Part shown: in pieces, positions 1 through 64,000 of the stretch
Numbering within the stretch: position 1 is the first letter of the stretch
Layout of the letters: every line of letters starts with the position of its first letter
Origin: Bacteroidales bacterium
GTDB taxonomy: Bacteria; Bacteroidota; Bacteroidia; Bacteroidales; UBA3824
Length of the DNA: 64,000 nt
Assembly: GCA_045597465.1 (NCBI GenBank)
Contig: JAZLKG010000057.1
Coordinates: 21,979-85,978 of the forward strand
Reading direction: 5' to 3'
Notes under the pieces: generated by a model
Told to the model about the DNA's origin: nothing
The model's input: the letters and a program-made list of their open reading frames with translations, nothing else
The model's database searches: none
Made by a program: the position numbers and the translations under genes

Positions 1-576
1 ATGCCATTCTCCGTTCTTATCAACAAAAATTGCACACCGAAGAAATGCCACTACAATAGATGCTACCATTCCTAACAAGGTAGGATGGTGCGCAATGTCT
101 TCCAAATGATGCAATCTCGGACTAGAAACGTTGCTTGGGTTGTCGTTATCAACCTTAAATTCGCCTTCCAAAAAATCAATAGCGCCTTGCAGTCTATTAC
201 CGCCCTTTTCTTTATCACCCTCGTATCCGTGAACATTTGCAAATTTTTCAATAAACTTATTTACAATCTTATGCGCTTCTCCCTTTAATTGACCAAAATC
301 AGATATACCCACAAAAAAAGAGTCAATCAAACCACACAATATTCCTGAACTTGCAGCAACGGCATAATCCAAGCCGTCAGCCTTATTGGTAAGTCTGTCT
401 ATCTCTTTGCTGAGCTTATCAATTTCTTGAAATCTTTTATCAAGTCGGGAGTCTATATATTCGAGTTCCTCACGATATGGATTATCATCCGCATAAGAAA
501 CTATCTCAAATTCCACGTCTTGAACATCATCACAATCACATTGCTGTTTGAATTTGACTATTTCGTTTTCTTTCAT
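1..576 (-). CDS. hypothetical protein, first 192 codons (ORF runs off the window start)
   Basis: ATG at 574-576 on the minus strand is followed by 192 sense codons with no stop down to position 1 (MKENEIVKFKQQCDCDD...). It is absent from the supplied track because no stop lies inside the window. No family recognised. Confidence 0.5.
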   Translation of the reverse strand, partial: MKENEIVKFKQQCDCDDVQDVEFEIVSYADDNPYREELEYIDSRLDKRFQEIDKLSKEIDRLTNKADGLDYAVAASSGILCGLIDSFFVGISDFGQLKGEAHKIVNKFIEKFANVHGYEGDKEKGGNRLQGAIDFLEGEFKVDNDNPSNVSSPRLHHLEDIAHHPTLLGMVASIVVAFLRCAIFVDKNGEWH

Positions 577-1051
577 TTACAATATTGTATTGCAATCACG
601 AAATCAATAAAAGAAAGGAAATCCTGCTACACATCCGTCCACACCCATTTAATAGAAATGAAAAAACAAAAAGGGTATGAACAACATCCAATCGCATCAG
701 CGGGAGACTAGGAAATCCGCTAAGAAAACAAAGATTTGCCCACACCCAACTCGGTGCAGACATATAAATTGTTTTCTTATTATGCAGTCTTCTCCCAATC
801 AGCAAGCGATTGGATTGCCGTGTAACTAATTCTACATTAGAATAAAGGTTCCTAGTCTTCTTCTTGATGCGATTAAGTTAATGTCGTATGTTCGCAATAC
901 GGGGCATTTCAGTTTCTGAAATACTTCGTACTACATTGCAAATATAGAAACTTAATTTATGAAAAACAAAACTAACAAGGGATTTTTTTTGAAGAAAATG
1001 CGATGCCTCCAGGGGAGAGCCCCAAAATTTCATATTCAGAAACTTTTTATC

Positions 1052-1666
1052 TTATATCATCTTTAGCACATTGGTAATGGACTCCACAGAAAAAGGCTCT
1101 GCATTGGAAAACGCCGAAACTTTGCCATTTTTCTTTATGTAGTATGAGAATGTCTTGCTTCCCAAGTTGATCATAGCATCCGCGCCAATGCCTCGCAAAA
1201 AAGCCGTGCCATTTACGTTTGGCGAGATTTTCCATTTGCCGGCCACACTGTCCGGAATAGCGTCTATCACGGATACACAATTATTGTATACCATCTCGCT
1301 GAGAGGGACAGCATCTTCACCGTCCCAACCTTCTGGATACGACAGGTATTTCCGCAACGACGACATCATCTTGCTTTTGGCAGAAGAAGTTTCCAAGGCT
1401 TCCAGCACCCCCTCCCACGTATCTGTGGAATATGGATTTCGTAAGTTGGAGAAATATGTCTTGAACTCTACACAGTCGCGTTTCTTGTCGTAATAAAGGA
1501 AACCTATGATATTAGAGAGTTCATTGTCTTCATCGCTCTCCCTTACTTTATTGAAGAAACGACGAATCCTGTTCTCCACAGGTGTCTTGAACGACAGACT
1601 TTGGAGAATTGACTTTACTATCGGAATCAATTCCGTGTTATGTTCTATTGTTGAAGGATCTCTCAT
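1052..1666 (-). CDS. hypothetical protein (204 aa)
   Basis: Complete ORF in the track (MRDPSTIEHNTELIPIVKS...). Same strand as the partial ORF at 1-576, which lies about 475 nt downstream of it. No signal peptide and no recognised motif. Confidence 0.55.
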   Translation of the reverse strand: MRDPSTIEHNTELIPIVKSILQSLSFKTPVENRIRRFFNKVRESDEDNELSNIIGFLYYDKKRDCVEFKTYFSNLRNPYSTDTWEGVLEALETSSAKSKMMSSLRKYLSYPEGWDGEDAVPLSEMVYNNCVSVIDAIPDSVAGKWKISPNVNGTAFLRGIGADAMINLGSKTFSYYIKKNGKVSAFSNAEPFSVESITNVLKMI

Positions 1667-1814
1667 TTCATCAAAATGTTTACTGTTATTTTCGGCAAAT
1701 ATAATTCTTTTGAATGGATTCTCAAAATGTTTTTTTTGGGAATTCTCCCTCCTCCCTCCTTTGTTTTCATCCGAAAATTTATTATATTTGCCCGCTAATA
1801 AAAATCACAAGAAT

Positions 1815-4658
1815 ATGTCCGAAATTGAAGATGAGGCTCTGGACCTCGAGAACATCCACGTGTATGGCGCGAGGGTCCACAACCTGAAAAACATCGACGT
1901 TACAATACCACGAAACCAACTCACCGTAATCACCGGATTGTCGGGAAGCGGAAAGAGCTCACTGGCCTTCGACACCATCTTTGCCGAGGGACGCCGCAGG
2001 TATATGGAAACCTTCAACGCATACGCCCGTCAGTTTATGGGCGGTCTGGAGAGGCCCGACGTTGACAAAATCACTGGACTGAGCCCCGTAATCAGCATAG
2101 AGCAGAAATCCACCAACAAGAATCCCCGCTCCACAGTGGGCACCATCACCGAGATCTACGACTTCCTCCGACTCTGGTTCGCAAGGGCTGGTGAGGCCTT
2201 CAGCTACGAGACCGGCGAGAAAATGGTGCGCTACACCGAGGACCAGATTTGCCGGCTAATCACACAGCAGTACGGCGGCAAGAAGGTGGTGATATTAGCT
2301 CCCGTAATCAAAGGACGAAAGGGTCATTACCGCGAGCTTTTCGAGCAGATACGCCGAAAGGGATACATTCAGGTGCGCGTGGACGGCGATATCAAGGACA
2401 TAATCGTAAATATGAAAACCGACCGCTACAAGGTCCACAATATCGAGATTGTGGTGGATAAACTTGTGGTGCCCAAGGATTCGGAGACTGGCGGAGGCAT
2501 CGAGCGTCTGCGCGATTCAGTGAAGACCGCCCTCAACCTCGGCAAGGGAATCCTGATGCTACTCAACCACGAGACCGGCGAGGTGCGCCACTTCTCTAAA
2601 CTCTTAATGTGTCCCACAACGGGCATATCATACAAGGACCCCGCGCCGACAAACTTCTCATACAACTCGCCGTCAGGATTCTGCCCAACCTGCAAGGGCC
2701 TGGGAATCATCAACAAGATAGACGTTACCAAGGTGATCCCCAATCCCGAACTCTCGATAAAGAAGGGAGCCATAGCGCCGTTAGGGAAATATCAGGACAA
2801 CTTTGTATTCAAACAGTTGGAGGCATTGGCCGAGAGAGAGGGCTTCAGCCTCGACACACCATTCAAGGATATTCCGGCTGAGGCGCAGGATATGGTACTC
2901 AACGGAAGCGCCGAGCCATTGCACCTGGAGTGGATGAGAATGTACGGATCGTCGCAGTGCACCTACGACGGCGTGATGAAATACCTCGACAATGCCGCAG
3001 ACGACGAGGACACCGCCGACCTGGCCCTCAAATATTCAGCCGAGTGCGAATGTCCTGAGTGTCAGGGCCGACGACTCAACAAGGAAGCCCTCAGCTACAG
3101 GATTGCCGACAAGAATATCGCTGAGCTCTCAACTATGGACATTGAGGATTTGGGCGAGTTTCTGGCAGGCGTGGATGATAAGTTGACTACCAAACAGAAA
3201 AAGATTTCCACCGAGATACTCAAGGAGATAAAGACCCGCGTGGGATTTATGCACGACGTGGGATTGGATTACCTCAGCCTTTTCCGCACGGCCCAAAGCC
3301 TCTCTGGAGGCGAGGCTCAGCGCATCAGGCTTGCCACACAAATTGGATCCAAGTTGGTAAACGTGCTTTACATTCTCGACGAGCCGAGCATTGGTCTGCA
3401 TCAGCGCGACAACGACAAGCTGATAAACTCGCTGAAGACCCTCCGCGACGCGGGCAACTCAATAGTGGTTGTGGAGCACGACAAGGATATGATAAAAAAC
3501 GCTGACTACGTGATAGATATAGGCCCTGGCGCAGGACGCTTGGGCGGAAAACTCGTGGCGGCGTGCACACCTCAGGAACTGGTGAAGTTAGATACCAAAA
3601 CCGCGCAATACATAAACGGAACCCTCGACGTGGAACTTCCTCCACAGCGTCGCGAGGGCAACGGCAAATTCCTGACTATCAAGGGTTGCCGAGGAAACAA
3701 CCTCAAGAACGTGGACCTTACGATTCCGCTCGGCAAAATGGTGCTCGTAACGGGAGTATCAGGCTCGGGAAAATCCACAATAATCAACGAGACCCTGCGT
3801 CCGATACTCACTCAGAAATTCTACCGCTCGCTTCAGATTCCCAAGGAATACGATTCCATAGAGGGCATCGAGAATATCGACAAGGTGATAGAGGTGAATC
3901 AGGACGCCATTGGACGCACTCCAAGGAGCAATCCGTGTACCTACACCAATCTTTTTGCTGATATCCGCGCGCTCTACGCCGAACTTCCGCAGTCCAAGAT
4001 AATGGGCTACAAGCCTGGCCGTTTCAGTTTCAACGTGAAGGGCGGACGCTGCGAGGAATGTCAGGGAGCGGGCGTAAAGACCATCGAGATGAATTTCCTT
4101 CCCGACGTTTACGTGAAGTGCGACGCCTGTGCCGGCCGACGCTACAACCGTGAGACTCTGGAGGTTAAGTACAAGGGCAAGTCTATTTCCGACGTTTTGG
4201 ATATGACCATAAACCGCGCCGCCGAGTTCTTCGAGAATGTCCCAAAGATTCTCAAGAAACTTAAGGCCTTGCAGAATGTGGGAATGGGTTACGTAACCCT
4301 CGGACAATCTGCCACAACGCTCTCAGGCGGTGAGGCCCAGCGCATTAAGCTCGCCACCGAGCTCGCCAAGACCGATACAGGCAAGACTCTCTACATTCTC
4401 GACGAGCCCACCACAGGTCTCCACCTCGAGGATATCCGCGTCCTTATGCGCGTGCTCAACGCACTGGTCGACAAGGGCAACACCGTCCTCATCATCGAGC
4501 ACAACCTCGACGTTGTAAAGTCAGCCGACTACATTATCGATATGGGTCCCGAGGGCGGCAAAGGCGGCGGCCAGATAATAGCCCAAGGCACTCCCGAGGA
4601 GATTGTAGCTAATGGCGTGGGATACACGGCCAAGTATCTGAAGGGAGAGCTGAGGTAA
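1815..4658 (+). CDS. uvrA: excinuclease ABC subunit UvrA
   Basis: In-frame ATG at 1815 gives MSEIEDEALDLENIHVYGARVHNLKN... Two ABC modules (GLSGSGKSS and GVSGSGKST Walker A, LSGGEAQR signatures) and CxxC zinc modules. The 103 codons upstream in the tracked ORF are low-complexity and unlike UvrA. Confidence 0.97.
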   Translation: MSEIEDEALDLENIHVYGARVHNLKNIDVTIPRNQLTVITGLSGSGKSSLAFDTIFAEGRRRYMETFNAYARQFMGGLERPDVDKITGLSPVISIEQKSTNKNPRSTVGTITEIYDFLRLWFARAGEAFSYETGEKMVRYTEDQICRLITQQYGGKKVVILAPVIKGRKGHYRELFEQIRRKGYIQVRVDGDIKDIIVNMKTDRYKVHNIEIVVDKLVVPKDSETGGGIERLRDSVKTALNLGKGILMLLNHETGEVRHFSKLLMCPTTGISYKDPAPTNFSYNSPSGFCPTCKGLGIINKIDVTKVIPNPELSIKKGAIAPLGKYQDNFVFKQLEALAEREGFSLDTPFKDIPAEAQDMVLNGSAEPLHLEWMRMYGSSQCTYDGVMKYLDNAADDEDTADLALKYSAECECPECQGRRLNKEALSYRIADKNIAELSTMDIEDLGEFLAGVDDKLTTKQKKISTEILKEIKTRVGFMHDVGLDYLSLFRTAQSLSGGEAQRIRLATQIGSKLVNVLYILDEPSIGLHQRDNDKLINSLKTLRDAGNSIVVVEHDKDMIKNADYVIDIGPGAGRLGGKLVAACTPQELVKLDTKTAQYINGTLDVELPPQRREGNGKFLTIKGCRGNNLKNVDLTIPLGKMVLVTGVSGSGKSTIINETLRPILTQKFYRSLQIPKEYDSIEGIENIDKVIEVNQDAIGRTPRSNPCTYTNLFADIRALYAELPQSKIMGYKPGRFSFNVKGGRCEECQGAGVKTIEMNFLPDVYVKCDACAGRRYNRETLEVKYKGKSISDVLDMTINRAAEFFENVPKILKKLKALQNVGMGYVTLGQSATTLSGGEAQRIKLATELAKTDTGKTLYILDEPTTGLHLEDIRVLMRVLNALVDKGNTVLIIEHNLDVVKSADYIIDMGPEGGKGGGQIIAQGTPEEIVANGVGYTAKYLKGELR

Positions 4659-4664
4659 AAGAAA

Positions 4665-4723
4665 CGCACAAAAAAAACTATCTTCTGAAATTGCATTTTT
4701 CGGAAGATAGTTTTTTTTGTGCG
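4665..4723. terminator. bidirectional hairpin terminator between uvrA and the convergent lipoprotein gene
   Basis: CGCACAAAAAAAACTATCTTC (4665-4685) is the reverse complement of GAAGATAGTTTTTTTTGTGCG (4703-4723). The stem carries A/T runs on both sides. Confidence 0.7.
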
Positions 4724-4734
4724 CATCAGAGTCC

Positions 4735-5160
4735 CTACTTCTTTCTCTTGAAATGTCGGAAATCAGACCCGACGGTTCCCTTTGCAAACGAAGTTCCTAC
4801 CATTTGCCATTCCATCTCATCCTTGGTGAGTTTTGTGATATTGTAGTCCCTTCCAGGATTTTTGTCTGACAATTCGGCGTCGAGATGGATTACATTTTCC
4901 TCTATTCGATATGACCTTGTATGATAGCTGTCTCCTGCAAAAATATCATAAACGTGTACGTCCACATTGTTGTCAGCCTTGAAATTCCACTCTAAGAAAC
5001 CATCCTGCATAAAGTATGGATATTCCTCGTAGGTCTCAGCCCATTCTCCAATGATATTTTCCTGATTGATAGTCATATCATCATCCTTGTTGCATCCAGA
5101 GGACGCAACCGCAACTGCGCAAATTGCGCATGCGTACATTGTATTTGTAAATCTGTTCAT
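4735..5160 (-). CDS. small lipoprotein, function unknown
   Basis: 141 aa. SpII-type signal ending in a lipobox (AVASSGC NKDD). Confidence 0.7.
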   Translation of the reverse strand: MNRFTNTMYACAICAVAVASSGCNKDDDMTINQENIIGEWAETYEEYPYFMQDGFLEWNFKADNNVDVHVYDIFAGDSYHTRSYRIEENVIHLDAELSDKNPGRDYNITKLTKDEMEWQMVGTSFAKGTVGSDFRHFKRKK

Positions 5161-5205
5161 AGTGTAATTTTTAATTTCGTATATTTTCGGTTAGTTTTAT
5201 CACCG

Positions 5206-5237
5206 CAAATTTACACATTTTCGAGGTTTGTGCAAAA
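5206..5237 (-). promoter_or_regulatory. Bacteroidota-type promoter (copy 1 of a 31-bp direct repeat), driving the lipoprotein gene
   Basis: Minus strand reads TTTG (5233-5236), 19 nt, TAAATTTG (5206-5213), about 45 nt upstream of the ATG at 5160. Positions 5207-5237 are identical to 6969-6999. Confidence 0.6.
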
Positions 5238-5300
5238 AAAAGTATTCACAATACTCCCGCCAATATACAATATGCCGTCTTATCCCATAGCACTACTATT

Positions 5301-5374
5301 CATTCCGAAAAATGTTGCTGACAAGAAAAATACGTTCCAATTTTTGTGAAATTTTACATTTTTCGGAACGAATG
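5301..5374 (-). terminator. inverted repeat downstream of the ATPase gene (possible terminator)
   Basis: CATTCCGAAAAATGT (5301-5315) pairs with ACATTTTTCGGAACGAATG (5356-5374, 2-nt bulge). It lies between the ATPase stop and the next promoter. Confidence 0.3.
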
Positions 5375-5487
5375 ATTGTAGGATTTATAAAGTATCATAT
5401 TTGATACAAAGTTATCTGTTTTTTTATCAATCAGCCAAAATTATTTTGCTTGGGATTCGCAATGAAAGTGGACAAATCCCGATTTTT

Positions 5488-6765
5488 TTAATTCTTCAAA
5501 CAACCTACAGGCACCACCATTACACCATCGGGGCGCTTGTAGGCGAATTGTCCAACACCAGTAAGCACCATAAGAAAACTTGGGGCTTTCATCTTGTCTG
5601 TATCAATTTTTTTTGACAAGGAGATTAGGTTCTTCGCACCCTCATCTATAAGTTTGTCGCCCCCCAATTTTATCTCTATCAATGCGTAAGATCCGTTCCT
5701 AAGGTGGATTACGGCGTCACATTCCAATCCTGTTTTGTCGCGGTAATGATATACTTGTGCATCAATGGCATCGGCATAAACACGCAGGTCCCTCACACAC
5801 ATTGTCTCGAAGAGAAAGCCCATAGTGTTGAGGTCGTTGATCAAATCCTTGGGGGACAAACCCAAAGCGGCCACAGCAATGGATGGATCTACAAAATAAC
5901 GTGTATCAGCACTCCTGATGGCAGTTTTTGAACGCAAGTTTGGATTCCATGCGGTCATATCCTCTATTACAAAAATCTTTTTGAGAGCATTGATATAGTC
6001 ATAAATAGTGTTTTCCGACAAGTTCTTTGTGTCGTTGTTTTGCATATCCTGCATTATCATATTCAGCGAAGTCTGAGTGCCTTGATTCCTTGAATATGAA
6101 CGCATCAGCAGTTTTGCCCTTTCAACATTTCTGTTGGTGTTGTCTGCTCTGGAGATATCGGACTCCACAATGGCGTCGTAATAATCGAAAGCCAGAGAAA
6201 GGGCGTCCTCCCCATCAAGGAAAGTAGCACTTGGCCATCCGCCCCTGCATATCAGGAAGGCCAAAGTTTCAAGGTTGATATCCGCAATGCCTTTCAATTG
6301 AATATCCTTATTGCCAAACAGCTCTTCGATACTTACAGTGCCCGAAGATTCTCCGGATTCGAACAGCGACATTGGACGCATTGTAAGTTTCGAGAACCGT
6401 CCTGTGCCAGTGTGATGGATATCTTCGGAAGATGGAGGCACGGCAGATCCAGTAAGGATGAATTGGCCTGGCTCGTCACGCATATCCACCTCGTATCTTA
6501 TTGCGTCCCAAAGTTTTGGAGCCAACTGCCATTCGTCAATCAGTCGAGGAGTTTTGCCTAAGAGCAGAGATTGTATGTCCACTTCTGCCATACTGAGATT
6601 TTTGGCTTGAACCTTTGGGTCGGCCATATATAACGAACTTTTTGCAATCATCTTGCTGGTCGTTGTTTTTCCACACCATTTAGGTCCTTGCACCAGAACG
6701 GCACCAATCCGTCTTAACTTCTTGGCTAATAATGCGTCTGCTATTCGTACTTTATATTTTTTCAT
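5488..6765 (-). CDS. AAA-family ATP-binding protein (AAA_14 / DUF4143-type architecture)
   Basis: 425 aa. Walker A GPKWCGKTT near the N-terminus. Overall layout and C-terminal region resemble the widespread 'ATPase, DUF4143' family. AT-rich relative to its flanks. Confidence 0.8.
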   Translation of the reverse strand: MKKYKVRIADALLAKKLRRIGAVLVQGPKWCGKTTTSKMIAKSSLYMADPKVQAKNLSMAEVDIQSLLLGKTPRLIDEWQLAPKLWDAIRYEVDMRDEPGQFILTGSAVPPSSEDIHHTGTGRFSKLTMRPMSLFESGESSGTVSIEELFGNKDIQLKGIADINLETLAFLICRGGWPSATFLDGEDALSLAFDYYDAIVESDISRADNTNRNVERAKLLMRSYSRNQGTQTSLNMIMQDMQNNDTKNLSENTIYDYINALKKIFVIEDMTAWNPNLRSKTAIRSADTRYFVDPSIAVAALGLSPKDLINDLNTMGFLFETMCVRDLRVYADAIDAQVYHYRDKTGLECDAVIHLRNGSYALIEIKLGGDKLIDEGAKNLISLSKKIDTDKMKAPSFLMVLTGVGQFAYKRPDGVMVVPVGCLKN

Positions 6766-6814
6766 ATTATTGTTGTCTGATTTTCAGTTGCAAAGATAGT
6801 AAAATTATTTAATT

Positions 6815-6906
6815 ATTGAGGAATTTGGACAAATTTTATTGAGGAATTTGGACAAATTTCATTGAGGAATTTGGCCGTAATTTATTGAGGAATTTGGCCG
6901 TTTTTT
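6815..6906. repeat. four tandem 23-bp direct repeats (iteron-like)
   Basis: ATTGAGGAATTTGGACAAATTTT x2 then ATTGAGGAATTTGGCCGTAATTT / ATTGAGGAATTTGGCCGTTTTTT, starting at 6815, 6838, 6861 and 6884. Located 50-140 nt upstream of the ATPase start codon. Confidence 0.9.
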
Positions 6907-6967
6907 TTGTTTTTCCACTCCAATAATCTCTCATAAATTTTGCGTCTCATTTTCAATACCTTATAAA

Positions 6968-6999
6968 AAAATTTACACATTTTCGAGGTTTGTGCAAAA
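6968..6999 (-). promoter_or_regulatory. copy 2 of the 31-bp promoter repeat, oriented toward the ATPase gene
   Basis: Identical 31 bp (6969-6999). Minus strand reads TTTG (6995-6998), 19 nt, TAAATTTT (6968-6975), so the -7 box is one base off consensus. Confidence 0.5.
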
Positions 7000-7103
7000 C
7001 TTTCTCATTTATTTCCGTACTTGTTTTTTTTGTCATTTGCAAATACTATATTGCACAATTACAAAAAATCATTATCTTTGCGTCATTACCACAAAACTAA
7101 TTT

Positions 7104-9158
7104 ATGAAGACAATGAAGAAAAAGAAACTCCTTTCTCTTGCATTGGGTATGGCCGCAATGCTTTCGGCCAATGCCCAGAATCCTTATCTCCCTCTCTGGG
7201 AGCATGTGCCTGATGGTGAGCCCCGAGTATTCGAGGATCCTGACAATCCAGGCAAGATGAGAGCGTATATCATCGGCTCTCACGACGTTAAGTACAACGG
7301 ATACTGCGGACCTGATATCCGTATGTGGTCGGCACCCGTTGAGGACCTCTCGCAGTGGCGCGATGAGGGCAGTATCTTCAAGTATTACATTGACGGACAG
7401 TGGGATATAATGTTTGCCCCCGACCTCGTGGAGGTGTTCGACAAGAAGGCTGGCAAGAAGGTTTACTACCTCTATCCACACTCGCGCGGATGGCAGAGAG
7501 TGGCCACAGTATGCAAGGGCGACCGTCCAAACGGCCCCTTCACACCCATAAACCTCACTGAGGACGGCCACAAGTGCGTTGACGGCTCAATGATAGATTT
7601 CGACCCATCGGTATTCATCGAGCCAGTCACCAACAAGAAAGACCCAGACTTCGCCACTGGATTCCGTGCATACGTTTTCTACGGATTCCAGCACTCGACA
7701 GCCGCCGAGTTAGACCCAAACACAATGTACTCGGTACGTCCCGGCACTCAGATCCACGACTATTTTATCCCGGCATCAGCAGCCTACGGAAAGGTAAAGG
7801 ACCCCGAGGGCACCAAGTATCCGGCCCTCTACAAGGACCAGAACCCCGGCGAGTTCAACTTCTTTGAGGCATCATCTATCCGTCAGGTAGGCAACAAATA
7901 CGTGATGGTATTCTCGGGCTACAGCGGACCAGACTACGGACTCGGCTCCACAAACTCGGCACTGCGCTATGCCTACGGCGACACCCCACTCGGTCCTTGG
8001 AGATCGGGCGGTGTATTGGTGGACAGCCGCGGAGTGGTTCCAAACGAGGACGGCACCCATCTTGTAGGCCGCAACTCGGCTCACAACACCCACGGTTCGC
8101 TTCAGGAAATCAACGGTCAGTGGTACGTATTCTACCACCGCCCACCACGCGGATTCGGCAACGCACGTCAGACCATGGTGGCCCCTGTAAAGATTGTCTG
8201 GGACAAGAAGAAGGTGACTGTCGGCGGACAGGTTCGCATCACCGGCTACGACCCATACGCTCCCGACAACGAGTGGAAGGCTCAGGCCTCCAACGGAATG
8301 TGCTATACCGGTGCTGAGGTTACCTCCGAGGGATTCCAGATCTACGGTCTGCCTCCTTACAAATATTACTCGGCTGGTATTGCGGCCTACATGAGCGACC
8401 AGCAGTGGATGCAGGACAATCACGACAACTGGAGCAACCACATGGATCTCGCAGGCATCAAGAACGGCGGAATCGTGGGATTCAACTACTTCGGTTTCGA
8501 GGGTCTTGTAGCTGACTCTAAGGGTGTTAAAGCCTTCTCTGGAACAAAGCCCGGCGACGACGCCACTCTCTGCCTCAACCTCACTCCAAGAGTGAAGGAT
8601 GCTTTCAAGATTCACGTAATGATAGACGGCCCATACGCCAACAGCACCTGGAAGGGCAAGGAACTCGGCGTTATCGAGGTACCTGCCAACTCGGCAGAGC
8701 GTCCAGCAATGTACACACTCGCCACTCCTCAGGTGGAGGGCCTCAAGGGCAAGCACGCCATCTACCTCGTAGTGGAGGGTCCCGAGGTAAAGGAGCCTGA
8801 GATGCCAGCCTGGGCACGCCGCCAGGGTCCACAGCGTCCAATAGGACTCATGGATCTCCACGGCATCGGCTTCCAGAGCAACGACACCAAGATTGCGCGT
8901 CCAGAGGTTCCACAGGTCACCATCAAGGCCGACGGAGTGCGCCTACAGATACCTGCCACACCTATCTACTTCACCAATCAGAACGGATACGCCGAGGCCA
9001 ACCGCTATCAGGTTTACGGCAAGCTCTCTGATGCTTCCGTACTTGAGGCAACCTCCAACAATCCCGAGGTCAAGTTCCAGATAGGCAAGATAGCCGACGG
9101 CCGCGCCACCATCAAGGCCACCTACCAGGGTCAGGAGAAGATTTTCCTGATTAACTAA
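7104..9158 (+). CDS. secreted glycoside hydrolase, GH43-like five-bladed propeller with C-terminal beta-sandwich domain(s)
   Basis: 684 aa with a signal peptide (MAAMLSANAQ). The N-terminal NPYLPLWEHVPDGEPRVFEDPDN...IIGSHD pattern recalls Bacteroides GH43-type enzymes. Family assignment is from memory only. Confidence 0.6.
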   Translation: MKTMKKKKLLSLALGMAAMLSANAQNPYLPLWEHVPDGEPRVFEDPDNPGKMRAYIIGSHDVKYNGYCGPDIRMWSAPVEDLSQWRDEGSIFKYYIDGQWDIMFAPDLVEVFDKKAGKKVYYLYPHSRGWQRVATVCKGDRPNGPFTPINLTEDGHKCVDGSMIDFDPSVFIEPVTNKKDPDFATGFRAYVFYGFQHSTAAELDPNTMYSVRPGTQIHDYFIPASAAYGKVKDPEGTKYPALYKDQNPGEFNFFEASSIRQVGNKYVMVFSGYSGPDYGLGSTNSALRYAYGDTPLGPWRSGGVLVDSRGVVPNEDGTHLVGRNSAHNTHGSLQEINGQWYVFYHRPPRGFGNARQTMVAPVKIVWDKKKVTVGGQVRITGYDPYAPDNEWKAQASNGMCYTGAEVTSEGFQIYGLPPYKYYSAGIAAYMSDQQWMQDNHDNWSNHMDLAGIKNGGIVGFNYFGFEGLVADSKGVKAFSGTKPGDDATLCLNLTPRVKDAFKIHVMIDGPYANSTWKGKELGVIEVPANSAERPAMYTLATPQVEGLKGKHAIYLVVEGPEVKEPEMPAWARRQGPQRPIGLMDLHGIGFQSNDTKIARPEVPQVTIKADGVRLQIPATPIYFTNQNGYAEANRYQVYGKLSDASVLEATSNNPEVKFQIGKIADGRATIKATYQGQEKIFLIN

Positions 9159-9190
9159 CAAATTACAGATTCTCATACAATACTTAGAAA

Positions 9191-9226
9191 AGCCATCGCT
9201 TTCAGATGAGAGCGACGGCTTTTTTT
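9191..9226 (+). terminator. rho-independent terminator after the GH43-like gene
   Basis: AGCCATCGCT (9191-9200) pairs with AGCGACGGCT (9211-9220, one mismatch), followed by T6. Confidence 0.7.
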
Positions 9227-9239
9227 GTACAAAATAATT

Positions 9240-9280
9240 TTTTGCCCAATTCCCGCAAATACATTATCTTTGTAGCAATC
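9240..9280 (+). promoter_or_regulatory. 40-bp promoter cassette, copy 1
   Basis: TTTTGCCCAATTCCCGCAAATACATTATCTTTGTAGCAATC. TTTG at 9241-9244 and TATCTTTG at 9265-9272 (20-nt spacer) match the Bacteroides -33/-7 consensus. ATG follows at 9308. Confidence 0.75.
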
Positions 9281-9307
9281 AAAAAATCCATAAATCGAAA
9301 ATCAAAA

Positions 9308-10876
9308 ATGAAGACACTGCCATTAGGAACACAGACATTCCAGATTCTACGTGAGGAAGATCAGTTGTATGTCGATAAGACAAGATACGTATATGACCTT
9401 ACCCACTTTTACCGCAACGTCTTCCTCTCGAGGCCGAGGCGTTTCGGAAAGTCGTTGCTGTGCGATACCTTCAAGATGTATTTTGAGGGCAGGAAGGATA
9501 TGTTCCAAGGGCTGGCGATTATGGATCTGGAGAAAGACTGGAAGAAGTATCCGGTGATTCATCTGGATCTGTCGCTCCGCAAGGACAGTGCCGAGCGTCT
9601 CAGAAAATCATTGGGAGAACTTCTCAAGGATTATGAGGACATTTACGATATTCCAGTGGATGCGTCACGTGAGGTTTCGGACCGATTGAGTTCAATTATC
9701 AAGACAGCCTACCGTAAGACAGGCAATCGTGTAGTTGTTTTGCTTGACGAGTACGATGCCGCTCTTATGTATGCAGTTGACAACAAGGAACTTTTCGCCG
9801 AAATAAGGAACGAACTAAATGATTTTTTCACTCCACTGAAAAAACTTGATTCCTGCATAAAATTCCTCTTCATAACTGGAATTTCGAAATTCTCGCAGGT
9901 TTCGATATTCTCGGCGCTCAACAATCTGGTGGATATCAGCCTTGATCCAAAGTATGAGGGTGTCTGCGGATTCACCAAAGAAGAGATGCGCAGGGATTTC
10001 CCTGAGTATGTCCAAATAATAGCAGACAAATACAATTGCGATTTGGAAACTGCGTATGAGGAACTTAGGAAAAATTATGATGGCTATCATTTTTCTGAGG
10101 AAATGACCTGTGATGTCTTCAATCCTTTCAGCATTCTCAATGCTTTCGACAAGCGGAAACTCAATTCTTTTTGGTTCGATTCGGCAAGTCCTTCGGCATT
10201 GATAAAGTTGGTTGATAAGTTTGATTTGAATATCGGAGATTTGGAGAATTGTGAAGCCGGTCTTGACAGTTTCTCTGTGCCTATCGAGAGTATCGATGAT
10301 CCGATTCCCTTGCTTTTTCAGTCGGGATATCTTACCATCAAGGATTATGATATGGAGGTTGATAGTTATACACTCTCATATCCCAACAGGGAAGTGCGTG
10401 TGGCATTGGCAAAGCAACTTTTGCAATACAAGACCAAGAATCCACCCGAACTCACCAACTTCTCCAATAGTTATAAGGCTTTTTGGAAGAGTGACGATCT
10501 TGACCGTTTCCTTCTCAGTTTCAAGGCATTCTTGAAGGGATTCCCGTTTTCGCTCAACAATTCAGATAAGAACGAGAAGCATTATCACGGCCTTCTCTAC
10601 ACCGCGTTGGTTTCTTTCGGCGCTGACGTCTTTGCCGAGAAGGAGCAGTATGAGGGCAAGCCTGATATCATCCTCAAAATGCCGAATACAATCTACATTC
10701 TGGAGCTGAAGTACGGGAAATCTGTCGGCACGGCCCTGTCTCAGGCCAAGAAGAAAGACTATGCCGGAGAGTTCGCCGACGACAAGCGTCCTGTTAAAAT
10801 TGTCGGAATCAACTTCCTGGAAGAGGAGGTTGAGAACGAGATTTTCAAGTATAAGGTGAAGGTAGTGAGGGAGTAA
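9308..10876 (+). CDS. AAA-ATPase-like protein with C-terminal PD-(D/E)XK nuclease domain (PF09820 + PDDEXK_9-type architecture)
   Basis: Start MKTLPLGTQTFQILREEDQLYVDKTRYVYDL. P-loop-like RPRRFGKSL. C-terminal KPDIILKMPNTIYILELKYGKS (D...ExK). The upstream 34 codons of the tracked ORF overlap the promoter cassette. Confidence 0.8.
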   Translation: MKTLPLGTQTFQILREEDQLYVDKTRYVYDLTHFYRNVFLSRPRRFGKSLLCDTFKMYFEGRKDMFQGLAIMDLEKDWKKYPVIHLDLSLRKDSAERLRKSLGELLKDYEDIYDIPVDASREVSDRLSSIIKTAYRKTGNRVVVLLDEYDAALMYAVDNKELFAEIRNELNDFFTPLKKLDSCIKFLFITGISKFSQVSIFSALNNLVDISLDPKYEGVCGFTKEEMRRDFPEYVQIIADKYNCDLETAYEELRKNYDGYHFSEEMTCDVFNPFSILNAFDKRKLNSFWFDSASPSALIKLVDKFDLNIGDLENCEAGLDSFSVPIESIDDPIPLLFQSGYLTIKDYDMEVDSYTLSYPNREVRVALAKQLLQYKTKNPPELTNFSNSYKAFWKSDDLDRFLLSFKAFLKGFPFSLNNSDKNEKHYHGLLYTALVSFGADVFAEKEQYEGKPDIILKMPNTIYILELKYGKSVGTALSQAKKKDYAGEFADDKRPVKIVGINFLEEEVENEIFKYKVKVVRE

Positions 10877-10886
10877 GCATCAGGAA

Positions 10887-11498
10887 ATGAGCGTATTCTT
10901 CATTCCTGAGGAACATATTGTTGCTCAGTATTATATTATTGATTTTAACTTAATGTGGTGCGGAATTAAGGAAATGATTAAAGGAAGTTTTTATTTGTTT
11001 AGTATTAGCGGCTTTTGGATAGCATTGGTTTGTTTGATCGTTGGTATTTGGCAAGGAAATACATTAATAGTATTTACAGCGATTATAGGTCATTTGGCTC
11101 TCCTTGGTTACGCTATATATCTTTGTAGTGAGGAAAATGATAAAACAGAACTATTTATAAAACTCAACAAGGATTATATTGTCTTGAAATCATTTGAATC
11201 ATATAGATTTTATTTTGCTTTTTTTGAAGGTCGGAGAGAATATGTCATATTTGAGATTGATGGATACAGATATCTTGTAACTATTCTTGATAGGAAATTG
11301 TCTTTGGCAGTTTTTAAATTTGAAATTGATGAAATTAATGAAAGAAATGCCTATATAAAGATTAGGGAACGTTTTAAAGGTGGCCCGACTGGAGAATGGA
11401 ATTATCTTAGGGATAGTTATGCTAAGTCATATATTAGCATGATAGATTTTAAAGATCTTATTAAAGAATATAGAACAAATAAAGAGCAAGTGCAATAA
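10887..11498 (+). CDS. hypothetical membrane protein (2 predicted TM helices), very AT-rich
   Basis: 203 aa, starting 10 nt after the preceding stop. Hydrophobic segments FYLFSISGFWIALVCLIVGIW and LIVFTAIIGHLALLGYAIYLC. No family recognised. Confidence 0.6.
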   Translation: MSVFFIPEEHIVAQYYIIDFNLMWCGIKEMIKGSFYLFSISGFWIALVCLIVGIWQGNTLIVFTAIIGHLALLGYAIYLCSEENDKTELFIKLNKDYIVLKSFESYRFYFAFFEGRREYVIFEIDGYRYLVTILDRKLSLAVFKFEIDEINERNAYIKIRERFKGGPTGEWNYLRDSYAKSYISMIDFKDLIKEYRTNKEQVQ

Positions 11499-11506
11499 AT
11501 AATTTA

Positions 11507-11545
11507 TTGCCCAATTCCCAGAAATACATTATCTTTGTAGCAATC
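11507..11545 (+). promoter_or_regulatory. 40-bp promoter cassette, copy 2
   Basis: TTGCCCAATTCCCAGAAATACATTATCTTTGTAGCAATC. -7 box TATCTTTG at 11530-11537. ATG at 11564. Confidence 0.7.
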
Positions 11546-11563
11546 AGAAAATCGAAAATCACT

Positions 11564-12580
11564 ATGGTAACAATTGCAAATCCGATATATGACTCGGTCT
11601 TCAAGTATCTGATGCAGGATACGAGAATTGCGAGACTCTTGATTGAGAACCTTTTGGGATATCCTGTAGAGGATGTTGTGGTCAAGAACAACGAGTTCAT
11701 TCTGATAGATATAAATGAGCTCAAGCTCAGCCGTGTGGATTTTCAAGCCAAGGTAAAAATCTCTGATACTGAGACTCAGCTTGTTACCATAGAATTGCAG
11801 AAGGCTTTCCTCGATACTGAGTATATGAGATTTCGCCGTTACTTGGGCGAACACTATATCAACAACGAGAACTGCGTCTATAAGACTGTTGAGAAGATAA
11901 ACCCAAAGACGGGTGAGAAGTATCTGAAAATCGAGGAATATCCGAATCCAATAATACAGGTTTACCTCCTCGGTCACAACCTTCCCGAGATAGAGAATGC
12001 AGTTTCCAAGAGTCAGCTGAAATTTGTTGACCTTGACGGCAATGAAATCAAAGATGCAGGCAAGTCGCTCTTTGTGAAGAGCCTTACCCATCAGACCATA
12101 ATAGTCCAGATAAAGAAACTGCCTCAAAAGCCAATGCATAAATTGGAGGACATTCTCTCCATCTTCAATCACGAGGCCATTTTCCAAAACAAGGAGGAGC
12201 AGACCGTAAAAATAGAGGACTACTACGGCAAGTCGGAGGAGTATCAGATAATGGCCCGCCGCCTTCAGGAGGCCGCCGTTGACGCTGAGCTCCGCAAGAT
12301 GATGAAAGAGGAGGACGACCTTTGGCGAGAATACCGTCTTATGAAAGAGAACGAGCGCCTGAGAATGCAGGCAGCGGAGGCAAGGGGCGAGTCGAGAGGA
12401 TTGGAAAAAGGTCGTGCCGAGGGTATTGCCGAGGGCCGTGCCGAGGCTGAGGCCAAAGCCCACGAGGAGAAATTAGCTTCCGCCCTTGCGATATACAAGT
12501 CCGGCTCGATGCCGTTGGAGCAGATTGCGGCTATTATGAAGTTGGATGCCGGGGAGCTTGCTGAGTATGCGGGCAGGTGA
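11564..12580 (+). CDS. Rpn-family (YhgA-like, PDDEXK_2) recombination-promoting nuclease / putative transposase
   Basis: MVTIANPIYDSVFKYLMQD... N-terminus typical of the Bacteroidales PDDEXK_2 family. RVDFQAKV...TIELQK nuclease core. Charged coiled C-terminal tail (EGRAEGIAEGRAEAEAKA). Confidence 0.8.
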   Translation: MVTIANPIYDSVFKYLMQDTRIARLLIENLLGYPVEDVVVKNNEFILIDINELKLSRVDFQAKVKISDTETQLVTIELQKAFLDTEYMRFRRYLGEHYINNENCVYKTVEKINPKTGEKYLKIEEYPNPIIQVYLLGHNLPEIENAVSKSQLKFVDLDGNEIKDAGKSLFVKSLTHQTIIVQIKKLPQKPMHKLEDILSIFNHEAIFQNKEEQTVKIEDYYGKSEEYQIMARRLQEAAVDAELRKMMKEEDDLWREYRLMKENERLRMQAAEARGESRGLEKGRAEGIAEGRAEAEAKAHEEKLASALAIYKSGSMPLEQIAAIMKLDAGELAEYAGR

Positions 12581-12846
12581 TGAGAAAGTACCGAGGCCAT
12601 TCAGACAAATTCAGTAATTTTACCTTCGGTAATCATAGCGATTTTTTTGGTAATTTGTTTTGTCGTTATTACAAAGATGCTAAAAATTTCGCTAATTACC
12701 AAATTTTCAGTCACTTAAATTTAGTCGAACTCACGTTAAATTGATAAAAAGCAAACAAATACCATATATCAATACGATTGGTGAACAAGTTTTGTTTGAT
12801 GGATTGGAAGCATATTCAGAGGATTATATTATAGATTTTATAAAAA

Positions 12847-13764
12847 ATGTTACAGACTTATAACAAATTGTTAAATATTAAGCCAATTTGGGTGTCCATT
12901 TTAGGATGTGTGCTTACGTTGTTTTTACATGTTAACCCCAATACTTTGTCATTGTCATTAATAATAATGTGGTTGTTTTTTGCCGCATTATATATATATG
13001 AACATAATGACTTTATTTATAAAAAAAGTATTTTTGATAATATGTTTATATTGTATTTAATAATAATTATTGTATGTGGTATTGGGGTGATAGAATATTA
13101 TTGTCAACGTGTGAAGTCAAATGAAGGAATTGTGTGTGTAGGTTATGCATATAATAGTATGCAAGAATCTCGTTCTCATTGTATGGTGTATTATATGTAT
13201 TATTATGACAAAAATCTTAAATTAAATAAAGTTAAGGTTAATGGTTACTCCCAACACATAGATTTTAATACAAATGTTGTAATTTCTTTAGGAGGACCTC
13301 GTGGTAATTATATCAAGACAGCTAATCCAACGTGGAATGATTTAGAAAAATATAAATATCCAGTAAATTTTATAATGGATTCTGTAGAGCTCGGCAACGA
13401 CTCCTACGAATATGCGAAATATGAGCGAGATATCGCTTACAATAATTTTGGACTAAATATTGTTCAAATTGCAAATACGTTGAATGATGATGAAATATCA
13501 TTTATGAAATTAAATGGTATTTCAGAGACTATAAAGTGTAGGAATAATGGCACAGACACTTTCCTCGTCTATTCCAACATTAACCCGAAATTTTTCGATG
13601 GCTGGCACGTCTGCCCCGACAGCATCAGCACGCCGGAGAATTTCGCCAAGATAGAGGAGGGTGGATACGGCTATATCTTCCGAGGAAAGATATATTCCAA
13701 GGAAGAGACCGAGAAGTACTGGAATATCATCGAGCAGTACAAGCTGAGAGAGGCAGGGGAGTAG
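12847..13764 (+). CDS. hypothetical 3-TM membrane protein, paralogue A (conserved C-terminal module)
   Basis: 305 aa with three N-terminal hydrophobic helices. The C-terminal DTFLVYSNIN...VCPDSISTPENFAKI...GYIFRGKIYSKEE module is shared with 13844-14755. Confidence 0.65.
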   Translation: MLQTYNKLLNIKPIWVSILGCVLTLFLHVNPNTLSLSLIIMWLFFAALYIYEHNDFIYKKSIFDNMFILYLIIIIVCGIGVIEYYCQRVKSNEGIVCVGYAYNSMQESRSHCMVYYMYYYDKNLKLNKVKVNGYSQHIDFNTNVVISLGGPRGNYIKTANPTWNDLEKYKYPVNFIMDSVELGNDSYEYAKYERDIAYNNFGLNIVQIANTLNDDEISFMKLNGISETIKCRNNGTDTFLVYSNINPKFFDGWHVCPDSISTPENFAKIEEGGYGYIFRGKIYSKEETEKYWNIIEQYKLREAGE

Positions 13765-13776
13765 GGTAGAATAATT

Positions 13777-13816
13777 TTTTGCCCAATTCCCACAAATACA
13801 TTATCTTTGCAGCAAT
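13777..13816 (+). promoter_or_regulatory. 40-bp promoter cassette, copy 3
   Basis: TTTTGCCCAATTCCCACAAATACATTATCTTTGCAGCAAT. TTTG at 13778-13781 and TATCTTTG at 13802-13809. ATG at 13844 or 13853. Confidence 0.7.
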
Positions 13817-13843
13817 GGGAAGCCTCTTTTATTTAATAGTTAA

Positions 13844-14755
13844 ATGTTAGAAATGAAGAAATATTTTCATTGGATATGGTGCGCTATTTGGATTGTATGC
13901 GCATACTTATATGGGGTATATATTACCTCTCTGTGTGAATATGCTATTTGGACAACAATAGCAACAATTTTGTTTGTAATTTCTGCTATTGTTATGCCAT
14001 TCTTTTTCAAAAAGCATTTCGCAGGCTTTATAATAGGACCGATAGTTTCTGTTTTTATTACTTCGTTTTTGACAAGCGACAACATTTCAAAGAGATTGAT
14101 AGACGGTCCTACTTTTATATGCAAGTTTAATGTAACAGGATATGATCGTCCTAAGGGTCGTAGCTCTCTAGTTACTACTTTGGGGTATTATCATATTGGC
14201 AAATCGAAATATGAAAATGGAGTTAGCATAAATGATAAATTCCCTCAGGTTGAATGGGTTTATGTTCAATACAATTTTGTATGCAAAACTATGCTGCATT
14301 TGTACAGAGAAAAGGCTACTGACGAAGAAATAGAAAAAATCCGTGACTTCGCTTTTGTTGAAAACAATACCTTGTATACCTATCACGATTACTCGATGCT
14401 TCAGCCAGACTTGGACTATTATCAAGTAGGTTACAATTTGGTTTATAAGGCTGTTCCCGACAGCCTTGACAATCTTCGGTTCTCCGATGCTCTCGGTAAA
14501 CAACAGATCACAAAATACGAAAAACAGAACTACACCTCCATCCCCGACACCTTCCTCGTTTTCCGCAACATAAACGAGAATATCGACGACCGTTTCATAG
14601 TCTGCGCTCCCGAGGTAAACACTCCCGAAAACTGGGCGAAGATTTCCGACTATGGATACATTTTCCATTACGACGTCTATTCCAAGGAAGAGATCGAGAG
14701 CCAGTGTCAGCAGATAAGAAATTATGTGGAGAAGTATAAGGAGCTTCACAAATAA
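13844..14755 (+). CDS. hypothetical 3-TM membrane protein, paralogue B
   Basis: 303 aa with three N-terminal TM helices. C-terminal DTFLVFRNIN...VCAPEVNTPENWAKI..GYIFHYDVYSKEE module. The start could also be the ATG at 13853. Confidence 0.65.
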   Translation: MLEMKKYFHWIWCAIWIVCAYLYGVYITSLCEYAIWTTIATILFVISAIVMPFFFKKHFAGFIIGPIVSVFITSFLTSDNISKRLIDGPTFICKFNVTGYDRPKGRSSLVTTLGYYHIGKSKYENGVSINDKFPQVEWVYVQYNFVCKTMLHLYREKATDEEIEKIRDFAFVENNTLYTYHDYSMLQPDLDYYQVGYNLVYKAVPDSLDNLRFSDALGKQQITKYEKQNYTSIPDTFLVFRNINENIDDRFIVCAPEVNTPENWAKISDYGYIFHYDVYSKEEIESQCQQIRNYVEKYKELHK

Positions 14756-14768
14756 GCTCCCCAAACCC

Positions 14769-15710
14769 CTACTCTCTTCCCATCACCTTCTTGTACCCCC
14801 GTCGCCCCCAGACAAGCACAAAAGCGAATAGCAATCTTGTGCTGATAATCCATAATGCTGATATTCCCGTAACGGCCATTACAATGGTGTCCTCAAGCAT
14901 GGAGTGATTCATTATCAAGTGATAGTTTACGTCGTTGGCGTCCTTGCGGGTGATGAGGCCCTTCGATTCCAAATCCACCATCACTGCCGATCCGTAACTG
15001 ATGCCAAGCACATTGCCCACCAGCCACATATACGACGATTCCCTGGGAAGACCCATCACTGTCATCAGCGGGGCAAAGAACCTCGACATTGGCTTCAGCC
15101 AGCCGTAAGCCTCTATCAGGCGCTGGATAAACATTAGCGAGTAAATTATGCCGAACACCATGAGCACGGTTTTTATCTGCGACCATCCCCACTGCGCCAT
15201 CACCTCGCCGAATGTGCTGTCGGTATCAGCGCCAAGATATACGTACGCCTCGTCCATCTCGGGAAGCAGAAGATTAAGGTAGAGGGCTGATACAAACGCC
15301 ATTACGATTCGGATGAGGCCCATCTTCCAGAACGACGAGCCTGTCTTCCTGTTTATGGAGCATTCCATGGGCAACGCGTGGCATATCAGCACCATTATGC
15401 CCATTATGGTGGCCTGACGCATGGTCATAGGTATAGCCATCATAGCCGCTACTCCCGAGTATGTACCAGCCATGGCTCCCGATACGAACACTATGGCAGC
15501 CTCGCCGGGCAATCCCATGAAGTTGAACACAGGGTTCAGGTATCCTGCCAGCCATGCCAGCACTCCGAAATACTGGAGCAATACCACCGCCAATGATATA
15601 GGTATCATAAGTTTAAGGAGCCACGATGCGCTCTTCCATGTGCCGGGAATGGCCTGACGGAGACTCCATATAATCTTGTTGCCTGTAATGGGCTGTTCGT
15701 TTTCTTTCAT
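14769..15710 (-). CDS. nucleoside-recognition (Gate) domain membrane protein
   Basis: 313 aa polytopic membrane protein. It resembles the two-Gate-domain, FeoB-associated / spore-maturation-like family by overall pattern. Confidence 0.6.
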   Translation of the reverse strand: MKENEQPITGNKIIWSLRQAIPGTWKSASWLLKLMIPISLAVVLLQYFGVLAWLAGYLNPVFNFMGLPGEAAIVFVSGAMAGTYSGVAAMMAIPMTMRQATIMGIMVLICHALPMECSINRKTGSSFWKMGLIRIVMAFVSALYLNLLLPEMDEAYVYLGADTDSTFGEVMAQWGWSQIKTVLMVFGIIYSLMFIQRLIEAYGWLKPMSRFFAPLMTVMGLPRESSYMWLVGNVLGISYGSAVMVDLESKGLITRKDANDVNYHLIMNHSMLEDTIVMAVTGISALWIISTRLLFAFVLVWGRRGYKKVMGRE

Positions 15711-15843
15711 AATGTTTTTGTTTTTAAGCGGTGCAAAGGTAAATCAAATAATCCGTTATATGTGTTACCTTTAAGTGAACATTACATATACTTTTGCACA
15801 ATATTTGTGCGTTAGTAACAGAAAACAAACCACGTAAATCATT

Positions 15844-16590
15844 ATGAGAAAAACATTAGCAACTTTGCTGATTGGCGCAATGGCAATGGGATGCGCCAAC
15901 AACGCGGGAAACCAGCACCAGACCAACAATAAAACTCCTGAGGCTGAGCAGACTCCTGCCATGGAGACTACAGAGAATGAGGAAGCATCAGACTACGAGG
16001 ACGATTCCACTCCCATAAAAGAATTCAACTATTTCTTCGAGATGCACAACAAGCCCCTGAAGGTGACCGGCAATGCCGACATAGAGGGTTTCGTGAAGGC
16101 CCTTTTTGCCGGCGACGAGTACAGCTATACGCCCGACGAAGCTTTCGACAAGGCCAACGGATTTTTCAGTGTGGCGGCTGCCGGTGATGGCTACCTTGAC
16201 CAATACGGAGCATTCTGGAACCGCAAGGACGGCAAGAAAATGTTCCTTTTCAGTTTCGACCAGGGAAGATACGGCCTCTACGACAAGTGCATAGAGCGCA
16301 AAAACGAATGGTATCAGGTGGCCGTAGACGAACCCGGTGAGGAAGACGAGGAGCTGGGCGGATACAATGAGTCGGGCATTCTGGCATATCTATACAACGC
16401 CGAAACAAAGACTCTGGAGCCAATGCAGCAGCCTCCTTTCAACGGCGTACCCAAAACCGACGGCTATCTCTCGTTCGCCCTGCCTCAGAAAGGCAAGGAC
16501 ATAACCGTAACTGAAATGAATCTAAGCAATTACGACAGAACAACACACACGCTCAAGTTCAACGGACTTACCTTCGATTGGGTAGATTAA
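15844..16590 (+). CDS. lipoprotein, unknown family (paralogue 1)
   Basis: 248 aa. Lipobox AMAMGC. Acidic low-complexity linker. C-terminal half is collinear with 16655-17323 (FNGVPKTD...HTLKFNGLTFDWV). Confidence 0.7.
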   Translation: MRKTLATLLIGAMAMGCANNAGNQHQTNNKTPEAEQTPAMETTENEEASDYEDDSTPIKEFNYFFEMHNKPLKVTGNADIEGFVKALFAGDEYSYTPDEAFDKANGFFSVAAAGDGYLDQYGAFWNRKDGKKMFLFSFDQGRYGLYDKCIERKNEWYQVAVDEPGEEDEELGGYNESGILAYLYNAETKTLEPMQQPPFNGVPKTDGYLSFALPQKGKDITVTEMNLSNYDRTTHTLKFNGLTFDWVD

Positions 16591-16600
16591 TCAATAGTTT

Positions 16601-16618
16601 TAGGGTCAGCTGAACCTA
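16601..16618. repeat. imperfect copy of the AGGGTCAGCTGACCCT palindrome
   Basis: TAGGGTCAGCTGAACCTA with one mismatch, preceded by CAATAGTTT as in the copy at 17341. Confidence 0.85.
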
Positions 16619-16654
16619 TATATATCATAAACCAAACAAACACACATAGCAATT

Positions 16655-17323
16655 ATGAGAAAAATAATCACAACTTTACTGCTTGGCATCCTCTCATTCG
16701 GATGCATGGCTCAGGAGGACGACGAACCATCTTGGCCAAGTCTTCCCTACGGCTACCAACATGACGAACTCTGCAAGCCCCACAAGGTGACTGGCGGAGC
16801 AGGCATCGTGCATTTTATGGAGGCTATCGGTATGGATTATTGCGACGGGGACGATCCCGAATCAGAAAACTGCATAGTTGACAAGGCCAACGGCTATTAC
16901 AAATTCTCGCAGGAGGGCGGTGGCGGAATCCACATAGAGGCTGCCTACTGGAACCGGTCGGATGGCAAGAAGATGCTTATTGTCAATTACCACGTTTGCA
17001 ATTTCGGCCACGGCGACCACGCCGCCAAACTTCAGAAGGAGAATGAGTGGTTTAAGCTGAAGGTAGACAACACCACCAAGAAAGACTTTATGTACGACGA
17101 GATAGGCTGTATGGCCTTCCTCTACAACGCCACCACCCAGAAACTGGAGCCCATGCTGAAACCTCCATTCAACGGGGTGCCAAAGACCGACGATTTCATC
17201 TATATCTATCCTCCCCGAAAGGGCAAGGATATCAAGGTCAGCCTTTGGAACAGGGAGACTTACGGCGAAGGCAACGAGCACACTCTCAAGTTCAACGGAT
17301 TGACCTTCGATTGGGTGGAGTAG
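16655..17323 (+). CDS. lipoprotein, unknown family (paralogue 2)
   Basis: 222 aa. Lipobox ILSFGC. Shares DKANG(F/Y), WNR.DGKKM, PPFNGVPKTD and HTLKFNGLTFDWV blocks with the preceding gene. Confidence 0.7.
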   Translation: MRKIITTLLLGILSFGCMAQEDDEPSWPSLPYGYQHDELCKPHKVTGGAGIVHFMEAIGMDYCDGDDPESENCIVDKANGYYKFSQEGGGGIHIEAAYWNRSDGKKMLIVNYHVCNFGHGDHAAKLQKENEWFKLKVDNTTKKDFMYDEIGCMAFLYNATTQKLEPMLKPPFNGVPKTDDFIYIYPPRKGKDIKVSLWNRETYGEGNEHTLKFNGLTFDWVE

Positions 17324-17340
17324 AGACGCCGCAATAGTTT

Positions 17341-17356
17341 AGGGTCAGCTGACCCT
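17341..17356. repeat. perfect 16-bp palindrome AGGGTCAGCTGACCCT followed by A9
   Basis: Read directly from the sequence. Located 17 nt upstream of the ATG at 17373. Confidence 0.9.
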
Positions 17357-17372
17357 AAAAAAAAATGAAAAT

Positions 17373-19667
17373 ATGAGGAAACCACTTCTGATACTTGCAC
17401 TATCCACACTCTGCGCAATAAACACCATGGCGCAGAGTGTGAGATATTTTAGAGACTATGTGGAGAACATGGGTCTGCCAATGGGCGTGGGCGAGATGAG
17501 CGCCAGCGACCACCTTCACGCATACAACGCATACAAGTTTATGTACAACGGCAGCCGGCTAGATTCCATTGCGCTGGTGAACGCAGAAGACCGCCCCGTG
17601 GACTTCTACGACACCGAGCATCTGGACTCGTACAGGGCCGCCAAAATATCATACTCACAGGACGGCAAGCCAGAGTGCATTACAGCATACTCCAGCACAG
17701 GAGAATTTATGTACAAGCTGATGCTGAGCCATGACCTAAAGAGCGCAACCTACAGAAACACAGACTCGTCGCCGTATTTCCTGAGGCTTGGCGTATCGGC
17801 ACATTACGGAAACTTGCAGAGCAAAGGCAGCATCAGCTCGCTGATACTGTCGTATTACCCCAATGGCAACCTCAGGAAGAAAATCTTTGCCGACAAGGAC
17901 GGAAATCCTGCCGCCGACGCCAACATGATATACGGCATAGAATATTCGTACAACAGCAGCAACTTGATGACGAGATACAGTTTCTTAGACGAGAAGGGCA
18001 ACATTGCACAAACCTACCAAGGCCACGCCTCCACCAAGATAGAATACGACAAGCATGGCAACCGCACACGATTTGCGTATCTCGACAAAAACAATTCACC
18101 ATCGCACGACGGCTCCATGATTTCGGTAATAGAGAATGAGTGCGACAAGTACGGCAACCTCCTGAAACAGACCTACAAAAACATGAAAGGCGCGCCAATG
18201 CTGCGGCCCGACATAAACGTGGCCGCCATGGAGATAAAATACGACAACCAGGGCCACAGGATACAGACCTCGTATCTGGGGCTGGACGGAAAACCCATCT
18301 GCAACAACGGCGGGGTGGCCTATGAGCAATACAAGACCGACCAATACGGATACGCCTGCCAGACCAACTACTACAACCTGGACGACATTCCCACATTCAA
18401 CCGCAACTCCGGCGCCTTTGCCAGCAAGCAGCAATACGACACCATGGGCAGGCTTCTGGAGGCAACACTGCTGATGCACAACAGCAAAGACAACGGGCGC
18501 AACATAGCCAGCATCCGGCACGAATACAACAACGATGGAAAGCTACAGAAAACCTCATATTACGACGGGTATCAGCGTCCAGCGCTTGGCGACGAGGGTT
18601 TCCACATGGCAGAATACACCTACAACGGGAAAAACCAGTTGATAGAAACCAGATATTACGGCACCGACGGCAGACCGGCAAACAACAGCTACGGCGAATC
18701 CATATTAATAACCGAATACAACGAATACGGCAACATTGCCTCGCAGAGATGCCTCGACACCCTAAGCCGCAAAACCATGCATCAGGATATGTTCTACTCG
18801 CTTATATGCAGCTACGACGGGCAGGGCCGCCTTGTGGAAAGGCTGTTTCTCGATACATTGGGCAATCCATCGGCAAGCGCCAGCTATGCGAAATGGACCT
18901 GCCAGACCAACCCTGAAACCGGAGCCACAATTAGCGAGAGCCTCTTCAACAGATGGGGCAGCGAGATACAAACCACCCGATACGAATACAACGATTGCGG
19001 CCTCCATTCCCAGATACAGCAGATAAGCAACGGCGAGGTGATGGGCTACACAAGATTCACCTACCACCCCGACGGAAGAACGGCCAGCAAGTGCGTTTTC
19101 CAGAACGGATATCAGCGCCCTCATGTTACCAGATACGAGCTCGACAGGTGCGGAAACGTGGTGAAAGAGTCGTTTTTCAATGAGGACGGAAGCATCGACA
19201 CCATAGAATCGGGAATGCACTGCGTAGAGCACACCTTCAACTCCCTGCAGCTGAAAACCCACACCATCTACAGGGACGTAAACGGAGCATCGCGCCCAAT
19301 GACGAAGGTAAACAACGAGATGAGTTTCGAATACGACGAGAAGGGAAACCTGATAAAAAGCACCGTGCTGGACGGCAAGGGCAACATTGCCACCGGCATT
19401 GATGGATGGAGCATTCACGCAATAGAATACAACGAGCGAAACCAGCCCATTTTATACGAGTTTGCCAACAAGGACCTCAAGCTTGTGGTATCACAAAGCA
19501 CGAGATGGGCAAGAATGAGGATAAAGTACATGCCCGACAACACCACTCCGCACATGAGGCTCATCTACAACGCAGAAGGCAAGCCCTTCGCCATGTCGGT
19601 ATACAGCAAGGGCGATTGGAGCGAATGGCTCACCGAAAACGACCTTCAGCAGATGCACAAAAATTAA
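17373..19667 (+). CDS. secreted YD/RHS-type repeat protein without recognisable toxin tip
   Basis: 764 aa with a signal peptide (AINTMAQS). Many degenerate YD units (EYDKHGNRTRFAY, KYDNQGHRIQTSY, EYNNDGKLQKTSYY, SYDGQGRLVERLF, EYDEKGNLIKSTV). I see no PxxxxDPxGL-type RHS core end or C-terminal effector. Confidence 0.7.
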   Translation: MRKPLLILALSTLCAINTMAQSVRYFRDYVENMGLPMGVGEMSASDHLHAYNAYKFMYNGSRLDSIALVNAEDRPVDFYDTEHLDSYRAAKISYSQDGKPECITAYSSTGEFMYKLMLSHDLKSATYRNTDSSPYFLRLGVSAHYGNLQSKGSISSLILSYYPNGNLRKKIFADKDGNPAADANMIYGIEYSYNSSNLMTRYSFLDEKGNIAQTYQGHASTKIEYDKHGNRTRFAYLDKNNSPSHDGSMISVIENECDKYGNLLKQTYKNMKGAPMLRPDINVAAMEIKYDNQGHRIQTSYLGLDGKPICNNGGVAYEQYKTDQYGYACQTNYYNLDDIPTFNRNSGAFASKQQYDTMGRLLEATLLMHNSKDNGRNIASIRHEYNNDGKLQKTSYYDGYQRPALGDEGFHMAEYTYNGKNQLIETRYYGTDGRPANNSYGESILITEYNEYGNIASQRCLDTLSRKTMHQDMFYSLICSYDGQGRLVERLFLDTLGNPSASASYAKWTCQTNPETGATISESLFNRWGSEIQTTRYEYNDCGLHSQIQQISNGEVMGYTRFTYHPDGRTASKCVFQNGYQRPHVTRYELDRCGNVVKESFFNEDGSIDTIESGMHCVEHTFNSLQLKTHTIYRDVNGASRPMTKVNNEMSFEYDEKGNLIKSTVLDGKGNIATGIDGWSIHAIEYNERNQPILYEFANKDLKLVVSQSTRWARMRIKYMPDNTTPHMRLIYNAEGKPFAMSVYSKGDWSEWLTENDLQQMHKN

Positions 19668-19670
19668 AAC

Positions 19671-19703
19671 AAAAGCACACAGGCCATTGGCCTGTGTGCT
19701 TTT
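19671..19703. terminator. bidirectional hairpin terminator (YD-repeat gene / gmhA convergent)
   Basis: AAAAGCACACAGGCCA (19671-19686) pairs perfectly with TGGCCTGTGTGCTTTT (19688-19703). Confidence 0.75.
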
Positions 19704-19708
19704 GTTGT

Positions 19709-20284
19709 CTACACTCCCAACTGCCTTTCTATCAGGTATATAAAAATATGTATCACCTTAATGTGGATTTCCTGGATGCGGTCGGCCTCGCCATTGTGGG
19801 GCACGCGGATTTCCACGTCGGCCATCTGGGCCAACTTGCCGCCGGTTTTGCCGGTGAGGGCCACCACCTTCATGCCTTTGGATTTGGCCACCTCCACGGC
19901 GTTGAGCACATTTTGCGAATTGCCCGAGGTGCTTATGGCAAGAAGCACGTCGCCGCCGTTGCCGAGGGCCTCCACAAAACGGGAGAAAATGGCGTCGTAG
20001 CCGTAGTCGTTGGCGGTGCAGCTTATATGTGGCGCGTCGCTGATGGCAATGGCAGGTATGGGACGGCGGTCGCCACGGTAACGGCCCGTAAGCTCCTCGG
20101 CAAAGTGCGAGGCGTCGCTCATAGAGCCGCCGTTGCCGCAGCTGATAATCTTGCATCCGGCCTTTATGGCATCGGCCATTATGGCGGCGGCATCAGATAT
20201 CTTCTGCAATACGGCCTCATCGCCAAGAAACCTGTCGAGCACCTCCCGCGCCAGCAAAAGCTCGTTCTTTATTAAATCCTTCAT
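19709..20284 (-). CDS. gmhA: SIS-domain D-sedoheptulose-7-phosphate isomerase
   Basis: 191 aa. [16 protein letters not shown] and [13 protein letters not shown] motifs typical of GmhA. Confidence 0.85.
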
Positions 20285-20296
20285 ATTATGATAATT

Positions 20297-20379
20297 TTCG
20301 CACAGATGACACAGATAACACAGATAAGAATGAATAACTATCGGTGAAAAATCTGTGTCATCTGTGTCATCTGTGCGAA
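20297..20379. repeat. 29-bp-armed hairpin built from 9-bp phased repeats (CACAGATGA/CACAGATAA)
   Basis: TTCGCACAGATGACACAGATAACACAGAT (20297-20325) pairs with ATCTGTGTCATCTGTGTCATCTGTGCGAA (20351-20379), 28/29 complementary. It lies between the rpe stop and the gmhA start. Confidence 0.9.
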
Positions 20380-20398
20380 CAAAGCAATTCTACAACAG

Positions 20399-21061
20399 TT
20401 ACTTTACTGGGTATTTCAGCAGCTTTACGTTTGCGTCGAAATCCTGGGCGCCAAAGAGATAGCTGCCCGATACCATCACGTCGACACCGGCCTCGGCGAG
20501 GGCGTAGGCGTTCTTGTTGTCCACACCGCCGTCCACCTGGATGAGGGCCTTGCTGCCGGTGCGGAGTATCAGCTCCTTGCAGCGGCGGATTTTGTCGTAG
20601 CTGTGCTGGATAAACTTCTGACCTCCAAAGCCCGGGTTCACAGTCATCAGCAACACCATGTCCACTTCCTGGATTATATCCTCCAGAGTGGAGATGGAAG
20701 TGGCTGGATTCAAGGCGATTCCGCACATTGCGCCGAGGTCTTTTATCTGATGCACAAGGCGGTCGATATGTGTGCAGGCCTCCTGATGGAATGTGAGCAT
20801 TCCGGCGCCGCACTTTATAAACTGCTCGGCGTAGAGGTCGGGGTTGGCTATCATGAGGTGAACGTCCAGCATCTTGGTGCTGTGTTTCTTGAAGGCCTTC
20901 ACGATGGGAAGTCCAAATGTAATGTTTGGCACAAACTGGCCGTCCATAACGTCTATGTGCACCCAGTCGGCGCAGCTGCTGTTCATCTTCCTGGCCTCGG
21001 CCTCCATGTTTGCGTGGTCGCAAGAAAGGATAGATGGCGATACTATAATCTTTTTATCCAT
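20399..21061 (-). CDS. rpe: ribulose-phosphate 3-epimerase
   Basis: Start MDKKIIVSPSILSCD at 21061. HIDVMDGQFVPNITFG and VNPGFGGQKF motifs. The longer tracked ORF (to 21112) runs into a palindromic repeat. Confidence 0.93.
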   Translation of the reverse strand: MDKKIIVSPSILSCDHANMEAEARKMNSSCADWVHIDVMDGQFVPNITFGLPIVKAFKKHSTKMLDVHLMIANPDLYAEQFIKCGAGMLTFHQEACTHIDRLVHQIKDLGAMCGIALNPATSISTLEDIIQEVDMVLLMTVNPGFGGQKFIQHSYDKIRRCKELILRTGSKALIQVDGGVDNKNAYALAEAGVDVMVSGSYLFGAQDFDANVKLLKYPVK

Positions 21062-21136
21062 TTCAGTTTTTGTGTTATACTTTTTTTGTTTATCAGTTAG
21101 CTGACCCTGCATTTCTGGGGGGCTTGCATCAATCCC

Positions 21137-21152
21137 AGGGTCAGCTGACCCT
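21137..21152. repeat. perfect 16-bp palindrome AGGGTCAGCTGACCCT followed by A8 (third copy)
   Basis: Read directly from the sequence. A degenerate copy, CAGTTAGCTGACCCTG, lies at 21096-21111. Both are in the divergent rpe / dNK intergenic region. Confidence 0.9.
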
Positions 21153-21304
21153 AAAAAAAACGGGAGCCGCCCTCGAAATTGTTTCCGGATGCAAATTTAC
21201 AAACAAAAATTAAGCAATTATGTTTCATTAATAAAAAATCTTATTGTAATTTTACAAACTGAAAAATAACATATCGTTTACCATTGTTTAATATCATTAC
21301 CAAA

Positions 21305-21922
21305 ATGCACATAGCGGTAGCAGGAAACATAGGATCGGGCAAGACAACGCTCACCGACATACTGGCGTCTCACCTGGGCTGGACCCCAAACTACGAGAAC
21401 GCCGAGGGCAATCCATATCTCAACGACTTCTACAACGACATGCCAAGGTGGGCTTTCCACCTGCAGACAAAGTTCCTGCACAGCGGCCTCGACAGGATTC
21501 TGAAGATTAAGGAATCGGGAAAGGATATCGTGCAAGACCGCACCATCTATGAGGTGGCATACATTTTTACGCGAAACCTCTACGAGATGGGCCTGCTATC
21601 GGAGCGCGACTACAAGTGCTACATAGACCTCTTTGAGCTCACAACGTCGCTGATACAGCCGCCCGACCTCATAATATACCTGAGGGCCAAGGTGTCGACG
21701 CTGATAAAGCAGATAAGGCGGAGGGGAAGGTCGTATGAGCAGGGTATCAGCCCCGACTATCTGGCCAAGCTGAACCAGAAGTACGACTCCTGGGCCGAGG
21801 AGTATCAGCGCGGACCAATACTCACGATTGATATTGACGGGCTGGATTTCCCGAACAACGAGGCCGACAGGAAAAAGGTAATCGATATTATACAGAGCGA
21901 GATAGCTAAGATGAAGAAATAG
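21305..21922 (+). CDS. deoxynucleoside kinase
   Basis: MHIAVAGNIGSGKTTLT P-loop and the dNK-family layout (ENAEGNPYL, DRTIYE). The start at 21305 is preferred over 21284. Confidence 0.85.
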   Translation: MHIAVAGNIGSGKTTLTDILASHLGWTPNYENAEGNPYLNDFYNDMPRWAFHLQTKFLHSGLDRILKIKESGKDIVQDRTIYEVAYIFTRNLYEMGLLSERDYKCYIDLFELTTSLIQPPDLIIYLRAKVSTLIKQIRRRGRSYEQGISPDYLAKLNQKYDSWAEEYQRGPILTIDIDGLDFPNNEADRKKVIDIIQSEIAKMKK

Positions 21923-21991
21923 ACTTGTTTTTGATTTGATTTTTTTGAGAATATACTTTTTATATAATTTATAATCCAAATTACTAAAAGA

Positions 21992-24418
21992 ATGAAAAAA
22001 ATATCTTTTTGCGCTGCCGTGGCCATGGCGGCAATGCTGGGCTCGTGTATGGAGAAGCCAGCTATGGCGCCAGCCCACAATGGCCACAGCCATGCCTATA
22101 TGGCTGATGCGCAGGCCAATGCCCGCGAGATTATAAGCAGGCTGTCCATAAAGGAGAAACTGGCCCAACTGCAGAGCGGCAGCATCTATGTGATAAAGGA
22201 CGCGTCGGACTCGCTGGGAAACCTGAGCCACGACACCCTGCGCAAGTATTATCCCTACGGAATGGGCCTCATGAACATAGACTTTGGCGGATGCCCGCCA
22301 GAGAAGTATGCCCGCACCGTAAACTCCCTGAAGGAATACAACAACTCTCTGGAGCATCCCATACCGATGATTTTCATTGGCGAGGGTCTGCACGGACTCA
22401 TGGGCGTGGACGCCACCTGCTTTCCCCAGGCCATTGCGCTTGGATGCAGCTGGGACACCACGCTGCTGCGCAAGGTATACAAGACCACGCGCGTGGAATC
22501 GAAGGCCAGGGGCATCAACGTGCTCTTCTCCCCTATTCTGGACCTGGCGCGCGAGCCGCGTTTTGGCCGCATAGAGGAAATGTACAGCGAGGATCCTTTC
22601 CTCTGCGGCACTTACGGAGCAGTAGCTGTGAGGGAGTTTCAGCAGATGAAGGCCGACGGAATGCTGGAGATGGCCTCCACGCTTAAGCACTACATGGGTC
22701 ACGGACAAATGGAGGGCGGACGCAACGTGGCATGCTATCCCGGATCTGCCAACGACCTCATGAACCACCACTCGATACCTTTCGAAATGTGCGTGGATGC
22801 CGGCGTGGCATGCGTGATGCCCGCCTACAACGACGTGTGCGACCTGCCCGTTACCGTAAACAAGTGGCTGCTGCAGGGCGTGCTTAGGGAGCAGCTTGGT
22901 TTCGACGGCCTCATCATCTCCGACCAGAATGCAATAGACCGAATGTATGACGTAAACCACCTTACGGCTTCTTACAAGGAGGCCGCCGAGCTGGCCATAC
23001 AGTGCGGAATAGATATCGACATTATAGGCAGCGAGGGCACTTTCCAGATGCTGGAGCAGTCGGTGAAGGAGGGCAGGATAAAAGAGAGCGTTATCGACTC
23101 CGCCCTGGAACGCCTGCTGATTCTGAAATGGAGACTGGGACTCTTCCAGAAGGACGATCCCGTCGACATTCCGGCGCTTATGGCCGTAAACCAGTGTAAG
23201 GAACACCTCGACCTGGCCCGCGAGACCGCACGCAAGACCATGGTGTTGCTGAAGAACGACGGCGTGCTCCCTATTGATAAAGGCAGCATCAGGAGGATAG
23301 CCGTAATAGGCCCCAACGCCAACTCCCTTGACTACGGCGGATATACTGCCGAGCCCGTAACTGCCGGAGTATCAGTATACGAGGGCATCAGGGCTTACGG
23401 ACAGGCCAACGGAATAAGCGTGCAATATGCCGAGGGCGTGCGATTGAGCAATGCGCCGATAGGTTTCTGGAAAGACAACAACCACACCCTTATTACGGAG
23501 GCTGAGGCCAACAAGATGATGGCTGAGGCTGTGGCCATGGCCAAGGGCTGCGACGTGATAGTGCTCTGCATGGGCGAGAATGTGTCGTACTCGCGCGAGG
23601 CCTGGGGCGACTATCACCGCGGCGACCGCGAGAGCCTGGAACTTCTTGGATATCAGAACGAGCTGGCCAAGAGGCTGAAGGCTACGGGCAAGCCTGTGGT
23701 AACTCTCATTTTTGGCGGACGTCCGCTGAATATCCGCCCCGCTGTCGACAATTCCAACGCTCTGGCTCAATGTTTCTACCTTGGTCAGCAGGGAGGAAAC
23801 GCCGTGGCCGACGTGCTTTTCGGCGACTATAACTTCGAGGGCAAGCTCTCGGTATCGATGCCGTCGAGCGCCGGCGCGCTGCCTTGCTACTACAACATGA
23901 AGCCCAACCGTTTCCGCAGCCACATTTTCGAGGACCGCGGCGATACCATTTTCCCATTGACTTACGATGCCGGCACCAACAAATACTCGTATCAGCTAAA
24001 TGCCTGGGAACCTCCCACAACCCACGCCGTTTTCCCATTCGGATATGGCCTCAGCTACAGCAAGTTCCAGTTTGGCGAGCCTCAGGTGAGCGACGACACT
24101 CTATCGTCGAGCAATACCGTAAGGATAAAGATAGAGGTGAAAAACGTGAGCGGTATCGACGGCAGCGAGACTGTTCAGCTCTATATCAGAGACGAGGTTT
24201 GCAGCTGCGTGCGTCCCGTAAAGGAGCTGAAGGCTTTTCAGAAGGTTTACCTGAAGGCCGGCGAGAGCAAATATGTGGAGTTTGAGCTTGGCAAAAAGGA
24301 CCTCATGTTCTATAATCAGCAACTGGAGAAAATTTTCGAACCCGGCAACTTCCTCGTATACGTGGGCAACAGTTCAAGAGACAGGGATTTGAAGGTTACA
24401 CACTTCGTTATGAAATAG
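21992..24418 (+). CDS. glycoside hydrolase family 3 (beta-glucosidase / BglX-like) lipoprotein
   Basis: 808 aa. Lipobox MLGSC. GH3 blocks (LHGLMG, FSPILDLAREPRFGRIEE, GLIISDQNAI) and a C-terminal fibronectin-like domain (FPFGYGLSYSKF). Confidence 0.92.
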   Translation: MKKISFCAAVAMAAMLGSCMEKPAMAPAHNGHSHAYMADAQANAREIISRLSIKEKLAQLQSGSIYVIKDASDSLGNLSHDTLRKYYPYGMGLMNIDFGGCPPEKYARTVNSLKEYNNSLEHPIPMIFIGEGLHGLMGVDATCFPQAIALGCSWDTTLLRKVYKTTRVESKARGINVLFSPILDLAREPRFGRIEEMYSEDPFLCGTYGAVAVREFQQMKADGMLEMASTLKHYMGHGQMEGGRNVACYPGSANDLMNHHSIPFEMCVDAGVACVMPAYNDVCDLPVTVNKWLLQGVLREQLGFDGLIISDQNAIDRMYDVNHLTASYKEAAELAIQCGIDIDIIGSEGTFQMLEQSVKEGRIKESVIDSALERLLILKWRLGLFQKDDPVDIPALMAVNQCKEHLDLARETARKTMVLLKNDGVLPIDKGSIRRIAVIGPNANSLDYGGYTAEPVTAGVSVYEGIRAYGQANGISVQYAEGVRLSNAPIGFWKDNNHTLITEAEANKMMAEAVAMAKGCDVIVLCMGENVSYSREAWGDYHRGDRESLELLGYQNELAKRLKATGKPVVTLIFGGRPLNIRPAVDNSNALAQCFYLGQQGGNAVADVLFGDYNFEGKLSVSMPSSAGALPCYYNMKPNRFRSHIFEDRGDTIFPLTYDAGTNKYSYQLNAWEPPTTHAVFPFGYGLSYSKFQFGEPQVSDDTLSSSNTVRIKIEVKNVSGIDGSETVQLYIRDEVCSCVRPVKELKAFQKVYLKAGESKYVEFELGKKDLMFYNQQLEKIFEPGNFLVYVGNSSRDRDLKVTHFVMK

Positions 24419-24432
24419 TAAACGAATAAAAA

Positions 24433-24469
24433 AGCCAGCCTGATGAAATTATCGGACTGGCTTTTTTTT
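24433..24469 (+). terminator. rho-independent terminator after the GH3 gene
   Basis: AGCCAGCC...GGACTGGCT stem followed by T8. Confidence 0.7.
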
Positions 24470-24485
24470 ATAAAGTTTCATATAA

Positions 24486-25061
24486 TTACTGCAAATAATC
24501 CCGTATGACGCCTAAATACCACACTATCATATTTGGATATTCCTTATGAGGAATAAATAAATGAGAAATAGTATGGTCGATATTCAAGACGAACATATAT
24601 GTATAACTATTTCCATCGTGTCTAGTAATATCTGAATTTACTTGATATATATTCAACTCATTTTTATTCGTGCGCGACAACAAATGAAAATCTCTTTTGT
24701 TTGTGACTTTTGCAAAAACAACTATTCTGTCAGATCCTATCTGAGAGGACATTTTCTTTGCGTAATTAATTAAAGTATCAACACAAACATTACAATCTAA
24801 TTCAGAATACCTAACCACTAATATGTTATTTGTCAAAATAGAATCCAATACAATAGGCTCATCATTGGCATTCTTTATGACAAAGTCCCCCAACAAACTG
24901 CTTTGGCCATTTTTTATTGTTTTCATATAATCATTTGACATTATTTGATATAATGTCAAATTTGGATCGACAGAATCCAATCTATCCAATAAACGATAAC
25001 AATAAAAGGACAATACTAGAGTCCACAATATCAATATATACAGAACAACCTTTCTTACCAT
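24486..25061 (-). CDS. membrane-anchored thioredoxin-fold (TlpA/redoxin-like) protein
   Basis: 191 aa. N-terminal TM anchor. CNVC (CxxC) motif after a beta-strand (LVVRYSELDCNVCV). The start overlaps the stop of the upstream gene by 7 nt. Confidence 0.6.
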   Translation of the reverse strand: MVRKVVLYILILWTLVLSFYCYRLLDRLDSVDPNLTLYQIMSNDYMKTIKNGQSSLLGDFVIKNANDEPIVLDSILTNNILVVRYSELDCNVCVDTLINYAKKMSSQIGSDRIVVFAKVTNKRDFHLLSRTNKNELNIYQVNSDITRHDGNSYTYMFVLNIDHTISHLFIPHKEYPNMIVWYLGVIRDYLQ

Positions 25062-26281
25062 TCCTTCATCTTATAAAAAATCAGCACTGGATTGTCATCA
25101 GGCTTAATATTCGAGAAATCTCCACCTATTGTATATTTCATTTTGTCAAAATTAGGATTATCAAGCAATATATGGCAATCTTTCAAACAAACAAATGTGT
25201 TTCCTTTTACTGTAGCAGGTGAACCCAAAATTGACCTCAGTTTTGACCCCTCACTATCAAGTAACATATCAAACACACAAATACTTCGATTGGTTCGTCT
25301 AGAAAAGAAAATATCCTTCATCCTTCCACCAATACTAATTCCGATAAGCACATAATCTTCTCCCATCAAATAAGATTGGAAGAAGTAATAATCTTTAGAA
25401 TCATTACATTCCCGTACATTCGTCTTCCCCCTAAAGGCATCTTTTGGGAAGCGTTCTCCTAAATTTAAGACAAACATAGTTTCGAAAGACCCATCAGGCC
25501 TTACAGACCAAATTGTATCAGCAAAAAAATCCGTTATATAGAAACGCCCGTCAAAATACCGCATACCATCAGGATTCCATAAAGGAATCCATTCGCTTTT
25601 CTTGCGAAAAAGGCCCATACCCTTTATAATGAAAGAGGTGTCGGTTGTCCAAAAATTATAATCAAGCAGCTCGTCGATATGATAATTCTGTGAGTCTGAA
25701 CTTCTAAACAAATAATTCAAACTATCCAGTTTCCCTATCTGAAGGGCAATAAAAGGCAGATGCTTTTCATATTTAAAATTACCCTTTTTATCGAATACCA
25801 AAATTTTGTCTTGAAATTGATCAAGAATCGTCACCTCATCATCCACAAAAACATCAGTAGGCTCAATATATTCACCTGGTCCATTTCCCAATGCTCCAAT
25901 CTGGTCGATATACCTGCCGTCCATAGAGAACCTCTTCAAACACTTCCCTTTCATCAAGTCCAATATGTACAAGGTATCATCAGAGATAAACACCTTGTTG
26001 GCCGCTCCAACAAGTGACTCTGACGTAGTCTCCAACGGAACAATGTATATAGAATCTATGATATCCTTATACGGTATCTCATAAGATCCATCATATTCCA
26101 GTTCTGGAATTTCAATCGCAATGTGGTTGTCATGAATCTCCAATACCTGAGCCTCTCCAACAACCGCATCAATATCATCATCCTTGAAACGCTCTTTCAT
26201 CATTGCCTTGCCACTGAACAAGGTACATGAAGGCTGCAGCAACAGCAACAAAAAAATCAACAAAATAGTTTTTTGAAACAT
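25055..26281 (-). CDS. 6-bladed beta-propeller lipoprotein (BF3164-like family)
   Basis: Preferred start MFQKTILLIFLLLLLQPSC (lipobox) at 26281; the tracked ORF extends to 26350. The repetitive beta-rich sequence resembles the Bacteroides 6-bladed beta-propeller family that accompanies NVEALA genes (from memory). Confidence 0.6.
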   Translation of the reverse strand: MFQKTILLIFLLLLLQPSCTLFSGKAMMKERFKDDDIDAVVGEAQVLEIHDNHIAIEIPELEYDGSYEIPYKDIIDSIYIVPLETTSESLVGAANKVFISDDTLYILDLMKGKCLKRFSMDGRYIDQIGALGNGPGEYIEPTDVFVDDEVTILDQFQDKILVFDKKGNFKYEKHLPFIALQIGKLDSLNYLFRSSDSQNYHIDELLDYNFWTTDTSFIIKGMGLFRKKSEWIPLWNPDGMRYFDGRFYITDFFADTIWSVRPDGSFETMFVLNLGERFPKDAFRGKTNVRECNDSKDYYFFQSYLMGEDYVLIGISIGGRMKDIFFSRRTNRSICVFDMLLDSEGSKLRSILGSPATVKGNTFVCLKDCHILLDNPNFDKMKYTIGGDFSNIKPDDNPVLIFYKMKEW

Positions 26282-26378
26282 ATTTAAAAACATAACAACA
26301 TATAACAAAAAAAACAATTGAGGCCAAACACGAAACATATTCAACCTCAATTATTTCAACAACGTAGAAAGACTGCGC

Positions 26379-26663
26379 CTAATGGCACCTATCATCCCAA
26401 ATGCAGCCCCCAAAGCCAGAGCCACAGTAATCACCCATAGTTTTATCACCTGTTTCCGAATTTATGCACCAATATTCATAAGTAGCAAAATTCCACGAAC
26501 CCATTTTCTGACGATAAAAATAAGGTATCTGTTCTCCCTCTGCCATCAATTCAACCTCAGCCAATTCCAACTCACTACTATTACTAGTATCATTAGTTAC
26601 GAGCACAACGCTAAGCATTGACAGCATTGCTACCAAACCAAACAAGCAAATGTTTTTCTTCAT
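26379..26663 (-). CDS. NVEALA-like small secreted Cys-rich protein
   Basis: 94 aa. Signal or TM segment, then LAEVELMAEGE (compare the LANVEALAxGE signature), then a 50-aa Trp/Tyr/Gly-rich tail with 4 Cys. Confidence 0.6.
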   Translation of the reverse strand: MKKNICLFGLVAMLSMLSVVLVTNDTSNSSELELAEVELMAEGEQIPYFYRQKMGSWNFATYEYWCINSETGDKTMGDYCGSGFGGCIWDDRCH

Positions 26664-26725
26664 TACGTGTTACAAATTATGTTTGTTATTAATTATGTGA
26701 ATCATTTCAGCTGCAAACATAAAAT

Positions 26726-26740
26726 AAAAAAAAAAAAAAA
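26726..26740. repeat. A15/T15 homopolymer tract
   Basis: 15 consecutive A (T15 on the minus strand), 63-77 nt upstream of the NVEALA-like start codon. Confidence 0.95.
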
Positions 26741-26821
26741 TCCAAATTTTAATACAATTTATTTTTAAAAAAAACGTATCTCGTTAATAATATACCACTT
26801 ACCCATCTCCAATGAATCAAC

Positions 26822-26858
26822 AAAAAAAAGCCCGTCGCGAAATCACTTCGCAACGGGC
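26822..26858 (-). terminator. rho-independent terminator of rpsU
   Basis: The minus strand reads GCCCGTTGCGAA-loop-TTCGCGACGGGC followed by T8. Confidence 0.8.
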
Positions 26859-26896
26859 TTTGTAAAATTTCTTAAGAAAGAAAGGTTAAGGGAAAA

Positions 26897-27094
26897 CTAG
26901 TTCTCCTCGGCTGCTCTCTGAAGCTGCTGAACGTAGATCGCTTTCTTGATCTGCTCTCTTCTTCTTACTGAGAACTTTGTGAAGCACTGTCTCTCGCGGA
27001 GCTCTTTCACAACGCCTACCTTCTCGAATTTTCTCTTGAATTTCTTGAGACCTCTTTCAATGTTTTCGCCCTCTTTTACTGGTACTATGATCAT
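26897..27094 (-). CDS. rpsU: 30S ribosomal protein S21
   Basis: MIIVPVKEGENIERGLKKFKRKFEKVGVVKELRERQCFTK..., 65 aa from the ATG at 27094. The 56 extra codons in the tracked ORF are AT-rich upstream DNA. Confidence 0.93.
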   Translation of the reverse strand: MIIVPVKEGENIERGLKKFKRKFEKVGVVKELRERQCFTKFSVRRREQIKKAIYVQQLQRAAEEN

Positions 27095-27263
27095 AATACG
27101 TTGATAATTAATTTTAAATTTAAAATTTAGTTTTGTATATACGTTTATACGGAGTGCAAAATTACAAAATATATCAATGTTACCAAATTTATTTGAAACT
27201 TTTTTTTGAGAAAATTTCTGCGTAAATACATACTGTTTTTCCAACTCATTAATTTTCTGCAAT

Positions 27264-27285
27264 ATTACAAAAAAATGAGCGAATT
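27264..27285. repeat. partial (22-bp) extra copy of the 60-bp repeat core
   Basis: ATTACAAAAAAATGAGCGAATT is identical to the first part of the repeats at 27296 and 28323. Confidence 0.85.
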
Positions 27286-27295
27286 ATCACCATAT

Positions 27296-27355
27296 CATTA
27301 CAAAAAAATGAGCGAATTCCCGCATAGTTTTTACACTTTTATGAGGGAATCCGCT
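27296..27355. repeat. 60-bp direct repeat, left copy, flanking the TA cassette
   Basis: CATTACAAAAAAATGAGCGAATTCCCGCATAGTTTTTACACTTTTATGAGGGAATCCGCT, 59/60 identical to 28323-28382. Confidence 0.95.
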
Positions 27356-27407
27356 TGAAAGAAGGGAAATAATCAACCTAAAAGTTGTATGGCATAAAAA
27401 ATATAAC

Positions 27408-27415
27408 TATATTTG
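27408..27415 (+). promoter_or_regulatory. -7 promoter box for the toxin-antitoxin pair
   Basis: TATATTTG matches TAnnTTTG, 19 nt upstream of the ATG at 27434. Confidence 0.45.
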
Positions 27416-27433
27416 CCTCCAAAATATAGAACT

Positions 27434-27985
27434 ATGACATTTGAGCAAATAACAGAAAATGACAAATTATGGGCAGTTAGATACGACGACTGTCTTGACA
27501 ACGTACTCGATTACATATTCGGGCAATGGAACGACGTATCATGGCTTCGTAATTTTTTCAAAGCGAACATTGGTGATTTGTCCGCATACTTCAAGATTAC
27601 AGACGTGAATCAAGCGATCTACGACACCATCGAAGATAGCGAACAATTACAGTGTCTGATTATGGACATATCGCCAGAGGCGAACCTCGACCTAATTTTC
27701 CGGCCGTTAGAAAATAGCCGCACCTCAGAGATGCTGCTCGGCAAGGAGAAGGCTCGTCTGCGCAACACACCTAAACACGCTTCTTGGCTAAGGATATATG
27801 CCATAAAACTCGAACCAGGCATATATGTTATTACAGGAGGCGCAATAAAGCTAACAAGAACTATGCAAGAGCGTGAGCACACTCTCGTAGAATTGGCAAG
27901 AATGGAAAAGGTTCGCCGTTATATGCTTGAAAATGGCATTATTGACAAAGATTCATTTGACGAATTCTTAACTGAAGTAGAATAA
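27434..27985 (+). CDS. RelE/HigB (Gp49-like) toxin-fold protein with N-terminal extension
   Basis: ATG at 27434 (MTFEQITEND...); the tracked start at 27413 is a TTG. C-terminal SWLRIYAIKLEPGIYVITGGAIKLTRTMQE...ELARMEKVRRYMLE fits the R-[IV]-[FY]...hhh-GG/HG-h-K pattern of Gp49/HigB toxins. Confidence 0.55.
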   Translation: MTFEQITENDKLWAVRYDDCLDNVLDYIFGQWNDVSWLRNFFKANIGDLSAYFKITDVNQAIYDTIEDSEQLQCLIMDISPEANLDLIFRPLENSRTSEMLLGKEKARLRNTPKHASWLRIYAIKLEPGIYVITGGAIKLTRTMQEREHTLVELARMEKVRRYMLENGIIDKDSFDEFLTEVE

Positions 27986-28006
27986 AAACAAAAAAGGAGG
28001 CAGCCT

Positions 28007-28312
28007 ATGAGAACTGCGGAAGAAATTATAACGAAACTGAAGGAACATCAGTCTCCTTCACCTTCAAAGTGGCGTGAAAATGCAGAATGGCGCATACGAA
28101 ACAGAGCATGGCTCCGACATTCGCAACGCATCGCCATGATGATGCTGGACAAGATGGAGGAACTGCAAATATCTCAAAAACAGCTCTCTGAACAGATGGG
28201 CTGTAGCCAACAGTATGTATCGAAAGTGCTGAAAGGACAAGAAAATCTATCCCTTGAGACCATCTCCAAAATAGAGGCCTGCCTAGGCATTCAGGTATTC
28301 CCTGTGGCATAG
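28007..28312 (+). CDS. XRE-family helix-turn-helix protein (putative antitoxin)
   Basis: 101 aa. ISQKQLSEQMGCSQQYVSKVLKGQENLSLETISKIEACLG is a canonical HTH_3 motif. Starts 21 nt after the toxin gene. Confidence 0.75.
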   Translation: MRTAEEIITKLKEHQSPSPSKWRENAEWRIRNRAWLRHSQRIAMMMLDKMEELQISQKQLSEQMGCSQQYVSKVLKGQENLSLETISKIEACLGIQVFPVA

Positions 28313-28322
28313 CCTAACACTT

Positions 28323-28382
28323 CATTACAAAAAAATGAGCGAATTCCAGCATAGTTTTTACACTTTTATGAGGGAATCCGCT
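28323..28382. repeat. 60-bp direct repeat, right copy
   Basis: CATTACAAAAAAATGAGCGAATTCCAGCATAGTTTTTACACTTTTATGAGGGAATCCGCT. It lies 10 nt from the S46 peptidase stop. Confidence 0.95.
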
Positions 28383-28391
28383 CTTTTTCTC

Positions 28392-30545
28392 TTATTCCAC
28401 AATCTCCATCTCCTCTATCAGCCTCTTGGCGCCGCCGAGCTTATCGATAAGGAAGAGCACGTAGCGGATATCAACCGAGATATTTCGGCAGATATCGGGA
28501 TTGTACTGAATATCGCTCATGGTACCCTCCCAGCAGCGGTCGAAGTTGATGCCGATTAGCTCGCCGTTGGCGTTTATCACGGGGCTGCCGGAATTGCCGC
28601 CCGTGGTGTGGTTGCTGGCTGAGAAGCAGACGTGGATCTTGCCGTCGGATTTGTCGGCATAGCGTCCGTAGTCCTTGTTTTTGAAAAGCTCCTTCAGACC
28701 CTCGGGAACGTGGTAATCGTAAATCTCAGGATTGTCTTTCTCGATAACGCCCTCCAGAGTGGTGTAATGCTTGTAGATAACGCCGTCGCGTGGCTCAAAA
28801 CCGTCCACCTTGCCGTATGTGAAGCGCAGGGTAAGGTTGGCATCAGGAAACTGAATCTTCTCGGGGAAAAGCTCCAGGAGAGCCTTCTGATACAGATAAT
28901 CCAACTCGTCGGTATCATACAGAAGGGCAAGCAAATAAAAGCACTTGTCGAAATACATCTGCATGAAATTGCGGTAGAGGAAATATCCGGCATCAGCCTC
29001 TAAGGTCTTATTGAGAGCGGCAATGGCCTCCGCACGTTTCTTGCCCTTGAGCGCCGAGGCCTTGCGGTACTGCGATATCAGAGAGCTGATGCGCGCACTA
29101 TCGGCCATCTGCGAATTCTCATAATAGAAATCCACAAAACCGGCAGCATCCTTTATGCCGTTAGGGACATAAAAACCCTGCCATGCGTAAGGCATATAGT
29201 CAGGACACGAATCACAGTAAATCTGATACATACGACTGAAAACCTTGCGCTCGCAAATGCTGTCGCGACCGCTAAGGATACCACCAACCTTCTTCTCCAC
29301 AGAATTCAAAAGACTGTCGACCGACTCGCCTGGAGTAGTGGAAAGATCCCTGAACTGAGCCAATGCCTGACCAATCCTGAACTGCATGGTGGTATAAATT
29401 CCCTCCAGGAAAAATGTGGACACGCGCAACACCTCGGATTTCTCCTGATTATATATTATACTGTATCTATCGAAAATTTTGCCGTACTTTTCCATCAGCT
29501 CGGGAGTATTGAGCCTCTGCATGAATTCCTTCTCGAAATCTAACTTCTGATTCACCACATCGAAGCGTTTGAGACCAATTATTGCGCCCTGAAGCTTCTT
29601 CTTGTAGTTCTCAACCGACGCGTTTCTCGAAGTATAGTTGATGCGCACCTGAGGATCGCGGTTCATGGCCTCCTCGTAGATATCCATTATGTTCTGACGC
29701 ACAAATACGGTCTGTGGATACTCATAATTCAGTTTCGTGGATACCGCGCAGGCAGGAAGATATTCCTCTGTGGTGCCGGGGAAGCCAAAAACCATTGTGA
29801 AATCGCCCTCTTCCACGCCCTTCATGCTTATCTTGAAATGGCTCTTTGGAGTGTATGGCTTGTTGTCGGGCGAATATTGCGCGGGCTTGTTGTCCTTATC
29901 GGCGTAGATGCGGAACACCGAGAAATCGCCGCTGTGACGGGGCCACATCCAGTTGTCGGTATCAGCTCCAAAATTGCCTATGGCAGATGGAGGCGCCGCC
30001 ACCAACCTCACGTCCTCAAAATGCTTATATACAAACACATAATACACATTTCCACCATAGAATTTCTCGATCGAGAGCTTGTAGCCGTCGCCATATCGGT
30101 TCTTATAATTGTCTGCCAAGTATATTTTGCGCTCTTCATCGCCCTTTATTTTCTCAGGCACCTGCTCCATAAGTTCCAAAATATCCACTGACAGACCCGG
30201 ACAAGGAAGCTCCTCCTCCATGCTCTTCGACCAATAGCCATTTGTCAGGTAATCGTGGTCGAGAGTGCTGTGCTTCTGTATCTGACTTCTTCCGCAATGG
30301 TGGTTGGTGAGTATCAGGCCCTTGTCGCTGACAATCTCGGCCGTGCATCCGCCGCCGAAGAGCATCACGGCGTCCTTCATGCAGGCCTTGTTTACATTGT
30401 ATATGTCATCTGCTGAGAGCTTGAAACCCTTTTTCTGCATATCCTTGATGCGTCCCTCCGCCAGCGCGGGCAGCCACATTCCGCCTTGCGCAAATGTCAT
30501 AACGGCGCATAGGAGCATCGATATTGATAATATTATTCTTTTCAT
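28392..30545 (-). CDS. S46-family dipeptidyl-peptidase (DPP7/DPP11-like), paralogue 1
   Basis: Start MKRIILSISMLLCAVMTFAQGGMWLP at 30545. TNHHCG (His) and TTGGNSGSPVINANGELIGINFD (Ser) motifs. Confidence 0.9.
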   Translation of the reverse strand: MKRIILSISMLLCAVMTFAQGGMWLPALAEGRIKDMQKKGFKLSADDIYNVNKACMKDAVMLFGGGCTAEIVSDKGLILTNHHCGRSQIQKHSTLDHDYLTNGYWSKSMEEELPCPGLSVDILELMEQVPEKIKGDEERKIYLADNYKNRYGDGYKLSIEKFYGGNVYYVFVYKHFEDVRLVAAPPSAIGNFGADTDNWMWPRHSGDFSVFRIYADKDNKPAQYSPDNKPYTPKSHFKISMKGVEEGDFTMVFGFPGTTEEYLPACAVSTKLNYEYPQTVFVRQNIMDIYEEAMNRDPQVRINYTSRNASVENYKKKLQGAIIGLKRFDVVNQKLDFEKEFMQRLNTPELMEKYGKIFDRYSIIYNQEKSEVLRVSTFFLEGIYTTMQFRIGQALAQFRDLSTTPGESVDSLLNSVEKKVGGILSGRDSICERKVFSRMYQIYCDSCPDYMPYAWQGFYVPNGIKDAAGFVDFYYENSQMADSARISSLISQYRKASALKGKKRAEAIAALNKTLEADAGYFLYRNFMQMYFDKCFYLLALLYDTDELDYLYQKALLELFPEKIQFPDANLTLRFTYGKVDGFEPRDGVIYKHYTTLEGVIEKDNPEIYDYHVPEGLKELFKNKDYGRYADKSDGKIHVCFSASNHTTGGNSGSPVINANGELIGINFDRCWEGTMSDIQYNPDICRNISVDIRYVLFLIDKLGGAKRLIEEMEIVE

Positions 30546-30565
30546 TTTTATTGGTGATTTGGATA

Positions 30566-30650
30566 GAACACAGATAACGCGGATCAAGCGGATTTTCGCA
30601 GATTATTTTTCCATCCGCGTATATCCGCTCAATCCGCGTAATCCGCGTTC
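30566..30650. repeat. hairpin built from 9-bp phased repeats (ACGCGGAT/AGCGGAT units)
   Basis: GAACACAGATAACGCGGATCAAGCGGAT (30566-30593) pairs with ATCCGCTCAATCCGCGTAATCCGCGTTC (30623-30650), 23/28 complementary. It lies between the hisIE stop and the S46 start. Confidence 0.8.
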
Positions 30651-30668
30651 TGATATTATTATAAAATA

Positions 30669-31262
30669 TTATTCTGAATGGCGACCCTTGAGAACGGCGA
30701 TTACATCCTCTATCTTCTTGCCACGGCTGCTGAGGAGCACTACCACGTGGTAAAGCAAATCGGCGGCCTCGTTGAGGAAGAGTGAGTCGTTCTGGTCCTT
30801 GCTCTCGATGATGAGCTCCACAGCCTCCTCGCCTACTTTCTTGGCAATCTTGTTGACTCCCTCACGGAAGAGTTTTGTGGTGTAACTTCCGGCTGGACGG
30901 TCGGCGTTTCTCTTGTCGATGAATTTCTGGAGATATGAGAGGAATCCGATATTGCTCTCCTCGAAATCGAAGCACGAAGTGGTGCCCTTGTGACATGTAG
31001 GGCCGTCGGCCTTGGCCTTGATGAGGATTGTGTCGTTGTCGCAATCCACATACATCTGCTGAACGTGGAGGAAGTTGCCCGAGGTCTCGCCCTTGGTCCA
31101 GAGGCAGTTGCGGCTGCGGCTCCAGAATGTTACCTTGCCGGTCTCCTGTGTCTTCTTGTAAGACTCCTCGTTCATATATCCGAGCATGAGCACCTGAAGG
31201 CTCTCATGATCCTGTACGATGGCGGGAATAAGTCCGCCCATTTTTTCGAAATCTAACTGCAT
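30669..31262 (-). CDS. hisI: bifunctional phosphoribosyl-AMP cyclohydrolase / phosphoribosyl-ATP pyrophosphatase
   Basis: 197 aa. The N-terminal HisI block (GLIPAIVQD...[16 protein letters not shown]) is fused to a C-terminal HisE block ([16 protein letters not shown]). Confidence 0.92.
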
Positions 31263-31335
31263 TTTTGTATATACATTAAATAGTTTTTATACATAAATTA
31301 TTTTTTGGTGGACGCCAGCTACGCTGGCTTTTTTC

Positions 31336-31578
31336 TTATCCGAAAATGGAAAGAATTATACAGAATTAAAAGAATTCACATTAATGTTTTGGGGGCGCCG
31401 AGGCGCCTGGGTTTTCAAACACGAATTATCATAAATTATCACGAATTACCAAAAATTTTTTCATTTAAATATTTATGATAATTCGTGGCCATTCGTGGTA
31501 ATTCGTGTTCAAAAAAAATTCTTTCGTGTCCGAAAAAAATTCTTTTAATTCTTTTTCCTTCTTTTAATTTTCGGATAA
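31336..31578. repeat. 243-bp nested palindromic (MITE-like) element between hisF and hisIE
   Basis: The outer arms pair: TTATCCGAAAAT (31336-31347) with ATTTTCGGATAA (31567-31578). A second tier pairs AGAATTAAAAGAATT (31362-31376) with AATTCTTTTAATTCT (31538-31552). The inner CACGAATTA-unit hairpin spans 31418-31510. A GC hairpin lies at 31394-31407. Confidence 0.8.
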
Positions 31579-31614
31579 AAACCCGAGCAACCGTCAGGTT
31601 GCGACCATTCCCGG

Positions 31615-32370
31615 CTACCTGCGAACGTTGATGCCCTCGCCACGGAGGTAGGTCTTGAGCTCGGGGATGGCGATTTTGCCGAAGTGGAAGATGCTGGCTG
31701 CGAGGGCCGCATCAGCTTTTCCCTTCTCGAAAACGTCCTTGAAGTGCTCCATCTCGCCGGCGCCGCCTGATGCGATTACGGGGATTGAGAGCATCTCGCT
31801 CAATCGGCACAAGGCCTCGTTTGCGAAACCTGTCTGATGGCCGTCGTGGTCCATCGAGGTGAAGAGTATCTCGCCCGCGCCACGGTCCTCCATCTGTTTG
31901 GCCCAGCTGAAGAGTTCCAAGTCAGTAGGACGCTTGCCACCGTGAGTGTGTACTATCCACTGGTTTTCGATGGTCTTGGCGTCGATGGCGACTACCACAA
32001 ACTGCTTTCCGAATTTTCTTGCAAGGTCGCTCACAAGCTGAGGATTGCGGACTGCCGCAGAGTTTACGGAAACCTTGTCGGCACCGTGGATTAGCAGGTT
32101 TTCTGCATCCTCCACGCTGGTGATTCCTCCGCCTATGGTGAATGGGATGGAGAGATTCTTGGCCACTGACTCCACAAGCGAGTAAATCTGCTTGCGGCCC
32201 TCGTTGGTGGCGGTAATGTCGAGATAAACCAACTCGTCAACGCCCTGCTCCGAGTAAGCCTTACCAAGCTCCACGGGATCGCCGGCGTAGCGGAGGTTCT
32301 CGAAACTAACGCCTTTTACTGTCTGACCGTCCTTGACGTCGAGACACGCTATAATTCTTTTTGCGAGCAT
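31615..32370 (-). CDS. hisF: imidazole glycerol phosphate synthase cyclase subunit
   Basis: 251 aa. [15 protein letters not shown]...[10 protein letters not shown]...GGGI typical of HisF. Confidence 0.95.
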
Positions 32371-32372
32371 GA

Positions 32373-33095
32373 TTATTCAGAAGTTAGGGTTGCTAATTGC
32401 TGTAGTGTAACACGCTTCTCGTAGATGGCCTTGCCAACGATGCACGAGTGAATGTTGGTGGCTGCCAACTTCTCAAGATCGTCCATTCCTGATACACCGC
32501 CGCTTGCTGTAACCTTCAACGCAGGGTAGCGCTTCTGGAGATCGTTGTAGAGGGCAAAGTCAGGACCCTGAAGCATGCCGTCGCACTTGATGGCAGTAAC
32601 GCAGGCGCGTGTGAGACCCGCCTCCATAAACTGCTCTATCAGCTGATAGATAGTCACGTTTGCATCGTCCTGCCAGCCGTGGATGCGTACCATATCGCCC
32701 ATCACATCAGCTGAAAGTATTATCTTGTCGCTGCCGTATTTCTGAAGGCAGCTAACCATCAGCTCAGGATTCTTTACGGCCGCGCTGCCGAGGTTTACGG
32801 CGTATGCTCCGAGGGAGAAAAGCATCTCCACATCGCCCAAAGTCTTGATGCCGCCGCCGCAGTCTATCTTCAGTGAAGTCTGCTGTGCCACGTCGTTGAG
32901 AACAGCTGTGTTCACGAGCTTGCCCTGCTTGGCACCGTCGAGATCCACGAGGTGAAGGTGTGTGAGGCCGGCCTCCTGATACTCCTCGGCCACCTTGGCG
33001 GGATCGAGGTCATATTTCTTTACATTCTCGTACTTGCCCTGCTCGAGCCTTACGCAATGTCCGCCTATAATATCAATTGCTGGAACTATTATCAT
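32373..33095 (-). CDS. hisA: 1-(5-phosphoribosyl)-5-[(5-phosphoribosylamino)methylideneamino]imidazole-4-carboxamide isomerase
   Basis: 240 aa. [20 protein letters not shown]...HLVDLDGA typical of HisA. Its start codon overlaps the hisH stop (ATGA overlap). Confidence 0.93.
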
Positions 33096-33679
33096 AATTT
33101 GATGAAATTTTCAAGGATTTGCTGGCCTACGTTTCCACTCTTCTCGGGATGGAACTGACAGCCGTAGAAATTGTCTTTTGCAATGCTGGCCGAAAACTGC
33201 ACCGAGTAGTCGCACTTGGCCGCTGTGTGCTCGAATACCGGAACCATGTAGCTGTGGACAAAATACATGAAACTCCTCTCGGCAATGCCGCTATAGAGCG
33301 GAGTCTTCAACCCGTAAATGTCGTTCCAGCCCATGTGCGGAATCTTCTCGCCATTGGGAGCAACAAACTTTACAACGTCCACATCAAAGATGCCGAGGCC
33401 CTTGGTATCCTCCTCCTGGCTGTGACGGCACATCAGCTGCATGCCGAGGCAGATTCCGAGAACGGGCTGTCTCAAAGTTGGGATAAAGGTGTCGAGCCCG
33501 GTGGCCTTGAGGGCCTCCATGGCAGCGCCGGCGTTTCCCACTCCGGGGAATATCACCTTGTCGGCGGCGGAGATTATCTCCTTGTCCTTGGTGAGGATGG
33601 TCTCGCAGCCAAGACGCTGAAGAGCAGCCTCCACCGACTTGATATTGCCGGCCTTATAGTCTATAATCGCGATTTTCAC
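33092..33679 (-). CDS. hisH: imidazole glycerol phosphate synthase glutamine amidotransferase subunit
   Basis: (V)KIAIIDYKAGNIKSV..., GICLGMQL (Cys nucleophile) and FVHSY. A GTG start at 33679 is preferred; the tracked ORF begins at a TTG at 33721. Confidence 0.9.
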   Translation of the reverse strand: MKIAIIDYKAGNIKSVEAALQRLGCETILTKDKEIISAADKVIFPGVGNAGAAMEALKATGLDTFIPTLRQPVLGICLGMQLMCRHSQEEDTKGLGIFDVDVVKFVAPNGEKIPHMGWNDIYGLKTPLYSGIAERSFMYFVHSYMVPVFEHTAAKCDYSVQFSASIAKDNFYGCQFHPEKSGNVGQQILENFIKL

Positions 33680-33785
33680 TTTTTTAATATTTTTTGCAAA
33701 GATAAGAAACTCAATCAACAATTAAAAATTAAAAATTAACGGATTTGCAAAAAATAAGCAAAACTACAGCCCCCGGAGAGGACAA

Positions 33786-33853
33786 GCGCAAGCCTGAGTT
33801 AACCCATAGTACACGCACCGCCCCGTGGTGTGGGCACTATGAGAGAGCTGCGC
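33786..33853 (-). terminator. GC-rich compound stem-loop downstream of the caspase gene
   Basis: The outer stem pairs GCGCAAGC with GCTGCGC. The inner stem pairs CATAGTACACGCACC with GGTGTGGGCACTATG (12/15). On the minus strand it is followed by T-rich sequence. Confidence 0.35.
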
Positions 33854-33879
33854 AATCCAGAGTCCCTGTTATATCATCA

Positions 33880-35148
33880 TCACCTATTGAAATAGAACAT
33901 CCCTCTCAGCGACGCCGATATCCATGGATTCTGATGGCCGCGTGTTGATGCATTCACATCCTCGCTGATATTCTGGAAACACTCGTAGATAGAGATTCCG
34001 GGAGTGGCGATATGCTGCAATATTGCAGTAGTGTATGGGCTGTTGCGGTTTTTACCGTCAAGGGCAATATCGCCGGGACCAGTGGCGAAGGCCAGGAAAG
34101 TGCCCGCCGGCGAGTTCATGGAGGCCAGTCCGCGGCTGAGGCTGCGCGCAAAAGGATTGTTGCGGCAGGCGTCAAGAACCACAATCTTGAGACCCACATT
34201 TGCCTCCTCCAGCATATCGAGCATCAGCGAAGCGTTCATACACTTGTATTTCACCTCGGTCTCGCTGGATATCAAGGCATCCACCGGCACCAGGTAATTC
34301 TCGCCCTGCACCTGCACACCGTGTCCGGCATAGAAAAACATGGCCACATCGTAGTTTGCAACCCGGCGGCAGAAATTCATCACGGCATCCTCCATACCCT
34401 TCTGCGAAACGTCGGTCTCCAGCATCACATCAAAACCAAGCGACTCCAGCCGGGCCGCCATATCGGCAGCATCGTTCTTAGGATTGCGCAGCGCACCCAT
34501 CCTGTAGGCCGAATTGCCCACCACCAGCGCGGCGCGTTTCATCACATGAGGGGCTGATGCCTTCACATCCCGCGCCATATCCGCAAGGGTGTCTCCCTTG
34601 GAGGCTGATACTGCGTAAACTACGGGACGCTCTATCACGCAGTCGAGCTTATGGCGTGAGTTTTCGCGGAACACCCGCACCACATTCACACCCTCCCTCA
34701 ACGGTATAGTCTTGGAATACAGCTTCATATCGTCGCATGTGAGCGGTATCGAGTCGCCATTGTTCACAGTTGCCACCACGCGCTGATACGGATACATATA
34801 CTGATTGCCCTGAAGCTCCAGATCATACACAGGCTCGGCAACCACGTTTTCACTATTGAGCCAAGCAAGATACACCCCGCTGTCATCGTCGGCATCGCCG
34901 GTGCGCACACCCAGCCTTATAAGGTGCAGCGCAGCCTCCCGCTCCCCCACCGACGCCCTGTGGAGCCAGTATAGCGCAGAATCCAAGTTTACCCCGGTGC
35001 CCGATCCATAAAGATTCATCTCGCCCAGGGTGAGCTGCGCCCCAGTATTTCCCTGAATGGCAAGGGACCTCAGCTCGACCACATCCTGGGCGCAGATCCC
35101 CAGAATAAATACAAAATTCGACAATAATGCCAGAACAAGTTTCTTCAT
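33880..35148 (-). CDS. secreted caspase-family (C14) peptidase with N-terminal Sel1-like repeats
   Basis: Start MKKLVLALLSNFVFILGICAQ at 35148. Sel1-like GNTGAQLTLGEMNLYGSGTGVNLDSALYWLHRA. Caspase dyad contexts FFYAGHG and VVLDACRNNPF. Confidence 0.85.
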   Translation of the reverse strand: MKKLVLALLSNFVFILGICAQDVVELRSLAIQGNTGAQLTLGEMNLYGSGTGVNLDSALYWLHRASVGEREAALHLIRLGVRTGDADDDSGVYLAWLNSENVVAEPVYDLELQGNQYMYPYQRVVATVNNGDSIPLTCDDMKLYSKTIPLREGVNVVRVFRENSRHKLDCVIERPVVYAVSASKGDTLADMARDVKASAPHVMKRAALVVGNSAYRMGALRNPKNDAADMAARLESLGFDVMLETDVSQKGMEDAVMNFCRRVANYDVAMFFYAGHGVQVQGENYLVPVDALISSETEVKYKCMNASLMLDMLEEANVGLKIVVLDACRNNPFARSLSRGLASMNSPAGTFLAFATGPGDIALDGKNRNSPYTTAILQHIATPGISIYECFQNISEDVNASTRGHQNPWISASLRGMFYFNR

Positions 35149-35248
35149 ATCAGTTGCTGTTAATATTTTGCAAAATTCCCCATTTTCCGTCAATCTGCCA
35201 AAAAAAATTTGTAATTTTGCATCACTAACCCCAAAAAACATTCAGATA

Positions 35249-35938
35249 ATGAAACATATAATACTGCTGATAGCAATAGCAATGGCCGTATCGGTTCCCG
35301 GGAAACTACTGGCCTACTGGGATTTCGAGTATCAGAACCTGTATTTCAAGATTGTGGACAATCAAAACAGGACAGTGGAGGTGGTGAGCACCGTGCAGCG
35401 CGACGGCACCGTAAATGTGCCAGCATCAGCCCGGTACAACGATACCGAATACAGGGTAGCCGCAATAGGACGCCGCGCCTTCGCCGACTGCAAAAAACTG
35501 ATGGCCGTCACCATAGAGGAAGGCGTCGGGGAGATTGGACACTCGGCGTTCCGCAACTGCGTAAACCTGATATCGTGCACATTGCCCAAATCGCTGAGGC
35601 TGATAGGCATGGACGCCTTCATGGACTGCAAAAACCTGAGAAGCATCAGCATAGGCCCCAACGTGGGCAAAATAGACGTGCAGGCATTCTACAGATGCCA
35701 AAACCTGGAGAAACTTACAATAGAGTCCGGAGACTGCGAGCTGGAGATCCACGCCTTTGAGGGCTGCAAGAGCCTAAACACCATAATACTGAAGACCCAG
35801 GAGACTATAAGAATAAAATACAGCTCATTTGCCGGAGTGCCTGCCGGAGCCGAGATTTTCGCCGACAAAAAATGCGTATCCAAAATCAAAAAAGACAAAT
35901 ACTGGAGCCAGTTCACCAACATCCACACAACAAAATAA
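35249..35938 (+). CDS. BspA-type leucine-rich repeat surface protein
   Basis: Start MKHIILLIAIAMAVS at 35249. Repeats of the form I..IG..AF..C..L.S..IP (IGRRAFADCKKLMAVTI, IGHSAFRNCVNLISCTL, IGMDAFMDCKNLRSISI). Confidence 0.8.
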   Translation: MKHIILLIAIAMAVSVPGKLLAYWDFEYQNLYFKIVDNQNRTVEVVSTVQRDGTVNVPASARYNDTEYRVAAIGRRAFADCKKLMAVTIEEGVGEIGHSAFRNCVNLISCTLPKSLRLIGMDAFMDCKNLRSISIGPNVGKIDVQAFYRCQNLEKLTIESGDCELEIHAFEGCKSLNTIILKTQETIRIKYSSFAGVPAGAEIFADKKCVSKIKKDKYWSQFTNIHTTK

Positions 35939-36007
35939 AAAAAATCTTAGGGTTTATAGTAATTTATGTGTCTTATATATAAACAAACCTTACTAAATCA
36001 TTATAAC

Positions 36008-37432
36008 ATGAAGCTAAGACATTTTATCTGTCCGGCATTGGCCGCCGTGCTGATGCTTGCATCGTGCAACAAGGACAACAACACCCCCGGAGACGACAAT
36101 TCCGAAACCTACAAGGAAACCAACACCGACGAGCTGAGCAAGGCTCTGGTATGCGCCAAGGTAATGCCTCCAGAAACAGAACTCAACTACAGCTCCGACG
36201 AGGAATACACGGCTTCCAGAGAAGCCCTGAGAATACGCCGCAACAAGACAGCCATGTTCTGCATGAAGTTTGCAGAGAAGGTAGGCTTCAGCACCGAAAA
36301 AAACACCATAAACTCGCCCATATCGGCATTTCTGGTGCTGGGCATGGCAGCAGAGAGCGCCAACGGCGATACTCAGAAAGAGCTGCTGGACGCTCTGGGA
36401 ATGACCATGGACGAGCTGAAGGCAATGTCGCATGACCTCAGCAACGAACTAAACCGCAGCCTGAATCCCGATTTCACCTACGACTGGGAAACCGGAGACA
36501 GGGTAGAACTCGCTCCAAAAAACTTAATAAAATCCATCAACACCATCTGGACCTGCGACAAGGTTCACTTCAACCAGGAGGGACTGGCCAACGTATCTAA
36601 GGACTTCTACTGTGACCTCTTCAGCACCGACTTCCTTAGCGGAGAAGGCAACAAGCTGATAAACGCATACGTAAAAAACGAGACCCGCGGATTCCTGGAT
36701 ATTGACCTGAACGTAGACCCCGAGACAGTGCTCGCCCTCATGAACGTATTGTACGTAAAGGAGGTATGGAACGACAACAGCCGCGACCTCGACGACACCG
36801 ACAAACAATACGAATTCGAGAACAGCGACAAGTCGGTAGTGAAACAAAAGCTGCTTCAGGGCTACTATGCCAGCGGCAGGGCTATCAAAGGCAGCAACTA
36901 CCGCAAATTCTACACCTGCACCAACGACGGCTTCCGCCTCACCTTCATAGTGCCCGAAAACGGCAGCCAGATATCAGACATCTACAACTACGAGACACTC
37001 ATCAACAGAGGCTACACCACAGAAGAGCGCAACGGCAACGTGGTGACCCGATACCACACCAGATGCATGTTCCCCGAGTTTAAGGCCGACGTGCTGCAAA
37101 GCGTAAAAGATGCCATAAAGGAACTGGGAGTAAAGCATCTTTTCATGGATGGCGGCTGCGACTTCAGCAATCTTGTCGACTATGTGGACGGAGCCAGCGG
37201 AATATACTGCAGCGACGTAAAACAGGCTGCCCGTCTGGAGGTTTCGCGCTCGGGAATAGAGGGCGCCGCCGTAACGATAATGGAGATGACAATGGAATCA
37301 AGCCCAGGCCACGACGAGACAATCTACAAGGACGTATACGAGGACTTCATAGTAGACAAGGCTTTCGCATACACTCTGGAAGACCCATACGGCAACATAC
37401 TATTTACAGGAATAGTAAACTCCATAAAGTAA
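36008..37432 (+). CDS. serpin-family protease inhibitor lipoprotein
   Basis: Start MKLRHFICPALAAVLMLASC (lipobox) at 36008. NSPISAFLVLGMAAESANGDTQKEL. Hinge/RCL EVSRSGIEGAAVTIMEM. C-terminal FIVDKAFAYTLEDPYGNILFTGIV. Confidence 0.8.
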   Translation: MKLRHFICPALAAVLMLASCNKDNNTPGDDNSETYKETNTDELSKALVCAKVMPPETELNYSSDEEYTASREALRIRRNKTAMFCMKFAEKVGFSTEKNTINSPISAFLVLGMAAESANGDTQKELLDALGMTMDELKAMSHDLSNELNRSLNPDFTYDWETGDRVELAPKNLIKSINTIWTCDKVHFNQEGLANVSKDFYCDLFSTDFLSGEGNKLINAYVKNETRGFLDIDLNVDPETVLALMNVLYVKEVWNDNSRDLDDTDKQYEFENSDKSVVKQKLLQGYYASGRAIKGSNYRKFYTCTNDGFRLTFIVPENGSQISDIYNYETLINRGYTTEERNGNVVTRYHTRCMFPEFKADVLQSVKDAIKELGVKHLFMDGGCDFSNLVDYVDGASGIYCSDVKQAARLEVSRSGIEGAAVTIMEMTMESSPGHDETIYKDVYEDFIVDKAFAYTLEDPYGNILFTGIVNSIK

Positions 37433-37460
37433 TCCCAATAATAGGATACCGACATTAAAG

Positions 37461-37505
37461 GCACGTTGTCCTGAGCAGCAGCATCAGGGCAACGTGCTTT
37501 TTTTT
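37461..37505 (+). terminator. rho-independent terminator after the serpin gene
   Basis: GCACGTTGTCCTGA...TCAGGGCAACGTGC stem followed by T8. Confidence 0.8.
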
Positions 37506-37599
37506 GCCTTTTTCTTGCATAATAAAATCAAATACACTACCTTTGAAAACAGAAATTTTATAATCCATATTTTATCCAATTTACTAAAAAAAACACATT

Positions 37600-38943
37600 A
37601 TGGCATCTGTAAAAGAAAAGATCGGCTACGCCCTTGGCGACGCGGCCGCCGGTGGCATCACATGGAAAATCATGTCAATAGCCTTCCCCCTGTTTTTCAC
37701 CAACGTATACGGACTATCGCTCGTGGATACGGCAGCCCTGATGCTGATAGCGAGAATGTTCGACGTATTCACCGACCCCATCATGGGCAGCCTGGCCGAC
37801 AGAACGGTCTCAAAGTGGGGCACCTACCGTCCGTGGCTGATACTGGGCGCCGTGCCTTTTGGCCTGATATTCGCCCTGCTGCTCTACACTCCTGACTTCG
37901 GCCCCGTGGGCAAGCGCGTATACGCCTACACTCTCTATCTGCTCATGATGGCAGTATACACCGCCGTAAACGTGCCATACGGATCGCTGCTGGGCGTGAT
38001 GACCAACGACGACAACGAGAAAAACCAGTTCTCATCGTACCGTATGGTGGGTGCATACGCCATGGGATTCATCACCCTGTTCTCGTTCCCATACATCCAG
38101 AAGGCCATCGGCGGCACCGAGCAGCATCAGTACGCCGTAATAGGCGTTATATTCGGCACAATGGCAGCCCTTATGACCCTGGCATGCGGCCTCATGACCA
38201 AGGAGAGGCTAAAGCCCGTACGCAGCGAGAAATTCGAGTTCAAGCAGTTTGCCGACCTCGTCAAAAACAAGCCCTGGGTATACCTCACAAGCATAGGCGT
38301 CTGCACCAACTTCTTCAACGGATTCCGCTACGCCGTGGCAGGATACATGTTCACATACTGCATGGACGGTGATGTAACCCTGGGCGCCTTCATCATCAAC
38401 TTCACAGTATTCATGGCCATAGGCGAGGTAGTCTGCATGATATTCGGCGGAGTGTCCCCGGCATTCACCAAGATGATAGGCAGCAAGAAAATGGCCTTTG
38501 TATGGGCATCGGCAATATGCGTGGCCACATCGCTGATATTCTTCCTGATACCTATGGACAAGTCATTAATGTGGCTCATGATAGCCGTGGTAATCCTTAC
38601 CTCAATAGGCGTAGGCCTCTACTCGCCGCTGCTCTGGAGCATGTATGCCGACGTGGCCGACTATGCCACCGAGAAAAACGGCACATCATCCACAGGCCTG
38701 ATATTCTCATCCGGCACCATGGCGCAGAAACTGGGCGGCGCAGTATCGGGCGCCCTCGTGGCAGCGCTCCTCGGAGTGGCCGGAGCCACCATGGTAACCG
38801 ACGAATTCGGCAACAAGACCATCGACCCCGAATCTGTAAACGACTCAGTAAGGACCATGATCTGGATGCTCTTCTCGGTATTCCCCGCCATAATAGCCCT
38901 CATAATGGGATGGCTGGCCTACAAGTTCCCGATAAAGAAATAA
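37600..38943 (+). CDS. MFS transporter, glycoside-pentoside-hexuronide (GPH) cation symporter family
   Basis: 447 aa. KEKIGYALGD start and the GPH signature LADRTVSKWGTYRPW. Confidence 0.85.
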   Translation: MASVKEKIGYALGDAAAGGITWKIMSIAFPLFFTNVYGLSLVDTAALMLIARMFDVFTDPIMGSLADRTVSKWGTYRPWLILGAVPFGLIFALLLYTPDFGPVGKRVYAYTLYLLMMAVYTAVNVPYGSLLGVMTNDDNEKNQFSSYRMVGAYAMGFITLFSFPYIQKAIGGTEQHQYAVIGVIFGTMAALMTLACGLMTKERLKPVRSEKFEFKQFADLVKNKPWVYLTSIGVCTNFFNGFRYAVAGYMFTYCMDGDVTLGAFIINFTVFMAIGEVVCMIFGGVSPAFTKMIGSKKMAFVWASAICVATSLIFFLIPMDKSLMWLMIAVVILTSIGVGLYSPLLWSMYADVADYATEKNGTSSTGLIFSSGTMAQKLGGAVSGALVAALLGVAGATMVTDEFGNKTIDPESVNDSVRTMIWMLFSVFPAIIALIMGWLAYKFPIKK

Positions 38944-38967
38944 CCAAACAAATATCCACCAAACCCA

Positions 38968-40326
38968 ATGGCGACACTAAAAGAAAAGATAGGCTACGGA
39001 CTGGGCGATATGTCGGCAAGCATGTACTGGAAGCTTCTGTCGAACTATCTGCCCCTGTTCTACGGCATGGCATTCGGACTCAACCTGATAACCATAGGCA
39101 CGCTTATGGCTGTATCACGTATCTGGGATGCGGTATCGGACCCCATAATGGGACTGATATCTGACCGCACGTGGTCCAGGAAAGGTCGTTTCCGTCCATA
39201 CATGATATGGTTTTCGGTGCCACTGGCCATATCGGCCTACATGCTTTTCGTGACGCCCGACACCGACTACGACGGCAAGACCATCTGGGCATACATCACA
39301 TACATGGCCATGATGCTCTTCTACACCATAGTGAATGTGCCCTACGCCGCCCTGCTGGGCGTAATGACCTCCGACAGCCATGAGAAAACCCAGCTGGCTG
39401 TATACAGAATGGCGTTCGCATACGCCGGAGGCTTTCTGATACTGCTGCTATGGAGGCCGCTGTGCGAATACATGGGCGGATATACCGGCAGCGAAGCCCG
39501 GATAGGATGGCCCAAGGCCATTGCCCTGGTGGGAGTAGTGACGGTAGTGCTGTTTGCAATGTGTTTCGCCCTTACCCGCGAGAACTTGAAAACAGGATCA
39601 TCGAAAAGCGTATCAGGCGACCTGAAAGACCTCTATAAAAACCTGCCATGGTGGGTGCTGTCGGCAGCAGTGTTCTGCCTAAACATGTTCAACACATTCA
39701 GGTCCACCACCACGCTCTTCTATTTCCAGCACTACCTGCCAGGAACCGACAGTGCGCTCATTACAGGAGGCGTGTTCATGGCGGCGGGAGAAATCAGCAA
39801 CATGCTGGGAATCATATTCCTGACAACGCCATTATCACGCATGTTTGGCAAAAAGAAGGTTTTCATAGCCTGCGGAGTAGTGCTGGCCATATTGTCGGCA
39901 GGCTACTTCCTGCTGCCGCCCACCGACAGTGGAATAATAGGAGCATTCGTGCTGCAGATACTGATAGGAATCACCACGGGCATAATATCACCACTGATAT
40001 GGAGCATGTACGCCGACGTATCGGACTATGCGCAGATAAAGAACGGATCGCCATCGGTGGGCCTGATATTCTCTACAGGAAGCATGGCACAGAAACTCGG
40101 CGGCGCCATAGCCGCAAGCCTTGTGCTCTGGCTGCTGGCCGGCTTCGGACTCGATCCCGAACTGCCGGAGCAAAACACAGCCACCATGCTTGGCCTGAAG
40201 ATATGCATGAGCCTGTATCCGGCAGGCATAGCCATCATCATGGCCTACGCCGCCACAATATACACCCTGGACGACAAGACAATGGAAAACGTGCGTCAGG
40301 AAACAAAGTCAGGAGAAGACAACTGA
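38968..40326 (+). CDS. MFS transporter, GPH family (tandem paralogue)
   Basis: 452 aa. KEKIGYGLGD start and the signature ISDRTWSRKGRFRPY. Confidence 0.85.
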   Translation: MATLKEKIGYGLGDMSASMYWKLLSNYLPLFYGMAFGLNLITIGTLMAVSRIWDAVSDPIMGLISDRTWSRKGRFRPYMIWFSVPLAISAYMLFVTPDTDYDGKTIWAYITYMAMMLFYTIVNVPYAALLGVMTSDSHEKTQLAVYRMAFAYAGGFLILLLWRPLCEYMGGYTGSEARIGWPKAIALVGVVTVVLFAMCFALTRENLKTGSSKSVSGDLKDLYKNLPWWVLSAAVFCLNMFNTFRSTTTLFYFQHYLPGTDSALITGGVFMAAGEISNMLGIIFLTTPLSRMFGKKKVFIACGVVLAILSAGYFLLPPTDSGIIGAFVLQILIGITTGIISPLIWSMYADVSDYAQIKNGSPSVGLIFSTGSMAQKLGGAIAASLVLWLLAGFGLDPELPEQNTATMLGLKICMSLYPAGIAIIMAYAATIYTLDDKTMENVRQETKSGEDN

Positions 40327-40380
40327 TGACAGAATCAGCCGCCAACCTTCCAACAAGCAAGTAATAGAAATCCTCAAAAA

Positions 40381-40417
40381 AAGACGGGCCGGAACATTTT
40401 CGTTACCGGCCCGTCTT
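40381..40417. terminator. bidirectional terminator (GPH transporter / rpoC convergent)
   Basis: AAGACGGGCCGG pairs perfectly with CCGGCCCGTCTT. Preceded by A7 and followed by T-rich sequence. Confidence 0.8.
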
Positions 40418-40439
40418 TATAATATCAGTAGTCTGTAGT

Positions 40440-44696
<4,257 letters not shown>

Positions 44697-44790
44697 GTTC
44701 GTTGCACTTGTTAAAAAAAAAGTTGTGAAATATGTAAAGCCGAGGTGCCTGGAAAAACGCACCTCAGCATCATAAAAACCTATATCCCGG

Positions 44791-47700
44791 TTAAGAGAGT
44801 GTTACGCTGAGACCGAGGCCCCTGAGCTCGTGCAGAAGCACGTTGAAAGACTCTGGGATGCCTGGTGTAGGCATTGGATCACCCTTGACGATAGCCTCGT
44901 ATGCCTTGGCGCGGCCAACAACATCGTCTGACTTTACAGTAAGGATCTCCTGAAGGATGTTGGCTGCACCGAATGCCTCGATGGCCCAAACCTCCATCTC
45001 TCCGAAACGCTGACCACCAAACTGGGCCTTACCGCCCAAAGGCTGCTGAGTGATGAGAGAGTAAGGTCCGATAGAACGGGCGTGCATCTTGTCATCAACC
45101 ATGTGTCCGAGCTTCAGCATGTAGATAACACCTACTGTGGCAGGCTGGTCGAAACGCTCTCCAGTGCCTCCGTCGTAGAGGTAAGTCTTGCCGAAACGTG
45201 GCAGGCCATTCTGCTCCATGAGGTTTCCGATCTCCTCGGCCGAAGCACCGTCGAAGATTGGTGTGGCGAATGTGCATCCCATAAGTTTGCCGGCCCAGCC
45301 GAGAACAGTCTCATAGATCTGTCCAAGGTTCATACGGGAAGGCACACCCAGAGGGTTGAGCACGATATCCACTGGAGTACCATCCTCGAGGAATGGCATA
45401 TCCTCGGCACGTACGATACGTGAAACGATACCCTTGTTACCGTGACGTCCAGCCATCTTGTCGCCCACGCGGAGCTTACGCTTCATGGCTACATAAACCT
45501 TTGCAAGCTGAACAATACCAACTGGCAACTCGTCACCAACCATGAAGTTGTATTTCTGACGGCGGTATACCGACTCCTCCTCCTTGTACTTTACAATGTA
45601 GTTGTGGAGAAGAGCCTTTATCATATCGTTCTTCTTCTTGTCGGTGGTCCACTTGTTTGGATTGATCTCGATATAGTCGGGAACATCCTGCAGAAGCTTC
45701 ATGGTGAACTTGGAACCCTTGGGGATTATATCCTTGTTGATGTAGTCCTTCACACCCTGAGAGGTCTTGCCGTTTGTAAGAACAAACAACTTCTCGATGA
45801 GCTTGTTTCTAAGATCTGCGGCAACCTTTTCGAAATCCTTGTCGATCTTCATGATAAGAGGCTTGTCGGCAGTCTTGCCCTTGCGGTCCTTCATCTGGCG
45901 CGAGAACAGACGCTTCTCAATAACAACACCCTTTACCGAAGGAGGAGTCTTCAAAGAAGCATCCTTTACATCACCGGCCTTGTCACCGAAGATGGCTCGG
46001 AGCAGCTTCTCCTCTGGTGAAGGATCGCTCTCGCCCTTAGGAGTAATCTTACCGATAAGGATATCGCCCTGAGTAACCTCGGCGCCTACACGGATAAGAC
46101 CATTCTCATCAAGATTCTTGGTAGCATCCTCGCTCACATTTGGAATATCAGAAGTAAGCTCCTCCATACCGCGCTTGGTATCGCGGACCTCGAGCTGATA
46201 CTCGTCGATGTGGATAGATGTGAACAAATCCTCGCGAACAACACGCTCGGAGATAACGATGGCGTCCTCGTAGTTGTAACCCTTCCAAGGCATGAAAGCC
46301 ACCTTCATATTGCGACCCAAAGCAAGCTCGCCACCCTTGGTTGCGTAACCCTCGGTGAGGATCTCGCCCTTCTTCACCTCCTGGCCCTTGCGGACGATAG
46401 GACGGATGTTGATACACATACTCTGGTTAGTCTTCTTGAACTTGGTAAGCATGTAGGTAACGTTCTCGTCGTTGAAATCAACGAAACGCTCGTCCTCGGT
46501 CTTATTGTAGCGTATAACGATACGCTCGCCATCCACGTACTGAATAACACCGTCGTCCTCAGCGATGATCTGAGTGCGTGAGTCGTGGGCACAACGTGCC
46601 TCGATACCTGTACCTACTATAGGAGCCTCTGGCTCCAGGATTGGAACTGCCTGACGCATCATGTTGGAACCCATCAATGCACGGTGGGCATCGTCGTGCT
46701 CCAAGAATGGGATAAGCGAGGCAGCCAGAGAGGAAATCTGATTAGGCGCAACGTCCATGAGCTCTACCTCCTCAGGGGAAACCACAGGGAAGTCGGCATT
46801 CTTACGGACAGTAACACGCTTCTCGATAATCTTGCCATTATCGTCCATCTTGGTGGTAGCCTGGGCCACCTGCTTGTTGTCCTCATCCTCGGCAGTCATG
46901 TACTTGAGACCTTCCTCGGAGAAATCAACAACACCATCGGTTACCTTGCGGTAAGGAGTCTCGATGAAACCGAGATCATCAATCTTTGCGTAAACACAAA
47001 GAGAAGATATCAAACCGATGTTAGGACCCTCAGGTGTCTCGATAGGACAAAGACGGCCATAATGTGTATAGTGAACGTCACGAACCTCGAAACCGGCACG
47101 GTCTCTGGACAAACCACCAGGACCAAGAGCAGAAAGACGGCGCTTGTGGGTAATCTCGGCCAAAGGATTGGTCTGGTCCATGAACTGAGATAGCTGGTTG
47201 GTACCAAAGAACGAATTGATAACCGAAGCCAAAGTCTTGGCATTGATAAGGTCGGTTGGTGTAAACACCTCGTTGTCTCTAACGTTCATACGCTCACGGA
47301 TTGTGCGAGCCATACGGGCAAGACCAACACCGAACTGATCATAAAGCTGCTCGCCAACAGTGCGAACTCTACGGTTGCTCAAGTGGTCGATATCATCAAC
47401 ATTGTTCTTAGAGTTGATAAGTTCGATCAGATACTTAATAATCTCAATAATATCTTTCTGGGTAAGAATCTTGATAGAAGGATCAATGTCGAGATTGAGC
47501 TTCTTGTTGATTCTGTAACGACCCACGTCACCCAGGTCATAACGCTTGTCAGAGAAGAAAAGCTTGTCGATAGCGTCCTTTGCAGTAGCCTCGTCAGCGG
47601 GCTCAGCATTACGCAGCTGACGGTAAATGTGCTCCACAGCCTCCTTGGCTGAGTTGCTTGGGTCCTTCTGCAAAGTGTTGTAGATGATAGAGAAGTCGGA

Positions 47701-48600
47701 ACGGTCGGCCATATCCTTGTGGATAAGGATAGTAGTAGCGCCAGATTCGATAATCTGATCAACATGCTCAGGCAGGATCTCAGTCTCGCGGTCGATGATA
47801 ACCTCGTTGCGGACAATAGAAACCACCTCTCCGGTGTCCTCATCTACGAAATCCTCAGTCCAAGTCTTCAAAACCCTGGCGGCGAGCTTAGAGCCAACCA
47901 CCTTCTTGAGCGAAGCCTTGTTTACCTTAACCTCGTCGGCGAGGTCGAAGATCTGAAGAATGTCCTTGTCACTCTCATATCCGATAGCGCGGAGCAGAGT
48001 TGTGACAGGTAATTTTTTCTTACGATCGATGTAAGCATACATCACATTGTTGATGTCGGTAGCAAACTCGATCCAAGAGCCCTTGAAAGGAATAATTCTA
48101 GCTGAGTAAAGCTTGGTACCATTAGAATGCACGCTAGATCCGAAGAAAACACCAGGAGAGCGGTGGAGCTGCGAAACAACAACACGCTCGGCACCATTGA
48201 TAACGAAAGTACCAGCTGGTGTCATGTAAGGAACGGTACCAAGATAGACATCCTGAATAACCGTGTCGAAATCCTCATGCTCGGGATCGTTGCAGTAAAG
48301 CTTGAGTTTTGCTTTCAATGGAACGCTGTAAGTAAGACCACGGTCCAGGCATTCCGCAATTGAATATCTCGAGGGATCAACATAATAGTCGATAAACTCA
48401 AGAACAAAATTATTGCGAGTATCATTAATTGGGAAATTCTCGTTGAAAACCTTAAACAAGCCCTCCTGTTTTCTTTTCTCGGGGGTGGTCTCCAGCTGGA
48501 AGAAATCGTGGAACGACTTCAATTGAATTTCCAGAAAATCAGGATACTCTAACTGATTTTTAGTTGAAGCGAAACTGGTTCTAGAGTTATTCAGTAACAT
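44791..48600 (-). CDS. rpoB: DNA-directed RNA polymerase subunit beta
   Basis: 1269 aa. [25 protein letters not shown] (Rif region) and [12 protein letters not shown]. Confidence 0.98.
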
Positions 48601-48655
48601 CTGATTATATTATAATTATAAAAATTGAAAGAAAGTGAAATTGACTGAATATGAC

Positions 48656-48698
48656 AAAAAGGTCTAGTATCCTCAGCTGTTAGTAAGGATACTAAACC
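48656..48698 (-). terminator. rplL-rpoB intergenic attenuator/terminator hairpin
   Basis: 13-bp stem: GGTCTAGTATCCT pairs with AGGATACTAAACC (one mismatch), followed on the minus strand by T5. Its position matches the classical partial terminator between rplL and rpoB. Confidence 0.65.
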
Positions 48699-48733
48699 TG
48701 AAAACTCTCTTAAGGGATTAAGAGCACGTTTTA

Positions 48734-49111
48734 TTACTTCAATTCAACTTCAGCACCTGCCTCAGTCAACTTAGCCTTAAGAGCCTCGGCCTCTTCCTTA
48801 GAAACCTTCTCCTTAACGGCCTTAGGACAAGCGTCTACGAGGTCCTTAGCCTCCTTAAGACCAAGACCGCACTCCTCCTTAACGAGTTTTACGATCTGGA
48901 GCTTAGCTGCGCCTGCTGACTTGAGGATAACGTCGAACTCAGTCTGCTCAGCTGCGGCTGCTGCACCGTCACCAGCTGCTGGAGCTGCTACTGCTACAGC
49001 TGCAGCTGCAGGCTCAATACCGTACTCATCCTTAAATATCTTTGCGAGCTCAGTAACTTCCAATACTGTCAAGTTAACCAACTCCTGTGCTAATGCTTTC
49101 AAATCTGCCAT
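48734..49111 (-). CDS. rplL: 50S ribosomal protein L7/L12
   Basis: 125 aa. Ala-rich hinge and C-terminal [19 protein letters not shown]. Confidence 0.97.
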
Positions 49112-49164
49112 TTTATTTTAAATTTTTAAAATTGTTTTTAAATAAATTTGTTTTTTATTGGGCC

Positions 49165-49680
49165 CTATCGATTCTCGAGAGCCTTTACAAGACCTGTAAG
49201 TTTGTTCTGACCATCCTGGAGACAAGAAATAACATTCTTGATTGGGGACTGGAGCAAACCGATGATATCTCCGAGGAGTTCCTCCTTTGACTTGATTGTG
49301 GTGAGGGTCTCGATCATATTGTCGCCAACATAGACGCACTCCTGAACGTAAGCACCCTTGAGGATAGGCTTGTCGTTAGACTTACGCATCTCCTTAATCA
49401 ACTTTGCAGGAGCATTTGCTGTCTCACAGAACATCACGCAAGTGTTGTTTGTAAGAAGAGGCATCAAATCGTCAACGTTCTTGCCGCTCTTCTCGAGAGC
49501 CTTGCGGAGGAGGGTGTTCTTCACTACCTGAAGAGTAATCTCCTTCTCGAAGCAAGCCTTGCGCAATTTGTAGGTAGCCTCAGCATTAAGATCGGAAATA
49601 TCGGCCAGATAGAAATTCTGAGAATTTGCTATCTTCTCTGACAACGTGTCAATGATTATACCTTTATCTGCTTTTTTCAT
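49165..49680 (-). CDS. rplJ: 50S ribosomal protein L10
   Basis: 171 aa, located between rplA and rplL, with L10-like sequence. Confidence 0.93.
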   Translation of the reverse strand: MKKADKGIIIDTLSEKIANSQNFYLADISDLNAEATYKLRKACFEKEITLQVVKNTLLRKALEKSGKNVDDLMPLLTNNTCVMFCETANAPAKLIKEMRKSNDKPILKGAYVQECVYVGDNMIETLTTIKSKEELLGDIIGLLQSPIKNVISCLQDGQNKLTGLVKALENR

Positions 49681-49692
49681 CTCTTTCGTTTA

Positions 49693-50394
49693 TTAGTTGG
49701 CCGAATCAATAGTCTTAACGTCAACATTAATACTTGGAGACATTGTGCCGCTTACGTAAACACTCTTTACATAAGTACCCTTGGCTGCAGCAGGTTTCAA
49801 CTTGATTACTGTGCGGAGGAACTCACGCGCATTCTCAAATATCTTCTGACCCTCGAAAGAGGCCTTTCCTACTGGACAGTGGATAATTCCGTACTTGTCA
49901 ACCTTAAAATCTATCTTTCCGAGTTTTACATCTTTAACTGCCTGAGCAATCTCCATTGTAACAGTACCGGTTTTTGGGTTAGGCATCAAACCACGTGGAC
50001 CGAGGATTCTACCCAACTTACCAACCTTACCCATGCATGAAGGCATTGTGATAATTACGTCAACATCTGTCCAACCTGCCGAGATCTTGTTTACATACTC
50101 GTCAAGTCCTACATAGTCGGCGCCTGCAGCCTTAGCCTCCTCCTCCTTGTCGGGAGTACAGAGTACCAAAACCTTCTTATCTTTACCAGTACCATTAGGA
50201 AGAGTAACAACGCCTCTAACCATCTGGTTAGCCTTCTTAGGATCAACACCAAGACGTACATCAACATCTACCGAGGAATCGAACTTTGTGGTAACGATTT
50301 GCTTTACCAAGTTGCAAGCTTCCTCAAGTGAATATTGCTTTCCCTCTTCGATTTTGGCCAGCGCAGCTTTATAATTTTTACTTACTTTTCCCAT
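49693..50394 (-). CDS. rplA: 50S ribosomal protein L1
   Basis: 233 aa. [19 protein letters not shown] and [10 protein letters not shown]. Confidence 0.97.
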
Positions 50395-50411
50395 TTCGAT
50401 TTTGTTATTTT

Positions 50412-50855
50412 TTAGTTATCAAAAGGTGATGGGCCGCTTACCACGATACCCATGCTCTTAGCTGTGCCTGCAACCATCTTCATTGCTGATTCTATAGTGA
50501 AACAGTTCAAGTCGGGAAGCTTGTCCTCGGCAATCTGCTTTACTACGTCCCAAGAAATTGTTGCAACCTTCTTTCTATTAGGTTCAGCAGAGCCTGACTT
50601 TATCTTGGCAAGCTCCTTAAGCTGTGCTCCGGCTGGAGATGTCTTCAATACGAAGTCAAACGATTTATCGCTGTATACTGTGATAACTACAGGAACAACC
50701 TTTCCTGCCTTATCCTTAGTCTTAGCGTTAAACTGCTTGCAGAATTCCATAATGTTGACACCCTTGGAACCAAGCGCTGGACCAATAGGTGGTGAAGGAT
50801 TGGCTGCACCGCCTTTGATTTCCAACTTAACAAATCCGGTAATTTCTTTAGCCAT
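50412..50855 (-). CDS. rplK: 50S ribosomal protein L11
   Basis: 147 aa. [22 protein letters not shown]. Confidence 0.97.
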
Positions 50856-50971
50856 TTTGTTTAATCTTAAAAAAATTGATTTGTTTGTATAATAAACGGT
50901 TATTCTTCAGAAAAACGTTGGAAGCATTAGATAATATTGAGAAGAGTGTCTTCCGAAGAACAGTCACCGAT

Positions 50972-51541
50972 TTATTCCTTAATTTTCTCTACCTGTACAT
51001 AGCTCAACTCGAGCGGAGTCTTGCGGCCAAAAATCATTACCATCACTTTCAGTTTCTTCTTTTCATCGTTGATTTCCTCGATGATACCGTTGAAATTATT
51101 GAAAGGACCGTCGGTAACCTTTACCTGCTCTCCTATCGAGTATGGAGAATCTATAACCTCGCCATCGGTCTCTGCCTCGTCTACACGGCCAAGGATGCGA
51201 TTGATCTCTGCCTCTCTCATTGGAAGTGGATCACCGCCCTTTGTCTCGCCGAGGAACCCAAGACCACCTGGAACCTCACGGAGAATACCGGCTATCTGTG
51301 CAGTAAGCAGACATTCAACCAATACATAGCCTGGGAAGAATGTGCGCTCTGTGCTGTACTTCTTGCCGTTTCTTACCTGATATATTTTCTCGCTAGGAAC
51401 TAATACCTGAAAAATAAAATCCTCTAAACCGAGTACCTTAATCTGATTCTCTATATATTCCTTTACTTTTTTCTCCTGACCGCCGATTGCGCGGAGAACA
51501 TACCACTTTCTCGTTGTTGGTTTTGTAGCTTTTTCTCCCAT
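50972..51541 (-). CDS. nusG: transcription termination/antitermination factor NusG
   Basis: 189 aa. KWYVLRAIGGQEKKV at the N-terminus and a C-terminal KOW motif (GEQVKVTDGPFNNFNGIIEE). Confidence 0.95.
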   Translation of the reverse strand: MGEKATKPTTRKWYVLRAIGGQEKKVKEYIENQIKVLGLEDFIFQVLVPSEKIYQVRNGKKYSTERTFFPGYVLVECLLTAQIAGILREVPGGLGFLGETKGGDPLPMREAEINRILGRVDEAETDGEVIDSPYSIGEQVKVTDGPFNNFNGIIEEINDEKKKLKVMVMIFGRKTPLELSYVQVEKIKE

Positions 51542-51569
51542 TTTCTTAAGCGATTAAAGGATTGGAAAA

Positions 51570-51773
51570 TTAGTTTTGACTACTAAAGAGACCGTAGATC
51601 ATCTGCATTAATCCCTTAAGAGAGATATCCATCAGAAATACTACTATGGCAATCATGAAAGTTGCCACCATAACGATAACAGCGCTGTTCATGAGCTCCT
51701 GTTTGGTTGGCCAAGATACCTTGTTTACCAACTCGTCGTATGTCTCTTGCAGGTATGTTTTAATATTTGCCAT
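51570..51773 (-). CDS. secE: preprotein translocase subunit SecE
   Basis: 67 aa with a single C-terminal TM helix. Canonical position between tRNA-Trp and nusG. Confidence 0.88.
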   Translation of the reverse strand: MANIKTYLQETYDELVNKVSWPTKQELMNSAVIVMVATFMIAIVVFLMDISLKGLMQMIYGLFSSQN

Positions 51774-51793
51774 TTTTGTATATAGGAATTTAG

Positions 51794-51866
51794 CACGGGT
51801 GGAGAGACTCGAACTCCCGACACCTGGTTTTGGAGACCAGTGCTCTACCGACTGAGCTACACCCGT
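51794..51866 (-). tRNA. tRNA-Trp (CCA anticodon)
   Basis: The minus strand reads ACGGGTGTAGCTCAGTCGGTAGAGCACTGGTCTCCAAAACCAGGTGTCGGGAGTTCGAGTCTCTCCACCCGTG. It folds as a cloverleaf with anticodon loop CTCCAAA. Confidence 0.92.
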
Positions 51867-51937
51867 AAATAAGTGAGGTAAAGCCCTGAGGCATCACCTC
51901 ACTATATTTTGTTTTGAACTATGTTCTAAATCATTGA

Positions 51938-53128
51938 TTACTCAACAATCTTACCAACCTGGCCAGAACCTACTGTACGGCCACCCTCGCGGATAGCGAA
52001 ACGGAGACCCTCGTTGAGAGCTACCTTGTAGATCAACTCAACAGTGATAGTTACGTGGTCACCAGGCATTACCATCTCTACGCCCTCTGGGAGTGTGATC
52101 TCACCAGTAACGTCGAGTGTACGGAGGTAGAACTGAGGACGGTACTTGTTGTGGAATGGAGTGTGACGGCCACCCTCCTCTTTCTTCAATACGTAGATCT
52201 CAGCTGTGAACTTTGTATGAGGAGTGATAGAACCAGGCTTTGCGATTACCATACCACGCTTGATATCGGTCTTCTCGATACCACGGAGGAGCAAACCAGC
52301 GTTGTCACCAGCCTCACCCTTGTCGAGGAGCTTGCGGAACATCTCAATACCAGTAACAACTGACTTGAGAGGAGCGTCGTTAGAAAGACCTACAATCTCT
52401 ACAGGATCGTTGAGGTTGATGATACCAGTCTCGATTCTACCGGTAGCAACTGTACCACGGCCAGTGATAGAGAAGATATCCTCAACAGGCATCAAGAATG
52501 GCTTATCAACGTCACGTGCAGGCTGTGGGATGTATGTATCAACTGCATCCATGAGCTCCATTACCTTGTCCTCCCACTTAGCCTCGCCATTGAGGGCGCC
52601 GAGTGCAGAACCGCGGATGATAGGAGTGTTGTCGCCATCGTACTCGTAAGAAGAAAGAAGATCGCGAAGCTCCATCTCAACGAGGTCGAGAAGCTCTGGA
52701 TCGTCTACCATATCGCACTTGTTCATGAAAACAACGATCTTTGGTACGTTTACCTGACGAGCGAGCAGGATGTGCTCACGTGTCTGAGGCATAGGACCAT
52801 CGGTAGCAGCACATACGAGGATTGCACCGTCCATCTGAGCAGCACCAGTAACCATGTTCTTTACGTAGTCAGCGTGACCAGGACAGTCAACGTGAGCGTA
52901 GTGACGGTTAGCAGTCTGATACTCAACGTGTGCAGTATTGATGGTGATACCACGCTCTTTCTCCTCAGGAGCGTTATCAATTGAATCGAAGCTTCTTACC
53001 TCTGAAAGACCCTTCTTTGCAAGTACTGTAGTGATAGCTGCAGTCAAAGTGGTCTTACCGTGGTCTACGTGACCAATAGTACCAATGTTTACGTGTGGTT
53101 TGGATCTATCGAAATTCTCTTTAGCCAT
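51938..53128 (-). CDS. tuf: elongation factor Tu
   Basis: 396 aa. [18 protein letters not shown] and NKCD motifs. Confidence 0.99.
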
Positions 53129-53223
53129 AGTAAAAAAAGTTTATTAATTTATTAATTATTATTCTGTTTACTAGTCAAACAATTTGTGCATACAGAACTA
53201 TTCCGTACACACAAAAAAAATAG

Positions 53224-53295
<72 letters not shown>

Positions 53296-53319
53296 AACTA
53301 TTGAAAGTATCTTGCTTTG

Positions 53320-53392
53320 AGCGGGAGACGAGTCTCGAACCCGCGACCTTCAGCTTGGAAGGCTGACGCTCTACCAATTGAGCTACTCCCGC
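53320..53392 (-). tRNA. tRNA-Gly (TCC anticodon)
   Basis: GCGGGAGTAGCTCAATTGGTAGAGCGTCAGCCTTCCAAGCTGAAGGTCGCGGGTTCGAGACTCGTCTCCCGCT. The T-stem needs two G-U pairs. Confidence 0.85.
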
Positions 53393-53399
53393 AAGAGTT

Positions 53400-53484
53400 T
53401 GGTGGGGAGTGGTGGATTCGAACCACCGAAGGCTTAGCCAGCAGATTTACAGTCTGTCCCATTTGACCGCTCTGGAAACTCCCC
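53400..53484 (-). tRNA. tRNA-Tyr (GTA anticodon), long variable arm, encoded CCA
   Basis: GGGGAGTTTCCAGAGCGGTCAAATGGGACAGACTGTAAATCTGCTGGCTAAGCCTTCGGTGGTTCGAATCCACCACTCCCCACCA. Confidence 0.9.
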
Positions 53485-53522
53485 ATTATTTTGTCACAGC
53501 ACCTTGCGAAGCAAGTTCCTTT

Positions 53523-53599
53523 TGGAGCCGGCGGAGGGATTCGAACCCCCGACCCGCTGATTACAAATCAGCTGCTCTGGCCAACTGAGCTACGCCGGC
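53523..53599 (-). tRNA. tRNA-Thr (TGT anticodon), encoded CCA
   Basis: GCCGGCGTAGCTCAGTTGGCCAGAGCAGCTGATTTGTAATCAGCGGGTCGGGGGTTCGAATCCCTCCGCCGGCTCCA. Confidence 0.9.
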
Positions 53600-53758
53600 A
53601 GTGCTATGCCTTTATTTCATTAGCCTTGTAAAGATCATTGTCGAAAAAAAAGTGTCGTTGAACAAACACTCATTTGTTTTTTCAACGACACAAAATTATG
53701 GACTTTATTTCATTCCACCAAATTTTTTTGCAACTTTTTTTCTATTATTTTTCAAATT

Positions 53759-54058
53759 TTATTTCTGCTTCTCTTTTCTCTTGAGGAGCTGGACACGCAA
53801 AGCCTCTATGGCTGTGTCAGTTGACTCCTCGAATGTTTTTGACTTTTTCTCCGCGAAGATGGCGCCGCCTGGCACCTCTACTCGCACCTTGGCCACCTTG
53901 CTGTCGTAGTTGACGCTCTGAGAACGCTCCAAAGACAGGAATACCTCGGCCTTGATGATATCATCGGCCACCTGGCTGAGCTTGCTTACCTTCTCCTGTA
54001 CAAACTCCTCGAGCTGTGCGCTTGCGTTGAAATGTATCGCTTCGATTGTAACATTCAT
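53759..54058 (-). CDS. hpf: ribosome hibernation-promoting factor (HPF/RaiA, short form)
   Basis: 99 aa. MNVTIEAIHFNASAQLEEFVQEKVSKL. Conserved position upstream of the tRNA-tuf cluster in Bacteroidales. Confidence 0.88.
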   Translation of the reverse strand: MNVTIEAIHFNASAQLEEFVQEKVSKLSQVADDIIKAEVFLSLERSQSVNYDSKVAKVRVEVPGGAIFAEKKSKTFEESTDTAIEALRVQLLKRKEKQK

Positions 54059-54104
54059 AATTGTTCCTCCTAAATTTAGTGTTAGTTAGTAATATTGTTG
54101 TTTT

Positions 54105-54977
54105 TCATGCCCTTGGATGGGCCTTGCTGTATGTTCCTTTCAGCTGCTCATACGATGTATGAGTGTATATCTGCGTGGCCGACAGGTTGGCGTGCCCAAG
54201 CAGCTCCTTTATCGCATTCAGCGGAGCGCCGTTGTTGAGCATCGATGTGGCGAAACTGTGCCTCAGTGTATGGGGACCAGTGCGGGTGATGCCCTGAGTG
54301 CCTTCCAGATATTTATGTACTATCCTATATACGAGTTTGGGATACATTTTGTTTCCTTTTCCAGTAAGAAAAATGAAATTTTCTTTGTCTCCCGTCTTCA
54401 GAGCCGACAGACGCTGACACAAGTCCTTGGTTATTGGCACCTTGCGTGTTTTGCCGCCCTTGCCGTGCACCGTAATGGCCAGCATTATCTCGTCCACATC
54501 GCAGCACCTTATATTAATAAGCTCGGTTTCACGGATTCCTGTATCGTAAAACAGCTCTATTATAAGCCTGTTGCGGACGCCGTCCTTGTCGCCGGCAAAG
54601 AGGTCGTCGTTGTCCAGCATGTCGTTCATCTGCTCCTCTGCCACGAACTCAGGCAGGTGTCTGGGTTTCTTCAGGTTTCTGAGACCCTGGGCCGGACTCC
54701 TGTCTATCTGTCCGGTCTTCAGCATCCACTTGTAGAAGCCCCTCAGGGTGGATATCTTGCGGTTGAGGGTTACAGTGCTCTGTCCCTTCTGCCTCAGCGA
54801 CGATATCCAGGAGCGTATGTACTTGGTGTCTGCCGATATCAGCTCGCCATGGCCGCACTCAGTTTCCATGTAATCCCTGAACTCGGCCAAATCGGTAAGA
54901 TAGGCCTTCACAGTGTTCGGACTGTAGCGCCGCTCGTATGTAAGGTAATCGCCAAACTTGGCTGTTGCGTCTTCCAT
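54105..54977 (-). CDS. tyrosine recombinase, XerC/XerD family
   Basis: 290 aa. N-terminal SAM-like domain (YLTYERRYSPNTVKAY). Catalytic residues in GIRETEL, HTLRHSFAT and LGHANLSATQIYTH. Confidence 0.88.
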   Translation of the reverse strand: MEDATAKFGDYLTYERRYSPNTVKAYLTDLAEFRDYMETECGHGELISADTKYIRSWISSLRQKGQSTVTLNRKISTLRGFYKWMLKTGQIDRSPAQGLRNLKKPRHLPEFVAEEQMNDMLDNDDLFAGDKDGVRNRLIIELFYDTGIRETELINIRCCDVDEIMLAITVHGKGGKTRKVPITKDLCQRLSALKTGDKENFIFLTGKGNKMYPKLVYRIVHKYLEGTQGITRTGPHTLRHSFATSMLNNGAPLNAIKELLGHANLSATQIYTHTSYEQLKGTYSKAHPRA

Positions 54978-55117
54978 AGAGTATGTTTTCCTGAAAACTC
55001 AGTATCAAGTGTATCAGCCACTTAACCTGCCGATGCAATTTGTTTTTTGCTGATACCTAATATAATGATTATTTCCTGATATCTCCAAATAAATTAACTA
55101 TTTTTTAGAAAAAAAAA

Positions 55118-55693
55118 CTAACTCTGCCAGCTTTTGCTTCCAAATTGTGGCAGGCCGAGGCTGTCCAAAACATCATTTATCTGGAATATGTTGTAGTCGC
55201 TGCCGCCCCTTGTGATGAAATACTCCACCACGAGGTCCACCCTCGAGGAGTGCGATATGGCGAATCCGGCACTCTTGAGCAGGGTGGCTGCCTCGTCCAG
55301 ATTCAGCTTCAGGGCTATCACGAGAGCCAGGACTGTGGATTTGGCCGGCGCATAGTCGCTGTTGCTAATGATCTTGGAAAACAGGCGGCGGTCCAGATTG
55401 GCCTCCTTGTACACCTCGGCATTGCTCATATTCTTTTGGCGGATGTATTTTATAAGCAATGTGCTGAAACTGTCTTCCAGCCTGTCCAGAATGTCGTCGA
55501 ATCCCTTGGCAGCGGCCACCGAGCCCACAGGCTCCATGGACTGCCGCGCCGAGCCGCCCAGCAGGGCCGACACTCCCTGCATAAGGCCGAAACACTTGCG
55601 CACCGGAGCCTCAGGCTCCAGATGGGCGTCAATATAGCTGCGCACGTCGCTCAAGATCCGGGATATATCACTGCGTTCTATTGATAATGGCAT
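55118..55693 (-). CDS. hypothetical protein with HTH-like central segment
   Basis: 191 aa. KNMSNAEVYKEANLDRRLFSKIISN resembles an XRE-type HTH. Otherwise unrecognised. Confidence 0.5.
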   Translation of the reverse strand: MPLSIERSDISRILSDVRSYIDAHLEPEAPVRKCFGLMQGVSALLGGSARQSMEPVGSVAAAKGFDDILDRLEDSFSTLLIKYIRQKNMSNAEVYKEANLDRRLFSKIISNSDYAPAKSTVLALVIALKLNLDEAATLLKSAGFAISHSSRVDLVVEYFITRGGSDYNIFQINDVLDSLGLPQFGSKSWQS

Positions 55694-55814
55694 GGTGTAT
55701 CAGTTTTTGTATTTTCAGGAAACAAATATAGTATAATTATCGCGAACAAAAAAAATAGCAATGCCGTTTTTTCGCAGCGGCATTGCTATTTCATATATAA
55801 TATATAAGGTGTGG

Positions 55815-57971
55815 CTAATGAGCGAATGTAAGCTCATCGATTATGCGCTGGCATCCGGCGTACTTGTCGATAACAAACAGCACATAGCGGATATCGACGT
55901 TGATGCAGCGCTGGACGTCGTCGCGGAAAATCCAGTCGCCGCACATGGCCTCGCTGTTGCCGTCGAACGCCAGACCTATGAGGTTTCCATTGGCATCGAG
56001 CACAGGCGAGCCTGAGTTTCCTCCGGTAATGTCGTTGTCGGTAAGGAAACAGGTGTGCAAAGTACCGTCGGCATCGGCATATCGGCCAAAGTCCTTGCCA
56101 GCAAGCAGGCTGTGGAGCTTGGCCGGCACATCGAACTCGTAGTCGCCAGGTTTCTCCTTCTGGAGCACGCCCTCCGAAGTGGTGAAATAATTGAAGGTAT
56201 CGCCGGAGCGTCCGTCAGCATCAGGAACAGGATTGGCGGGATTCCAGGCAGGATCCTTGTACGAAAGCACCTTTCCGTATGAGAGACGCTCAGAGAAGTT
56301 GGCATCAGGATAAAGATTGCCGTCCGCATTCATCTCATTGATTCCCTTGCAGTAGAGGCGGCGTGCTGCCGACAGGGCATTCTCGTCGGCCTCAGTCTCG
56401 CCCATTATCTGGAAATACACAGTAAGCACATCACGCATGGCCGATATCACGGGATCGCCGGCAAGCGACAGGCGTGTTGGATTTTCCATGAACTTGTCGA
56501 ATCCCTCCTGGGTTACAAACTGCGAGGAGAAAATCTTGTCGATGGCAGCCTGCACGCTGCTGTCCTTGAGGAATGCAGGCCAGTAGGCAGGATCCACGTC
56601 CTCCTTGTAGAGCTTGGCCATGGCCAGCGACGCCTTGTAGTCGGTCTCGCGGCTGTAGTCCTTGTAGAATGTGTGGCCCTCCTTTATGAAATCCTCCTTG
56701 GTCTTGTCGCCGGGCTGCGATACAAACGAGAGTATGTGGTATCCGTGCATTATGAGCTCCATGCCCTGAAGCATGCACTCGTTGATATACATGGAGTTTT
56801 TGTTGTTGGCGCTGCTGCGGACGCAGATGTCCCTGATATTGGAGAGCACATCGTTGTATTCGGCATCGCGGGCCGCCACCTGCTTGTACCATTTGGCGAA
56901 CTCGCTCTCCTGCTGCTGCTTAACGCCGACAATGTTGAGCGCCTTGAGCGATTTGTTGGCCTCTATGGCGTTTTTCCAGTAGTTGCTGGAATGCGAGAAC
57001 TTGGTGGCGTATTTAATGTGTATCTCTTGGGAAGCCTCCATGTCGGCCTTCAGCACATCCTGGCGTATGCCGCGTATCTTGGCGCGGTTGGCATTGTCGA
57101 GCATGTCGTTCTCTATCTCATAGCTGGTGGAGTATCTCTGTGTGGTGCCCGGGAAACCCATCACCATGGCAAAGTCGCCCTCCTTGTAGCCGCTGATGCT
57201 TACGGCAAGATGGTGCTTGGGCCTCATTGGCACATTGTCGGCTGAATACTGGGCGGGATTGCCGTTGCGGTCGGTATATACACGGAACACCGAGAAGTCG
57301 CATGTGTGGCGGGGCCACATCCAGTTGTCGGTGTCGCCGCCAAACTTGCCTATCGCATCGGGCGGAGTGCCCACCATGCGTACATCCTCGTATTTCATAT
57401 AGACCATCAGGTAGTAGGCATTGCCCTCAAAGAATGGCTTCACCTGTATGTCGTAGTAGTCGCTGGCGTATTTTTTCTGATACTCTGCCTTGGCAGCGTC
57501 CTCGTTCCTGTGTATAATCTCCTGACGCTGACTCTCCGTCATTGCATTGGTGACACCCTTGTTCACTATATCAGTGACATCGGCAATTTCCTGAAGTATG
57601 CTGATGTACAGGCCCGGAGTTGGGATCTCCTGATCCTGGGTCATAGCCCAGAATCCGTCCTTCAGGTAGTCGTGGTCGAGCGAGCTGTGCTGCTGTATGG
57701 CAGTATAGCCACAGTGGTGGTTGGTGAAGACAAGGCCCTGGTCAGACACTATCTCGCCTGTGCAGTATCCGCCAAACACACATACAGCATCCTTCAGCGA
57801 CGATTTCTTCACATTGTAGATATCCTTGGCCTTCAGGCGGAATCCCTGGGCCTTCATCTGCTTGTAGTTCTTGCCTATCATGTTCAGGAGCCACATTCCC
57901 TCGTCGGCCCTGGCTGTAGATACGGCAACGGCTATCACAAGCAGCGTTGCAATAATACTCTTGAATTTCAT
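55815..57971 (-). CDS. S46-family dipeptidyl-peptidase (DPP7/DPP11-like), paralogue 2
   Basis: 718 aa. Signal peptide then DEGMWLL. TNHHCG. ITGGNSGSPVLDANGNLIGLAFD. Confidence 0.9.
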   Translation of the reverse strand: MKFKSIIATLLVIAVAVSTARADEGMWLLNMIGKNYKQMKAQGFRLKAKDIYNVKKSSLKDAVCVFGGYCTGEIVSDQGLVFTNHHCGYTAIQQHSSLDHDYLKDGFWAMTQDQEIPTPGLYISILQEIADVTDIVNKGVTNAMTESQRQEIIHRNEDAAKAEYQKKYASDYYDIQVKPFFEGNAYYLMVYMKYEDVRMVGTPPDAIGKFGGDTDNWMWPRHTCDFSVFRVYTDRNGNPAQYSADNVPMRPKHHLAVSISGYKEGDFAMVMGFPGTTQRYSTSYEIENDMLDNANRAKIRGIRQDVLKADMEASQEIHIKYATKFSHSSNYWKNAIEANKSLKALNIVGVKQQQESEFAKWYKQVAARDAEYNDVLSNIRDICVRSSANNKNSMYINECMLQGMELIMHGYHILSFVSQPGDKTKEDFIKEGHTFYKDYSRETDYKASLAMAKLYKEDVDPAYWPAFLKDSSVQAAIDKIFSSQFVTQEGFDKFMENPTRLSLAGDPVISAMRDVLTVYFQIMGETEADENALSAARRLYCKGINEMNADGNLYPDANFSERLSYGKVLSYKDPAWNPANPVPDADGRSGDTFNYFTTSEGVLQKEKPGDYEFDVPAKLHSLLAGKDFGRYADADGTLHTCFLTDNDITGGNSGSPVLDANGNLIGLAFDGNSEAMCGDWIFRDDVQRCINVDIRYVLFVIDKYAGCQRIIDELTFAH

Positions 57972-57982
57972 ATTTCGTTGTT

Positions 57983-59830
57983 TTAATAAATTGTTTTGCT
58001 GTTGTTGGTGCCGTCGGCATCAGGAAGCCACGAAGTGGAAAGCACCGCCGCCTCCACCTCCTTCTTCAGGCTTATAACCACGCGCCGTGTGCCGTTGGCC
58101 CATACAAGGGCATTGCGCCTGATGCTCTCTGTGGTGCCGTCGGTGTATGTGACCTCCATATCTATCGGCAGCATCATGTCGCCGAGGTTCCTCACGGCCA
58201 CCTCGGCGCCGTCTATGGAATCCACGGCCAGGTCGGGTACTCCCTTGGTGAAAAACCACGAATGGATCACCTCGCCCAGGTCCTGCCCCGACACCGACAT
58301 GCACATATTGAAAAAGTCGTAGGGGTGCGGATGCTTGCCCGCCCATTCCCGGGTAAACTCGCGCAATATCTTGGTCATCACCTCCTTGCCCACAATATCC
58401 TCTATTACGGTGTATGCCATCTGGGGCTTGTAATACGAGTTTATGGTGAATATCCACATATCAGTCATGGAATACGACGGAGTCATGATGGGCACAGCGT
58501 CGTCGCGGCCAGCCACACGCTCGGTGTTTCGGGCCGCCTGCGATATGATATCCTTGCTGCGGAAGACACTGTTTTGGAAATACTGAAGCACATACTGGGT
58601 AAGGCCCTCGTCCATAAAGCCGTATCTATTCTGATACATGCCGGTGATGAAAGGGAAATACGAGTGTGTGACCTCGTGGCTTGTGGTGAAGAAATCAGAA
58701 TCGAAATTGTCGTCGAAATCCTCGTTCACCATCATGGGGAACTCCATGCCGCCGCTGCCCTCAAATAGGGTCATGTGCTGATACGGATACGTAACCCCGG
58801 GACGCTCCTTGCTCAGGTAGGTCAATGTCTTGCGGGCCATGTCGATGTTCTTGCTGAATCCGTCGTGGCTGAACACCGCGGCCACAATGGTGCGCGGCTT
58901 GCCAGGCGCAAGTGCAAGTCCTGATGCCGACCATTTCATTGTGTTGCTGCACGCAAACACGAAATCGGGCACCGAGTCGGCCTTGAAGTGCCATGTGTTT
59001 GTCTCTTTTTGGAGGGCGCTCCTTATGTTGACTGAGTTTACCACGGGAACAACGGCGTCGCCTGATACAGCTTTCCTGTAGTTGGCCATTACCGGGGCCG
59101 AATATATCCCGGCCATATTCTGGAGACTACCGGTGGCCCAGCACATCATGCGGTGCCCCAAGGTAATATGCACATCATAGTTGGCAAACTCGAATGCGAA
59201 CTCCTCGTTGCCGCTGTGGTCCACCATGTCCCAGCCATAGAGATCGTCGAATACGGCTATCTGGGGATACCAATATGGCACAAACCAGGAATAATCGCCA
59301 TATTTGCCGCCGCGGTGATGGGTTTTGGCAGCTATCACGTTGCTCCACCTCACCTTCAGTGTAATCTTGTCGCCGGCGTATATGGACTCCTTCAGGAAAA
59401 CGCAGGCCTTGGTGTTCTGTATCTTGAACGAGAGGGGAATCTCCTGGCCGCCAGATATCAGCGACACACTCTCCAGGGCCATGCCCTCGTCTGTGATATC
59501 GTCGGGATGGCACGGGCGGTTGCGGGGCACGCCTTTCTTATATATATTGCGGTAAAGGTTCAATATTATCCTGGAAGTCTGGGCGTCGGGAGTGTTGAAA
59601 TGGTATGTGACCTCTTCCTCGCCCTCCAGGACATGCGTGTCTGGCTCAAACGAGGCGGTTATCTTGTACTCGGCAAAATTATTACGGTACTCTCGGCCCG
59701 GATATCCCGTGGTGCTACGGGTACCGGACTCCACAGCCCTGCCGAATTCCCTGCTGTATGGAATCTGGGCATGCAGCTGATACTCCGCCAACAGAAGCAT
59801 CAGCGCTAATAATATGTTCCTTATCCTCAT
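57983..59830 (-). CDS. M1-family zinc metallopeptidase
   Basis: Start MRIRNILLALMLLLAEYQLHAQ at 59830. HEVTH followed 18 residues later by E (HEVTHSYFPFITGMYQNRYGFMDE), which is the gluzincin signature. Confidence 0.82.
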   Translation of the reverse strand: MRIRNILLALMLLLAEYQLHAQIPYSREFGRAVESGTRSTTGYPGREYRNNFAEYKITASFEPDTHVLEGEEEVTYHFNTPDAQTSRIILNLYRNIYKKGVPRNRPCHPDDITDEGMALESVSLISGGQEIPLSFKIQNTKACVFLKESIYAGDKITLKVRWSNVIAAKTHHRGGKYGDYSWFVPYWYPQIAVFDDLYGWDMVDHSGNEEFAFEFANYDVHITLGHRMMCWATGSLQNMAGIYSAPVMANYRKAVSGDAVVPVVNSVNIRSALQKETNTWHFKADSVPDFVFACSNTMKWSASGLALAPGKPRTIVAAVFSHDGFSKNIDMARKTLTYLSKERPGVTYPYQHMTLFEGSGGMEFPMMVNEDFDDNFDSDFFTTSHEVTHSYFPFITGMYQNRYGFMDEGLTQYVLQYFQNSVFRSKDIISQAARNTERVAGRDDAVPIMTPSYSMTDMWIFTINSYYKPQMAYTVIEDIVGKEVMTKILREFTREWAGKHPHPYDFFNMCMSVSGQDLGEVIHSWFFTKGVPDLAVDSIDGAEVAVRNLGDMMLPIDMEVTYTDGTTESIRRNALVWANGTRRVVISLKKEVEAAVLSTSWLPDADGTNNSKTIY

Positions 59831-59934
59831 AACAAATATGTGTTTGTAAATTAGCAGCAAAGTTAATCATTTAAGACCGTTATTTTTATTATATTTGCGG
59901 AAATTTTTCACAAAAAATATTTCAACAGACAAAA

Positions 59935-61053
59935 ATGGCAGATAAAAACTCTTTGAAATCCATTATCAGCAATGGCGATATGGATGACGACATAAAGGAA
60001 ATAGCTCTGAAAACAGCTGACGGTGAGCGAATAAATGACCAGGAGGCCCTGATGCTGTATCAGAGAGCCCCTCTCCCGCTGCTGGGCATGATGGCCTTCG
60101 ATATCAAGAAAAAGAAAACCGGGCTAAAGGTTTTCTACAACCGCAACTTCCACATAGAGCCTACCAATGTCTGTGTAAACAACTGCAAGTTTTGCAGCTA
60201 CAAGAAGCCTCAGGGCGATCCCCAGGCATGGGAGCTGTCCATGGACGAGATTCTGCACAAGGTGGCCACATACAAGGACAGCCGCGCCACAGAGGTTCAC
60301 ATTGTGGGCGGTGTGCATCCCGACAGGGACATCGACTACTACTGCAACCTGATGCGCGAGGTAAAGAGGATAATCCCCGGCATAGTGGTGAAGGCTTTTA
60401 CAGCAGTCGAAATTGAATACATGATAAACAAGGCGGGGCTATCGCTGGAGGACGGCCTCATGAAGCTGAAGTCCGCCGGGCTGCAGGCCATTCCGGGGGG
60501 CGGAGCCGAGATTTTCGACGAGCCCCTCCGTGCAGATATATGCCCCGAGAAAACCAAGTCTTCCGTATGGCTCGAGATCCACCGCACAGCCCATAAATTG
60601 GGCATAGAGACCAATGCCACAATGCTTTACGGACACAAGGAGACCTACGCGCAGCGCATAGACCACATGAGCCGCCTGCGCAGGCTCCAGGACGAGACCA
60701 ATGGCTTCTCGGCCTTTATACCACTGAAATACCGCAGCGAGAACAACCAGATGAGCCCGCTTGGCGAGGTGGCCCTGACGGAAGACCTCAGAAACTACGC
60801 CATGTCCAGAATATACCTCGACAACTTCCCCCATGTAAAGGCATACTGGGTAATGTCGGGACTGGAGACCACCAAGCTCGCCCTCCAATACGGCGCCGAC
60901 GACATTGACGGCACCGTAAACGATTCCACCAAGATATACACCATGGCCGGAGTATCAGGCAAGGCCACCATGACCGTGGAGCAGATCCGCGGGGTGATAG
61001 AGAGCGCCGGACTCATGCCTGTGGAGAGGGATACTTTCTATAACGAGGTTTAG
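59935..61053 (+). CDS. radical SAM protein, MqnE/MqnC/CofH family
   Basis: 372 aa. CVNNCKFCSY cluster. Length and the C-terminal YGADDIDGTV block fit the futalosine-pathway/CofH-type enzymes. The subfamily is not resolvable by eye. Confidence 0.7.
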   Translation: MADKNSLKSIISNGDMDDDIKEIALKTADGERINDQEALMLYQRAPLPLLGMMAFDIKKKKTGLKVFYNRNFHIEPTNVCVNNCKFCSYKKPQGDPQAWELSMDEILHKVATYKDSRATEVHIVGGVHPDRDIDYYCNLMREVKRIIPGIVVKAFTAVEIEYMINKAGLSLEDGLMKLKSAGLQAIPGGGAEIFDEPLRADICPEKTKSSVWLEIHRTAHKLGIETNATMLYGHKETYAQRIDHMSRLRRLQDETNGFSAFIPLKYRSENNQMSPLGEVALTEDLRNYAMSRIYLDNFPHVKAYWVMSGLETTKLALQYGADDIDGTVNDSTKIYTMAGVSGKATMTVEQIRGVIESAGLMPVERDTFYNEV

Positions 61054-61091
61054 AGATTAAAGTTCAAAGTTTAAAGATTAAAGTTTAAAGA

Positions 61092-61757
61092 TTAACGGCC
61101 CCTCTTCCTGAAGTCCCTTCTCACTTCCTCAAAGGCTGTGTCGAAGGCTTCCTGGGCCATGTGTCCCACCGAACGGCAGGCGTTTACCATGGCGCCTATG
61201 GCTGCGAAGTTTTTCCCGATTCCGGTGGAATCGCATACAAAATCCACCGAGCGGTTGGCGCGGATGCCTATGTTCTGGGCAGTCTCCACAGCGTCGATGT
61301 TGGCGCCCAGGAATATGAACTCCCAGCCGTATTTCTCCTGCTCGCGCGATATCATGGAGCGGATCTGCGGAGCGCTGTATTCTCGCGAGGCGTTCTCATA
61401 GCCGTCGGTAATCACCACGAAGATCACATTTGAGGCCTTCTCGTCGTCGGCGGCCATTTTCTGTACCTGGATGGTGTGGCTGATGGCGTTGCCGAGGGCA
61501 TCGAGCAGGGCTGTGCAGCCGCCGGGAATGTAGTCCCTGGAGGTGAGGGGCTCCACCTCTGCGATATTCTTGCGGTTGTGGATCACCTGCTGGCGGTCCG
61601 AGAAAAATATTGTGGATATGTGGCACCTGCCCTCGCCGTCCTTGTGCTGATTGAGCATGGAATTGAATCCGCCTATGGTGTCGCTCTCCAATCCAGACAT
61701 CGATCCTGACTTGTCGATAATGAATACGAGCTCTGTGATGTTGTTTTTCTTTTCCAT
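61092..61757 (-). CDS. von Willebrand factor A (vWA) domain protein
   Basis: 221 aa. MIDAS motif DKSGSMSG in VFIIDKSGSMSGLE, and later VITDGYENAS. Confidence 0.8.
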   Translation of the reverse strand: MEKKNNITELVFIIDKSGSMSGLESDTIGGFNSMLNQHKDGEGRCHISTIFFSDRQQVIHNRKNIAEVEPLTSRDYIPGGCTALLDALGNAISHTIQVQKMAADDEKASNVIFVVITDGYENASREYSAPQIRSMISREQEKYGWEFIFLGANIDAVETAQNIGIRANRSVDFVCDSTGIGKNFAAIGAMVNACRSVGHMAQEAFDTAFEEVRRDFRKRGR

Positions 61758-61913
61758 AATAATGCAATTTTAATAATATGAGGAGTGAGTAATTATTTAT
61801 CTCACAATGCAAAACTACATAAGCGGAGACTGGCGGATGTCGCCCGGCAGGCGACAATTTGCATGGGAAGCGCCTGGGATAGACACGCGGCATCAAGAAG
61901 GGGCAAAAAAAAA

Positions 61914-61990
61914 CTGACGCATACCGCCAATCAATTGCCTGGACAATGCATGGAAGCCATGTCCGGCAATTGTCTGGCGGTATACGTCAG
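61914..61990 (-). terminator. 77-nt extended hairpin followed by T9 (terminator of the XRE gene, or a small structured RNA)
   Basis: CTGACGCATACCGCCA (61914-61929) pairs with TGGCGGTATACGTCAG (61975-61990). Inner stems pair CAATTGCC with GGCAATTG and GGACA with TGTCC. The minus strand continues with T9. Confidence 0.6.
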
Positions 61991-62020
61991 CCCAATTAAA
62001 GAATTCCAGGAATTATTAAT

Positions 62021-62221
62021 TTAGTCGTTCTCCTCGAGGGTGAAGATATCCTCGAGTCTTACCTTGAAGAATCTGGCTATCTTGAGAGCGAGTACTGTGT
62101 TTGGGATAAACTTGCCAGTCTCGATAGCGTGGATAGTCTGCCTTGAAACATCAACGCGCTCTGCCAACTCAGCCTGAGTGATCTTCTTCTTGGCACGCTC
62201 TACTCTTATTGTATTTTCCAT
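62021..62221 (-). CDS. XRE-family HTH transcriptional regulator
   Basis: 66 aa. ITQAELAERVDVSRQTIHAIETGKFIPNTVLALKIARFF. Confidence 0.88.
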   Translation of the reverse strand: MENTIRVERAKKKITQAELAERVDVSRQTIHAIETGKFIPNTVLALKIARFFKVRLEDIFTLEEND

Positions 62222-62356
62222 AACAATTGTGATAAATTAGTGATTGTTTTAATATGTTTATTTCTGATTTCTTTATGTACAATTTCCATACCAAAATTAC
62301 AAAGCATAATTGTAATAAATTAAAATTCTATGGTAAATAATTCGGCATAAGTTGAA

Positions 62357-63004
62357 TTATTGCCACATTTCTTCAATAAAAGAGTATATCTGAGTGAAAT
62401 TATCTATAGTGTACTTTTCGTCGTGGAGTATGGAATCCTCTGACAATCTGGCGATAAACTGTATTCCAGTGGACCTGGCGGCATCGCGGTCGGTGGTGGC
62501 ATCTCCCACGAACAATGCGTTGGAATTTTTTATAGAAAATTTGTCAAGCATGGCCCGTATGTGCATATCCTTGGTGTCGGGCGAGCCAAACACGCCGTCG
62601 AAATACCCGCCTATGCCCTTGGCCTCCACGATGCGGCGCATCTCGTCCTGAGGAGTACCCGACGAGACAAAAACCCTGCTCCGGCCCTGGCACGACTTCA
62701 GGAAATCCTCGACGCCCTCGGTAAGGGGAGCCTTCACAACCTCCTGCTCCACCCATGCGGTGAATCTCTCGCTCATCATCTTGTGCTCTCCGGGTGTGAT
62801 TTCGCGGTGGAGCAGCATGCGGTGCAGTATCGGGAACAGTTTCACCCTCGACACTCCGCCATGAAGCAGATGATAATCGAGCGCCTGCTGCGCTATCTGG
62901 GCGCCAAACTCGGCGTAGGAATTGTAATAAGCGGCGTTCTTTATCTGGCAGCTCTCGCAGATTACACCGTCAAAATCTAAAAATATTGCCTCTGGATATC
63001 TCAT
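62357..63004 (-). CDS. HAD-superfamily hydrolase
   Basis: Start MRYPEAIFLDFDGVI (motif I DxDG) at 63004. Motif IV-like VGDATTD. Confidence 0.8.
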   Translation of the reverse strand: MRYPEAIFLDFDGVICESCQIKNAAYYNSYAEFGAQIAQQALDYHLLHGGVSRVKLFPILHRMLLHREITPGEHKMMSERFTAWVEQEVVKAPLTEGVEDFLKSCQGRSRVFVSSGTPQDEMRRIVEAKGIGGYFDGVFGSPDTKDMHIRAMLDKFSIKNSNALFVGDATTDRDAARSTGIQFIARLSEDSILHDEKYTIDNFTQIYSFIEEMWQ

Positions 63005-63176
63005 ATTGTTTACAAAAATGCGTCGCAAATGTACAAAATTATGCAATACATCAAAACAAATTTCTTATTTAATTTTTGCTAAATATATCAAATTGTAGTA
63101 ACAAATTAGAAATATTTAATTAACTTTGCAATCTGTAAATAAGAAACAAAAACGCAATTTATTCTATAAAGAACAA

Positions 63177-64000
63177 ATGAAAGAGAAACTGAAGGAACTT
63201 GTTCCGCACTTAGTTGTAATTTTGGCCTTCATTATAGTAAGCGCCTGCTATTTCTACCCTATAATGGGAGGCAAAGACCTGATACAGAGCGACAACATCC
63301 AAGCCACCGGCATGTCGCACGAGATTAGCCAATATGAGGAGCAGACGGGCGAATACTCCGCCTGGACCAACTCCATGTTTGGCGGAATGCCTTCGTACCA
63401 GATCAAGGGACCGGAGACATTCAATATCCATCTGATGCTGCAGAGATTCCTGCACCTATTCCTGCCATACAGCACCATGGCGATATTCTTCGTGTACCTG
63501 CTGGGATTCTACCTACTGCTCACGAGCCTCAAGTTCAAGAGAGGCATTGCAGTGATAGGCGCGCTCGCGTTTGCCCTTAGCAGCTACAACGTGATAATAA
63601 TAGCCGCCGGACACATCACCAAGTGCTACGCCATAGCATACATGGCTCCGGTGCTGGCTGGCATCATCCACTGCTACAACAAGGAATATGTGAAGGGATT
63701 CTTCCTGACCACATTCGCCCTCGGCATCGAGATAGCGTGCAACCACCCTCAGATACTCTACTATCTGGCGATACTGTGCGGCGTATTCTTCGTATACAAG
63801 GCAATAGTCACCTACAGAGAGAAGAAGCATCAGGAGGCTGATGCCGACAGCGATGGCTGGAAGAGCTTCGGCAAGGCCACAGCAATAGTGGCAGTGGCAT
63901 GCGTGTTCGCAGTATTGCCCAACATCACCAACCTCTGGACCACATGGGAGTACGGCAAGTATTCCACAAGAAGCCAGAGCGAGCTATCGAGCAAGCAGCA
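63177..64000 (+). CDS. polytopic membrane protein, YfhO-like (N-terminal part; runs off the window end)
   Basis: ATG at 63177 (MKEKLKELVPHLVVILAFIIVSACYFYPIMGG...SMFGGMPSYQI) with an open frame to 64000. Absent from the track because there is no stop. Multiple TM helices. The family call is tentative. Confidence 0.55.
   Translation, partial: MKEKLKELVPHLVVILAFIIVSACYFYPIMGGKDLIQSDNIQATGMSHEISQYEEQTGEYSAWTNSMFGGMPSYQIKGPETFNIHLMLQRFLHLFLPYSTMAIFFVYLLGFYLLLTSLKFKRGIAVIGALAFALSSYNVIIIAAGHITKCYAIAYMAPVLAGIIHCYNKEYVKGFFLTTFALGIEIACNHPQILYYLAILCGVFFVYKAIVTYREKKHQEADADSDGWKSFGKATAIVAVACVFAVLPNITNLWTTWEYGKYSTRSQSELSSKQ

Follow-up and report, generated by a model that had tools for sequence, protein, structure and literature searches.

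Polymorphic toxin–immunity loci that contain orphan immunity genes and 3′ remnants of toxins, in a logic of the Rhs/CDI type, were reportedly treated by Zhang et al. 2012. For the DUF1703 family, which joins AAA-ATPase_like and PDDEXK_9 domains, Knizewski 2007 is said to be the source. These genes are multicopy and recombining, their function is uncharacterised, and they are expanded in Cardinium (PMC6387759). Rpn proteins (YhgA-like, COG5464) have been shown to be toxin–antitoxin anti-phage nucleases in which RpnL/RpnS are intragenic (Zhong et al. 2023, PMC10400941), so the label "functionally orphan", attached to both nuclease families by the initial annotation of the DNA studied here, is out of date for Rpn and still fits PDDEXK_9. 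[quoted passage not shown] RpnA is stated in Kingston et al. 2017 (PMC5350276) to promote RecA-independent recombination. Finally, rAID-1 loci are recombinase-associated acquired interbacterial defence clusters of Bacteroidales (Ross et al. [quoted passage not shown]

The five genes considered here, P1–P5, lie within a 64-kb stretch of Bacteroidales DNA (the window). Like rAID-1, the region holds co-directional short genes with GC ≤41% (P2, P4 and P5), has an intergenic repeat in three copies, varies between strains and contains orphan genes with remnants of an upstream toxin-like gene. It differs from rAID-1 in lacking the gene that defines such clusters, the XerD-like tyrosine recombinase, in that P2, P4 and P5 match no known immunity family, in having only three candidate cassettes, and in that its repeats are promoter/5′UTR copies common to nuclease genes, with Rpn and PDDEXK_9 genes as neighbours. 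We lean, if only slightly, towards reading it as a composite, strain-variable islet in which orphan immunity-like membrane genes sit beside nuclease genes.

A strain-variable block behind a resident DUF1703 gene

All five open reading frames of the initial annotation are present at the coordinates it gave (Table 1). A syntenic relative (L009) matches the window on both sides of the block at about 94–95% nucleotide identity and keeps P1 with its promoter, while the DNA carrying P2–P5 is missing from it exactly; the earlier view of an accessory block at a variable locus is thus borne out. The difference is a clean indel, either an insertion here or a deletion in the relative, located in the 3′ flank of P1 and abutting the 3′ end of the neighbouring Gate gene. 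Alignment of the junctions shows only a short AAGTATAAGG...TAAG microhomology, and a repeat search detected none in inverted orientation at the ends of the block. Searches gave neither a tRNA nor an Rfam element, and the hallmarks of insertion sequences, transposons and integrons (terminal inverted repeats, target-site duplication, transposase, IntI with attC) were not found either. No integrase domain from Pfam or NCBIfam was detected in the 684-aa protein, P1–P5, the Gate protein or the DUF4143 ATPase.

Table 1. Features of the region, in window coordinates
Feature	Coordinates	Strand	Basis or remark
Terminator-like hairpin with T-run	9196..9215	+	Closes the 684-aa gene upstream; repeat copy 1 follows closely
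Promoter/5′UTR repeat copy 1	9232..9293	+	Heads P1; kept upstream of the P1 orthologue in L009
Copy 1, –33 box TTTG	9241–9244		
Copy 1, –7 box TATCTTTG	9265–9272		
P1, 522 aa, AAA-ATPase_like + PDDEXK_9 (DUF1703-type)	9308..10876	+	Pfam; resident gene, also in the relative
Indel block, 3,892 bp (P2; repeat 2 + P3; remnant + P4; repeat 3 + P5)	10878..14769	.	blastn and junction alignment against syntenic relative L009
P2, AT-rich ORFan membrane protein, TM hairpin + beta-rich C-terminal part	10887..11498	+	ORF, hydropathy
P2, alternative start M23	10953	+	Gene caller; possible
Promoter/5′UTR repeat copy 2	11497..11558	+	Heads P3; starts at the P2 stop codon
P3, 338 aa, Rpn-family (YhgA-like) PD-(D/E)XK nuclease	11564..12580	+	Alignment and family-level evidence
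Candidate intragenic RpnS-type antitoxin ORF	12365..12580	+	Putative; in-frame start M268, repeats ~15 residues later
Tandem 12-nt repeats	12410..12457	+	Code for the four-amino-acid repeats (GRAE type) in the hypervariable helix of Rpn
3′-terminal remnant, 34 codons, of a BIG/L001_386-like gene	12747..12848	+	Stops upstream; abuts the P4 start codon
P4, 3-TM, beta-barrel + conserved C-terminal alpha/beta domain	12847..13764	+	Rare Bacteroidales family, orphan copy
Promoter repeat copy 3 (48-nt core only)	13769..13830	+	Heads P5; starts 5 nt past the P4 stop codon
P5, 3-TM paralogue of P4, divergent subfamily, C-terminal domain in common	13844..14755	+	Alignment

P1 belongs to DUF1703 with the full two-domain architecture of that family: PF09820 is matched at 2.4e-61 (207.5 bits; cut-off 26.1) and PF08011 at 1.5e-10 (41.4 bits; cut-off 25.5), as had been proposed. 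By reading of the sequence its Walker-type GKS, DEYD and D...ELK motifs are intact. The orthologue in the relative is 96.6% identical in amino acids, and a P1-type gene faces a Gate gene in the same convergent arrangement in a distant locus (L040). While the family is multicopy and recombining, P1 is here a stable resident and not the variable element. The Gate label itself holds (PF07670, 4.2e-14); in contrast, no Pfam or NCBIfam family, even at E ≤10, backs the "GH43-like" label of the gene at 7104–9158.

The membrane-protein genes are, as noted before, much more AT-rich than their surroundings: GC is 0.30 for P2, 0.33 for P4 and 0.38 for P5, against 0.44 for P1, 0.48 for P3 and 0.51–0.55 for the flanks. 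P2 is an ORFan membrane protein. A hydropathy scan gives three overlapping segments at residues 33–81, which we read as the two spans of a hydrophobic hairpin, in line with the two-TM prediction. Among 5.8 billion proteins it finds only itself, and it has no family in Pfam, NCBIfam, PHROG or PADLOC. The 10-nt gap between P1 and P2 holds for the ORF coordinates, but a gene caller starts P2 at M23, which widens it to 76 nt.

The Rpn-type gene and the shared promoter repeat

Sequence comparison places P3 among the Rpn-family nucleases of the known intragenic toxin–antitoxin, anti-phage type. The initial call of Rpn/PDDEXK_2 agrees with alignment and family-level evidence but not with Pfam, in which P3 matches nothing, PF12784 and PF27070 giving no hit at E ≤10. 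With the curated HMM TIGR01784 it likewise reaches 15.7 bits where 52.1 are required; P3 departs from described Rpn proteins in falling under curated thresholds. The phrog_3300 "transposase" model matches it over its full length (2.9e-5). In an alignment of the P3 family (A2), which includes PDDEXK_2-annotated proteins from L001, L004 and L008, D10 and K14, of the N-terminal D..FK helix, are invariant and D59, E77 and Q79 occur in ≥90% of sequences; all are present in P3, which thus shares the N-terminal PD-(D/E)XK core. The family profile matches the RpnA(S) crystal structure (PDB 7th0, E 0.0074), which may relate the C-terminal helical domain of P3 to that of Rpn. Many of the 3,854 P3 homologues carry PF27070 (HTH_Rpn_C); in P3, which is without it, the last ~36 residues are replaced relative to close homologues. 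[quoted passage not shown]

P3 would then be a self-contained Rpn-type module, in which a PD-(D/E)XK nuclease of the toxin/anti-phage kind is joined to a helix with four-amino-acid repeats and to a putative RpnS-like domain at the C-terminus; the latter probably serves as an intragenic antitoxin as well. Genes of this type occur as scattered solo copies, again without inverted repeats or target-site duplications: the closest homologues (86% and 79%) are both solo between housekeeping genes, the former lying in the MAG that also contains L009, flanked by a UvrD and an FGE-sulfatase gene. Since P3 and the 86% copy resemble each other in nucleotide sequence between the –33 box (11503) and 12472, the P3 unit consists of promoter plus gene with a replaced C-terminus, and the gene probably arrived with its own promoter and 5′UTR. 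Whereas Rpn ends are described as variable, the 5′ edge of this unit is defined, being the promoter repeat.

The common promoter said to head each unit is a real direct repeat of 48–62 nt in three copies with a Bacteroidetes –33/–7 promoter inside. The 48-nt core is 92–94% identical in pairwise comparison, and a 31-nt core pattern gives three matches in the window and none in 100 shuffles. The consensus TTTG-N20-TAnnTTTG is matched by copies 1 and 3; copy 2 has TTATTG at –33. In L093 the P3 homologue has a near-copy in front of it. P4 has no copy in front of it and instead follows a 266-nt spacer containing the gene remnant. We suggest that the repeat is the native promoter and 5′UTR of the multicopy nuclease genes of this species, that the copy before P5 was placed there by recombination or duplication, and that transcription started at the P1 and P3 promoters may read through into P2 and P4.

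Alternatively, the repeats could be recombination joints of a recombinase-free array resembling rAID or integrons, in which Rpn and PDDEXK_9 genes act as landing pads, and possibly as recombination-promoting enzymes, while orphan membrane or immunity cassettes accumulate and swap. Because the repeats begin 0–5 nt past the P2 and P4 stop codons, the units run exactly from repeat to repeat (2,265, 2,272 and ~1,000 bp), and the same repeat precedes unrelated genes (PDDEXK_9, Rpn, P5 and, in the relative, a P3 homologue at another locus). Comparable arrangements exist elsewhere: in L001 a repeat of at least 370 nt, 95–98% identical (80% in the upstream ~70 nt of the third copy), precedes three Rpn paralogues alternating with TM genes, in L008 a 99-nt repeat (88%) precedes RhuM and an Rpn gene, and the junction of TM-gene stop, promoter and nuclease recurs. 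The 3′ ends of the membrane-family genes are highly conserved across species at the nucleotide level, and the recombination activity attributed to RpnA would fit. Nevertheless, no recombinase is present, the only indel observed has its left end after the P1 stop codon and not at a repeat, post-stop spacers are not conserved between species except for a generic –7 box, rpn arrays already have an explanation in tandem duplication, and just three copies of the repeat lie within the 64 kb, with only one exact-core copy found in the genome of the relative. We therefore regard such an array as unlikely.

A membrane-protein family linked to a large HExxH protein

P4 and P5 each have three TM segments by hydropathy, as predicted, and a confident AlphaFold model of P4 (pLDDT 86.5) starts with three N-terminal helices. 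Structure searches with P4 gave no match of substance, and neither protein has a family in Pfam, NCBIfam, PHROG or PADLOC. Their paralogy is real for the C-terminal ~120 aa (36% identity, 3e-16) but does not extend beyond. The family is rare, with 34 matches for P4 and 54 representatives for P5, and absent from IMG/VR. Its alignment combines a near-invariant C-terminal domain with a hypervariable N-terminal TM part. Its genes have a GC of 25–34%, in most loci 9–14 points under the host locus (4–10 in L096 and L098).

Two loci, L096/L097 and L098/L099, have the family directly behind BIG, a protein of ~1,100 aa with an HExxH motif. In both, the order is BIG, a 310/313-aa paralogue and the P4-family member, with gaps of 2–13 nt or overlapping genes. 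The other six family loci are orphans, four of them beside remnants of BIG (L008, L001, L005 and the window). In the window, the remnant before P4 aligns by tblastn at 47% identity (E 4.7e-7) with a protein that precedes P4 homologues elsewhere, and P4 still has the last ~34 codons of a BIG-type upstream gene in front of it. The family is tied to BIG by linkage and by remnant.

This organisation resembles polymorphic toxin–immunity modules: tandem small paralogues start 2–13 nt behind a large protein with an enzymatic motif, and the small genes are frequently orphaned, keep 3′ fragments of the large gene, are patchily distributed and low in GC. The gene order together with orphans and remnants is seen at the level of the family, and the window has the remnant only. 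BIG differs in having no recognised toxin, trafficking or secretion domain and no signal peptide; it has no match in Pfam, NCBIfam, PADLOC or PDB, only the HELGHGIAGLEH motif, and no toxin or immunity family model matches BIG, P4 or P5. The small proteins differ too, as a constant C-terminal domain with a variable N-terminal TM part is unusual for immunity proteins. Since gene order, remnants, rarity and composition are what points to this role, we propose with reserve that P4 and P5 may be protective, immunity-like proteins of the membrane, retained while their toxin-like partner is missing.

It could also be argued that P2, P4 and P5 are non-functional remains of DNA gained by horizontal transfer, eroding next to selfish multicopy nuclease genes, with the shared promoter arising incidentally from local duplication. 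Such islets do commonly contain remnants and chimeric ORFs (the window remnant, L005_53, L008_107, L008_190), the three genes are AT-rich and foreign in composition, P2 has no relatives and the block is missing in a close relative. Yet all three are intact frames of 203–305 codons in DNA of 30–38% GC, where, stop codons being AT-rich, long open frames should be rare by chance. Orphan copies retain every invariant residue of the C-terminal domain, all 16 invariant alignment columns being kept by P4 and P5 and the nearly invariant residues in P4 as well; P5 has its own consensus promoter, and the modelled fold of P4 is confident. We give this explanation little credence.

Co-location without coupling

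The initial annotation saw three units pairing a nuclease with a membrane protein. What we find is two stand-alone nuclease genes, with three AT-rich genes for membrane proteins. In the relative the P1 orthologue occurs by itself, P2 is an ORFan, P3 has its nearest homologues in solo genes (the Rpn gene in L079 is solo too), and the remnant of another gene separates P3 from P4. Elsewhere, the TM gene is usually upstream of the nuclease (L001, L004, L095, L096) or the order has no fixed side, with the nuclease on the other strand in L005 and none in L098. Independent occurrence of membrane and nuclease genes, which the annotation itself had named as refuting its proposal, was found for P1, P3 and two P4-family contexts. 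A statistical link between the two does exist from the membrane side, without fixed order: in seven of eight independent contexts the P4 family lies ≤3 kb from an Rpn or PDDEXK_9 gene (P = 2.6e-10 with the measured background, roughly one such gene in 220 kb; 2e-3 if the background is set ten times higher).

That each unit is an abortive-infection or defence module, with a nuclease or NTPase that senses or cuts and a TM protein as effector or partner, is very doubtful: co-directional, tightly packed genes with one promoter per unit, the co-location just given, the enrichment of Rpn genes in defence islands (PMC10400941) and a neighbouring DUF4143 ATPase, the sole PADLOC match (candidate PDC-S01), speak for it, but the absence of P2 in a ~95% relative, the solo P3 homologues, the intervening remnant, the inconsistent order and strand, a P4 family about 100 times rarer than that of P3 and the absence of any PADLOC match to P1–P5 speak against it. 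Since PADLOC-DB v2 returns no family for any of the five proteins, no described system has this composition; the annotation knew of none either. With two stand-alone nucleases, and P4 and P5 resembling orphaned partners of BIG, the block is therefore not a new nuclease-plus-membrane defence system.

The composite islet, which we prefer, explains the co-location of the P4 family with Rpn and PDDEXK_9 genes only as the sharing of variable islets. Within such islets, orphan P4 and P5 genes with their remnant would parallel the orphan immunity genes of other polymorphic-toxin systems.

Gene content of the islet and the absence of P2-P5 from a relative

The initial annotation, which proved largely right in what it observed, had described an islet of five genes, P1 to P5, and all five open reading frames were recovered (see the table). 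Its reading of P1 as an AAA-ATPase-like/PDDEXK_9 gene is borne out by Pfam (PF09820 AAA-ATPase_like, 2.4e-61; PF08011 PDDEXK_9, 1.5e-10), and P1 is a DUF1703-type gene resident in the islet, from a family without assigned function (PMC6387759). The PDDEXK_2 label of P3 is not backed by a family model, with no PF12784 match and a result far under the TIGR01784 cut-off, and the 684-aa protein encoded upstream, called GH43-like, has no Pfam or NCBIfam match even at E<=10.

None of the membrane-protein (TM) genes P2, P4 and P5 could be placed in a family of Pfam, NCBIfam, PHROGs or PADLOC. Their AT-richness, pointed out from the start, is evident (GC of 0.30, 0.33 and 0.38, respectively, versus 0.44-0.55 in neighbours). 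Hydropathy gives three TM segments each in P4 and P5, and three overlapping hydrophobic segments in P2 (residues 33-81), read as a two-span TM hairpin. Paralogy of P4 and P5 is confined to the last ∼120 residues (36% identity, 3e-16), and no relationship of P2 to either was found. P2, whose start is placed at M23 by the gene caller, has no homologue among 5.8 billion proteins, and its single-sequence AlphaFold model (pLDDT 50.4) is too poor for a fold search; a weak DUF2244 match (E 0.08) and a hairpin-plus-beta pattern give only a hint of a membrane-anchored PH-like domain.

Positions of genes, repeats, remnants and related features in the window and in other loci
Feature	Position	Description
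DUF4143 ATPase gene	window 5488-6765 (-)	AAA_14 + DUF4143
684-aa gene	window 7104-9158 (+)	upstream of the islet
P1	window 9308-10876 (+)	nuclease gene
P2	window 10887-11498 (+)	TM gene
P3	window 11564-12580 (+)	Rpn-type nuclease gene
P4	window 12847-13764 (+)	TM gene
P5	window 13844-14755 (+)	TM gene
Direct repeat, three copies	window 9232-9293, 11497-11558, 13769-13830	promoter repeat
Inverted partial repeat copy	window 12658-12678 (-)	P3-P4 spacer
BIG-like remnant	window 12747-12848	last 34 residues of L001_386-like protein, 47% identity, E 4.7e-7
L001_386		truncated BIG-like protein, HExxH motif degenerate
L008_107		equivalent to BIG C-terminus
L005_53	L005:8802-8963	53-aa chimera: BIG-type N-terminus + last ∼20 residues of P4-family protein
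Rpn 5' repeats	L001 2659-3030, 4752-5123, 7892-8263	three Rpn paralogues
99-nt repeat	L008 8577-8675, 9602-9700	heads RhuM and PDDEXK_2 (Rpn) genes
Insertion in histidine operon	L095:5654-7873	P4-family gene + PDDEXK_9 gene
L100	plasmid pQD2021, 35440-47757	weak BIG homologue

When 185,579 species-representative genomes were scanned with the core of the promoter repeat, the only locus found was L009, in a Bacteroidales MAG (SGB_5524). Its synteny with the window covers 5298-10877 (94.9% nucleotide identity) and 14770-15817 (93.8%), and segment 10878-14769 is lacking entirely, so that P2-P5 form a 3.9-kb presence/absence block, which bears out the initial view of the islet as accessory and variable. 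P1 is kept in L009 (96.6% amino acid identity) behind the same promoter repeat, and 3 nt separate its end from the stop codon of Gate, the convergent gene; the presence of P1 there without P2-P5 makes it a resident gene independent of P2.

The composition of the block suggests foreign DNA. Its junctions carry only short microhomology (AAGTATAAGG...TAAG), and neither inverted repeats nor a target-site duplication were found at the junctions or block ends; the block also gave no match to Rfam and no tRNA. An insertion sequence, transposon or integron was rejected on the lack of these features and of a recombinase, as was a deletion in L009 via the AAGTATAAGG/TAAG microhomology, for which the junction sequence is not a clean fit. 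Synteny with L009 stops just past the DUF4143 ATPase gene, whose product matches the PADLOC candidate defence family PDC-S01 (5.3e-59). This gene is 99.2-99.8% identical to the L009 copy at the nucleotide level versus 89-95% in its flanks, which suggests a recent exchange between lineages.

An Rpn-type gene and its co-location with membrane-protein genes

P3 has 3,854 homologues, many with PF27070 HTH_Rpn_C. Compared with PDDEXK_2-annotated proteins of other loci, it keeps the N-terminal D..FK helix, D59, E77 and Q79, and the profile of its family matches the RpnA(S) crystal structure 7th0 (E 0.0074). Tandem 12-nt repeats in the gene encode GRAE-type four-residue repeats, whose number differs from that in an 86% identical homologue. 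Zhong et al. (PMC10400941) describe Rpn proteins as toxic endonucleases of the PD-(D/E)XK type and RpnS, a C-terminal product that is translated separately and carries strain-variable four-amino-acid repeats, as their inhibitor; rpn genes confer protection from phage, are over-represented in defence islands and spread with neither inverted repeats nor target-site duplications. The PD-(D/E)XK residues and four-residue repeats of P3 match these hallmarks. An in-frame methionine, M268 (nt 12365), ∼15 residues ahead of the repeats and within the 8-20-residue range reported for RpnS (PMC10400941), is only a candidate start of an RpnS-type product. Judged from its sequence, P3 appears to be a self-contained Rpn-family gene of the known toxin–antitoxin/defence type.

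The closest homologues of P3 occur singly: P0036 (86%) is flanked by UvrD and FGE-sulfatase genes in the MAG that contains L009, and P0037 (79%) neighbours a gene for the acetolactate-synthase small subunit. P3 and P0036 are similar at the nucleotide level from the -33 box of the repeat (11503) to 12472, ahead of the C-terminal HTH, and the promoter of the P0036 copy is near-identical to the repeat. From these limits and the near-identical promoter we infer that the transferable Rpn unit consists of promoter, 5'UTR and gene, with the C-terminus swapped.

The pairing of nuclease and membrane protein had been proposed as a new abortive-infection-type module, and this proposal is not supported: L009 splits the units, P3 homologues stand alone and gene order is not fixed. 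We read eight independent contexts of P4-family genes, and in seven an Rpn or PDDEXK_9 gene or fragment lies within 3 kb. As background, 877 kb of Gate-anchored Bacteroidales DNA holds only four Rpn/PDDEXK_9 genes and no P4-family gene; the binomial P-value is 2.6e-10 at the measured background and 2e-3 at a tenfold higher one, the background being anchored on a core gene. It comes from a metagenome scan with the Gate protein (80 loci, none >71% identical in amino acids, synteny not conserved), which gave no further alleles of the window locus. The TM gene is upstream of the nuclease promoter in L001, L004, L095 and L096, the nuclease is on the opposite strand in L005, and L098 has no nuclease gene; the nuclease families are ∼100 times larger than the TM family. 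The co-location is real but not operonic. Adjacency and a shared promoter are no evidence for a functional pair here, one close relative having split the units, and we withdraw the call of a new defence system: the novelty is not in defence architecture. The islet is a mosaic of a resident DUF1703-type gene, an Rpn-type gene, an ORFan and two orphan membrane-protein members.

All four background Rpn/PDDEXK_9 genes or fragments (L040, L047, L057, L079) lie within 1.5 kb of Gate in differing synteny. L040 shares with the window the convergent order of a P1-like gene and Gate, and in L079, a distant locus, Gate is directly followed by a solo Rpn gene. The flank of Gate could serve repeatedly as a landing site; alternatively, P1 could be a long-standing neighbour.

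The P4/P5 family and its large partner

The P4/P5 family is rare: P4 has 34 homologues, all from Bacteroidales metagenome bins, and for P5 a set of 1.84 billion proteins yields 54 representatives, which overlap with the P4 homologues via the C-terminal domain. Within the family the N-terminal TM region is hypervariable and the C-terminal ∼120 aa almost invariant. The last ∼60 nt of the genes are strongly conserved between species at the nucleotide level: most columns are invariant in an alignment of 3' ends from the window, L001, L004, L005, L008, L095, L096 and L098, species whose family proteins are otherwise just 30-45% identical. Such conservation of synonymous sites suggests that the segment was recombined or recently transferred. 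Family genes have 25-34% GC versus 35-48% in the host. In L095 one of them is inserted, together with a PDDEXK_9 gene, between hisD and hisC.

The AlphaFold model of P4 (pLDDT 86.5) consists of three TM helices, a small beta-barrel and an alpha/beta domain. Foldseek found nothing significant for it in PDB or BFVD: the best PDB match has E 0.056, with a low-TM-score likeness of the middle beta-rich part to SSB/PriB-type domains, and the two BFVD matches (E about 5e-4) have TM-scores of 0.15-0.17. A role in prophage superinfection exclusion is unsupported, since the family was not found in IMG/VR. P4 and P5 belong to an undescribed membrane-protein family with a confident predicted fold that has no match, and the family remains a lead.

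In intact loci, family genes are preceded by BIG, a ∼1,100-aa HExxH protein. L096/L097 and L098/L099 contain a tight operon of BIG (1,105/1,144 aa), a 310/313-aa paralogue and the family member. BIG has a HELGHGIAGLEH motif and a glycine-rich hydrophobic segment, and no match in Pfam, NCBIfam, PADLOC or PDB. Plasmids gave weak matches only. One of them is in Bergeyella porcorum (L100), where 36.8% identity to the HExxH region extends over ∼110 aa; its neighbours are fragmentary deaminase-domain, SprB-repeat, PKD and T9SS-sorting-domain genes, and the region looks like an array of toxin-cassette fragments.

Family members outside BIG operons are orphans, four of them beside pieces of BIG. The N-terminal part of one such piece, L005_53, is 80% identical to residues 21-61 of L098_1144, the BIG-type protein of L098, and the chimera is a deletion scar across a former BIG–TM–TM locus. 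The window remnant, with stop codons upstream of it, reaches into the start codon of P4. A BIG-like tail at the P4 start indicates that P4 was brought in, or persisted, together with the end of the gene that ancestrally preceded it, and so its place behind P3 is secondary. In L008 a P5-type 3' remnant directly follows a P4-type gene, mirroring the P4-P5 order of the window.

With toxin–immunity loci the BIG/P4 family shares a large gene with an enzymatic motif followed by tandem small paralogues, as well as the frequency of orphans beside 3' remnants of that gene, the low GC and the patchy distribution. Bacteroidales orphan-immunity arrays (10.1101/471110; PMC12247911) have the same pattern, but their defining recombinase is missing here, and unlike such loci and arrays the BIG/P4 family has no known toxin or immunity domain. 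By analogy, the orphan members P4 and P5 are most plausibly immunity-like.

A portable promoter and a possible exchange of cassettes

Of the promoter said to head every unit, the three repeat copies (profile sequence TTTTTTGCCCAATTCCCNCAAATACATTATCTTTG) are real; P4 has no repeat of its own. The 48-nt core has a pairwise identity of 92-94%, and between copies 1 and 2 identity of 90% extends over 62 nt, nearly to the start codons. A 31-nt core pattern has exactly three sites in 64 kb and 0 in 100 shuffles. A perfect match to the Bacteroidetes promoter TTTG-N20-TAnnTTTG is present in copies 1 and 3. This consensus has 12 sites in the window versus ∼1 expected, and in the nine others the spacers are unrelated to the repeat, which sets it apart from a generic promoter, a reading that was rejected. 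No exact match to it was found in loci of other species, and a sigma-70 promoter/terminator scan stayed at chance level except for a hairpin at 9196. In the P3-P4 spacer, the -7 region of the repeat recurs in part and inverted (ATCTTTGTAATAACGACAAAA; 76% complementarity to copies 1 and 2), facing P3; it may represent either a remnant or a promoter for antisense transcription.

It is doubtful that the nuclease-gene promoters serve as recombination joints of cassette exchange. Other species do have promoter segments common to unrelated neighbouring genes: the two copies of the L008 repeat are 88% identical, which is the portable-promoter phenomenon in another species, with a sequence different from the window's. 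The sole observed indel, however, does not start at a repeat, and for this reason we rate the exchange model low. In L001, three Rpn paralogues that alternate with P4-family genes have at least 370 nt in common, comprising promoter and first ∼100 codons (95-98% identity; 80% in the upstream ∼70 nt of the third copy), while their 3' parts differ, which suggests gene conversion or tandem duplication. In its full form the model would have Rpn/PDDEXK_9 genes act as landing pads via shared promoter/5'UTR, perhaps also as the recombination engine, assembling and exchanging orphan immunity-like membrane cassettes from an undescribed BIG-HExxH toxin-like system. We consider this improbable; if true, Bacteroidales of rumen and gut would possess an equivalent of rAID/integron arrays that works without a recombinase.

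A further lead is a portable promoter/5'UTR, common to unrelated accessory genes, that delimits the Rpn unit on its 5' side. Gene order and remnants of the BIG–P4 family follow toxin–immunity logic, and the novelty lies in the family, its BIG partner and the portable promoter. The co-location of family and nuclease genes, strong though not operonic, is the third lead; it bears on the means by which rpn genes and the regions around them move, since they lack inverted repeats and target-site duplications.

Follow-up and report, generated by a model that had tools for sequence, protein, structure and literature searches.

Exchange of variable bodies on a conserved C-terminal module in a tandem pair of Bacteroidales membrane-protein genes, possible orphan partners of large zincin-motif proteins

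The window analysed here, a 64,000-nucleotide stretch of the genome of a Bacteroidales bacterium, contains at positions 10878-14769 an AT-rich accessory island of 3.9 kb, defined by its composition and its absence from a close relative. The features mapped in this region all lie on the plus strand. The island comprises a 203-aa ORF with TM segments, an Rpn-like (PD-(D/E)XK) nuclease gene (11507-12580; weak TIGR01784 match) and, directly 3' of the latter, two tandem genes encoding proteins of 305 aa (gene 1, 12847-13764) and 303 aa (gene 2, 13844-14755), as the preliminary description of the locus had reported. With the 3' ends of genes 1 and 2 excluded, island GC is 0.19-0.43 versus 0.47 for the genome. 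In the relative that lacks the island (G002), the flanks are 92-95% identical and window position 10877 is joined directly to 14770; in another (G006), the island is partly absent. A dispersed repeat, denoted R (12590-12745), lies 3' of the Rpn-like gene; it has three copies in the genome and very high contig depth in metagenomes. Between genes 1 and 2, repeat comparison revealed a 52-nt promoter-like header with a Bacteroides-type TAnnTTTG core (13770-13821). A further copy precedes the Rpn-like gene (11498-11549), a shorter 28-nt match precedes an AAA-ATPase gene (9245-9272), and the genome as a whole holds six to eight copies.

Both genes belong to a small, multi-copy family composed of two sister subfamilies. 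In the sampled relatives it was detected in no genus other than that of the window, a herbivore-gut genus of Bacteroidales. Gene 1 is a type-1 member (34 homologues) and gene 2 a type-2 member (65 homologues with the same pattern of variable body and constant tail); the genome contains five family copies, all intact and under purifying selection. The two subfamilies share an architecture of three TM helices, a hypervariable beta-barrel and a C-terminal alpha/beta domain, of which the last ~70 residues are almost invariant in each subfamily. On the three N-terminal TM helices noted earlier, hydropathy and an AlphaFold (AF2) model of the gene 1 protein (mean pLDDT 86) agree: DSSP places them at residues 13-29, 33-53 and 62-88 (12883-13110), a region hypervariable in the family. 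Three hydropathy segments are seen in 43 of 53 family members, and a positive-inside test of the topology gave K+R counts of 1.8, 0.8, 1.9 and 2.05. The barrel (residues ~93-160; 13123-13326) is weakly OB-fold-like in the model, with local Foldseek matches to SSB/PriB OB folds (probability 0.96-0.98, E about 0.1, target-normalised TM-score ~0.5). These were the only notable matches of the full gene 1 model to the PDB, where nothing was found at E <= 0.001; against BFVD, the full model produced one marginal match (E 9.9e-4, TMq 0.17). The C-terminal domain modelled separately (pLDDT 79.5) also had no PDB match at E <= 0.001 by Foldseek. Scans of gene 1, gene 2, the 203-aa ORF and the large proteins discussed below against Pfam, NCBIfam and PADLOC gave nothing above threshold, and no description of the family was found in the literature. 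The first reading of the locus had not recognised the family, and its conserved module indeed matches no known domain in Pfam, NCBIfam, PADLOC or PDB sequence and fold searches.

BLASTP aligns the gene 1 and gene 2 proteins only over their last ~120 residues (36% identity, E 3e-16), with identity concentrated in the final ~70, where the preliminary description had placed the clear alignment. The near-identical nucleotide stretch reported for the two genes, TATTCCAAGGAAGAGA[C/T]CGAG, occurs at 13693-13713 and 14678-14698; two matches were found in 0 of 100 shuffles. As a correction to that description, the two tails represent different sister subfamilies. The type-1 module spans codons 237-305 plus the stop codon (13555-13764), and the type-2 module runs from D235 (DTFLVFRNINEN...YGYIFHYDVYSKEEIESQC...; 14546-14755). 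To the conserved tail noted earlier a second short conserved block has to be added, ELGNDSYEYAKYE..., at codons 181-206. In gene 1 this mid motif, ELGNDSYEYAKYERDIAYNNFGLNIV, occupies 13387-13464.

The switch from AT-rich to host-like composition proposed for each gene is confirmed at synonymous sites. In gene 1, GC3 is 0.17-0.40 in codons 1-240 and 0.70-0.77 in codons 241-305, with overall values of 0.25 before the tail versus 0.72 within it; in gene 2, GC3 is 0.23-0.40 and then 0.63-0.67 from about codon 211. As a genome-wide control, GC3 of the last 69 codons was compared with that of the remainder in 2,410 ORFs of at least 250 aa from the same genome, for which the median GC3 is 0.64. The difference in gene 1 is the largest of all (+0.47, about 5.7 sd), gene 2 ranks sixth (+0.29), and a third family copy on a different contig ranks eighth. 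GC3 by block also rises locally at the mid motif, and in 15 of 15 genes the tail exceeds the adjacent variable hairpin. Because AT-rich bodies reside in a host that is not AT-rich, exchange is visible by composition alone. The bodies may have been drawn repeatedly from an AT-rich pool common to the genus, and the tail could be host-like either through long residence or by GC enrichment from repeated gene conversion. Host GC and tail GC3 are weakly linked, with a rho of 0.55 (p 0.07) over points that are non-independent.

Direct evidence for exchange at gene 1 comes from the syntenic locus of a relative (L025). By blastn, L025 positions 1-1032 correspond to window 11669-12736 and positions 1771-3335 to window 13554-15128, with flanks matching at 91% and 96% and no match between. 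The body of gene 1 and the 110 nt upstream are completely different from those of this close relative: the promoter and codons 1-236 have zero nucleotide similarity to L025, and similarity resumes exactly at D237 (13554/13555). Against both L025 and a different locus of the same relative (L001), nucleotide identity leaps from about 45% to 97% at codon 236/237, synonymous sites included, and the bodies of both loci are unrelated. The replaced segment (12737-13553) consists of the upstream region and codons 1-236. Its right junction falls in the first tail codons and its left junction at the end of repeat R, with the breakpoint at 12736. Metagenome contigs have zero depth over the replaced segment and show several different continuations after 12739-12741. 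The syntenic comparison directly supports the earlier proposal of a fixed C-terminal handle onto which different N-terminal bodies are swapped, and the locus offers a clean natural case in which a cassette was exchanged within a gene and each junction can be placed to within a few bases.

In the family as a whole, the histories of body and tail disagree in both directions. The same tail is found with different bodies in the pairs window/L001, window/L025, L001/L025, L034/L037 and L032/L002a, and the same body with different tails in L034/L035 (nucleotide identity 0.87 in the body, 0.71 in the tail) and L038/L022 (0.99 versus 0.91). Remnants that consist of the tail alone also follow unrelated genes, at L018 and L019 and as several 77-79-aa frames in genomes of the genus. 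The preliminary description had raised the possibility that breakpoints among homologues cluster at the module boundary; by max-chi-square, change points concentrate in codons 160-199 and 220-239, with clusters at ~177-181 and ~236-240, and those bordering the mid motif of gene 1 lie at codons 176-181. Genes 1 and 2 are shown to be mosaics produced by homologous recombination, with crossovers in the mid motif (~177-181) and the tail (~237). Because the crossovers fall in two conserved blocks, the AT-rich bodies are exchanged while the tail stays put. To judge from its substitutions, the tail is old, not conserved merely through recent copying: its core has a pN of 0.06 versus a pS of 0.85. Between subgroups, synonymous sites in the tail are saturated (pS ~0.8) and the protein is nearly invariant, which indicates strong constraint at the protein level. 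For gene 2 and its L025 orthologue, dN/dS is about 0.15.

The mosaic pattern could in principle arise without any cassette exchange, from diversifying selection or relaxed constraint combined with AT-biased mutation in the body, and purifying selection in the tail. Purifying selection on the tail is strong, and max-chi-square change points also track shifts in constraint, such that they do not prove recombination alone. However, between genomes with flanks 91-96% identical, a single codon separates synonymous sites that cannot be aligned from those at 97% identity, the discordance of bodies and tails runs both ways, and a GC3 step of 0.47 is beyond the reach of amino-acid selection. We consider this explanation highly improbable. 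Uniform GC and uniform divergence along the gene, either of which the preliminary description had held to be incompatible with its proposal, were not seen.

In relatives, a large protein with a zincin motif, or a remnant of it, is encoded directly 5' of family genes (L001, L010, L015/L044, L023/L024, L002 and L022; toxin-end remnants at L002 and L022). The two genes are separated by gaps of 7-11 nt (10 nt at L001 and L010, 7 nt at L023) or overlap by 26 nt (L015/L044). Homologues of the large protein (n = 131; 616-1897 aa) share ~400 residues, about 36% of the query, at 50-92% identity and split completely just past the zincin motif region (...LMDY...WHFQWD.IQDPSR). At L047 and L048, identity is 88-92% over about 400 residues before the proteins diverge, and the downstream genes (209 aa and 378 aa) are unrelated; variants with other C-termini are likewise followed by different small genes. 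As far as sequence can tell, the large protein has a polymorphic-toxin-like layout, with a conserved N-terminal part and unrelated C-termini. Its conserved part gave weak metalloprotease matches only, its C-terminal region had no match of any kind in Pfam, NCBIfam, PADLOC or PDB sequence searches, and no toxin domain or secretion route was identified. A pore-forming (glycine-zipper) C-terminus was considered and rejected, as the hydrophobic Gly-rich segment is an insertion in 2 of 5 aligned C-termini. Co-variation of the large-protein C-terminus with the family body is at most suggestive in the few pairs at hand, with values of 65% versus 44% in one informative pair and 54% versus 26% in another. 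At L045 (G001:C30), an in-frame fusion joins the N-terminal part of the large protein to an entire family member, possibly owing to a sequencing or assembly error. The large zincin-motif protein, its exchangeable C-termini and the various classes of small gene that follow it, none of which is represented in Pfam, NCBIfam or PADLOC, appear to form an undescribed polymorphic toxin-like system of rumen and hindgut Bacteroidales.

The preliminary description had also pointed out that the layout of these genes is the reverse of that in polymorphic toxins, and this is probably the key: in relatives, the gene order places the variable toxin end next to the variable family body, and the two make up one uninterrupted variable stretch. 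The gene 1 and gene 2 proteins are probably immunity-type partners, present here as orphan copies. Family proteins would be partners of one C-terminal class of the large zincin-motif proteins; their variable TM and barrel part would determine which variant of the toxin end is recognised, and the unchanging tail would bind a target that is itself invariant. The copies in the window look like orphans because the large protein, for which we searched, is absent from the genome, and they may be protectors kept in an accessory island. Several hallmarks of an immunity gene can be compared with these data. A position directly 3' of a toxin-like gene, in the same orientation, is found in the relatives and not in the window; a partner with a conserved N-terminal part and exchangeable C-terminal parts, each followed by a downstream gene of its own, is present there too; and no recognisable toxin domain is found in the C-terminus of that partner. 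The combined reading, that genes 1 and 2 represent a recombined mosaic family and serve as immunity-type partners of large zincin-motif proteins, orphaned here, we regard as an evenly balanced proposition.

The tight coupling of the two genes, with their short gaps or overlaps, would also suit a structural or maturation role, in which the family protein acts as a membrane anchor, chaperone, or export or activation subunit of the large protein, its tail docks on a conserved region, and orphans decay or serve other paralogues. A near-invariant tail is unusual for immunity proteins and fits a conserved docking partner, and the in-frame fusion at L045, unless it is an error of sequencing or assembly, is better explained by a structural partner. 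Yet the window's genome maintains five intact copies under purifying selection and zero large proteins, and features such as tandem arrays, remnants of toxin ends and hypervariable bodies typically point to immunity cassettes. A structural partner is on these grounds unlikely, if worth keeping in mind. The neighbourhood suggests a further candidate, a 3-TM membrane effector or sensor of a defence-island module, acting against phage or in abortive infection together with PD-(D/E)XK nucleases (Rpn-like, DUF1016, PDDEXK_9), with variation of the bodies driven by phage. At no fewer than six independent loci (L002, L010, L018, L020, L022 and L047), PDDEXK_2/Rpn-like genes are found one or two genes away from a family member, despite numbering 26 per genome, less than 1% of genes; PIN and RhuM genes are close by in some loci, and the AT-rich accessory island shows presence/absence variation. 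Against such a module, PADLOC matches no component, the type of nuclease changes between loci and is missing altogether from some (L023), and it is the large zincin-motif protein, rather than any nuclease, that adjoins family genes most tightly and regularly. We judge a defence module to be rather improbable.

Under the immunity-type reading, the conserved N-terminal part of the large protein and the 3' module of the family gene may flank one variable stretch, such that one double crossover would always carry toxin end and matching protector along together. We offer this two-sided bracket tentatively and think it unlikely. Conversion tracts that repeatedly begin in the tail would then raise its GC3, and neighbouring Rpn-like nucleases might promote the exchanges. 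The usual description of a polymorphic-toxin cassette has a single conserved edge; if the bracket is true, a further, downstream edge built into an immunity gene would be a new design. If the tail acts either as a conserved anchor or as the downstream edge for recombination, views of immunity specificity and cassette mobility would change, and the tail could serve as a sequence handle for recovering whole repertoires of variable bodies from metagenomes.

Polymorphic toxin-immunity loci, which Zhang et al. reportedly classified in 2012, include systems with orphan modules such as cdiA-CT/cdiI of CDI and Rhs-CT/immunity. As in CDI and Rhs loci, the conserved N-terminal part of a large protein gives way sharply to C-termini that are unrelated, the small gene coupled tightly behind it varies with the C-terminus, and there are tandem arrays, truncated toxin-end remnants, orphan copies in toxin-less genomes and exchange by homologous recombination. 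Unlike in those loci, the downstream protein carries its own conserved C-terminal module, so that the variable stretch is bracketed on both sides; a known toxin domain, trafficking domain or secretion system was not identified here, and toxicity and immunity are putative. Colicin DNase immunity proteins achieve dual recognition through a conserved helix III anchor and a variable helix II. Such a union of conserved anchor and variable specificity element in one small protein is an established answer to families of related toxins, and the present family may resemble it in this respect. It has no relation to these proteins in sequence or fold; its members are membrane proteins, in which conserved and variable regions correspond to distinct gene segments that recombine. 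Polytopic membrane immunity proteins are known for pore-forming colicins (3-4 TM helices) and from S. aureus, where TsaI is encoded beside TspA. These too are small multi-TM proteins encoded directly behind the toxin gene, often in several variable copies, but they are not known to carry a large soluble domain with an invariant tail.

Two other routes to cassette variation were examined and rejected. For an integron cassette, there is no suitable attC-type inverted repeat near the gene ends and no nearby tyrosine recombinase. For a diversity-generating retroelement, no direct repeat of the variable body occurs in 10800-14850, and the change is replacement of whole segments, not adenine-specific substitution. 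The AID and rAID-1 islands of Bacteroidales are acquired interbacterial defence islands (Ross et al., bioRxiv 10.1101/471110; PMC12247911), and rAID-1 is defined by a gene for a XerD-like tyrosine recombinase at the 5' end of the array (10.1101/471110). The present island was not assigned to rAID-1: no XerD-like recombinase heads it, and the nearest tyrosine recombinase is about 40 kb off, with PF00589 matches in the genome at C2, C86 and C57:76125-76625 (window ~54147-54647). Its genes are also not homologous to known T6SS immunity families, and the hosts are herbivore-gut taxa. The island nevertheless resembles rAID-1 in its low GC, its co-directional, putatively immunity-type orphan genes, its horizontal mobility and its repeated intergenic sequences, here the 52-nt header at 11498 and 13770.

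Genes 1 (12847-13764) and 2 (13844-14755) are intact open reading frames in the same orientation, encoding proteins of 305 and 303 aa. BLASTP relates the two products through their C-terminal ~120 residues only (36% identity, E 3e-16), with identity densest in the last ~70. The preliminary description of paralogues aligning through a common C-terminal tail thus stands, as does the near-identical nucleotide stretch that it placed in both tails (TATTCCAAGGAAGAGA[C/T]CGAG, at 13693-13713 and 14678-14698). GC content along both genes is non-uniform: in a 150-nt composition profile, gene 1 runs at 0.19-0.33 until about 13525 and then at 0.49-0.51, and gene 2 climbs more gradually from 0.33 to 0.44-0.47. 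The switch is present at synonymous sites of both genes, with GC3 rising from 0.17-0.40 (codons 1-240) to 0.70-0.77 (codons 241-305) in gene 1 and from 0.23-0.40 to 0.63-0.67 in gene 2. As a control, GC3 of the last 69 codons was compared with that of the remainder for all 2,410 open reading frames of at least 250 aa in the same genome (4.14 Mb, GC 47.3%, median GC3 0.64). Ranked by the size of this step, gene 1 comes first (+0.47, about 5.7 sd), gene 2 6th and another family member, located on contig C28, 8th. The tails of genes 1 and 2 are host-like in composition, and their bodies fall within the genome's lowest few percent, so the proposed change from AT-rich to host-like DNA inside each gene is borne out.

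Neither protein has a match in Pfam, NCBIfam or PADLOC, and the family is undescribed. Among 5.8 billion proteins, gene 1 matches 34 and gene 2 matches 65, all unnamed or 'hypothetical' and all from Bacteroidales metagenome-assembled genomes (MAGs) of rumen, yak, goat, horse and other gut sources; a profile search of 1.8 billion representatives returned only 89 family matches. Members occur in 15 of 25 sampled genomes of the same genus, at 1-15 matches per genome, and in none of 16 sampled genomes from other families of the order. Alignments resolve two sister subfamilies, type 1 (gene 1) and type 2 (gene 2), with a common plan: a hypervariable start containing three TM helices, a hypervariable middle, a conserved mid block (in type 1, ELGNDSYEYAKYE.DIAY.NFGLNIV), a variable stretch of ~30 residues, and a nearly invariant tail. 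The type-1 tail reads DTFLVYSNINP.F.DGWH.CP....T.EN.AK....GYGYLFRGKIYSK.ETEKYWNIIEQYKLR and the type-2 tail DTFLVYRNINEK.D..WHVCAPEVNTPENRAKISDYGYIFHYDVYSKQEIESQCP.IK.YVE.YKKR. An AlphaFold model (pLDDT 86) has the expected three N-terminal TM helices and soluble part, the latter comprising a beta-barrel (residues ~93-160) and an alpha/beta domain made of the mid motif, variable hairpin and tail. In Foldseek searches the barrel gave only a weak OB-fold resemblance and the C-terminal domain, also when modelled separately, gave no match, in keeping with a tail of unrecognised family. At one locus of a relative (L046, G003:C72:2076-3722), a 548-aa frame seems to consist of two family-like units in head-to-tail fusion, and the tail of each is more divergent (…GSGFVFNDTILTQEEL…). 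More distant tail types thus also belong to the family, and the copies on contigs C28 and C79 of the genome studied here represent such types as well.

The genes are very probably recombination mosaics. A contig from a relative (L025, assembly GCA_045598505.1) is syntenic with the window: its positions 1-1032 correspond to 11669-12736 at 90.8% identity, covering the Rpn-like gene (PD-(D/E)XK nuclease type, 11507-12580) and the repeat downstream of it, and 1771-3335 correspond to 13554-15128 at 95.6%, covering the gene 1 tail, gene 2 and a convergent Gate-family gene. Between them, similarity of the 817 nt at 12737-13553 to the intervening 738 nt of L025 is undetectable, and the two encoded bodies share about 34% protein identity. 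The DNA alignment switches at the codons GAC ACC TTC CTC (D237-T-F-L). A second locus of that relative's genome, L001, carries a tail about 97% identical to that of gene 1 over the aligned tail codons, joined to a third, unrelated body. Across 15 distinct type-1 genes, body and tail histories are discordant in both directions: five pairs share a tail but differ in body, and two share a body but differ in tail (L034/L035, body 0.87 and tail 0.71; L038/L022, body 0.99 and tail 0.91). In 75 strongly heterogeneous pairs, maximum chi-square change points fall almost exclusively in codons 160-199 (37 pairs) and 220-239 (22 pairs), with identity to the right of the point reaching 0.92-1.00 in several; this clustering at both conserved blocks marks them as the crossover sites. 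Gut metagenome contigs cover the flanks and give zero depth over the gene 1 body, with several different continuations after 12739-12741. In several genomes, unrelated genes are followed by remnants that consist of the tail alone (the last ~40 codons). Together, the mapped junctions, two-way discordance and clustered change points uphold the suggestion that N-terminal bodies are swapped onto a fixed tail. At two of the remnant loci, L018 and L019 (5893-6123 in each), an unrelated 161-aa gene is followed by a 77-codon frame that retains no more of a type-1 tail than its final ~45 residues; comparable remnants occur in genomes of the genus, on G001:C24, G005:C20, G008:C264 and G020:C19.

In the 15 type-1 genes, mean GC3 is 0.21 for TM helices plus barrel, 0.30 for the mid motif, 0.23 for the variable hairpin and 0.47 for the tail. 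The tail exceeds the hairpin in all 15, and bodies are AT-rich in every case (0.13-0.32). Tail GC3 ranges over 0.22-0.74 and tends to be higher where the surrounding DNA is richer in GC (rho 0.55, p 0.07, for non-independent points). Resident tails may have drifted to host composition, with an AT-rich pool supplying bodies afresh, or conversion at the crossover sites may be GC-biased.

Judged by its substitution pattern, the tail is ancient and constrained. Tails of different subgroups are near-identical as protein, yet their DNA identity is only 60-75%; over 105 pairs median pS is 0.81 (saturated) and pN 0.16, and a 29-codon core has pN 0.06 and pS 0.85, so conservation acts at the protein level. 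Gene 2 and its orthologue in a close relative give a dN/dS of about 0.15. The saturated synonymous sites (pS 0.81-0.85) rule out a conserved nucleotide element, and their saturation between subgroups rules out mere recent copying.

Relatives encode a large protein (1053-1523 aa) with a zincin-type motif, HELGHG.AGL.H...NLMDY, and family genes come immediately after it (L001, L010, L015/L044, L023/L024), often as tandem pairs like that in the window, or after its truncated C-terminal remnants (L002, L022). The 131 homologues of the large protein (616-1897 aa) have ~400 residues in common at 50-92% identity and diverge completely right after ...WHFQWD.IQDPSR. The C-termini preceding family genes form one homologous class (25-65% identity); behind variants with other C-termini come unrelated small genes (209 and 378 aa), at a gap or overlap of 4 nt. 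At L045 (G001:C30:169-3330, minus strand), a single 1053-codon frame combines the zincin-motif N-part with all of a type-2 member, including its TM helices; this frame is either a genuine fusion or the product of a stop codon lost in the MAG. The genome studied here has five family copies and no large protein.

Polymorphic toxin loci of the CDI and Rhs kinds contain immunity genes, orphan modules and toxin-end remnants; such systems were reportedly classified by Zhang et al. in 2012. Exchangeable C-termini on a large protein, each with its own small downstream gene, along with remnants and orphans, resemble that arrangement, and the five copies lacking a large protein look like orphan immunity genes, comparable to those of the AID/rAID islands of Bacteroidales (10.1101/471110). 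This layout and orphan state favour an immunity-type role, to which we give somewhat less than an even chance. The variable TM and barrel part would then recognise the variable toxin end, and whatever the invariant tail binds would itself be invariant, the conserved zincin region being one candidate. Against immunity, no toxin domain or secretion route was found in the large protein, and co-variation between its C-terminus and the family body is weak; the in-frame fusion at L045 would suit a structural partner of the large protein. Rpn-like/PDDEXK_2 genes are strikingly frequent neighbours of family genes (at least 6 loci, against 26 copies per genome), which keeps a defence-island reading alive and allows that these nucleases may help promote body exchanges. 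The most likely overall account would be cassette exchange of the polymorphic toxin/immunity kind, with a fixed 3' module built into the gene on the immunity side.

The locus itself is an indel. In the close relative G002, whose flanks are 92-95% identical, 10877 is joined directly to 14770, so the 3.9-kb stretch 10878-14769, with a 203-aa TM frame, the Rpn-like gene and genes 1 and 2, is an island absent there; in another relative, G006, family genes are missing and the Gate gene comes immediately after the Rpn-like gene. A 52-nt promoter-like header precedes both the Rpn-like gene (11498-11549) and gene 2 (13770-13821), its copies being 90% identical, and carries a Bacteroides-type TAnnTTTG promoter core (…CCCAATTCCC..AAATACATTATCTTTG…); a 28-nt match to the core (9245-9272) precedes an AAA-ATPase/PDDEXK_9 gene, and blastn finds 6-8 header copies in the genome. 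On the left, the swap junction falls at the end of R (12590-12745), a dispersed repeat downstream of the Rpn-like gene. No tyrosine recombinase was found near the island, nor any attC-like or template repeat at the locus. Within repeat R, whose contig depth in metagenomes is very high, part of the header core recurs in inverted orientation (12658-12678 versus 11531-11551). Further copies of R, at C18:142817-142962 and C68:3509-3596, are each followed by a small TM-protein gene; the one on C68 belongs to type 2 of the family and is separated from the repeat by an inserted IS110-like transposase gene.

Mosaic composition is also seen within the Rpn-like gene: GC is 0.35-0.45 as far as about 12170, and the part encoding the charged C-terminal tail has 0.51-0.60. 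The G006 copy of this gene matches at 91% up to 12387 only and then has a different tail. Also in G006 (L042), about 3.2 kb of unrelated DNA between a glycoside-hydrolase gene and the Rpn-like gene replaces 9238-11496, with the AAA-ATPase/PDDEXK_9 gene and the 203-aa frame, which makes this spot a replacement hot spot. The 203-aa frame (10887-11498; GC ~0.27-0.33) has two or three hydrophobic segments and no family match. Beyond the island, a gene for a 764-aa YD-repeat protein (17323-19698) is absent from G002, where ~17322 joins ~19699 with 36 nt between, and two lipoprotein paralogues upstream of it are only about 74% identical in that genome.
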